From a virus (Duplodnaviria > Caudoviricetes), in the IMG/VR virus record IMGVR_UViG_3300034418_000868, positions 1 to 31,035 of that record: 31,035 nt of DNA, one strand, 5' to 3'. Position numbers and translations under genes: made by a program. Under the pieces are notes generated by a model. It was not told where the DNA came from, made no database searches, and saw nothing but the letters and a program-made list of their open reading frames with translations. Below are positions 1 through 31,035 of this stretch, piece by piece; position 1 is the first letter of the stretch, and every line of letters begins with the position of its first letter.

Positions 1-1545
1 TCCAAGTGTCGGGTCTGTTGTGAGAGTCTCCCAAGAAGGTACAGTGCCGTTGGTAGTTAGATACTTACCTGACTGACCTGACTGTGTTGGGAAGTCTGTT
101 ACCTGAGATAGAGTGACTGTGGTTGCTACTGGGGCAACGTCCTGCCAGACCGATCCTGTGTAGACCTTCATCGCATCAGTTGACGTATTGAAGTACAACG
201 CACCAGTGATTAAAGCGTTTCCGTCATTGTCTAATGTAGGATCAGATGCCTTCTCGCCTAAGTACCTATCATCAAACTCGTCATATTTATCCGCTGCGTC
301 AGTTGCTGAAGTAGCCGCTGAAGTAGCTGAGCCTGCTGCCGCAGTTGCACTTCCCGCTGCCGCTGTAGCTGAAGAGGCTGCACTTGTAGCACTTGTAGAC
401 GCATTTGAGGCGCTTGTAGAGGCCGCTGACGCGCTGTTAGCCGCATTGGTCTCTGATGTAGCCGCTGCACTCTCTGAGGCCGCTGCCGCCGTTTCTGAAG
501 CCGCTGCTGCCGTTTCTGAGGCTGCTGCGTTGGTTTCCGAAGTAGAGGCCGCACTAGCACTTGAAGCTGCGTTGGTCTCAGAGGTAGAGGCTGCGCTAGC
601 ACTCGCTGCTGCCGCAGTCTCACTAGCCGCTGCGTTGGTTTCACTTGTAGACGCTGCTGAGGCACTAGAAGCTGCATTGGTTTCGCTTGTAGCCGCCGCT
701 GATTCACTAGCCGCCGCCGCTGTCTCGCTAGCTGCTGCTGCCGTCTCAGACGCTGCTGCGTTAGTCTCTGCTGTTTCCGCTGCTGTCTCACTAGCTGCTG
801 CCGCTGTAGCACTAGCCGCCGCCGCCGTAGCACTTGCCGCTGCCGCCGCAGATGTGCCTACCCAGTAGGCAGGAGAGCTTGCCGGAATGTTGCCAGTGTT
901 TGAGTTTTGCAAAGACGTATAGAGAATGCCGTCAGTACCTACCGCATTTTCATTGATTGCGTATGTCCTGGTAGACAGCCAGGCAAAGCTCAGTAGCACC
1001 CAGTACGCTGTCGCACTGGACGGATTATTGTTCAGATTGGTGTTCTGGAGGCTCTGGTACTGCTCGCCGTTATAGGTGACTACAGCACCTTCCTGATAGG
1101 TTATGCCAGAGTTCCATTCTACTGAGTAAAGAAGAGTCCAGTATCCTGACGTAGATGTCGGATCATTGTTCTGGTTGCCTGCGGCAAGAGATCGGTAGTA
1201 TTGACCATCGCTACCCAATACCACAGCATCAGCACTGTATATCTTCGTAGCAACCCAGCCGTCACCAAATACACTAGCAGTCTGACCTATCGGGTCACGG
1301 ACCAGTATCTGCACATCATTCTTGTCTACCAGTATTGCCTTAGCAGTACCACTAAAGAATATGTTTGGTTGCCTACCAGCAGCAGTCAAGATGACCGGAT
1401 TGGTGTTGGCAATAGTCTGGTTGATGTCGCTGAAGGTATCTTTTAGAGTGGTCGTTCCAGTCTCGTAGAAATATATCTTACCGCTGCTTAGCGGATCGCC
1501 AGCGTCATCAAAGTATTGTGCGTTTATCTCGCCAAATCTAGCCAT
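1..1545 (-). CDS. Tail fibre/tailspike-type protein (3' end beyond window): head-binding-like N-terminus, three CBM5/12-like repeats, Ala/Ser/Thr-rich stalk
   Basis: Not in the ORF track because there is no stop in the window. Read by hand from the ATG at 1545, which overlaps the upstream TAA (TAATG): MARFGEINAQYFDDAGDPLSSGKIYFYETGTTTLKDTFSD...NTNPVILTAAGR, open to base 1. Contains SETNAAA/SETAAAA repeats then KYDEFDDRYLGEKASDPTLDNDGNALITGALYFN. Lies after the ejection genes, as the P22 tailspike does. Confidence 0.85.
   Translation of the reverse strand, partial: MARFGEINAQYFDDAGDPLSSGKIYFYETGTTTLKDTFSDINQTIANTNPVILTAAGRQPNIFFSGTAKAILVDKNDVQILVRDPIGQTASVFGDGWVATKIYSADAVVLGSDGQYYRSLAAGNQNNDPTSTSGYWTLLYSVEWNSGITYQEGAVVTYNGEQYQSLQNTNLNNNPSSATAYWVLLSFAWLSTRTYAINENAVGTDGILYTSLQNSNTGNIPASSPAYWVGTSAAAAASATAAAASATAAAASETAAETAETNAAASETAAAASETAAAASESAAATSETNAASSASAASTSETNAAASETAAAASASAASTSETNAASSASAASTSETNAAASETAAAASETAAAASESAAATSETNAANSASAASTSASNASTSATSAASSATAAAGSATAAAGSATSAATSATDAADKYDEFDDRYLGEKASDPTLDNDGNALITGALYFNTSTDAMKVYTGSVWQDVAPVATTVTLSQVTDFPTQSGQSGKYLTTNGTVPSWETLTTDPTLG
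300..850. repeat. Degenerate ~21-bp coding tandem repeat (7-aa Ala/Ser/Thr units of the fibre stalk)
   Basis: Recurrent units such as GCTGCTGCCGTTTCTGAG and GCTGCGTTGGTCTCAGA, encoding SETAAAA/SETNAAS on the minus strand. Confidence 0.85.
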
Positions 1546-3917
1546 TATTCTTCACCAGTAAAATATTGTTCAATCTCATCAATGTTAGAGCGGGTAAAGT
1601 AATCTGCAACTCCTGCTGCAAGTATTCTCTCAGCGGAGGCATTAGGTATATCTTGAGTAGCCATTCTTCCTAACTCTTGAATTGCTGACTTTACGGCATT
1701 AGAAGAAGAATCATACCAATTCGTAAAAGCTCTTGATGTTATCAACCTTTCGGAAACCCTATCCACAGGATCGCCTTCCGCTCCTCTTATGACCAATCTT
1801 CGAAAATTGTTGTCTCTCAGAAGGTCTGACATTCTTTGTGTTACATCGCTTCTACCTGCGGCTCCGACTAATGTGTCAAAAACAACAGAGCCTCCTCTAG
1901 CAGCCATTCCAACAGGCCCGCGATCCGTTCCTATTCTGCCAAGTATTCTGGAGATCAATCCTCCAGACTGATCCAAATTCTCAACAAACTCAACAAGCCT
2001 TCCATTCATCGGTTGCTTTTGGATGCTTCTCTGTAGGCTCCCGCCAATTCGCGCAACATCATCAAAAAATCTAATTTGCTCTTGATCAAGATATTTGGTA
2101 ACAAGATTAAAAACTTTTTGATCCGATTTTACCTGTCTCCACCAGTTTGGATAAAAAGAGAGAGACATTGTAAAGTCTTTATCAACATCAGCAGACCTAG
2201 CTGTTTTCTGCATCATTCCTTTTAATGCAGTAATCACAGCCTGCGGCCTCAGCTCCTCCGGAATCCCGTTGATCCTTCTGGTAAAAGACTGAATGTTTCC
2301 TCTAGTAATGCTTGCAAGAGACTGTTCTAGCTTTGGCATCAAGTCATTGGTTAAATCTTTGCCAAGAGACTGTATTGAAAGCTCTTCAAGTTGCTTTCTC
2401 TGTGCTACTAAACCTTTTGCTGCGTCCCATATTTCAGGAGCCCTAGTGCCGACAATTCCCTCAAGAGCTTGGTTCTGCTGCCGGGTAATTACGTCATAGA
2501 TTTGCCCAAGTGATCTCACATCGGTATCAGGATACGGATTAGAACCTCTCAAAGCAGAAGCGTACTGCTCTCCTGTGGCTCTTCTAAGACGATCAAGCGC
2601 TTCGTAGGATATTCCTTCTGGATCGGTTATTTGGTTAAATATGTTTCTCAAACCAGAAGGCATTTGATTCATGCTTCTGTAGGCTTGATTTAGCTGACCG
2701 ATGTATGAATTTAGAATTGGCGTTTCTACTGTCTGAAACTTTCCTCCAAACCTGTCTACCGCTTTGTCTAGGGCTTTGTATAAGTAGTTTGATTGCTCAG
2801 CCAACCCGGCAATATCATCTTGTATCCTGTCCCGTATAACATCATCAAATGCTCCACGAGATGCTGCCGCGCCATATTCATCCATCCTTCTAGCGACATT
2901 CTCGGACAACGTTAAAATTGCATTTGCCTGATCGTCAGCTAGGTCTGATCCTAGCCTCGCTGTCAGTCCCGCCTGAACCGCTCTAAACTGCTCGTTACCT
3001 GACAATGCGCTTATTGGAACAGCCTGCTCAACGCCAAGTCTTTCTGCCGATGCGACAAGCGTGGGATCGGCTCTAACAGTCTCTGCTGCTCTTGCTACCC
3101 TTGAAGGCTGCTCGCTTATAGCCGCCTCGCCAACCTCAGATATTACCTGCCTCATTCCGGTTTCTTCGGGCGTTCTTCTGGCAAGCATTTCTCTTACTCC
3201 TCGATATGCCCGCGGAACAATGTCAGATGCACCTGTAACTGTAGCACCAAGAACAACCTCTGAAGGATCAAACTGCCCTCCAGCGATAGTTTGAGCCGCT
3301 TCTATTCCTGATTGAGTTGCGGCCTCTAATCCCATTCTTCCCGGTATAGTAGCTCCCGAAGCAACCCTTGATGCCGGAGCAACTGCTGCAAGCATTTGCA
3401 TAGCATCCATCATGCTGATGCCGGGCTTGTTCAAAGAAACGACTCGATTAGTCTGGCGATTGACAGCTAAGAATTCTCCCTCTGGAGTTTGTACGACTCC
3501 TATGTTTGGGTCTTGCCTCATTAGCATTTGACCAAACTCAAACGGATCAAACGTAGTAAGACCAACTGCACCTAGCCCAAGTCCTTTAGCTTGTCTACCC
3601 AAACGTTGCATAATCCCAGCATCTTCAGGAAGCGGAGTCATAATAGACTCAATACCAGTCATTGAAATTTCTGGCGCTTGCTCAAATGCGGCCCTTCTCT
3701 CTGAGGCATATCTAGCTGACTCAGAAGCGTCTGCCGCTCTCTCAATAGCTGCTAGTCTTCTTGCCTCCAGATCAGCAGGAGGCAGAGCGCCAACAATTTG
3801 ACTCGGCGCAACATCGGAAGCACCAACAATAGAAGCAGACGATCTTTGCTGTAGTCTAGCTTTAGCGTTCTGAATCGCTTGCTCGCGCCGCCTTTGTATC
3901 TCTTCCTGATCTGCCAT
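1545..3917 (-). CDS. Large putative DNA ejection/internal virion protein (P22 gp16 position)
   Basis: 790 aa, helical and Ala/Arg/Gln-rich; last gene of the ejection cluster before the fibre. Assigned by synteny. Confidence 0.65.
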   Translation of the reverse strand: MADQEEIQRRREQAIQNAKARLQQRSSASIVGASDVAPSQIVGALPPADLEARRLAAIERAADASESARYASERRAAFEQAPEISMTGIESIMTPLPEDAGIMQRLGRQAKGLGLGAVGLTTFDPFEFGQMLMRQDPNIGVVQTPEGEFLAVNRQTNRVVSLNKPGISMMDAMQMLAAVAPASRVASGATIPGRMGLEAATQSGIEAAQTIAGGQFDPSEVVLGATVTGASDIVPRAYRGVREMLARRTPEETGMRQVISEVGEAAISEQPSRVARAAETVRADPTLVASAERLGVEQAVPISALSGNEQFRAVQAGLTARLGSDLADDQANAILTLSENVARRMDEYGAAASRGAFDDVIRDRIQDDIAGLAEQSNYLYKALDKAVDRFGGKFQTVETPILNSYIGQLNQAYRSMNQMPSGLRNIFNQITDPEGISYEALDRLRRATGEQYASALRGSNPYPDTDVRSLGQIYDVITRQQNQALEGIVGTRAPEIWDAAKGLVAQRKQLEELSIQSLGKDLTNDLMPKLEQSLASITRGNIQSFTRRINGIPEELRPQAVITALKGMMQKTARSADVDKDFTMSLSFYPNWWRQVKSDQKVFNLVTKYLDQEQIRFFDDVARIGGSLQRSIQKQPMNGRLVEFVENLDQSGGLISRILGRIGTDRGPVGMAARGGSVVFDTLVGAAGRSDVTQRMSDLLRDNNFRRLVIRGAEGDPVDRVSERLITSRAFTNWYDSSSNAVKSAIQELGRMATQDIPNASAERILAAGVADYFTRSNIDEIEQYFTGEE

Positions 3918-3926
3918 AATAATTCC

Positions 3927-4979
3927 TTAGAACAACGCTCGCTCTTCTTCAGTCATTGCAGACCATACCTCTGGAGATACACCAGCAGATATTGCTGATA
4001 ATGGTAATGACGGTCTTTGTGAAGATTCTCGATAATCTATAAGAGCATTCTCTGGATTCAAGCTAGTTCTCTTGGCGAGCGACTCGTATCTTTGATAAAC
4101 CCTGCCGAACGATGCAGCGTTTGAGTTATAAAGCCTTTTAGCTCTATCAACAAAATCGTCCCTAACAGTAGGAGCCAACCTCGTTCCCTCTACAGCTTGA
4201 TTGTACTTAGCCCAGATACTTTCCGGCACTGATCCTGCGCTTTGGGCTGTTGCAAACTCTCCCTCACGAACAACAGAATTTGGATCTAGCATTTTCATAT
4301 ATGCGAAAATCAAAGAGATATCTCCAGCAGGGCTAGGATCTTCTGCGGAAGCCAATACCGTATCAAGAGCGCTACTCCTAATTGCAAAATCTTTTACTTG
4401 CGGCAGAGCGTTAAACTCTTTTCTTAAATCTGTTTCGGCTTTTCTAATTTCTTCAGGAGACGTAGCAGGAATTCCAGCAACCGGCTGTGTTCTAATTCCT
4501 CCTCCCGGCGTTCGAAACATTGCTACTCCTTTCTCAACGCCCACAAACTCATCGCCTTTTATCAGGCCCATTCGAGTTGCATTTTGAACCGTTGTATTTA
4601 TCTGCGGAAGAATAGCCTCAAAACCTCCAGACATTAGCTGTTCTTGCAATCTCATTGTGGAGCTAGGGTCAGCGCCTATATTTGATAACAAATTTGCCCT
4701 GTCTCCCAATATATCTGCTGCTCCTTGCAAGTTTCCTGTTCTAGCGAATCCCTGTATAGCTAACGCATCTTGAGCCGCTGACTTTGTAAGGATGTCTTGC
4801 ATCTGAATATCTTGCAATGCCATCTGTCTGCGTTGCTGCTCTTCTGCCTGCATCTGCTGCCGAAACTGCGGGACTTGACCTGTAGCAGCAGCGCCCAATC
4901 CTCTAAGCAAAGTAGGAACATCTGGCCTACGCTGTTGCATTGGCATTCTGCCGCCTAGTAGTGATGAATTGTCAGCCAT
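3927..4979 (-). CDS. Putative DNA ejection protein (gp20-like position)
   Basis: 350 aa; Gln-rich N-terminus, with a DISLIFAYMKMLDPNSVVREGEF block that resembles phage injection proteins. Synteny. Confidence 0.6.
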   Translation of the reverse strand: MADNSSLLGGRMPMQQRRPDVPTLLRGLGAAATGQVPQFRQQMQAEEQQRRQMALQDIQMQDILTKSAAQDALAIQGFARTGNLQGAADILGDRANLLSNIGADPSSTMRLQEQLMSGGFEAILPQINTTVQNATRMGLIKGDEFVGVEKGVAMFRTPGGGIRTQPVAGIPATSPEEIRKAETDLRKEFNALPQVKDFAIRSSALDTVLASAEDPSPAGDISLIFAYMKMLDPNSVVREGEFATAQSAGSVPESIWAKYNQAVEGTRLAPTVRDDFVDRAKRLYNSNAASFGRVYQRYESLAKRTSLNPENALIDYRESSQRPSLPLSAISAGVSPEVWSAMTEEERALF

Positions 4980-4988
4980 TTATTTATC

Positions 4989-7049
4989 CTACGTTATCCT
5001 TGATATGCCAAACGGGTTATAAGCTTGATATCCAGCCGGAGCAGTTCCTGTCATCTGGGTCATATTAGATACTGGGTAAGTCGTTTGTGGTTGCGTTGAA
5101 GGAGTTAGCCCTTGCCCAAACTCATAACCCAATGCAGCGCCTTGCAGTATGCTTCCTGCTGCGTTTGGAGGAGGAACAAACTGTGCTGCTGGTACGCCTG
5201 CCAAGTTACTAGCTATACCTTGATTAATGTTGGCCTGTAATACCGCCAACTCAGTCTGTGCTGCCGCATCACCTGCTGCTGCTGCCTGCTGTAACTGGTT
5301 CATGTAGTTAGTTTGCGCTCCGATCATAGAAGCCGTTCCAGCTCCCTGAGCCTGCTGTAGATCAGCAAGCTGAGACGCTGCCGTACCAAACTGACCTGCG
5401 AGCTGCTCGCCTGCGCGAGTTCTCATGCCTGCTACGTTCAGTCCTGTCTGAGCCGCTAAGTCTGCTGCGCGAGTACCTATGCCCAGCGCAATGTTTGAGC
5501 GGCCTGCACCCAACCCGGTGAGTAAATCAGCCTCAGTGGTTCCCAGCTGCTGCGCCAGGTTAGCCAACTGCGTACCCTGCTGAGTAGCTGCCTGCAGACC
5601 AGAAGTACCGCCAAGCACACCCAAATTTGCAAGCTGCTGAGCTTGACCAGTAGATATATTTGCCAAGTTTTGACCAGCACCAGCGGCCAATCCCGAAAGC
5701 TGCTGAGCGCCGCCTGTGGCAATATTAGCCGCACTGCCTCTGGCGCCGAGCCCTTGAGCTGACAACGCCTGAAGGTTAGCTATCTGGTTCTGTAAATCCT
5801 GCGAAGCCAATCCGGTTCCGTACCGGGTCAGCTCTTGCATGACTCTACCGCCTCCCAGACCGCCTCTCGCGGCTGCTGTGCGAAGAGCTGCACGTTCACC
5901 CTGCTCTCGCAGGAATTGCATCTGTGGGCTCTCCTGATACGCCTGCTGGAATGCCTCTGGGCCTAACGCACCCGAAAGCGCCAGTTGCTGCTGTAGCGCC
6001 TGACCGCCAGCCTGAGCGTATGGATCAAACATTGCCTCAGCTCTTCCAAACCCAGATTGAATATCGCCTCTGGACTGAGCAAGAGCCTGCTGTATATCTG
6101 CGCGGCCTCCGGCAAATCCTGACTCAATGTCCGCTCTAGCGCCTCCCAGAGCCTGCTGGAGAGCGCCTATGCCAGTTTGAGTACCCTGCATTATGTCTTG
6201 TCTGGCTTGGCCTATACCGCCTCTCAGGGCTCCTATGCCGCCCAGTGTGCCAGCAGTAAGTTCTCTGCCTGCTGCGCCTGCGGTAGTACCTAAAAGCCCT
6301 GTAGCCCTTCCTGCGCCGCCTAACGCAGCCTGTTCTGCTGCTGCAAGACCTACAGGTAGCTGCGCGCCAGCCATACCGCCTGTCTGCGCGTTTCTCAGAA
6401 GGTTTGGATCAACCGCATCTGGAACCGTAGTCACAGGAGGCGAAACAACCGGAGGAGGCGGAGGATCATATGTTGGAGTCTCAGGAATCAGCCCTCTTTC
6501 TTGCCTCATTCTGTCAAACGCGCTGTTCACAAAATCAAGCCCTAAACCATACTGGTCAGCTACCTGTTGAGCGGTTGTTGCTCCAGACAGCAAATCATCA
6601 AACACCTGATTTTGTATTCTGCCAAGATTGTTATTAACGTAATCAACGCTAACGCCGTATTCTTGAGCAACCTGCTCTGGAGTCTTAGCACCACTGGAAA
6701 GCTCACCTACCGCCCTGTTTATATCTTCCTGCTTGAATGCTGGGCGTGATGTATCTATTACCTTATCCAACGGGCGCGTAGGAGGAGTTATTGGTTCAGA
6801 TTGAACCTGCTTCTCAATAACCTGCTCGATAGGAGGCGCATCAGTTATAACCTGATCATAAGCCTGCCTCGCAACTGCCGGATCAACACCCATCACATTT
6901 GCAATGTAATTAAGATCAGCGCCGACATCATCAATAAGCCTAGCGATCTCTGGGACCGTGGCATTTGGCGTAGACTTTATGAAATCGAGAACAATAAACT
7001 CGGCCTCTCTTACGCCTTCTGTATCTTCTCGCTTACCTCTAATCATCAC
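4989..7049 (-). CDS. Putative DNA transfer (ejection) protein with N-terminal HTH-like repeats
   Basis: 686 aa; Gly/Ala/Gln-rich body with SPQMQFLREQGERAALRTAAARGGLGGG, typical of podoviral DNA transfer proteins. Pro-rich linker after the N-terminal repeats. Confidence 0.7.
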   Translation of the reverse strand: MMIRGKREDTEGVREAEFIVLDFIKSTPNATVPEIARLIDDVGADLNYIANVMGVDPAVARQAYDQVITDAPPIEQVIEKQVQSEPITPPTRPLDKVIDTSRPAFKQEDINRAVGELSSGAKTPEQVAQEYGVSVDYVNNNLGRIQNQVFDDLLSGATTAQQVADQYGLGLDFVNSAFDRMRQERGLIPETPTYDPPPPPVVSPPVTTVPDAVDPNLLRNAQTGGMAGAQLPVGLAAAEQAALGGAGRATGLLGTTAGAAGRELTAGTLGGIGALRGGIGQARQDIMQGTQTGIGALQQALGGARADIESGFAGGRADIQQALAQSRGDIQSGFGRAEAMFDPYAQAGGQALQQQLALSGALGPEAFQQAYQESPQMQFLREQGERAALRTAAARGGLGGGRVMQELTRYGTGLASQDLQNQIANLQALSAQGLGARGSAANIATGGAQQLSGLAAGAGQNLANISTGQAQQLANLGVLGGTSGLQAATQQGTQLANLAQQLGTTEADLLTGLGAGRSNIALGIGTRAADLAAQTGLNVAGMRTRAGEQLAGQFGTAASQLADLQQAQGAGTASMIGAQTNYMNQLQQAAAAGDAAAQTELAVLQANINQGIASNLAGVPAAQFVPPPNAAGSILQGAALGYEFGQGLTPSTQPQTTYPVSNMTQMTGTAPAGYQAYNPFGISRIT

Positions 7050-7627
7050 GGTATCTGCCCATCTGTTTGGAATGTCAGCATTGCTTGTTGCATTTGATCA
7101 ACTGGCGCGGCTGCTTGTTGTGTGGCTTGTTGTGTGGCTTGTCCCTGACCGCCCGGAACAGGAGTAAACTGCATCTGCACTGGAGGAGCTTGATCTGCTG
7201 TGTTGACCACTCCCAAAGGCGCTAGCACTGAATAATCTAACTGACCGCCGACATTCTGGGCCTGCGGCATATATCCCAATGAACCAGTTCCGAGTATTGC
7301 AGACTGCATAAATGGCTGAGCTTCAGCGATTCTCTGCTGAGCCATATAGTTACCTTCCCGGAATTGCTCTAGCTGTGGTCTGAACATTGAACCAGCCAAA
7401 GCTAGCGCCCTGTTTGCGCTTTCTTGCCGAATATCCTGAGACCTTTGATATGCTGGAGCTAATGGCTCTAACGCCTTTTGACCGAAGTTCTGAATGGCCT
7501 GCATAGCCTCGCGGCGCATACGTTCTGAAGTTTCTGTTTGACCTTCTGCAGCTTTTCTGGACTGCCTAGCGCCATAGGCTCCAGCTGTTGCACCCGCTAA
7601 AGCTAGCCCAATAGTTATCGGATCCAT
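7046..7627 (-). CDS. Putative DNA transfer protein (P22 gp7-like)
   Basis: Hydrophobic Gly/Ala N-terminus (MDPITIGLALAGATAGAYGA), then a Gln/Ala-rich helix; GGAG SD; first gene of the ejection cluster. Confidence 0.7.
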   Translation of the reverse strand: MDPITIGLALAGATAGAYGARQSRKAAEGQTETSERMRREAMQAIQNFGQKALEPLAPAYQRSQDIRQESANRALALAGSMFRPQLEQFREGNYMAQQRIAEAQPFMQSAILGTGSLGYMPQAQNVGGQLDYSVLAPLGVVNTADQAPPVQMQFTPVPGGQGQATQQATQQAAAPVDQMQQAMLTFQTDGQIP

Positions 7628-7637
7628 ATCTGTTCTC

Positions 7638-7889
7638 CTAAACCGCTATCCAGCCACGGGTACGGTCACCGCCGATCTCGGGCTGCATCTTTCTATATTG
7701 AATTGATCCCGCGCTCCCAGTGGTGTCGAGATATAAACTAAACTGTACCGCTTCAACTACACCCTCCGGGCTTCCTGCACCCGTTATCGGTATAGACAGG
7801 GCTGCTTCCTGCGTAAACTGCCTGAAGGGCTGCTCCATCGTCCCGTTAGCATCAACAATCGGCTGAGCCGCGTTCAGCTTGTAGCTCAT
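7638..7889 (-). CDS. Small virion tail-associated protein
   Basis: 83 aa, coupled to the gp10-like gene (ATGA overlap); GAGSPEGVVEA...SLYLDTTG...GW motif resembles phage tail-associated modules. Confidence 0.6.
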   Translation of the reverse strand: MSYKLNAAQPIVDANGTMEQPFRQFTQEAALSIPITGAGSPEGVVEAVQFSLYLDTTGSAGSIQYRKMQPEIGGDRTRGWIAV

Positions 7890-9307
7890 TGCGTCACCAC
7901 TATATCTGCGGTCATCTGAATGAACACCGGCTTGACGGGCTCGCTCATGCTAAACCTGAAAAGCTCAAACCTCGATGCCCTGCCATTGCGATTCCATATC
8001 ACCCGGCGGTTGTACTCTCCGGTCTTGCCAATACTGCGGTATCTGGCATCAGACCATATTTTACCATCTGTTGAGCGTTCTAAGCCTACTTTTGGGTCCA
8101 TCGCATCAGAATTACCCACGCCGCTTTCCACGGTAAGCTCTAGCTCTGGCAGCACGAAAGACTCCATATTGTTCTGGAAAGGCTGAGTAACTATTGTCCT
8201 GCGTATCTCTGTGCCGTACTCGGTGTAAGTGTCTTGATCTAAAAGACCTATGCGCCCATCTACCAGATCACCAGCCCACAACTGATTGTACGCCCTAACC
8301 AACGCAGTTACGCGATAAGCACCAAGAGAACCATCTACAAATGACTTCCTTTCGTGCCATCGCTTGCTAATCGTGTCATATACCAGCGTAGTACCAGGCA
8401 ACGCAAAGCCAACAAAGTACGCGCCTTTCTCTGCGTATGCCCAGCTAAATATGTCTGCTACCTGCGTTTCAGTCAGCTCGCTGAGCTCCTTGTCTATAGC
8501 AGTCGTAGATATCTTTGCTACGCTGTTACCATTCAGAGCCCAGATGGCCGGTGACTCGTTAGCACCAGCGCCAACAAACACAAACGTATCCTGTATTGAC
8601 TGAATGCTAAACGGGCTCGATATGCCCTTGCTCAAGAACAACCCTGTCCGCTGAAACGGAAAGTCAGCACCGCCAATGTTTTGAAATGCTTCTATCGTCT
8701 GCGAACCGCCGATAAATAGCTGGTTCTTAAATACAACCGGAGCAACAATCTCATCCGGGTCTGACTCAGCAGTACCGAAGTCTAGCGCGTTGTATGAGAG
8801 ACCATCGTTCAGTGCACTAACGATAAACTTCTTAGAATCTGTAGTAAGACAAAAATAACCATCTATATAGACTACCTGCTGCGGGTTACCGTTAGCTGTG
8901 AAGTCAGCATCCGTAATCTGGGAGAAGGAATCTGTAACGTGGTTGTAAATGTAGCCGTTACCTCCCGGCACTAAAACCAGCATCTGCGTACCATTGTCAG
9001 CCATTGATACTCTGCCAGATCCGTCTATTTGACCGTGATCTGTTAGAACATAGCTGGCTGACATACTGTATAGCTTTCCATCAATAACAAAGTAAGGCAC
9101 ACCGTTCATTTCATGTGCGCCACGGCAGTTACTGATGTCACTTGCGCTAGCTACTTGTGTAAGACCGGGAGTGCCAAACAGAGTCTCCTGATTTAACGCA
9201 GGAGCCTGAGCTATATTCGGATAGAAGTTAGTGCATTCCTGCGCCGATATCGGCAGAGAATCGCTCTCATAATATCCGTTAGCTATTGGCAAAATAACCT
9301 TCGGCAT
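7886..9307 (-). CDS. Packaged DNA stabilization / tail hub protein (P22 gp10-like)
   Basis: 473 aa, beta-rich; GRVSMADNG, DGYF, DFGTAESDPD and GEYNRRVIWNRNG segments. Size and position match gp10. Confidence 0.9.
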   Translation of the reverse strand: MPKVILPIANGYYESDSLPISAQECTNFYPNIAQAPALNQETLFGTPGLTQVASASDISNCRGAHEMNGVPYFVIDGKLYSMSASYVLTDHGQIDGSGRVSMADNGTQMLVLVPGGNGYIYNHVTDSFSQITDADFTANGNPQQVVYIDGYFCLTTDSKKFIVSALNDGLSYNALDFGTAESDPDEIVAPVVFKNQLFIGGSQTIEAFQNIGGADFPFQRTGLFLSKGISSPFSIQSIQDTFVFVGAGANESPAIWALNGNSVAKISTTAIDKELSELTETQVADIFSWAYAEKGAYFVGFALPGTTLVYDTISKRWHERKSFVDGSLGAYRVTALVRAYNQLWAGDLVDGRIGLLDQDTYTEYGTEIRRTIVTQPFQNNMESFVLPELELTVESGVGNSDAMDPKVGLERSTDGKIWSDARYRSIGKTGEYNRRVIWNRNGRASRFELFRFSMSEPVKPVFIQMTADIVVTQ

Positions 9308-10149
9308 TAGTTCACAATACCCACAATTGCATCAATCAAAACAACATTATCTGTGCTCGTGTCGTTACCAATATAAAGCTCAATGTAATCATTTTGAGAC
9401 AAGGAAACATTGAAAAACGTAGAAGCATTGGCAGACTCAGCCGAATCAACCTTTCTGGTTATTTTGCTGCCAGCTTCAACTGTTCCGTTTTTAGCAACCT
9501 GTATGAATACTTCTTGATTGTTTGAAGTAACAGGACTAAACGTAGCACTAACGTGAACAGCAGCAACTCTCGCAGAAGTACCGTTGTAGACAATCTTTCC
9601 TGTTGTATCTCCTGTGAATCCAGACTGTATGCCAACAACATAGGTTGCAGAAGCCTTAACGGGAGTACCAGCAGTTGATATTGTTGTTTCTCCAGTGTTT
9701 CCTTGAACACTAACCTGAGCGTATGGTTGCGCTTCAGCGTCAATCGTAACGTAGTTGCTTGTTGATGTTACGCTTATTCCGTTTCCTCCAACAATACTCG
9801 CTATATCAGGAGTTGCGTCCGTTACGTTAAGTAACAGTGGAGCGCCAGTGGAGTCGGCAGAGAAGTTGTGCTTGATCTCTACACCATTCTGGGCAGATAT
9901 GTTAGCCAGTATGCCCGCGCCGCTCTCGATGTTTCTGATTTTGTTTACGGTCCCATCAATATCCAGAACCGCTATGCCAGTGGGAGCGCCAGCCTGCACA
10001 ATCGTCCCGGTGACACCCAATCCTGCAAGGAAGTCACTATATGCGATCTTGTAGTTCGTGCCGTTGACAAAGTAATCAACGTAAGCGCCAGCCTCTACCG
10101 AAGTCTTCGCTACAAAATCGGACTTCTTCCTGCCCTGTGATCTATCCAT
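9307..10149 (-). CDS. Putative structural protein with C-terminal C1q/BclA-like beta-sandwich
   Basis: 280 aa, Gly/Ser/Thr/Val-rich; C-terminus VAKNGTVEAGS...VSLSQNDYIELYIGN. Translationally coupled between gp4 and gp10. Confidence 0.55.
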   Translation of the reverse strand: MDRSQGRKKSDFVAKTSVEAGAYVDYFVNGTNYKIAYSDFLAGLGVTGTIVQAGAPTGIAVLDIDGTVNKIRNIESGAGILANISAQNGVEIKHNFSADSTGAPLLLNVTDATPDIASIVGGNGISVTSTSNYVTIDAEAQPYAQVSVQGNTGETTISTAGTPVKASATYVVGIQSGFTGDTTGKIVYNGTSARVAAVHVSATFSPVTSNNQEVFIQVAKNGTVEAGSKITRKVDSAESANASTFFNVSLSQNDYIELYIGNDTSTDNVVLIDAIVGIVN

Positions 10150-10624
10150 TTGTGTTTAGCTCCAAACCAATCGAGCCAGTGGACTCCGCAAGGATATCCT
10201 CTTCTGACTCTGGATAAAAATGTCCGGGGAAGCCGAAGAGCGTATCTTCGTTGCCTGAGCCAATCGGCAGGGTTGCGGGCATCTTGGTCTCGCCCATGCT
10301 CTGACCGAGCAGCCTCATGGTATTGAAGCCATCACGCGCAGCCTTCACCAGCCCCTGCGAGATCACCCCGTTGTAATCTGGAGCCACCTCTATCGCCATG
10401 TTAGCGATCAAGCCCCTGAGAGCCCCTGTGGGGATCGTTACGGTATCACCCAGGTCAGAGACCTCTGTGTATCCCAACTGGATGCCCTGGGCGTCTAGCT
10501 CGCTCATATAGTTGTTCATAGCAAAGATGAAGTCACTATACTCATCAGGCTGCAGTGGAGACTCACTAGCCTGTACCAATATCCGTTGTAAGGCTGCCTT
10601 AGCAACCTGCGCGACTGTAGCCAT
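10142..10624 (-). CDS. Head-to-tail adaptor (P22 gp4-like)
   Basis: 160 aa; ...AIEVAPDY...MPATLPIGSGN motif; position after the coat cluster. Confidence 0.85.
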   Translation of the reverse strand: MATVAQVAKAALQRILVQASESPLQPDEYSDFIFAMNNYMSELDAQGIQLGYTEVSDLGDTVTIPTGALRGLIANMAIEVAPDYNGVISQGLVKAARDGFNTMRLLGQSMGETKMPATLPIGSGNEDTLFGFPGHFYPESEEDILAESTGSIGLELNTNG

Positions 10625-10749
10625 TACTCGTAGGTATTCCCGCTCATGTCTTTTCTAGGAGATCGCTTGCGCTTCTTCTTGCGGGCCTTCTCAGCCTGCT
10701 TCATACCCTCTTTCGTGTATGGAAACTTCTTACCGCCTACGTTTGGCAT
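10624..10749 (-). CDS. Small basic protein (41 aa)
   Basis: Below the ORF-track cut-off. Read by hand: MPNVGGKKFPYTKEGMKQAEKARKKKRKRSPRKDMSGNTYE*. GAGGTGA SD; its TAA overlaps the gp4 ATG. Confidence 0.8.
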   Translation of the reverse strand: MPNVGGKKFPYTKEGMKQAEKARKKKRKRSPRKDMSGNTYE

Positions 10750-10756
10750 GATCACC

Positions 10757-11161
10757 TCACTCGAATTTAGCCCTAGATGTCTTCTTGGCAACCTTCTTCG
10801 GCTGCGCGGAATGCTGCTTGCCCTTCTTCATATCAGCCCGCTTCTTGCGTGAAGTGGCCTCATACTCCTTCTTGCTCAGCTTGTCTCTCGCCTTCTTGGG
10901 AAGGTATCGCTCCCCGGTAGCGTCTTTGCCCTGAGTGGAGTTCTTGCCGGACTTGGTTCCCCAATCCTCTTTGGTCCACTTGGACAGATCCTTCTGAGCC
11001 TTGCTCTTCTTGCCAGTGTAGCCGCCGCCCGCCTTTTCGTATTCCTTAGCAAGCAGTTGGCTCTTCCTGGCTGACCACTGACCGGGCTTGCCGCCCTTGT
11101 CACTAGCCATAATTCTGTTCTTGATGCGCTCTCTGAGTTTGGGTTTCGTATAGTTACTCAA
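10757..11161 (-). CDS. Lys-rich basic protein (GGKPGQWSARK family, function unknown)
   Basis: 134 aa; TTG start overlapping the upstream stop, AAGGGAG SD. Ends RAKFE. Confidence 0.8.
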   Translation of the reverse strand: MSNYTKPKLRERIKNRIMASDKGGKPGQWSARKSQLLAKEYEKAGGGYTGKKSKAQKDLSKWTKEDWGTKSGKNSTQGKDATGERYLPKKARDKLSKKEYEATSRKKRADMKKGKQHSAQPKKVAKKTSRAKFE

Positions 11162-11423
11162 ACTTAGCTCCCTTCATCGACTTAGCGCCTTTACATTTCC
11201 AGCGCTTGCGACTCAGATTGTTGGGAGTATTGGGATCGTTCTGCTTTTCCTTTGGCAATCTTTTCTTGATGCCAAGAGACCGGGCACAATAGGAATCACC
11301 CTTACTTGTACCCGGCTTAACTCTAGGACCACCTCCTTTGGCTTTGCCAGCCTGCCCATAGGAGACCTTCTTGCCGCTGGCGGTTACCTTGACCTTAGCT
11401 TTGCCTTTTCTTGGTTTTGCCAT
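11154..11423 (-). CDS. Lys-rich basic protein (PGTSKGDSYCARS motif)
   Basis: 89 aa, directly downstream of the coat terminator. Ends KGAKFE. Confidence 0.8.
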   Translation of the reverse strand: MAKPRKGKAKVKVTASGKKVSYGQAGKAKGGGPRVKPGTSKGDSYCARSLGIKKRLPKEKQNDPNTPNNLSRKRWKCKGAKSMKGAKFE

Positions 11424-11450
11424 AAAAAAGTAGGGGACCGAAGTCCCCTA
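11424..11450 (-). terminator. Rho-independent terminator after the coat gene
   Basis: Minus strand reads TAGGGGAC-TTCG-GTCCCCTA-C-TTTTTT: 8-bp stem, cUUCGg tetraloop, U tract. Confidence 0.9.
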
Positions 11451-11466
11451 TAAACTCAAAGGAGAG

Positions 11467-12732
11467 TTAGACACCAAAGCCTTGTCCAGCCATAAACGGA
11501 TTGAATGTTGCGTATGCAGGCAACAAGTCAAAACGAATCTTCTGGGTGTTAGCGTCACCATCTGCGTACTTAGAAACACGGATGCTCATACCGTCTTCGG
11601 TAGTCGCAATAGTGTCAGTTGAGTACAGTTTAGGCAGCTTGACAGTACCCATACCGAAAGCCTGCTTAGTGAAGAACAGGTTTGGCTGGTACAGAGTAGC
11701 TGAAGCACTCAGGATAGTAACCGCAGCACCGCTAATTGGTGCAGCGTCTACAGTGTTGTACTGACCACCAGCCTCATAGATCGCAGGCCCAGCAACGACA
11801 ATGTTACCCGCACCGCCAGTAAGAGTGACATCAGCAGTCACAACACCTGTCCAAGCCACGTTGGCTCCAGAGGCATCGATCATAGCTGTGCGAGTGTCTA
11901 GGTTCAGACGGTTTACATTAGCGATAGTTACCATATCGCCAGCCTTCACAACCATACCAGAAGTGAATCCAGTAACAGCCAGAGTCTGAGTCATAGTGTC
12001 TTTCGCTGTGACGTAAGTCGCATCAGGAGCCCCATTCAGAGTACCCTCACGGTCAGCGCCAGTGCCAGAAGTAAAGCTAGCCAGAGCGTTAGAAGTCAGA
12101 GCTCGCATACCACCGAAGTTCTGAGAGATTTGTGCATTCTCCCAAGCGGTACGGACCAGCTGATCTGAAGCATTCAGGCCATTCTGTACGTTAGCAAGTG
12201 CGCTAGTGGTGAAAGGATTCATCAGGTAGTAGCGCTCTGCAGCAGCAGGCACACCAATAGAGTCCATCAAAGCACCAGCACCTGCGACATCACCCCATGC
12301 GTCAACGGCAGTGCCGTGAGAACCATACTTCAGAGAAGAGTTCTTGAGCATATAGCTGGCAAGATCGATCTCCAGGTCAGTCACGATGCGTCGAGCCATA
12401 GGAGCAAGGATCTGCTCCAACTGATCAAGCTCAAGAGCTTCTTCCACGTTGCCCCACTCGGTAGCTACGGTGAAGTAGTTCTGAACAGTACCAGTTGCTT
12501 TACCAGCAATGATGTCTGACTTAGTGGACGATGAAATATCACCGCCAGAAGTACGGATGGAGTTGTAGTCGTGCGGACGCTTGAAGTCTACAGTGCTACC
12601 ACTTGAAGGGTTGAATTTGCCACTCAGGAGTTGAGTGTCAACGGTTTTAGTAACAACCCGGCTGGACTCGAATGCCTCTAAAAAGACACGAGCCACCTTC
12701 CGGGTGACGTTGCTGTTAAGATTATTAGCCAT
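11467..12732 (-). CDS. Major capsid (coat) protein, P22 gp5-like
   Basis: 421 aa; MANNL start, VVKAGDMVTIANV insertion domain, IRFDLLPAY C-terminus. Strong GAGGTGA SD; follows the scaffold. Confidence 0.92.
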   Translation of the reverse strand: MANNLNSNVTRKVARVFLEAFESSRVVTKTVDTQLLSGKFNPSSGSTVDFKRPHDYNSIRTSGGDISSSTKSDIIAGKATGTVQNYFTVATEWGNVEEALELDQLEQILAPMARRIVTDLEIDLASYMLKNSSLKYGSHGTAVDAWGDVAGAGALMDSIGVPAAAERYYLMNPFTTSALANVQNGLNASDQLVRTAWENAQISQNFGGMRALTSNALASFTSGTGADREGTLNGAPDATYVTAKDTMTQTLAVTGFTSGMVVKAGDMVTIANVNRLNLDTRTAMIDASGANVAWTGVVTADVTLTGGAGNIVVAGPAIYEAGGQYNTVDAAPISGAAVTILSASATLYQPNLFFTKQAFGMGTVKLPKLYSTDTIATTEDGMSIRVSKYADGDANTQKIRFDLLPAYATFNPFMAGQGFGV

Positions 12733-12748
12733 TTTCGGATCACCTCAT

Positions 12749-13576
12749 TCATTCAAACATTGCCCCCTTCGGTCCTCGCGCTTTAGGCGCAACACCAGCT
12801 TTTGCTGGCTGATTAACCGGATCAGGAGCGGCATTTACTTTAGGTTTTAATGCAGCAGCCTTTTCTCGTACATGAGTAGCTATCCGTACAGCAGCTTGCG
12901 CCGGGCTCATTGCTCGGATGGTGTCTAGCTCGGTCACGTTCTGACTGAGGTACTTCGTTATCGCCGGTCCCAGATCGTCATCCAAAATATAGTTGACTAC
13001 ATCATCTGCGATTCCGAACGATGCGACAGCATTACCTGCTGCCTGTAACTCCTCGTTAGAAATGCCAAGCTGGACAGCTCGCTGCGAGTAGGTAGATACC
13101 TTCTCGTTCAAAGCCTCCTGCTCTTTCATCAGCTGTTCATGCTGCAAACGCTGCGCCTCCTGTTGTTGAAAGCGCTGCTGTGCGTCAAACGCAGCCTGTC
13201 TAGCTATGGCTTCATCGCGCAGTCGGAGTTGCTGCTGGTATTCCTGATCGCTCAGGGCATACGGGTCAGGCTCCTTCGGCACGTTTGGCCTTTCCTGTTT
13301 TGGCATTTGCTGCTCAAGCGCTTGTAGACGTTGCTTTAGCTGTTCGGCCTCCAGCTCTTTTTCCCTGAGCCTTTTAACCTTTTCAGCTATGCCTCTGTCA
13401 TAAGCCTCTTGCTGCACCGGGTCAAATCTAGCCCGGACCTTACGCCAATCAGGATCGGTTTGTTTCTCCTGAACCTCTTCAGTATCCGTAGATGAGTCGG
13501 AATCAGTTTCCTGATCTTCAGTTTCTACCTCTTCAAGCTCTATTTCAGCCTCATCGAGCGTATCTTCTGGTTGCAT
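12749..13576 (-). CDS. Scaffolding protein
   Basis: Acidic N-terminus, coiled-coil, GPAITKYL and MSPAQAAVRI segments, Pro/Lys C-terminal tail; immediately upstream of coat. Start moved from 13627 to ATG 13576 (GGAAGG SD). Confidence 0.85.
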   Translation of the reverse strand: MQPEDTLDEAEIELEEVETEDQETDSDSSTDTEEVQEKQTDPDWRKVRARFDPVQQEAYDRGIAEKVKRLREKELEAEQLKQRLQALEQQMPKQERPNVPKEPDPYALSDQEYQQQLRLRDEAIARQAAFDAQQRFQQQEAQRLQHEQLMKEQEALNEKVSTYSQRAVQLGISNEELQAAGNAVASFGIADDVVNYILDDDLGPAITKYLSQNVTELDTIRAMSPAQAAVRIATHVREKAAALKPKVNAAPDPVNQPAKAGVAPKARGPKGAMFE

Positions 13577-13653
13577 CTTACCTTCCATAAATGCCGTCAA
13601 ATAAACGGTGACGTTCCGTGCCTCCAAGAAAGCGTGGAGTTCGCTATGGCGTT

Positions 13654-13680
13654 ACTATACCACATATTGTGGTTTTACAA
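13654..13680 (-). promoter_or_regulatory. Putative sigma70 extended -10 promoter for scaffold/coat, overlapped by an NrdR-box-like palindrome
   Basis: Minus strand TTGTAA-15 bp-TATAGT with TG-N before the -10. The spacer contains ACCACA-ATA-TGTGGT. Confidence 0.55.
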
Positions 13681-13685
13681 GGGTT

Positions 13686-16385
13686 TTAGAATTGCGCTCT
13701 ACGCGCTTCCATGCCCCTCAATACATCATCTGTGATTACCCCTGTAAGTGGGCTCAGCTCTAGTTTTCTGGTTCCAGCGCCCATCCCAGTGCTTCTAGGA
13801 GGATTCAGCAACTGATCTGGCCGAATACCCCCAAGATATGCGGCTTGCGGGTTTAGCTCGTAGACAGAGTAAGGAACAGCAAGTCTTCCTAAACCCTCGC
13901 CGTATAGCCCTCCTTTATAAATCGGATGGACATCTCCCACAGTAATCATTCTGCTTGTATCGACCAGCCCAACATTACGCAGGGTTGAGTCCCTGGACAT
14001 AGCTTGAGCTTGATCTAGTAATGCTGCTCTAGCCTGCCCGGAAGTCAGGGCTCCCTTCTGAGAATAGTCATTGTTAATGATATTGATGATCTTCTTTCTA
14101 ACATCCCCAGAGGCTTGATTGACTTGGCTCATGCCGTCAGGGCTATTGATCCCACTGAATCCGGGGAATACTTCCTTGATATCGGCATCTAGCTTGTTCA
14201 AATCTGACAGGTCCAGAGCATTCCTTGCGTGGGAGAGCATGACCTCTGCTGGCTGCGAAAAATCAACTCCAGTGGGAGCCATAGAGAATGGTATAAACAA
14301 GGGGTCTTTGCCAGTTTGCTCTCTTAGAGCTATAGCTCTTCCAAGTATTGATTTCTCTCTTGGTTCCTTAAATACAGACGTTCCAGACCTTCTCTCTTGA
14401 CCTACAAGAACGTCAGGAGCGGATGCCCATACGAATTCTCCGCTCTCAGGATCGAACATATAGTCCATCCCTCCGCGCCTAGAAACATTGACCGGGACAC
14501 CATTGATTGACTGAATCACATCACCCGCTGCGCTTCTGTCGGACATTGAGGATATGAAAGGATAACCCTCATAATCTTCAAGATTTATGATCGGTACATC
14601 ACCAATCCTCTGATCGCCTATTTGGATATCGGTGGATAGGTTCCTATCAACCTGGCTTATTAGAGGCTTTCTCGTATTTGCTCCAGATCCAGCAGCGTAG
14701 GTTCTTGGGTCAATCCCTGCGCTCGTGTAGCTTTCAATAACTCTGGGGTCATAGTCTTTAGGGAATTGCTCTTGAAGCAACTGACCCAGAGACGATCCTG
14801 CAGCTATGCCTGTTCCTGTCCTGCCGCCAGAGTACAGGATATTCGCGCTCTCACCTGGCTTAAACTCTGCGTTTACTGATCTGATGTTTTGAGGATCAAA
14901 GATGTTTAACTGCGTTACATTTCCAGACTCATCTAATTGCCTGATCCCGTCATAACCGCTATCCCTGAGTCTTTGTATACGGTCTTGGTCGAAGGGCATG
15001 ATCGCTCGCCCTTGCAGATCTAAGAAATTAAGATCCTTCCGCAATCGTAAAGGCATCACGTTTGGTGAGGCATTGTTTGTATCACGGCGCATAAATCTAC
15101 GAATCGCTGCATAACCACTAGCTTTCTCTGGGTTTGGAGTCATGTAAATACCCGGACCCAAGTCACCAACTTCTGATGGTGTGAATTCAGTAAAATCAGA
15201 TGATGTGCCGTGATAGTAAGTGGTGTCCATATCAAAGTCTGGCCTAGACCTGTCCGACAGGATGTTGGAACCCGACCTTCCTGCAGCAATGCCGGTTCCT
15301 GTTCTGCCGCCACTGTATAGGGCTGTAGGAGACGCTGTTTTCTCTATCAACACGCCAGCTTGACCTATCTTCTCTGGCAGGTTTCTTATGGTGAAACCTT
15401 CACCCAATTGAGCCTGCATGTAGTCCCTAAGCTCTGGCTGAGTGAAACCCTTCTGATAAGTGTCCGCAGTAGTGATAATCGACATAGGCTCTCTGCCCGG
15501 AGTGCCTTTTGCGTTCAACACATCTCTGCCGCGAGTAGTAACAACAGCTCTGCCCCCGGGCGCCAAAACCCTACCGATATCAGCAACCGCCTGATCCCTG
15601 ACATCTCTGGGCATTACGTTGAGCACATTAAGAGATGTTAGGTTCTCGTAAGATTCATCTGGGATATCTGCTGCGCTGGAATATGTTGGGCTGAATCCCT
15701 CTCGCGGATATGGTTCAAAAGTGTCTGCCCCGATCTCTGACGCCCCTTGACCTCTTCCGGCCCCGAAGTCCAGAGTTCTACCCTCGCCAAGCACGTTTCT
15801 AGCTTTTTGATAACTCGGCAGCGTTGAAGCGCCAAGCTGGGTACGTTGAGCATTTGATAACGGAGGCATCCGCAAGCCGGAGCCCATCACAGCGCCCTCA
15901 GCCGGGTTACCGCCAAACATCGTAATGGTAGGGTCAAACGCTACGGTCCTGCCCGTCTCAGGATCAAAGTATTCACCGCCTGATGCCGCGGCCCTTGCCT
16001 GCTCGGACATATACTCAGCACTGCCAAACAAAGCATCCCGGAGGCTAGAGCCTACACCTTGTATTGCCTCTACCTGCTCGTCTGGGCCTCTGAATCCAAG
16101 GAATGATGGAGCTTCGCCAAGCATATCGCCCAACGCAGAAAGCCCCCTACGGACCGGAGAATAACTAGGATCGTACTCAACAGGACCATACTGGGCTGGG
16201 ATTGTTTCGGTTATGTACTCAAGACCAGAAGGACCAGCAGCAAGGCCAGCAACCTGCGTGGATTCTGGGCGCAATATCTCTCTGCGCTGACCTGAAAGAA
16301 ATTGAGAGAATGGACCTAGCCCGCCGTACATATATTGGCGGTTATTAACTTCCTCTTGAGCTAGCTCTTGGTCGGTCTTAGCCAC
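13686..16385 (-). CDS. Polyvalent multidomain protein: SAM-dependent methyltransferase + ADP-ribosyltransferase-like (ART-PolyVal type) + unknown C-terminal domain
   Basis: LDFGAGRG and LNVLNV (MTase); YHGT..F..F, GPGIYMT, GYDGI, IFDPQNIRS (ART-like). Likely GTG start at 16385 overlapping the portal stop; the track start is 16394. Confidence 0.8.
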   Translation of the reverse strand: MAKTDQELAQEEVNNRQYMYGGLGPFSQFLSGQRREILRPESTQVAGLAAGPSGLEYITETIPAQYGPVEYDPSYSPVRRGLSALGDMLGEAPSFLGFRGPDEQVEAIQGVGSSLRDALFGSAEYMSEQARAAASGGEYFDPETGRTVAFDPTITMFGGNPAEGAVMGSGLRMPPLSNAQRTQLGASTLPSYQKARNVLGEGRTLDFGAGRGQGASEIGADTFEPYPREGFSPTYSSAADIPDESYENLTSLNVLNVMPRDVRDQAVADIGRVLAPGGRAVVTTRGRDVLNAKGTPGREPMSIITTADTYQKGFTQPELRDYMQAQLGEGFTIRNLPEKIGQAGVLIEKTASPTALYSGGRTGTGIAAGRSGSNILSDRSRPDFDMDTTYYHGTSSDFTEFTPSEVGDLGPGIYMTPNPEKASGYAAIRRFMRRDTNNASPNVMPLRLRKDLNFLDLQGRAIMPFDQDRIQRLRDSGYDGIRQLDESGNVTQLNIFDPQNIRSVNAEFKPGESANILYSGGRTGTGIAAGSSLGQLLQEQFPKDYDPRVIESYTSAGIDPRTYAAGSGANTRKPLISQVDRNLSTDIQIGDQRIGDVPIINLEDYEGYPFISSMSDRSAAGDVIQSINGVPVNVSRRGGMDYMFDPESGEFVWASAPDVLVGQERRSGTSVFKEPREKSILGRAIALREQTGKDPLFIPFSMAPTGVDFSQPAEVMLSHARNALDLSDLNKLDADIKEVFPGFSGINSPDGMSQVNQASGDVRKKIINIINNDYSQKGALTSGQARAALLDQAQAMSRDSTLRNVGLVDTSRMITVGDVHPIYKGGLYGEGLGRLAVPYSVYELNPQAAYLGGIRPDQLLNPPRSTGMGAGTRKLELSPLTGVITDDVLRGMEARRAQF
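14796..15320 (-). repeat. Direct repeat pair encoding LYSGGRTGTGIAAG (14796-14837 and 15279-15320), flanking the ART domain
   Basis: Two 42-nt copies; identical peptide, 6 nucleotide differences, all synonymous. Confidence 0.95.
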
Positions 16386-18600
16386 CGTTCGCAATCCTGA
16401 TCAGGTCTATATCCGACATCATAGCCATCCGAGCCTTGCGCTCCTGCTCGTCCATCATCTCCTGCATCTGCTCTTGGTTGTCTAACTGATCACCAAATGC
16501 CTTGATGTTGGTGTGGTCTATAACAGCACCAGCCTTCTCAGCCTCTACCTGCGCCTTGATGCGATTGGTCTGAGCATTGAAGACATCAACCTGCGTCTTG
16601 GCCTGATCCGCTACCAGTTCGTTCTGGTCGTTCTGGGCCTGCAGTTGTATTCTCATAGTCTCGTTCTGCACCTTCTGAGCATCAACCTGGGCCTTCATCA
16701 TATCGGCCTGGGCCTTCATCTGCTCTGCTTGTGCAAGCACCATAGCGGGATCAGGAGCCTGTCCCTGAGCCTGCATCATCTGCTTGGCCTGCATCTCCTG
16801 AAGCTCTTCCTCGGTCATCTGTGACTGCGGGATCAATCCTTGAGAGATCATCTGAATGCGCTTGCGCTCTGCGATCTGAGATGCCGCTGGAGTGGATATG
16901 TTCTGCAGCAACAGATCACCAGCAATCTGCATCAGTGTCGGATCGGTCTGAGCCAGAGCGGTAATGGCCTCAATGGTCTCCTGCTGACGGTTGCGGAAGC
17001 TGGGTCCAGCCCTACAGGTAACGTCATAGCTGCCCACCTGCATATCATTAACAACCACCACCTCGCCGGTCTCGTTATCAATGACCTTCTGGTTCAGGTC
17101 CACCATATCGTAGGACTCGTCCTCGCGGAGTATCCTGACCTGGCGCTGAGTGTCGTAGATCATCGGGATCGCATCCTTGATCAGCCTACCAGTGGCCGCT
17201 ACAGCGATCTCTACACCCTTGCTGTACTTGAACGTGCCATTGGAGCCACGATCCTGCAGTTGACGTATAGCAACGCCTGACTGCAGTCCGGGATTGTCTC
17301 CCATACTGGCAGCGAACATACCCGCCGTCTGACCGATAATCCCACGCATGGCCTCGGATATCGTGCGCAGTCCGGGGTTGATCTGGGCTCCGCCTTGCTG
17401 CTGCGGGACCGCAGGGGTCTCGGGGTCCACGTTGTAGAATTGAACCGGGTCTGCGTTGGTGTTTAATGTTCGAAGCTGCTTCTCATGACCAGAAGCCTGA
17501 GCAGGTGTCATCCAATACTTCGCTCTAGGCGCAAGAGCCCCTTCTTCAATCTCCCGCGATACGCTGTAGTTCATCACCCGCTGGGGATCTAGCAGCTTCT
17601 CTACCACACCCCAGTAGATTGTCTTGTTCTCAAAAATCTTGAAGTTGGCGTAAGTCGGGACCACCGGAATTCGGCAAAATACGGTCTCTTTCTTTTCTTC
17701 AAGGAAGTCTTTCGCATCAAAGTACCTGCTGCAAACGTAATGCTTCTTGCGCGTTCTGCGCTTGACCTCGGTCACACCAATGGCAGCCAGGTCATCTACT
17801 ACCTTCTCGAAGTCATCATTGACCTCGTGCACCTGACCATTGGACATCAGCACAAGATCGCGGTCCTCTGATTCGAGATACAGAAACTCACCGACTACCA
17901 CCACCTCGGCCTTGTCGTAATAAGCCTCGCCGTCCCGGCTGTCATCCACGCTCTCACCAGCCCCCTCGGGCCACCTAGCCTCATACTCATCCTTAGCCAT
18001 AGGATGAAGCACAAATGCATACCGGCTGTCTGACTTATCCTGATTCTCTGCCGCTGGATCGAACCACACCCGGTCAACGAAGTTGCCGATATGCTCAATC
18101 GCCAGGTCTTGGTCGAAGGTATTGTCGCTGATGTACTTCTGGACCACCCGCCAGCCATCCATGCCGCCGATAACCATATTCCGCGCCGCCTGGGCATACA
18201 CGGTCTTGGCGTTGGACATCTGCTCAATATTGCGGATGATGCCGTCAATGGTGACAGCAATGTCTTTGGTGGCGTTCCCACCGGCAGGTGATACTCGGAT
18301 ATCGTAGTCGCTCTGCTCGATCTCAGAGGCTACCTGATCGACGATAGGGTTTACTTGATCGAAGGTATATCTTGGCTTTTCTTCGTTTGAGTTCCACCAG
18401 TAGGGCTCCCACTGGCCGTCTCGCTTGTCCAAGAACAAGTGAGCCTCTCGCACCCGCTCCCGGTTGTCTTGATCTGCCATCTGGCACTTGCTCAGAAGAT
18501 CAATGACATCCTGATGGTTATCATATTCTGCCTTGAATGAGAGATCAGCCTCTGCCGATCCCCGGCTGTCTAGCTCTTTGCCATCATCATATTCTGCCAT
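16378..18600 (-). CDS. Portal protein, P22 gp1-like
   Basis: ~740 aa; DGQW, GVVEKLLDPQRVMNY, SGVAI and YDVTCRAGPSF motifs, Gln-rich C-terminal barrel. Follows TerL. Likely start is ATG 18600 (track start 18615). Confidence 0.92.
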   Translation of the reverse strand: MAEYDDGKELDSRGSAEADLSFKAEYDNHQDVIDLLSKCQMADQDNRERVREAHLFLDKRDGQWEPYWWNSNEEKPRYTFDQVNPIVDQVASEIEQSDYDIRVSPAGGNATKDIAVTIDGIIRNIEQMSNAKTVYAQAARNMVIGGMDGWRVVQKYISDNTFDQDLAIEHIGNFVDRVWFDPAAENQDKSDSRYAFVLHPMAKDEYEARWPEGAGESVDDSRDGEAYYDKAEVVVVGEFLYLESEDRDLVLMSNGQVHEVNDDFEKVVDDLAAIGVTEVKRRTRKKHYVCSRYFDAKDFLEEKKETVFCRIPVVPTYANFKIFENKTIYWGVVEKLLDPQRVMNYSVSREIEEGALAPRAKYWMTPAQASGHEKQLRTLNTNADPVQFYNVDPETPAVPQQQGGAQINPGLRTISEAMRGIIGQTAGMFAASMGDNPGLQSGVAIRQLQDRGSNGTFKYSKGVEIAVAATGRLIKDAIPMIYDTQRQVRILREDESYDMVDLNQKVIDNETGEVVVVNDMQVGSYDVTCRAGPSFRNRQQETIEAITALAQTDPTLMQIAGDLLLQNISTPAASQIAERKRIQMISQGLIPQSQMTEEELQEMQAKQMMQAQGQAPDPAMVLAQAEQMKAQADMMKAQVDAQKVQNETMRIQLQAQNDQNELVADQAKTQVDVFNAQTNRIKAQVEAEKAGAVIDHTNIKAFGDQLDNQEQMQEMMDEQERKARMAMMSDIDLIRIANGG

Positions 18601-20017
18601 TCTTCCATCCCGCAAAGTTGATAGTCACTGGCTTCACAGTGCTTACTTTAGGGCTGTGCATCGACATCATAAGAGCATCGCCCATGTTCGGTGAAGGTAT
18701 CGAGTACGGCTTCTTCGCCATCTCTACCTTGCTAAGAATCTGGATTTTACCACTATTTGCCCGTTTTAGTGGGATTCTGCACACCTCAGAGCGTAATTGT
18801 TCAAGGTTGTCAATCTCAGATGACAGGCTTATAAGCTCCTCTGGGTTGATGTACTGGCCCTTCTCAACCGCCCGGTACGTTGCCTCAAACCTGTCCCGCA
18901 AAGTCCACCACATCTGGGCTCGCTTGTTGAAGAAGGTCTCCCGGTTGGTCTTAGCCCTCTGGCTTCCTCCCAGCGTATAAGGCATCTCTGGGTCATATGG
19001 AGACTCGGAGCCCTTAAACATATGGTATTCGATCTTCTTACCATCGAGCGCCTGATCTACCTGGCGCTTGAGACTTATCCCCAAGCCATCACAGTCCCAG
19101 ATGAAATGGTCTGCCTGAGCTGATATGGCCTTCTCCAGAGCCCAGTCCATACCCTCGTTGGAATCACCTGTTACCTTTTCGCACACATCCAGGATTACGT
19201 TGCCGTGGCGCAGCGCGTAGCCTTTACTGTCACCGCCCTCGTCCGATGGATCGTGAGACGCGATCAGAGAGCCCTCTGGCTTCCACCCGAGCTTGGTGTG
19301 GGCGTCGATAGCGGCATCAAACCAGTCAGGCTCAATGATACTGTCCTGCACCGTATCAAGGTGCTTACCCTCCCAGATGTGCTCGTACATAGCTCTGGGC
19401 AGGTTCTGCCTATCATGCACCCGCTCCTGTTCTAGTGGGGTCTTCACGAACCACGGGTTATCCTCGTAGTTCATTCGGATCACCAGGTGCATATCGTCTT
19501 CATATATGCCGTCCCGGTTGAGCTGCTTCTCGAAAGGCTTAATGAATCGCTCGGAGAATGCGTCAGTGCTAGACCGGGGATTGCCTGACAGCCATATCTG
19601 ACTGCCCTGCTCCCGGAGAGTAGGAGTTAGAGCCTTGAGGCTTTCAAAGGATATTGTCTGTGCCTCTTCAACCCAGAACAGATTGAAGCCGAACATTGAC
19701 TTAACGGCCTCTACGTTGCGAGCCAAGCCCCTGAATTTGAAGGCTACCTCACCGTTGAAGAGTATCTGGTTGTTCTGAACCTCGAAGTCCTCAAGCCCAT
19801 AAGAGCCTATCTGAGACGCTAGGAGGCTGTGTACTGAGTCATCTATGCTGTTCTGAAACTCTCTAAAGGCTCCGATCTTCTGGCCCTTGAGAGCTTTCAG
19901 GAGGCTCAGGGAACCAAGCCCGTAACTCTTGCCACTCCCGCGGCCGCCGTATACAACAACAAACCGCTGCTTGGCGGTTAGTATTGGCAGTAGCTTAGGT
20001 GCAATCTGTAGATTCAT
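18587..20017 (-). CDS. terL: Terminase large subunit (PBSX/Sf6-type)
   Basis: Walker A YGGRGSGKS, Walker B WVEEAQ, LTPTLR, NP coupling motif, nuclease motifs DPSDEGGD and SPNMGDAL. Confidence 0.96.
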   Translation of the reverse strand: MNLQIAPKLLPILTAKQRFVVVYGGRGSGKSYGLGSLSLLKALKGQKIGAFREFQNSIDDSVHSLLASQIGSYGLEDFEVQNNQILFNGEVAFKFRGLARNVEAVKSMFGFNLFWVEEAQTISFESLKALTPTLREQGSQIWLSGNPRSSTDAFSERFIKPFEKQLNRDGIYEDDMHLVIRMNYEDNPWFVKTPLEQERVHDRQNLPRAMYEHIWEGKHLDTVQDSIIEPDWFDAAIDAHTKLGWKPEGSLIASHDPSDEGGDSKGYALRHGNVILDVCEKVTGDSNEGMDWALEKAISAQADHFIWDCDGLGISLKRQVDQALDGKKIEYHMFKGSESPYDPEMPYTLGGSQRAKTNRETFFNKRAQMWWTLRDRFEATYRAVEKGQYINPEELISLSSEIDNLEQLRSEVCRIPLKRANSGKIQILSKVEMAKKPYSIPSPNMGDALMMSMHSPKVSTVKPVTINFAGWKNGRI

Positions 20018-20190
20018 TCAATCTCTATTGATGACTTCCGAATTCGTATAGCTCGACTTTGCGCCTCGGCCTTATCCTTAGTGTTGTGGCCGCCGCCATC
20101 AATCGCTGTGCCCTTGTCGTTTTTTGCTATAGTCCCATCAGGCTCTACCAGCCTGTACCTCTTGCCTATACGCTTCACGCTAATCGGCAT
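20014..20190 (-). CDS. Small basic hypothetical protein (58 aa) between TerS and TerL
   Basis: Read by hand: MPISVKRIGKRYRLVEPDGTIAKNDKGTAIDGGGHNTKDKAEAQSRAIRIRKSSIEIE*. GGAG SD; its TGA overlaps the TerL ATG. Confidence 0.75.
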   Translation of the reverse strand: MPISVKRIGKRYRLVEPDGTIAKNDKGTAIDGGGHNTKDKAEAQSRAIRIRKSSIEIE

Positions 20191-20557
20191 CTAAGTCTCC
20201 CGGGTTAACCACCTCGATGGTTACATGGTAGTCCTTCTCAATTGGCCTACCCTCTGGCCCTGAGATCTCCTGACGACTCTTCTCTGTCCAACCCATCCTC
20301 TGTGACAACCAGAGCTTCATGCTTGCATGATCGCCCTCCAGAGCCTTGTCGTAGAGCTTCTCAACCATAATTATCCCGGCTCTGGTCAATCCGCGCTTGT
20401 AACTATCAGAAACGCGCTTATCCCGCTTCATGATTTCCTTTAACGTATTGACGCTAATACAGAAATAATCAGCGAGCTGCTGCTGTGTTAATGATGGAGC
20501 AAGCCTTTCAACCTCAGCGATCTCTTCCTCTGTGAATACCCTCTCTGGCCTAGCCAT
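20180..20557 (-). CDS. terS: Terminase small subunit
   Basis: MARP start, HTH (TQQQLADYFCISVNTL), LYDKALEGD..SMKLWL, EISGPEGRPI tail; upstream of TerL. Confidence 0.8.
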   Translation of the reverse strand: MARPERVFTEEEIAEVERLAPSLTQQQLADYFCISVNTLKEIMKRDKRVSDSYKRGLTRAGIIMVEKLYDKALEGDHASMKLWLSQRMGWTEKSRQEISGPEGRPIEKDYHVTIEVVNPGDLDAD

Positions 20558-20846
20558 CTTGCTTCTCCGCTTGAATATCCATCATGACATCAATAGCTTT
20601 GGCTAAGAATATACGCGATTCTCTGCCTAAGTTGGGGAAGTCTTGGATAATCTTCCCAACCCATTCCACACTCCAGCTTCCTATGTTAAAGCGATCTTTC
20701 ATGTTATGGCACATAACACAGCTATCCACCATATCTTTACCTCCTAGCCTGTGGGGCACAGGGAAGTGATCTCGCTCAATACGTTGTTTTATATCACCAG
20801 ACTCAAGTGTCGCATCGCAATAAAAACATGACCTGAATTCAGCCAT
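20550..20846 (-). CDS. HNH endonuclease-like protein
   Basis: CFYC...ERDHFPVP...GG...SCVMCHNMK. Likely start at 20846 or 20852 rather than 20942. Confidence 0.75.
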   Translation of the reverse strand: MAEFRSCFYCDATLESGDIKQRIERDHFPVPHRLGGKDMVDSCVMCHNMKDRFNIGSWSVEWVGKIIQDFPNLGRESRIFLAKAIDVMMDIQAEKQDG

Positions 20847-20991
20847 TTTCATTCCTTCCGCAGTAATCGGCGCCCGCTGGTATGCCAACATAGTCATGCC
20901 CGGTTGCCTCCCAATCCCATCTCTGGGCGCATAGGCTGTCAACCGCGCAGCCGGGAAGTATTATAGCAAACATCAGCAGTATCTTGTGCAT
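20839..20991 (-). CDS. Small lipoprotein (50 aa)
   Basis: Read by hand: MHKILLMFAIILPGCAVDSLCAQRWDWEATGHDYVGIPAGADYCGRNENG*. GGAG SD; lipobox-like LPG|C. Confidence 0.7.
   Translation of the reverse strand: MHKILLMFAIILPGCAVDSLCAQRWDWEATGHDYVGIPAGADYCGRNENG
20960..20968 (-). promoter_or_regulatory. Possible extended -10 (TGC-TATAAT) for the packaging operon
   Basis: Perfect -10 with TG motif, but no correctly spaced -35, and it lies inside the lipoprotein ORF. Confidence 0.3.
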
Positions 20992-20992
20992 A

Positions 20993-21175
20993 TCAGCTCC
21001 TTGACCTGCCGTAGTAGTTCACCCATTGCCTGACTGTGGACTCAGGTATGCCCAGGACAGTGGATATCTCTTTGACGGGCTCTCCAAAGTCGTGATGCTC
21101 CATCCTGACAGCCTTGACTAGCCAGTCCGGGTACTTCTTACCCTTGCCGTGTTTCTCGCCGTATGGTGCGCTCAT
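20993..21175 (-). CDS. Small HTH DNA-binding protein
   Basis: GEKHGKGK..., then PVKEISTVLGIPESTVRQWV (HTH). Confidence 0.75.
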   Translation of the reverse strand: MSAPYGEKHGKGKKYPDWLVKAVRMEHHDFGEPVKEISTVLGIPESTVRQWVNYYGRSRS

Positions 21176-21558
21176 AACCCCTTGCTCTCTCTTATTTGAT
21201 TTCTTTTCATTGCCAATTTGTATCTGCTGAATTCATTGGCCCGGATCACATCACCTCTAGCCTTCGCGCTTTCATAAATCAGGCAGTAGGTTTCGTCTTC
21301 ATCCTTTGTCTTCTTGAGCAACCAGTCCGGGTCATGCGGTAGCTCATCGCTGAACAGGACTCCCGGCTTTAACCCTAGCTCCTGTACTACGTCCAGCCCG
21401 CTTGCCCCGCAGGCAAAGCAATGAACAAGCACCTTGCCGTCCTTCTCGGTCAAGCTAAGACTTGGATCTTTATCCTCACCGTGAATAGGACAGCTAGCCC
21501 TGTAGCTAGAGCCGTGCTGCCTTACTCGGTTTAAGTGCGGGAGTATCTCAGCTAGCAC
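21172..21558 (-). CDS. Stand-alone CHC2 (primase-type) zinc-finger protein
   Basis: CPIHGEDKDPSLS...LVHCFACGA; only 128 aa, no TOPRIM or AEP domain. Confidence 0.85.
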   Translation of the reverse strand: MLAEILPHLNRVRQHGSSYRASCPIHGEDKDPSLSLTEKDGKVLVHCFACGASGLDVVQELGLKPGVLFSDELPHDPDWLLKKTKDEDETYCLIYESAKARGDVIRANEFSRYKLAMKRNQIRESKGL

Positions 21559-23023
21559 GGGCTGGCCTCTTGGCAGCGCGTATCTGTGCGTAAGTGATAA
21601 AGTTCATCACATCCTTTGACTTGCAGACCTCTGGTGTCCGATCAAGCCCAACGGGCCAAACCCCAAACTTCTCACGATATTTATGGGATGCCCAGCCGGG
21701 ATTGAAGCCCTTGCGGTGACAATAGTCCATAAGCTCACTGATCCAGCGCTGCTTCATCTGCTTCATGGTTTCACCGTCTGCCAAGACCAGCTTCGTTCCA
21801 TCGTCTTTGAGCATCTTCGTTTCTGCAGGCAAGATATATCCACAATCACACCTGCGACCTTGAAACGCTGCGGTGCACTGTGGGCAGGTATGGGTGATTG
21901 GTTCCTTTTCTTCCTTCTTGACCTGCTCGGTCTCTTTAAATCGCTTCTCGCCGTCATCCAGAGAGTCTGGCACTATATCTTCCGCAAAGCCATGCAGGCT
22001 CACGTTACCCGCGTGATCAAGATAGGTAGCCTTCTCCTTGCCCGCCGCGGCCCTGAGAATCCGTCCAGCCCGCTGTTGGTAAGCAATTATGGACTTACAC
22101 GGAAAACAGTCGATTAAGATTTCACAACCCGGGTCATCCCAACCTACACCCAGGAGCCGACTACAGGACAGCACTTTATAATCTCCCCGCTCAAAGTCCC
22201 GGTAGAGCATCTCACGCTCTTCTTGTGGCGTGTAGCCATCTATGTGCGCCGCTGGTATCCCAGCAGCGTTGAATTGCTCAACAAGGTTCTTGCTATAGGC
22301 TATGTTTGGTGCGAATGCTACAGCCCTGCGTGTAAGGTTGTTACTGTGGTCACGGTAGTTATCAACAATACTCCCGGTGAGCTCGATGTCATCTGACATT
22401 CGATTACCCAGTTCCTCCGGGTCATAGTCACTGCCGCCAGTTGTAAGTGCCTTGGTCTTGATACCCTTCGTATCTACACTTCTGCCGACATAATATTCAC
22501 ACTTAGCAAGCCAGCCTTGCTCTTGCAGCTGCCTGGTAGTGATAGGAACAACAATATCATCGAATATCTTTCCCAATGCTTTACTGAAAGGTGTGGCCGT
22601 TAAGCCAATTACAGGGACCGCATTCCATTGCTGTAGCTTCTCCGCAAGTGACTTGTAGATGACATGAGCCTCATCAATAATTATTAGATCAGAATCAGGC
22701 CAATCTTTGCGCTTAACCAAAGTTTGGACCGAGGCAATTTGGATGGGTGCTTTATAACCATCTGACAAGTAATGCTGCGCTTGTATCACACCAAACTCAA
22801 GTCCATGCTCTGCGTAAGCCTCAATAGACTGCTCGACCAACTTGATCCGGTCACAGACAAACAGGACTCTCTTGCCCTTCTCAACCGCAGACTTGGCGAT
22901 CGCCGCTGCTGTTATCGTCTTCCCAAAGCCGCAGGGAGCCGCCAGTATTACCCGGCGGTTACCCTGAGACATTGAGTCCCGAACCATCTGTATAGCCCGG
23001 ACTTGATGCTCTCTTAAATCCAT
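21548..23023 (-). CDS. Superfamily 2 (DExH) helicase with C-terminal zinc ribbon
   Basis: APCGFGKT, IIIDEAH, GLTATP, QRAGRILR, LDHAGN, CPQC..CDCG. Start moved from 23080 to ATG 23023. Confidence 0.93.
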   Translation of the reverse strand: MDLREHQVRAIQMVRDSMSQGNRRVILAAPCGFGKTITAAAIAKSAVEKGKRVLFVCDRIKLVEQSIEAYAEHGLEFGVIQAQHYLSDGYKAPIQIASVQTLVKRKDWPDSDLIIIDEAHVIYKSLAEKLQQWNAVPVIGLTATPFSKALGKIFDDIVVPITTRQLQEQGWLAKCEYYVGRSVDTKGIKTKALTTGGSDYDPEELGNRMSDDIELTGSIVDNYRDHSNNLTRRAVAFAPNIAYSKNLVEQFNAAGIPAAHIDGYTPQEEREMLYRDFERGDYKVLSCSRLLGVGWDDPGCEILIDCFPCKSIIAYQQRAGRILRAAAGKEKATYLDHAGNVSLHGFAEDIVPDSLDDGEKRFKETEQVKKEEKEPITHTCPQCTAAFQGRRCDCGYILPAETKMLKDDGTKLVLADGETMKQMKQRWISELMDYCHRKGFNPGWASHKYREKFGVWPVGLDRTPEVCKSKDVMNFITYAQIRAAKRPARAS

Positions 23024-23106
23024 ATCAACACCATTAACATGAAAGAAAGCATTATTGTGTGGGCGCCCATCAGTGCCCAAAATTCTATGTTTTTATTGTG
23101 CCTCAT
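23014..23106 (-). CDS. Small membrane peptide (30 aa)
   Basis: MRHNKNIEFWALMGAHTIMLSFMLMVLIWI*; GGGGG SD; its stop overlaps the helicase start. Confidence 0.55.
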   Translation of the reverse strand: MRHNKNIEFWALMGAHTIMLSFMLMVLIWI

Positions 23107-23155
23107 CGTACCCCCGGACAATTCTTGTGATTTTATTTGGACTTTTGTCCGTGAC

Positions 23156-23251
23156 TTAGACGGACCAGCCTGCTAGCACGATCACCATCATTAAAGTGGC
23201 AATCGCGCAGCTTCCAATAAATGCCGCAAATTCATAAAAACGCCCCACCAC
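23156..23251 (-). CDS. Small membrane peptide (~31 aa)
   Basis: GTG-started (M)VGRFYEFAAFIGSCAIATLMMVIVLAGWSV*, directly after the upstream TGA and in the same frame. Confidence 0.4.
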   Translation of the reverse strand: MVGRFYEFAAFIGSCAIATLMMVIVLAGWSV

Positions 23252-23512
23252 TCATTGTTCTACCTGCAATACCTCTGCCGCCATCTTTAAAGCCTTTTGA
23301 AGCTCCTCTCCTGTTACGTTGTCGTCCGGGTCATCCAGCCGATCATGCAAGTCGAGCAAAAGACGAGCCTTCTGCCTGTTCTCAGTGCTTCCCTGTAGGG
23401 CTGAGAGGCAACCTCTAAGTAGGTCAGTGTTGCGAACTGGCCTACACCCGGGCATTTCGTCAAACCGTATTCGTTCTTCTAGTCTTTTCACCAACTCTTT
23501 ATGCCCGCTCAT
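23252..23512 (-). CDS. Hypothetical protein
   Basis: Start moved to ATG 23512 (GGGAG SD, ATGA overlap with the HNH stop). Confidence 0.65.
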   Translation of the reverse strand: MSGHKELVKRLEERIRFDEMPGCRPVRNTDLLRGCLSALQGSTENRQKARLLLDLHDRLDDPDDNVTGEELQKALKMAAEVLQVEQ

Positions 23513-24009
23513 TGCTGTCTCCCGTGATTGGGGTGGAATCCGTATCTTTTTTCTGCTGATTTTCTGGCACAACAGGCTTCAAAAAAGTTATCAAAATAAC
23601 CAAGGTTTTCAAGTTTGGTCGCGCTTGTGATTCTGGAATGCCACTTTCCTGCAGCCTTATTCCAACAAACGCCTGTGACTCCGCTGGCGTTATCAAAGTG
23701 TCTTTTGGTGTTTCTTTGGTTTTCTCGGTGGTCAACCTCTCTGAAGTTATCAAGACGGTTATCATCTTTAACGCCGTTTATGTGGTCAATTTGGTCTAGT
23801 GGAAATTTACCATGCACATAAAGCCATGCTAGGCGATGCTCAAGATAGAACTTCTGGTTGATTTTTATCTTGCGATAACCATCTTTTCGCCTGCTTCCAG
23901 CAACGGCACCAGCGGTAACGCTTCCTCTGGACTCCAGCCAAGTAAAAACTCCAGTCTCTGGGTCGTAATCCAAAAGCTCTTTGAGTCGTTCTTGGGTTAA
24001 ATTACTCAT
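23509..24009 (-). CDS. HNH homing endonuclease with AP2-like C-terminal domain
   Basis: LTQERLKELLDYDPETGVFTW, HRLAWLYVHG, IDHINGVKDDNRLDN, NASGVTGVCW; GGAGG SD before ATG 24009. Confidence 0.93.
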   Translation of the reverse strand: MSNLTQERLKELLDYDPETGVFTWLESRGSVTAGAVAGSRRKDGYRKIKINQKFYLEHRLAWLYVHGKFPLDQIDHINGVKDDNRLDNFREVDHRENQRNTKRHFDNASGVTGVCWNKAAGKWHSRITSATKLENLGYFDNFFEACCARKSAEKRYGFHPNHGRQQ

Positions 24010-24178
24010 GCTCATCCTCCAGTGCTGCAAGTGCCATGTCGCCGCACCCCATTGATGGTTAAGATATATCTAGCTCTTAATCGTTAATCTGATCTATAGA
24101 AAGGACACAATGGCCCTATATGGGCCATAGAAAGCTCATTGCTTTATCTTCAGTGCCTCTACCGCCTCAAGGCAGCAA

Positions 24179-24262
24179 TTAGATACATATTGCCCCCAGC
24201 AAAAGCAACCACATTCCAACCCAGATAGCGCAGGTCGCTACACCATAGAAAAATTCTTTCAT
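24179..24262 (-). CDS. Small membrane peptide (27 aa)
   Basis: MKEFFYGVATCAIWVGMWLLLLGAICI*; GAGG SD, ATGA overlap with the upstream stop. Confidence 0.6.
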   Translation of the reverse strand: MKEFFYGVATCAIWVGMWLLLLGAICI

Positions 24263-24615
24263 CGATAAATCCTCGCCTCAACCATCGGAACGCATTGGTT
24301 ATCCCATTCGCCCCAGGCGTCACCCTCGTAACCGTCGATGTAACCCCTGGCATACTCTCTGAGCAGGTGATTGCTGCGCTTGCGGTACTTTTTCTCTAAT
24401 AATTCGATCTCTTCACCCTTTGCCCAAAGCATCCGTACAGCTATATCAGCTAACTGATCATCGCCATCATGAGCGTCATTAACAATTACACTCGCAGATT
24501 CGTCCTCAACGAGCGCCTCAATAACAAGATTTAGCACTCGCTCTGTAGGATCCCACTCGCCAAACCGGATGCAAGAATCAAGGTTATCCATCACAATGTT
24601 ATATATGCTCTTCAT
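24259..24615 (-). CDS. Hypothetical protein
   Basis: 118 aa; AGGAGGATGAGG SD region, coupled to neighbours. Confidence 0.75.
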   Translation of the reverse strand: MKSIYNIVMDNLDSCIRFGEWDPTERVLNLVIEALVEDESASVIVNDAHDGDDQLADIAVRMLWAKGEEIELLEKKYRKRSNHLLREYARGYIDGYEGDAWGEWDNQCVPMVEARIYR

Positions 24616-24830
24616 GCCTCATCCTCCTGCAGCATTTGATCAATTTGTTGGCGAAGATCTATCAGTGCGTTACTGACCATCAGTTTTTTGGCTTGATCAT
24701 CGTCACCGTAGCCGCCAAAGAATGTATTTACCTCTATTGATCCATCGTCTGATTCTAAAGAGAACTCTATCCAGTTATCGCTTCGCTCCAAGTTAATATT
24801 AATAGTTCGATGCAGGTTTAAATTTGTCAT
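24612..24830 (-). CDS. Hypothetical acidic protein
   Basis: 72 aa; CGGAGAATAAAATG start context. Confidence 0.75.
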   Translation of the reverse strand: MTNLNLHRTININLERSDNWIEFSLESDDGSIEVNTFFGGYGDDDQAKKLMVSNALIDLRQQIDQMLQEDEA

Positions 24831-24853
24831 TTTATTCTCCGATTGAGTTATGT

Positions 24854-24884
24854 TTCTACTGCCAAACCCGCAGTTAAGCGGGTT
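24854..24884 (-). repeat. 31-bp intergenic repeat, copy 2 (hairpin + TGGCAGTAGAA)
   Basis: Identical to 25238-25268; minus strand AACCCGC-TTAACT-GCGGGTT-TGGCAGTAGAA. Confidence 0.95.
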
Positions 24885-24911
24885 CTGGTGCAGTGTGAAT
24901 ATCTAGCTGGT

Positions 24912-25205
24912 TTACCTTTTAACCCAAACACCTTTCTTTACGAATCCGCTAACACCAGTTCCAACATGTATTAGTTTGTGGGTCTGATTTTTTTTCTCCC
25001 AGTAAGCGGCTTTATCAGCTTGTGCTGACTGCAAAAGTTCCTTGGCTGTGGCTTCTTTGCCTCTCAGAAAGAAAGTAATTTCGTAGTCATCAATCTTTTT
25101 ATGTTTTAAGCAAAAAGAGATCAACTTAGTAACTTCTTCAAAATCAGATGGTCTGTATTTGAAGTGTCTATCTTGTTTCTCGCTGATTATTTCGTACTTG
25201 TACAT
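24912..25205 (-). CDS. Hypothetical protein
   Basis: 97 aa; CGGAGAAAAACGAATG start context. Confidence 0.75.
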   Translation of the reverse strand: MYKYEIISEKQDRHFKYRPSDFEEVTKLISFCLKHKKIDDYEITFFLRGKEATAKELLQSAQADKAAYWEKKNQTHKLIHVGTGVSGFVKKGVWVKR

Positions 25206-25237
25206 TCGTTTTTCTCCGGTTGTTAATTTGATTGTGC

Positions 25238-25268
25238 TTCTACTGCCAAACCCGCAGTTAAGCGGGTT
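25238..25268 (-). repeat. 31-bp intergenic repeat, copy 1
   Basis: Identical to 24854-24884. Confidence 0.95.
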
Positions 25269-25290
25269 GGTAGATTTTTTGAGTTAAGAC

Positions 25291-25455
25291 CTAAGCCTCA
25301 ACCCAAGATGGATATTCTCTACCTCTAAAATCAACGTAGTAATTGTGAAGGATTTCTTTCACCTCACTTTCCGTAAAACCTGAAATAGCAGATAGGTTTT
25401 TGATGTTGAGATCACTGTTGTTGAAGTGAATTTCTAAAATCTGCTCGTTGCTCAT
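25291..25455 (-). CDS. Small HTH-like protein
   Basis: Start moved to ATG 25455 (CGGAGAAAAACGAATG); IKNLSAISGFTESEVKEIL is HTH-like. Confidence 0.7.
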   Translation of the reverse strand: MSNEQILEIHFNNSDLNIKNLSAISGFTESEVKEILHNYYVDFRGREYPSWVEA

Positions 25456-25502
25456 TCGTTTTTCTCCGTTTGTGAGCAGCACCGCGCCGCTCTATGGTTC
25501 CC

Positions 25503-25530
25503 ATTTTACGGATGTGAACATTGGTGTCAA
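25503..25530 (-). promoter_or_regulatory. Strong sigma70-type early promoter
   Basis: TTGACA-16 bp-TAAAAT with an AT-rich upstream element, followed by a leader hairpin GAGCGGC-GCGGT-GCTGCTC. Confidence 0.75.
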
Positions 25531-25544
25531 CAATTTCACAACAT

Positions 25545-25697
25545 TTATTTTACATTTCTTTCTCGGAGTATGGCTTTGTCCCACGCCTTACACTCAGGGC
25601 AGTACCATCCCTGCCTAAATGGCTGGTCTTTATCATCAAATCCAATGACTTGCTGCATCTCTAATCCGCATTTACACGGTTTTGCTAATTCATTCAT
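25545..25697 (-). CDS. Small zinc-ribbon protein (50 aa)
   Basis: Read by hand: MNELAKPCKCGLEMQQVIGFDDKDQPFRQGWYCPECKAWDKAILRERNVK*; AAGGA SD. Confidence 0.75.
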   Translation of the reverse strand: MNELAKPCKCGLEMQQVIGFDDKDQPFRQGWYCPECKAWDKAILRERNVK

Positions 25698-25719
25698 ATA
25701 TATCCTTATTATGCTGCTG

Positions 25720-26025
25720 TTAGGAGCCGGAGAGATTACAGGGCAATACTCACCCTAGCCGAGACCGAAGCCCCGGTTTAGTGATATGCCGCCGTCAATC
25801 GCCATCGAAGACAGGGGAAGGGCCAGAGGTAGGTCTGCCCTTCTCAGTAGATTACGGCCCGTACACGCCGCCTGAGAGCGTTCTACTGCGCTAAATGTGC
25901 GTACTGCCGAAGGTTATCCCACTCGGAGCGCGTATCTAGCCACTCATAACGCTGATGACAGGGCTTTCTCAGTTTCCCTCAGATTTTACATGCCGGGAGA
26001 CGCCGGAGCGGACCAACGCATGTGC
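25720..26025 (-). ncRNA. Candidate large structured ncRNA
   Basis: No long ORF; several stems use G-U pairs on the minus strand, including CCGGGGC-TTCG-GTCTCGG. Boundaries approximate. Confidence 0.5.
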
Positions 26026-26085
26026 CTGCCAGTTTGAGAAAGTAGGGAGAGGTGTTACAATACTACCCAGTCGGGCAGTTGACAT
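25969..26085 (-). CDS. Putative 38-aa leader peptide
   Basis: AAGGGGGA SD then ATG; MSTARLGSIVTPLPTFSNWQAHALVRSGVSRHVKSEGN*. Confidence 0.4.
   Translation of the reverse strand: MSTARLGSIVTPLPTFSNWQAHALVRSGVSRHVKSEGN
26034..26061 (+). promoter_or_regulatory. Antisense promoter
   Basis: TTGAGA-16 bp-TACAAT with TG-N extension; the only plus-strand promoter noticed. Confidence 0.5.
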
Positions 26086-26140
26086 CTTTCCCCCTTATCT
26101 CTGTCGGCTTTTGCTGGGCTCGTTACCCAGACCGACTTTC
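26066..26140 (+). ncRNA. Candidate antisense sRNA with anti-Shine-Dalgarno loop
   Basis: Closing stem AGTCGG/CCGACT; arm GTTGACA/TGTCGGC with loop TCTTTCCCCCTTATCTC; arm CTGGG/CCCAG; short T tail. Confidence 0.55.
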
Positions 26141-26162
26141 CAATCCTAAACCCGGGTGAAGT

Positions 26163-26372
26163 TTAATGCAACTCCCGGGTGACGTACTCTTCATAGCTAT
26201 CTATGTACTGCTCGTTATCTTCAAACCAGTTTTCAATCATTTTCAAGAAAAAGTTCATCGTGTTAATCGCATCGTGATCCTTGCCGGAGAACTTGCTGTG
26301 GCTCTTGATAAACCACTCATTTAACTCGTCCGGCGTCATAATGTGAAATGTTATCTCTTCTTCTTTATTCAT
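26163..26372 (-). CDS. Hypothetical protein
   Basis: 69 aa, follows the NinG-like gene. Confidence 0.7.
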   Translation of the reverse strand: MNKEEEITFHIMTPDELNEWFIKSHSKFSGKDHDAINTMNFFLKMIENWFEDNEQYIDSYEEYVTRELH

Positions 26373-26373
26373 C

Positions 26374-26790
26374 TTAAAATCCTGTAAATTCTAATCGGCC
26401 AGACTCGCCCGCGGCTCGCCTTGAGAGCATAGTCTCATACTCCAATTTATAATGTTTGGCGATCTCCTTCTCCGATTTGTGAAGGCTCTTCGCCAAATTG
26501 GTATCGTTGCGCTTCTCGTTAAGGATTTCGACAACTCCCGGTCCGAGCCTTTCCTCAGCCCATCTCTGGAAATCGTGCGGATTACTGCCAAGTAGCATGT
26601 GGCAGCTCATGCAATGCGCGAAAGCATTATCAGGGTCCCATCTGACAGCCTTCGCCCGGCGCCCGAAGTAGTGGCTACAGTGGAGCCCTTGAGAGTTCTG
26701 CTGGTACACTGTTCCGCAATGTTCACAGGTCCAATTAGCTCTCTCTCTCACGCATTTAGAGAACCAGCTATCTGAAGATTTTAGCCGCAT
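26374..26790 (-). CDS. ninG: NinG/Rap-like recombination endonuclease
   Basis: FSKCVRER..WTCEHCG...LHCSHYFGR....RWDPDNAFAHCMSCH pattern. Confidence 0.75.
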   Translation of the reverse strand: MRLKSSDSWFSKCVRERANWTCEHCGTVYQQNSQGLHCSHYFGRRAKAVRWDPDNAFAHCMSCHMLLGSNPHDFQRWAEERLGPGVVEILNEKRNDTNLAKSLHKSEKEIAKHYKLEYETMLSRRAAGESGRLEFTGF

Positions 26791-26971
26791 CTGTTTTTAT
26801 ATCCCACGCTAAATTATATTTGAGGCACTGGATGGTCCAGACGGCTCGCCTAGCCACATCTGGCTTCATATATTTCTGATAATATTTAAGCATCTCAATG
26901 CTGGATTTTTTGTTCATAAGCGGATTCTGGCGCAAGATTTCCTTAACCTCATGCCGAACCACATAGCTCAT
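26768..26971 (-). CDS. Hypothetical protein
   Basis: Start moved to ATG 26971 (ATGA overlap with the upstream stop). Confidence 0.6.
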   Translation of the reverse strand: MSYVVRHEVKEILRQNPLMNKKSSIEMLKYYQKYMKPDVARRAVWTIQCLKYNLAWDIKTDAAKIFR

Positions 26972-27294
26972 CTCAAGTTCATTTCTGCCCTGCTCGTTGC
27001 CTGCTTGCTGCGCCATGACTCAAACCTCATTTTTCGGACTTCAATCTGAAACCGTAGGGCTGTAGCCTGTTCTACCGCTTCCTTGATGCCTTCTAGCAAT
27101 TCTTGATATTCAGGATGAGAGTAAGCCTCTCGCTCTTGTTTGGCAATGGCTAAACCCGGTTCCTTAGCTTCTGCATCGGCCATTAGTATAGCTTTTTTAG
27201 ACTTTCTGAATTCAAGCAAATAGGCTCGGTTGGCCTCGGCTGTCGCGTAGTCTTTTGTCAGCTGCTCGAAGTCTTGCCAGCTTTCGGCGTTCAT
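26968..27294 (-). CDS. Coiled-coil hypothetical protein (possible recombination accessory)
   Basis: YATAEANRAYLLEFRKSKKAILM...QEREAYSHPEY; GGAG SD before ATG 27294. Confidence 0.7.
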   Translation of the reverse strand: MNAESWQDFEQLTKDYATAEANRAYLLEFRKSKKAILMADAEAKEPGLAIAKQEREAYSHPEYQELLEGIKEAVEQATALRFQIEVRKMRFESWRSKQATSRAEMNLR

Positions 27295-27433
27295 AGGCGA
27301 TCTCCACATGAGTTTTTACAAGCGCTCGGAAGTGCTCCGGGACTCTTCCCAGAGCCTCCCTGCGCTCTTTTTTAGTTTCTAGCGACATGATATATGCCGC
27401 CATTTGTCTAGGTTTTCCAGATAGCAAAGCCAT
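27212..27433 (-). CDS. Hypothetical protein
   Basis: KKERREALGRVPEHFRALVKTHVEIA; fills the gap between coupled genes. Confidence 0.6.
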   Translation of the reverse strand: MALLSGKPRQMAAYIMSLETKKERREALGRVPEHFRALVKTHVEIAYERRKLARLRAADKRLRDSRGQPSLFA

Positions 27434-27638
27434 CTTCTACCTTTCGGCTCTTGGGTCTAAAATCCAAATCGTGCCTACGGCAGTAGCTGTGGATGTTGCT
27501 CAGCTCCTTACGCATCTCTTCCTGCTCATCGTACAGCAGGCATTCGCTGCTGCCCTTTTTGAGATCAAGAAAGGCTGCTACGCAATCACTTTTTAAATAA
27601 TGGCCGTTTTCTGGAATTTTTCTGTTGGCAATTTTCAA
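27408..27638 (-). CDS. Hypothetical protein
   Basis: 76 aa, overlaps the SSB-like gene stop. Confidence 0.6.
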   Translation of the reverse strand: MKIANRKIPENGHYLKSDCVAAFLDLKKGSSECLLYDEQEEMRKELSNIHSYCRRHDLDFRPKSRKVEDGFAIWKT

Positions 27639-27886
27639 AACGGAATATCCTCAAAGTCAACTTCAAGAGGCTTGGCTTGCGGTTCTGCGGGTGCTTTCTG
27701 TTGTTTTTTGGAAAATGACAAACTGAGTATCGGTTTTTTAGGATTTTCAGAAACATCATTTTTCCAAATGTTTACAAAATACTCGGTCCCGTCAATATCG
27801 CAAGTTCCAGTCAAGTGTGGATGCTTTTCGGAAGACCTTCTGTCGTTCTTCCAAACAGCTCCGCGGTTAGAATTATCGTATGGCAT
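27635..27886 (-). CDS. Putative single-stranded DNA-binding protein (short, DUF736-like)
   Basis: GAVWKND...HPHLTG...IDGTEYFVNIW; acidic SSB-type tail DFEDIPF; next to the annealase. Confidence 0.75.
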   Translation of the reverse strand: MPYDNSNRGAVWKNDRRSSEKHPHLTGTCDIDGTEYFVNIWKNDVSENPKKPILSLSFSKKQQKAPAEPQAKPLEVDFEDIPF

Positions 27887-28644
27887 TAGTAACTCTCCTG
27901 ATTTAACGCCGAGACAAACTTTTCTTTAATTACCTTTCTCTCAGCTGTGGTGAATGGGCCACCTTTAGATGGAGCCCGGAAAAGCAGCTTACTATCCTGC
28001 GGTGATAGTCCAAACCACAGCTCAGCAGCTACATATAGCTCTTCAAGGTTCTCTTCGCGTGAGTACCTTTCAATTGCCTCTTTAACGTCCTGAATCAACC
28101 CGTGGTTGTTCAGAATCGCCTGGGTGTTATCGGTCATGAAGGTATCTAGCTTCCAATCATCGTCACGGGTATAGCTGTATCGAATCTCATTGTCGCTGTA
28201 AGCGCGAAGCTCAACAACGCCATTGTCATCAGTTAAGCCCTCCCAGCGCAGACGCAGGTATTTAGGATCTTCGCCATCTTTCAGATCAATAACGATATTG
28301 GGATAGTCGTACAGCTCCCGGCCTATGCCGAGATTGAAGCAAGCCCGCTTGAACGCATCAGACGCTGCGCCTTTCTCGGACTCGAAGTTAGATGGTGTTC
28401 CGACATCTTGCACCCACACCCAGTCCTTAATCTCTGAGTTGTAGATGCCGACAGAACAGTAAAGGTTGCCGTCAATAACATCATGCTTGCGCTGCCAGTA
28501 ACCGGGACCGACTGCAGAATCTAAGCGGTTTTGATCAACGCGAGCATCCTTGTAGGCTAAGTAGCTGACTTTGTTTTTAAACTGTCGGCCTTGCCTAAAT
28601 TCTACTTCGCTGATTTTTAATGGTATTTTTAGTTTTTCGTACAT
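27886..28644 (-). CDS. Rad52/Sak-like single-strand annealing protein
   Basis: YKDARVDQNRLD..VGP..WQ; DVG...EKGAASDAFKRACFNLGIGRELY. Confidence 0.88.
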   Translation of the reverse strand: MYEKLKIPLKISEVEFRQGRQFKNKVSYLAYKDARVDQNRLDSAVGPGYWQRKHDVIDGNLYCSVGIYNSEIKDWVWVQDVGTPSNFESEKGAASDAFKRACFNLGIGRELYDYPNIVIDLKDGEDPKYLRLRWEGLTDDNGVVELRAYSDNEIRYSYTRDDDWKLDTFMTDNTQAILNNHGLIQDVKEAIERYSREENLEELYVAAELWFGLSPQDSKLLFRAPSKGGPFTTAERKVIKEKFVSALNQESY

Positions 28645-28672
28645 AACAATTCTCCAATGAATCTGGAGATAG

Positions 28673-28701
28673 ATTGTAATGCAGGTGATGTTGTATTGCT
28701 A
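28673..28701 (-). promoter_or_regulatory. Putative sigma70 promoter of the recombination operon
   Basis: TAGCAA-17 bp-TACAAT, followed by the SD-occluding hairpin TCTCCA-GATTCAT-TGGAGA. Confidence 0.55.
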
Positions 28702-29115
28702 GCTTTTTGTGTATTGGTTGCTGACAAGCATATCAGCAAGCTCTACCGCCCGGTTTCCGGTCTGTTTAGCGAATTTAGAATCAAGCACCTCTGCGCCAGC
28801 GTCCTTCCAATTCCCGTTCTGAATTGCCCACATCAATTTACGAAAGTGAGAAAAAGAAGGTCCACCGACGCAGAAGTACAAATCTATAATAGCATCACGG
28901 CGGGCGCCGTCCAGCGTATTAAACCATTCATAATGACCGAGTTCTTGGATGCAGACGTTGATGTCACGCTGGAGAAGCATCATAGCCTCTTTCTCGGTAA
29001 TCCCGTTATCTGTAAGGTTACGCCCTACTCCGATAGTTGTTTTGCCCGCAGTGCACTCGTAGGGTCTCAGGCGCAGCCCTTCGTGCTTTATGAGTAGGTC
29101 AGTCAAGTTGTTCAT
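28699..29115 (-). CDS. Endolysin, GH24/T4-type lysozyme
   Basis: HEGLRLRPYECTAGKTTIGVGRNL catalytic segment; AGAEVLDSKFAKQTGNRA. Confidence 0.92.
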   Translation of the reverse strand: MNNLTDLLIKHEGLRLRPYECTAGKTTIGVGRNLTDNGITEKEAMMLLQRDINVCIQELGHYEWFNTLDGARRDAIIDLYFCVGGPSFSHFRKLMWAIQNGNWKDAGAEVLDSKFAKQTGNRAVELADMLVSNQYTKS

Positions 29116-29299
29116 CAGTAAGTTGTCCTGAAAGCCACGATTGATTTAAAGAGAGAATACCGAGTATTGTGTATGGACTGAGACCAGCATCGAGCTTCAT
29201 CTCGATCCACTTGCTCAACTGCTCATCAGCCTCAACAGCCATATCCTCCAGCTTCTCAGCAGAAAAGACGGGGAGATCTATCACGTTAGTCATCGACAA
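29099..29299 (-). CDS. Hypothetical protein
   Basis: 66 aa, overlaps both neighbours. Confidence 0.65.
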   Translation of the reverse strand: MSMTNVIDLPVFSAEKLEDMAVEADEQLSKWIEMKLDAGLSPYTILGILSLNQSWLSGQLTDEQLD

Positions 29300-30545
29300 A
29301 TATTCCTGAGCTTACAATCTTTCCATGATCTGGCGAAGTCAGCCAGTATGCCTGCTGTGGTGGCTCCGGCCTGAACCCATTTATTCGCGCATATTCGTCA
29401 TAGCCTTTGAGAGATCCATTCACCATAAAGTGGCCCAGATCGCGGTACTGATGCCAATGTCCGACCATGTGGTAGTCAATGTGTCCCCAGGAAGTCAGGC
29501 GCTTGTCGTGCAATCGCATCAATGGAGAGAACATACCGCCCCAACCGCTCCCGCCGCGGGTTGCATCACCGTGTTCCATATAGAATTGCCAGCCGTAAGT
29601 CTTCCAACCGATGTCAAAGGTGAATGGTATGTCGAATTTGATATTGTCTATTTTTTGCAGCCTCAGCATATTCGCTACAGTGCGGCACAGCAGAAAATCG
29701 AAATTATCAGCAACTCGGCCCTTCATTCTGGGCTTGCGCGTATTCCTGCCGTGATTGCCAACCACGCAGGGAACATAGATCGTCTTGAATTCTCTGGACA
29801 AATAAACAAAGCCCTTTGCGATTTCTTGAGCCCAATAATCAACCGTCTCCATGATCTCGGCGTCATTAGACCTGGCAAGCTCCTCGTGGATATTCCCTCC
29901 GACCAAGTCACCCCCCAGGGGCAAATCAAGATGCTCAACCTCAAACCCAGACATATAGTCCTGGCTCATGGTTATGACTTTAGTGAAGAAGTTATGAAGC
30001 CGCCGGGTTGCGATCTGTCTATTGTATTCATTGGTCCCGCCCATCTCTTCGAGTGAAACAACCTCGTCAAAATGAGTGTCTGATAGCATCGCGCCAGCAG
30101 CAACGATAGGCTTTTTGGATTTCTTCCTGCGGGATTTGCTTGGAGGCTTGAGTTCAAAGTCTTCGGATTGATCCAGAAGGTTTAAGACATCTTCTGATTC
30201 TGTGAGCCTCTTTTCTAGCTCTTTATTCTCAGCAGTCAGCGACTTTATCTGTCGCTTCAGTTTGTGTTCTTCAGTGACCGTAAGTGTTTCATATTCAACA
30301 ATTCTGACAGTCAGATCTTCGTAGGACTCATCCTCATCAGCGTACCACGGTCCCTCGTAACCAGACTTCCTGGCCTGTTTTTTAACTCTAGTCAAAGTGT
30401 GGTGGATATTAGACGCATCAATGCCTAACTCAGCAGCAGCTTTCTCCGCGCTGCCATGCTTCAACCACAGTCTAATTTTCTCAGCCTGCACATCAGTGGA
30501 GCAGTAATTTATTAAATTGGGGTGTGGCGGTCTCGCAGCAGGCAT
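29286..30545 (-). CDS. Calcineurin-like metallophosphoesterase with N-terminal HTH and coiled-coil
   Basis: SDTH, GGDLV, GNHGR, HGD and GHWH metal-binding motifs; AEKAAAELGIDASNI (HTH). Confidence 0.88.
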   Translation of the reverse strand: MPAARPPHPNLINYCSTDVQAEKIRLWLKHGSAEKAAAELGIDASNIHHTLTRVKKQARKSGYEGPWYADEDESYEDLTVRIVEYETLTVTEEHKLKRQIKSLTAENKELEKRLTESEDVLNLLDQSEDFELKPPSKSRRKKSKKPIVAAGAMLSDTHFDEVVSLEEMGGTNEYNRQIATRRLHNFFTKVITMSQDYMSGFEVEHLDLPLGGDLVGGNIHEELARSNDAEIMETVDYWAQEIAKGFVYLSREFKTIYVPCVVGNHGRNTRKPRMKGRVADNFDFLLCRTVANMLRLQKIDNIKFDIPFTFDIGWKTYGWQFYMEHGDATRGGSGWGGMFSPLMRLHDKRLTSWGHIDYHMVGHWHQYRDLGHFMVNGSLKGYDEYARINGFRPEPPQQAYWLTSPDHGKIVSSGIFVDD

Positions 30546-30588
30546 AGGCTCACCGTTAAATAATTACACCAAGCATGGTGGGGGTAAA

Positions 30589-30792
30589 CTAATTACCGGA
30601 CTGGCAAAAGGCTAAAACTTGTTCTGGGGTCCAATCGGCGGGAGCTTTGACAATTACTATTTCTCCCTGGGTATCTGTGAAGTAACCCTCGGCGTGAATA
30701 TTTCCGCAAGCATGGGATGCGCCCGCGAGGATATCAGTTGTTGTGCTGCAGGCAGTCATTGATAACAAACAAACTATTGCTAAACATCTCAT
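30589..30792 (-). CDS. Small lipoprotein (possible spanin-type or exclusion protein)
   Basis: Start moved to ATG 30792: MRCLAIVCLLSMTA|CSTT lipobox; ATGA overlap with the upstream stop. Confidence 0.7.
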   Translation of the reverse strand: MRCLAIVCLLSMTACSTTTDILAGASHACGNIHAEGYFTDTQGEIVIVKAPADWTPEQVLAFCQSGN

Positions 30793-31035
30793 TTGAATAA
30801 TCCCCTTGTCCATTGGTATACCCTTACGGGAGTCCACATAACCCACTGCCCTACAGGGTGCACGTTACACACTGCTAATGCTTCTCTGAATATCTTATCT
30901 GCCACTCTCTGGTCTATGCCGTACATATTTTGTACCGCCTCACAGCATAAGTAGTCGTGCACTATTGCAGCCTTACGGTTCTTGGCATTTGCCACTGGGA
31001 CAAGCCATCTCATTAACATTGGCACACTAGCCAGG
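30789..31035 (-). CDS. DUF1353-like protein (5' end beyond window)
   Basis: LASVP...AAIVHDYLC...ADKIFREAL pattern; the frame is open to the window edge. Confidence 0.8.
   Translation of the reverse strand, partial: LASVPMLMRWLVPVANAKNRKAAIVHDYLCCEAVQNMYGIDQRVADKIFREALAVCNVHPVGQWVMWTPVRVYQWTRGLFK

Follow-up and report, generated by a model that had tools for sequence, protein, structure and literature searches.

Encapsulins dock diverse cargo inside an HK97-fold shell by means of a short terminal peptide; they are cellular compartments without scaffold or genome, and we liken them to the phage treated here by description. How P22/Sf6-like phages select their internal proteins is poorly defined, and the closest precedents, by analogy, are SaPI CpmB, the T4 CTS, and engineered P22 scaffold fusions. 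The 80alpha scaffold and SaPI1 CpmB have a common C-terminal motif (RIIK) and use the same capsid-protein site; CpmB is one satellite-encoded competitor that alters capsid size and carries a 16-residue helix-and-hook (PMC5644958). The T4 internal proteins IPI–III are small, basic, and poorly conserved, with about 300 copies each and DNA binding at low salt, and a short common peptide puts them in the head—this CTS, found at the N-terminus, attaches to the core and is cleaved off by the prohead protease, as PMC9026906 recounts. In engineered P22 particles, a C-terminal piece of the scaffold suffices to load a foreign protein into a P22-type shell; as described in PMC9962691, these fusions are artificial and use fragments of 65–163 residues with a basic helical hook.

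Here we describe the head module of an aquatic, Sf6/P22-like phage in a stretch of 31,035 nucleotides, analysed whole and called the window below. Its head-module genes all lie on the minus strand in the order TerS-TerL-portal-scaffold-coat-gp4-gp10, with a P22-type portal and coat, as in Sf6/P22-like head modules. The relevant features are as follows.

20014..20190, minus strand: 58-aa basic protein between TerS and TerL, ending SSIEIE
16378..18615, minus strand: P22-type portal, a rival candidate receptor (PF16510, E=3e-140)
13686..16394, minus strand: 902-aa polyvalent protein with an ART-PolyVal domain (PF18760), untagged, ending RRAQF
12749..13627, minus strand: head scaffolding protein, a TTG-started ORF ending GPKGAMFE (phrog_8865 scaffold, E=1.5e-23)
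12752..12766, minus strand: scaffold tail G-A-M-F-E, read from the sequence, the model for the tag
11467..12732, minus strand: Sf6-type major coat protein, the putative receptor (PF11651, E=2e-72)
11431..11450, minus strand: intrinsic terminator-like hairpin directly 3' of the coat gene
11154..11423, minus strand: 89-aa basic protein with a DUF6321-like fold, tail GAKFE at 11157-11171
10757..11161, minus strand: 134-aa basic protein, DUF5872-like, TTG start, tail RAKFE at 10760-10774
10624..10749, minus strand: 41-aa basic protein, tail GNTYE at 10627-10641
10142..10624, minus strand: gp4-like head-tail adaptor, untagged, closing the variable post-coat slot (PF11650, phrog_637)

The scaffold probably begins at an ATG slightly downstream of the TTG. 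The coat shares 48% identity with Sf6 gp5, and comparison of its structure model with Sf6 coat structures gives TM 0.82–0.83. As a single match the hairpin is weak, because 5 such sites were found against 3.3 expected; Sf6 has an annotated terminator at the equivalent position. An Rfam search gave no match.

An earlier note on this DNA had claimed that the scaffold and three mutually unrelated post-coat proteins end alike, and both parts hold. The scaffold ends PKGAMFE (GCA ATG TTT GAA TGA), and the 89-, 134-, and 41-aa proteins end KGAKFE (GCT AAG TTT GAG TAA), RAKFE (GCT AAA TTC GAG TGA), and GNTYE (AAT ACC TAC GAG TAA), while pairwise BLASTP between the last three gives E = 13, 16, and 3.4. 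Their net charges are +23, +27, and +10, with pI 10.4–10.8 and a Lys/Arg content of 30%, and relatives of the 41-aa protein end GATYE, GAKFE, or GAKYE. Among 48 minus-strand genes found in the window by a heuristic caller, [FY]E ends are limited to the scaffold and these three.

Like CpmB, then, the post-coat proteins end in the C-terminal motif of a scaffold. Unlike CpmB, they are the phage's own mutually unrelated basic proteins, encoded in its own head operon, and their tail is 5–6 residues long and acid-ended. They resemble the T4 internal proteins in being small, basic, and variable between relatives; in contrast to the CTS, the tag is C-terminal and copies the scaffold, and no prohead protease family was matched among the head-module proteins scanned. 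Compared with the P22 fusions, a natural tag would be about ten times shorter and Sf6-type. We found no paper describing such a tag in the mainly non-subscription literature searched.

The tail is confined to one head context. Among unique sequences, the 89-aa family is tagged in 37/37 cases beside Sf6-type coats versus 0/50 elsewhere, the 134-aa family in 5/5 versus 0/57, a third basic family in 35/35 (34 ending [FY]E and one LE) versus 0/12, a fourth in 6/6 versus 0/14, and the motif-defined 41-aa family in 14/14 versus 0/14. For the four families other than the 41-aa one, the contrasts are kept after clustering at 90% (11/11 vs 0/14, 2/2 vs 0/20, 21/21 vs 0/8, and 5/5 vs 0/11). The scaffold mimicry proposed in the earlier note is supported by this comparison: the tags copy a conserved G-A-x-[FY]-E scaffold end, and on these families do so only beside Sf6-type coats. 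Since the same families go untagged elsewhere, the tail is probably an address label. The post-coat slot also holds a basic family that is untagged (0/10), as are the gene at the ancestral Sf6-gp6 position (0/51), HNH genes in the slot (0/7), and other slot genes. Tagged genes number 0–4 per genome, with interchangeable family content, and are dispensable, since none occurs at 82 of the 195 loci whose slot is complete. Repeated gains of the tag within one family are not supported by the trees—free ones need 4 and 2 changes, but a single origin is not rejected (AU p 0.68 and 0.055). GTDB contributed only 3 loci, all in MAGs, which do not identify the host.

Bacterial proteolysis is steered by C-terminal residues, and an acidic-aromatic end could merely keep host C-terminal proteases from attacking the scaffold and the unstructured basic proteins, or act as a host-specific degradation signal. 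We regard this as very unlikely: the likeness extends over 5–6 residues of the scaffold tail, and other genes of the same phages do not have it (of 738 unique annotated genes at Sf6-type loci, counted outside the slot and apart from the scaffold, 1 ends this way). At other loci the background is 2 of 874 ATG genes of at least 60 aa. Homologs in other aquatic phages also lack the tail—a motif scan of one family, blind to the tail, yielded 115 complete ORFs, of which 0 are tagged, and no head of the Sf6 type was detected there.

A further possibility is that translational coupling or a DNA motif, such as a copy of the scaffold 3' end or a Shine-Dalgarno sequence combined with an overlapping start, produces the common ending as a side effect. 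All three window tails do overlap the next gene's start signals, which the earlier note had missed: the 134-aa gene starts at a TTG within the F-E codons of the 89-aa gene, the stop of the 134-aa gene runs into the Shine-Dalgarno sequence of the 41-aa gene, and the stop of the latter overlaps the ATG of the gp4-like gene. A start codon is overlapped, or may be, in 77 of 93 unique tag ends. The relatives nevertheless exclude such overlap as the cause of the tail and leave this explanation largely refuted, with hardly any probability: the tail is kept across five gene-overlap geometries, 16 ends are separate from the next start, synonymous change is free, and HNH and other genes in the slot do not gain it. 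Recent DNA copying of each genome's own scaffold end is likewise not supported, as tag codons are no nearer to their own scaffold's than to shuffled scaffolds' (codon match 0.41 vs 0.40).

Selection therefore acts on the peptide rather than the DNA, as the earlier note had held, because all the synonymous codons (TAC 30, TTT 24, TAT 20, TTC 14; GAG 48, GAA 45), three stops, and five geometries occur among those 93 ends. Linker length varies and the terminal E is invariant; tag and scaffold position profiles agree at -1 to -6, and pN/pS is 0.03 for the 89-aa gene and 0.06 for the 134-aa gene. In the 89-aa model, the tail is predicted to be unstructured on a folded core, with residues 86–89 at pLDDT<50. 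The tail is a free C-terminus on linkers of variable length.

Beside Sf6-type coats, 88 of 106 unique scaffold tails end [FY]E and 81 match G-[ATV]-x-[FY]-E (counts that leave out the mis-called rows L282, L335, and L336). The covariation of tag and scaffold, which the earlier note had named as a test, gives a mixed picture: it is seen from one head type to another and across the two coat clades, and genome by genome in the main clade it is absent, with tags matching their own scaffold no better than shuffled ones (3.01 vs 2.99 residues). Tyr is commoner in tags (50/93) than in scaffolds (16). The second coat clade (support 100/99) shows scaffolds and neighbours shifting together towards aliphatic-Glu tails: neighbours end TLE, TVE, MLE, NIE, and TID, one pair has a scaffold ending KVTVE beside a neighbour ending NYTVE, and wherever a large protein is tagged (three lineages), the scaffold ends V[TS]VE. 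Three aliphatic-tail scaffold lineages had no tagged neighbour in the DNA examined. The small second-clade cargos ending LE or VE sit in genomes whose own scaffolds end FE, which speaks against such a shift. A tag was sought on the 902-aa protein and is absent in the window; in some second-clade genomes the large protein in this slot does have a tag-like tail. Among 42 unique large-protein tails from the portal-scaffold slot (excluding L336, a mis-called scaffold), the tag-like ones are three from the second clade and one ending GYE.

The second clade also bears on which protein reads the tail. The portal, the scaffold itself, or another head protein might do so instead of the coat and thereby position the tagged proteins at the portal vertex; in the structures that PMC12005531 reports, the portal is likewise touched by hooks and loops of the P22 scaffold, and the basic wing motif of the Sf6 and P22 portals, as given in PMC13386823, could bind an acidic terminus. 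We consider a reader other than the coat quite unlikely, since the shifted tails of the second clade are accompanied by changes in the coat N-arm (T10V, R11E)—a single contrast, seen on the coat side only. In the N-arm helix, the conserved R15, R25, and K29 are candidate contacts for the tail.

Our preferred reading, to which we give a probability of roughly two in three, is that the scaffold-mimicking tail loads basic proteins into the procapsid through the scaffold site on the inner face of the coat. Unrelated, mobile Lys/Arg-rich proteins carry a scaffold-like [GK]-A-x-[FY]-E tail whenever they are encoded in an Sf6-type head operon; it would dock where the scaffold C-terminus does, the latter presumably being the coat-binding element here as in P22 and 80alpha. 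The tagged genes would be expressed by read-through beyond the coat terminator, so that their products would occupy a minority of the sites. After expansion and scaffold exit, positive charge would hold them with the incoming DNA as internal nucleic-acid binders, which may neutralise the DNA or leave with it.

The same docking could serve another end: as assembly modulators or co-scaffolds, the tagged proteins might leave with the scaffold and never become virion cargo. The parallel would be CpmB, a competitor for the scaffold site with the same C-terminal motif (PMC5644958), and the hexamer openings by which the P22 scaffold exits, as presented in PMC12005531, would be usable by small proteins too. 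We judge such a role unlikely; a geometric role is a poorer fit than cargo for a set of five or more unrelated families whose content is interchangeable and whose copies number 0–4 per genome, these families also occur untagged in other head types, and a cationic truncated P22 scaffold remains inside after expansion in the work described in PMC9962691.

A wider form of the cargo reading is tentative, and we put it at a little under even odds. It holds that this is a natural encapsulin-like system in which any gene gaining the five-residue scaffold C-terminus is loaded at the coat's scaffold sites, and that a mobile pool of basic "viral protamines" (with proteins of 700–1300 aa in one clade) is readdressed for each head type—by a C-terminal scaffold mimic in Sf6-type phages and by a cleavable N-terminal leader in large protease-encoding ones—the tail also being the coat-binding element of the Sf6 scaffold.

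Sf6 is a better model here than P22, because of the 48% coat identity and because its scaffold ends PGAKIE, whereas the P22 scaffold hook binds through Arg293/Lys296 (as given in PMC12005531). Sf6 and Pseudoalteromonas phage H6/1, whose scaffold ends KGAKFE, have the gene order and coat type of the window phage; neither of these cultured phages carries tagged cargo at this place, since only one untagged small gene lies between coat and adaptor. Under loading by the tail, the Sf6 scaffold would be expected to hook onto the coat through its terminal GAKIE. If true, such loading would also make a five-residue tail a genome-readable rule for the choice of internal proteins, provide a loading tag much shorter than the scaffold fragments at present used in P22 particles, and tell where the products of some uncharacterised genes, very common in aquatic phages, are located.

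The individual families can be placed as follows. The 58-aa protein, named earlier as a weaker candidate, has gained support and is, from its relatives' sequences, a probable fourth tagged protein: close homologs end [IV]EIE or [IV]ELE, and a 64%-identical homolog ends RKASYE. The 134-aa protein matches PF19197 (DUF5872) at E=4.5e-5 and 24.5 bits, below the cut-off of 27.5, and its Atlas neighbours are DUF5872 clusters at 0.96. The 89-aa protein has no Pfam match to PF19846 (DUF6321) and a weak DUF6321 likeness in features (0.89) and fold (E 0.06–0.6); neither its model nor the scaffold matched a solved structure. In the 4 of 24 RNA-library runs that were mapped, contigs cover the 89- and 134-aa genes, one spanning from inside the coat gene across both, and show neither transcription nor its level; deeper contigs in two runs stop within the 89-aa gene and are not used as evidence.

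In large phages, the 89-aa module follows [LIV]-x-E sites in 76 of 84 cases (shuffles: mean 38, maximum 52), and its genomic regions hold genes with a common N-terminal leader—an arrangement such as T4-type head cargo would show. A possible common SLLS/SLIS/TLLG tail was seen in other phages, with no scaffold link established. The homologs that S-TIM5, CRP-7, and HMO-2011 encode carry no annotation beyond hypothetical, and some of their neighbours are annotated as virion proteins. The 89-aa family comprises 1994 clusters at 90% identity, and the motif of another family occurs in an estimated 9300 or so stored stretches.

The window is a linear virus record of 31 kb, ~90% complete, that carries a P22/Sf6-like head module on its minus strand in the order TerS, a 58-aa gene, TerL, portal, a 902-aa ART-PolyVal protein, scaffold, coat, three small genes, gp4-like, gp10-like, and ejection-type genes. 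The closest cultured-phage coats are those of Pseudoalteromonas phage H6/1 (56%) and Sf6 (48%); the best structural match to the window coat model is the Sf6 coat (TM 0.82-0.83), with P22 chains reaching only 0.64-0.75. The genes discussed here are:

20014-20190 (-), 58-aa gene, ending SSIEIE
13686-16394 (-), 902-aa polyvalent protein (ART-PolyVal), portal-scaffold slot
12749-13627 (-), scaffold, ending GPKGAMFE
11467-12732 (-), Sf6-type coat
11154-11423 (-), 89-aa protein, ending GAKFE
10757-11161 (-), 134-aa protein, ending RAKFE
10624-10749 (-), 41-aa protein, ending GNTYE

The earlier note had described a scaffold-like aromatic-Glu tail, here called the tag, on three otherwise unrelated post-coat proteins. 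The tails and codons are confirmed in the sequence, pairwise comparison bears out the lack of kinship, and all three proteins are strongly basic; among 48 tiled minus-strand genes an [FY]E end is found in four, the scaffold and these three only. Purifying selection acts on the 89-aa and 134-aa genes (pN/pS 0.03 and 0.06, 6 same-length homologs each); the 41-aa gene has too few substitutions for pN/pS.

We conclude that the tag is real, selected, and context-dependent. Two routes supplied the loci: similarity to the coat, a criterion blind to tails, and similarity to the 89-aa and 134-aa proteins, a criterion biased towards tagged matches; the resulting 367 sequences (366 loci plus the window, some loci being the same contig twice) include an Sf6-type coat in 244 and lack it in 123. 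Counted on unique proteins, the 89-aa family is tagged in 37/37 cases beside an Sf6-type coat versus 0/50 elsewhere, many untagged members being 85-95% identical. The same contrast is seen in the 134-aa family (5/5 versus 0/57), two families absent from the window (35/35 versus 0/12; 6/6 versus 0/14), and the motif-defined 41-aa family (14/14 versus 0/14, the motif applied outside Sf6-type contexts being less strict)—and it is kept on 90% clustering. Scanning with a DNA motif from inside the genes of one family gave 120 loci, none with an Sf6-type head (40 are too short to reveal head type); the tag occurs in 0/115 complete ORFs, and untagged is therefore the family norm. Since the five tagged families are unrelated, at least five separate events are required; within families, a tree test does not reject a single origin.

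Untagged genes also occupy the Sf6-type slot between coat and gp4-like gene: a basic KW-ending family (0/10), the small ancestral gene (0/51), and HNH genes (0/7). The KW-ending family (L274:5303-5620 and relatives) is widespread, with a weak DUF6321 match, and the Trp conserved at its end may have a structural role or act as another kind of signal; HNH endonuclease-like genes lie directly 3' of the coat gene in loci L247, L263, L264, L281, and L285.

Each tail in the window also acts as start signal for the gene that follows, which made selection on DNA a real rival. Selection on the peptide, which the earlier note had argued from differing codons, is upheld by 93 unique tag ends, among which every Phe and Tyr codon, either Glu codon, three stops, and five geometries of gene overlap are represented. 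The post-core linker of the 89-aa family differs in length by up to eight residues and its terminal Glu never changes; in the AlphaFold2 model the core is confident and the last four residues have pLDDT <50. That tags are fresh DNA copies of their own scaffold end is not supported, because their codons match that scaffold no better than shuffled ones.

Scaffold tails end in [FY]E in 88 of 106 unique cases and match G-[ATV]-x-[FY]-E in 81 (Sf6 ends PGAKIE, H6/1 KGAKFE). A second coat clade (9/41 rows, support 100/99) has scaffolds ending FE, or V[TS]VE, VTIE, or VKIE, and small basic neighbours ending TLE, TVE, MLE, or IFE; eleven clade-specific changes include T10V and R11E in the coat N-arm. 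One family occurs in both clades with differing tails. The proposed tag-scaffold covariation stands as a tail shift between clades, one phylogenetic contrast only, and fails at genome level within the main clade; second-clade small proteins ending LE/VE belong to genomes whose scaffolds end FE, and the VTIE and VKIE loci have no tagged neighbour within the sequence examined. In the three V[TS]VE lineages a large pre-scaffold protein ends with a basic stretch and NYTVE, YNIE, or FTID. These 700-1330 aa proteins (L316:2-3991, L315:1-3987, L342:1902-4022), with a basic linker and a tail like their own scaffold's, have no Pfam match and are possible large tagged cargo. Adjacent basic genes in L491:199-863, L465:3075-3224, and L525:84-456 have matching C-termini, SLIS/SLLS or SLLG/TLLG, and may carry a further shared tail.

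Coat docking, expression level, and retention are steps that we infer by analogy. The available text of PMC12005531 has the P22 scaffold's C-terminal hook binding the coat N-arm, and that of PMC5644958 has CpmB sharing the scaffold's hook in the 80alpha system. By this likeness, the tail aromatic residue would likely insert into a coat pocket and the Glu and free carboxylate pair with basic coat residues, candidates being R15, R25, and K29 (conservation ≥96%). A terminator-like hairpin lies 3' of the coat gene, where Sf6 has an annotated terminator, and would hold tagged proteins below scaffold levels; at 11423-11450 (-) the 89-aa ATG directly follows the terminator U-tract without a free Shine-Dalgarno, GGGG lying inside the hairpin. 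P22 scaffold fills only some coat sites (250-300 for 415; PMC12005531, available text), and cationic scaffold fragments remain inside after expansion (PMC9962691, available text).

The 89-aa module is also found in larger proteins, placed at their C-terminus or close to it; in 84/150 representatives at least 70 residues precede it. Just before it stands [LIV]-x-E in 76/84 (shuffles mean 38, maximum 52), and a leader ends in a similar Glu in 41/84 (shuffles mean 6; pattern picked after viewing the sequences). In large-phage loci, such leaders recur on unrelated neighbours, with at least one match in 16/23. In the large phage contigs L541, L556, and L558 the N-terminal leader MKLLLENWRxxLxE is common to several unrelated genes, the module following L-x-E sites; these resemble T4 CTS propeptides, which are cut by prohead protease (PMC9026906, available text), and suggest that uncultured large phages use an address like the T4 CTS. 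No protease gene was noticed in these loci. The fold weakly resembles cyanophage DUF6321 proteins, one labelled virion protein (E 0.43). We read this as indirect support for the module being head cargo, differently addressed in different phages.

The 58-aa gene, a weaker candidate in the earlier note, probably encodes a fourth tagged protein: the homologs inspected, from 10 of 18 loci (83-100% identical), end [IV]EIE, two others ELE, a 64% homolog RKASYE, and one shorter variant lacks such an end.

Already known are a shared scaffold tail in CpmB (80alpha/SaPI), short head addresses on basic proteins in T4, and loading by scaffold fusion in engineered P22. In the literature searched we found no natural C-terminal mimic of a scaffold, five residues long, that is carried by many phage-encoded proteins unrelated to one another; the available text of PMC13386823 and PMC11456595 does not describe such a tag.

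Elsewhere in the window, the 902-aa protein is methyltransferase-like by eye in its N-terminal part; proteins in this slot in relatives range from ~300 to 1100 aa, yet their N-termini stay similar (MAESAL.., MAKTDQ..) and may be a separate address. The left end holds a highly repetitive, periodic Ala/Ser/Glu-rich ORF (188-868 (+) / 258-833 (-)) reminiscent of a fibre repeat of coiled-coil type, read from the opposite strand. A 419-aa protein at 29286-30545 (-) has metallophosphoesterase-like motifs by eye and adjoins a lysozyme-like gene (28699-29115).
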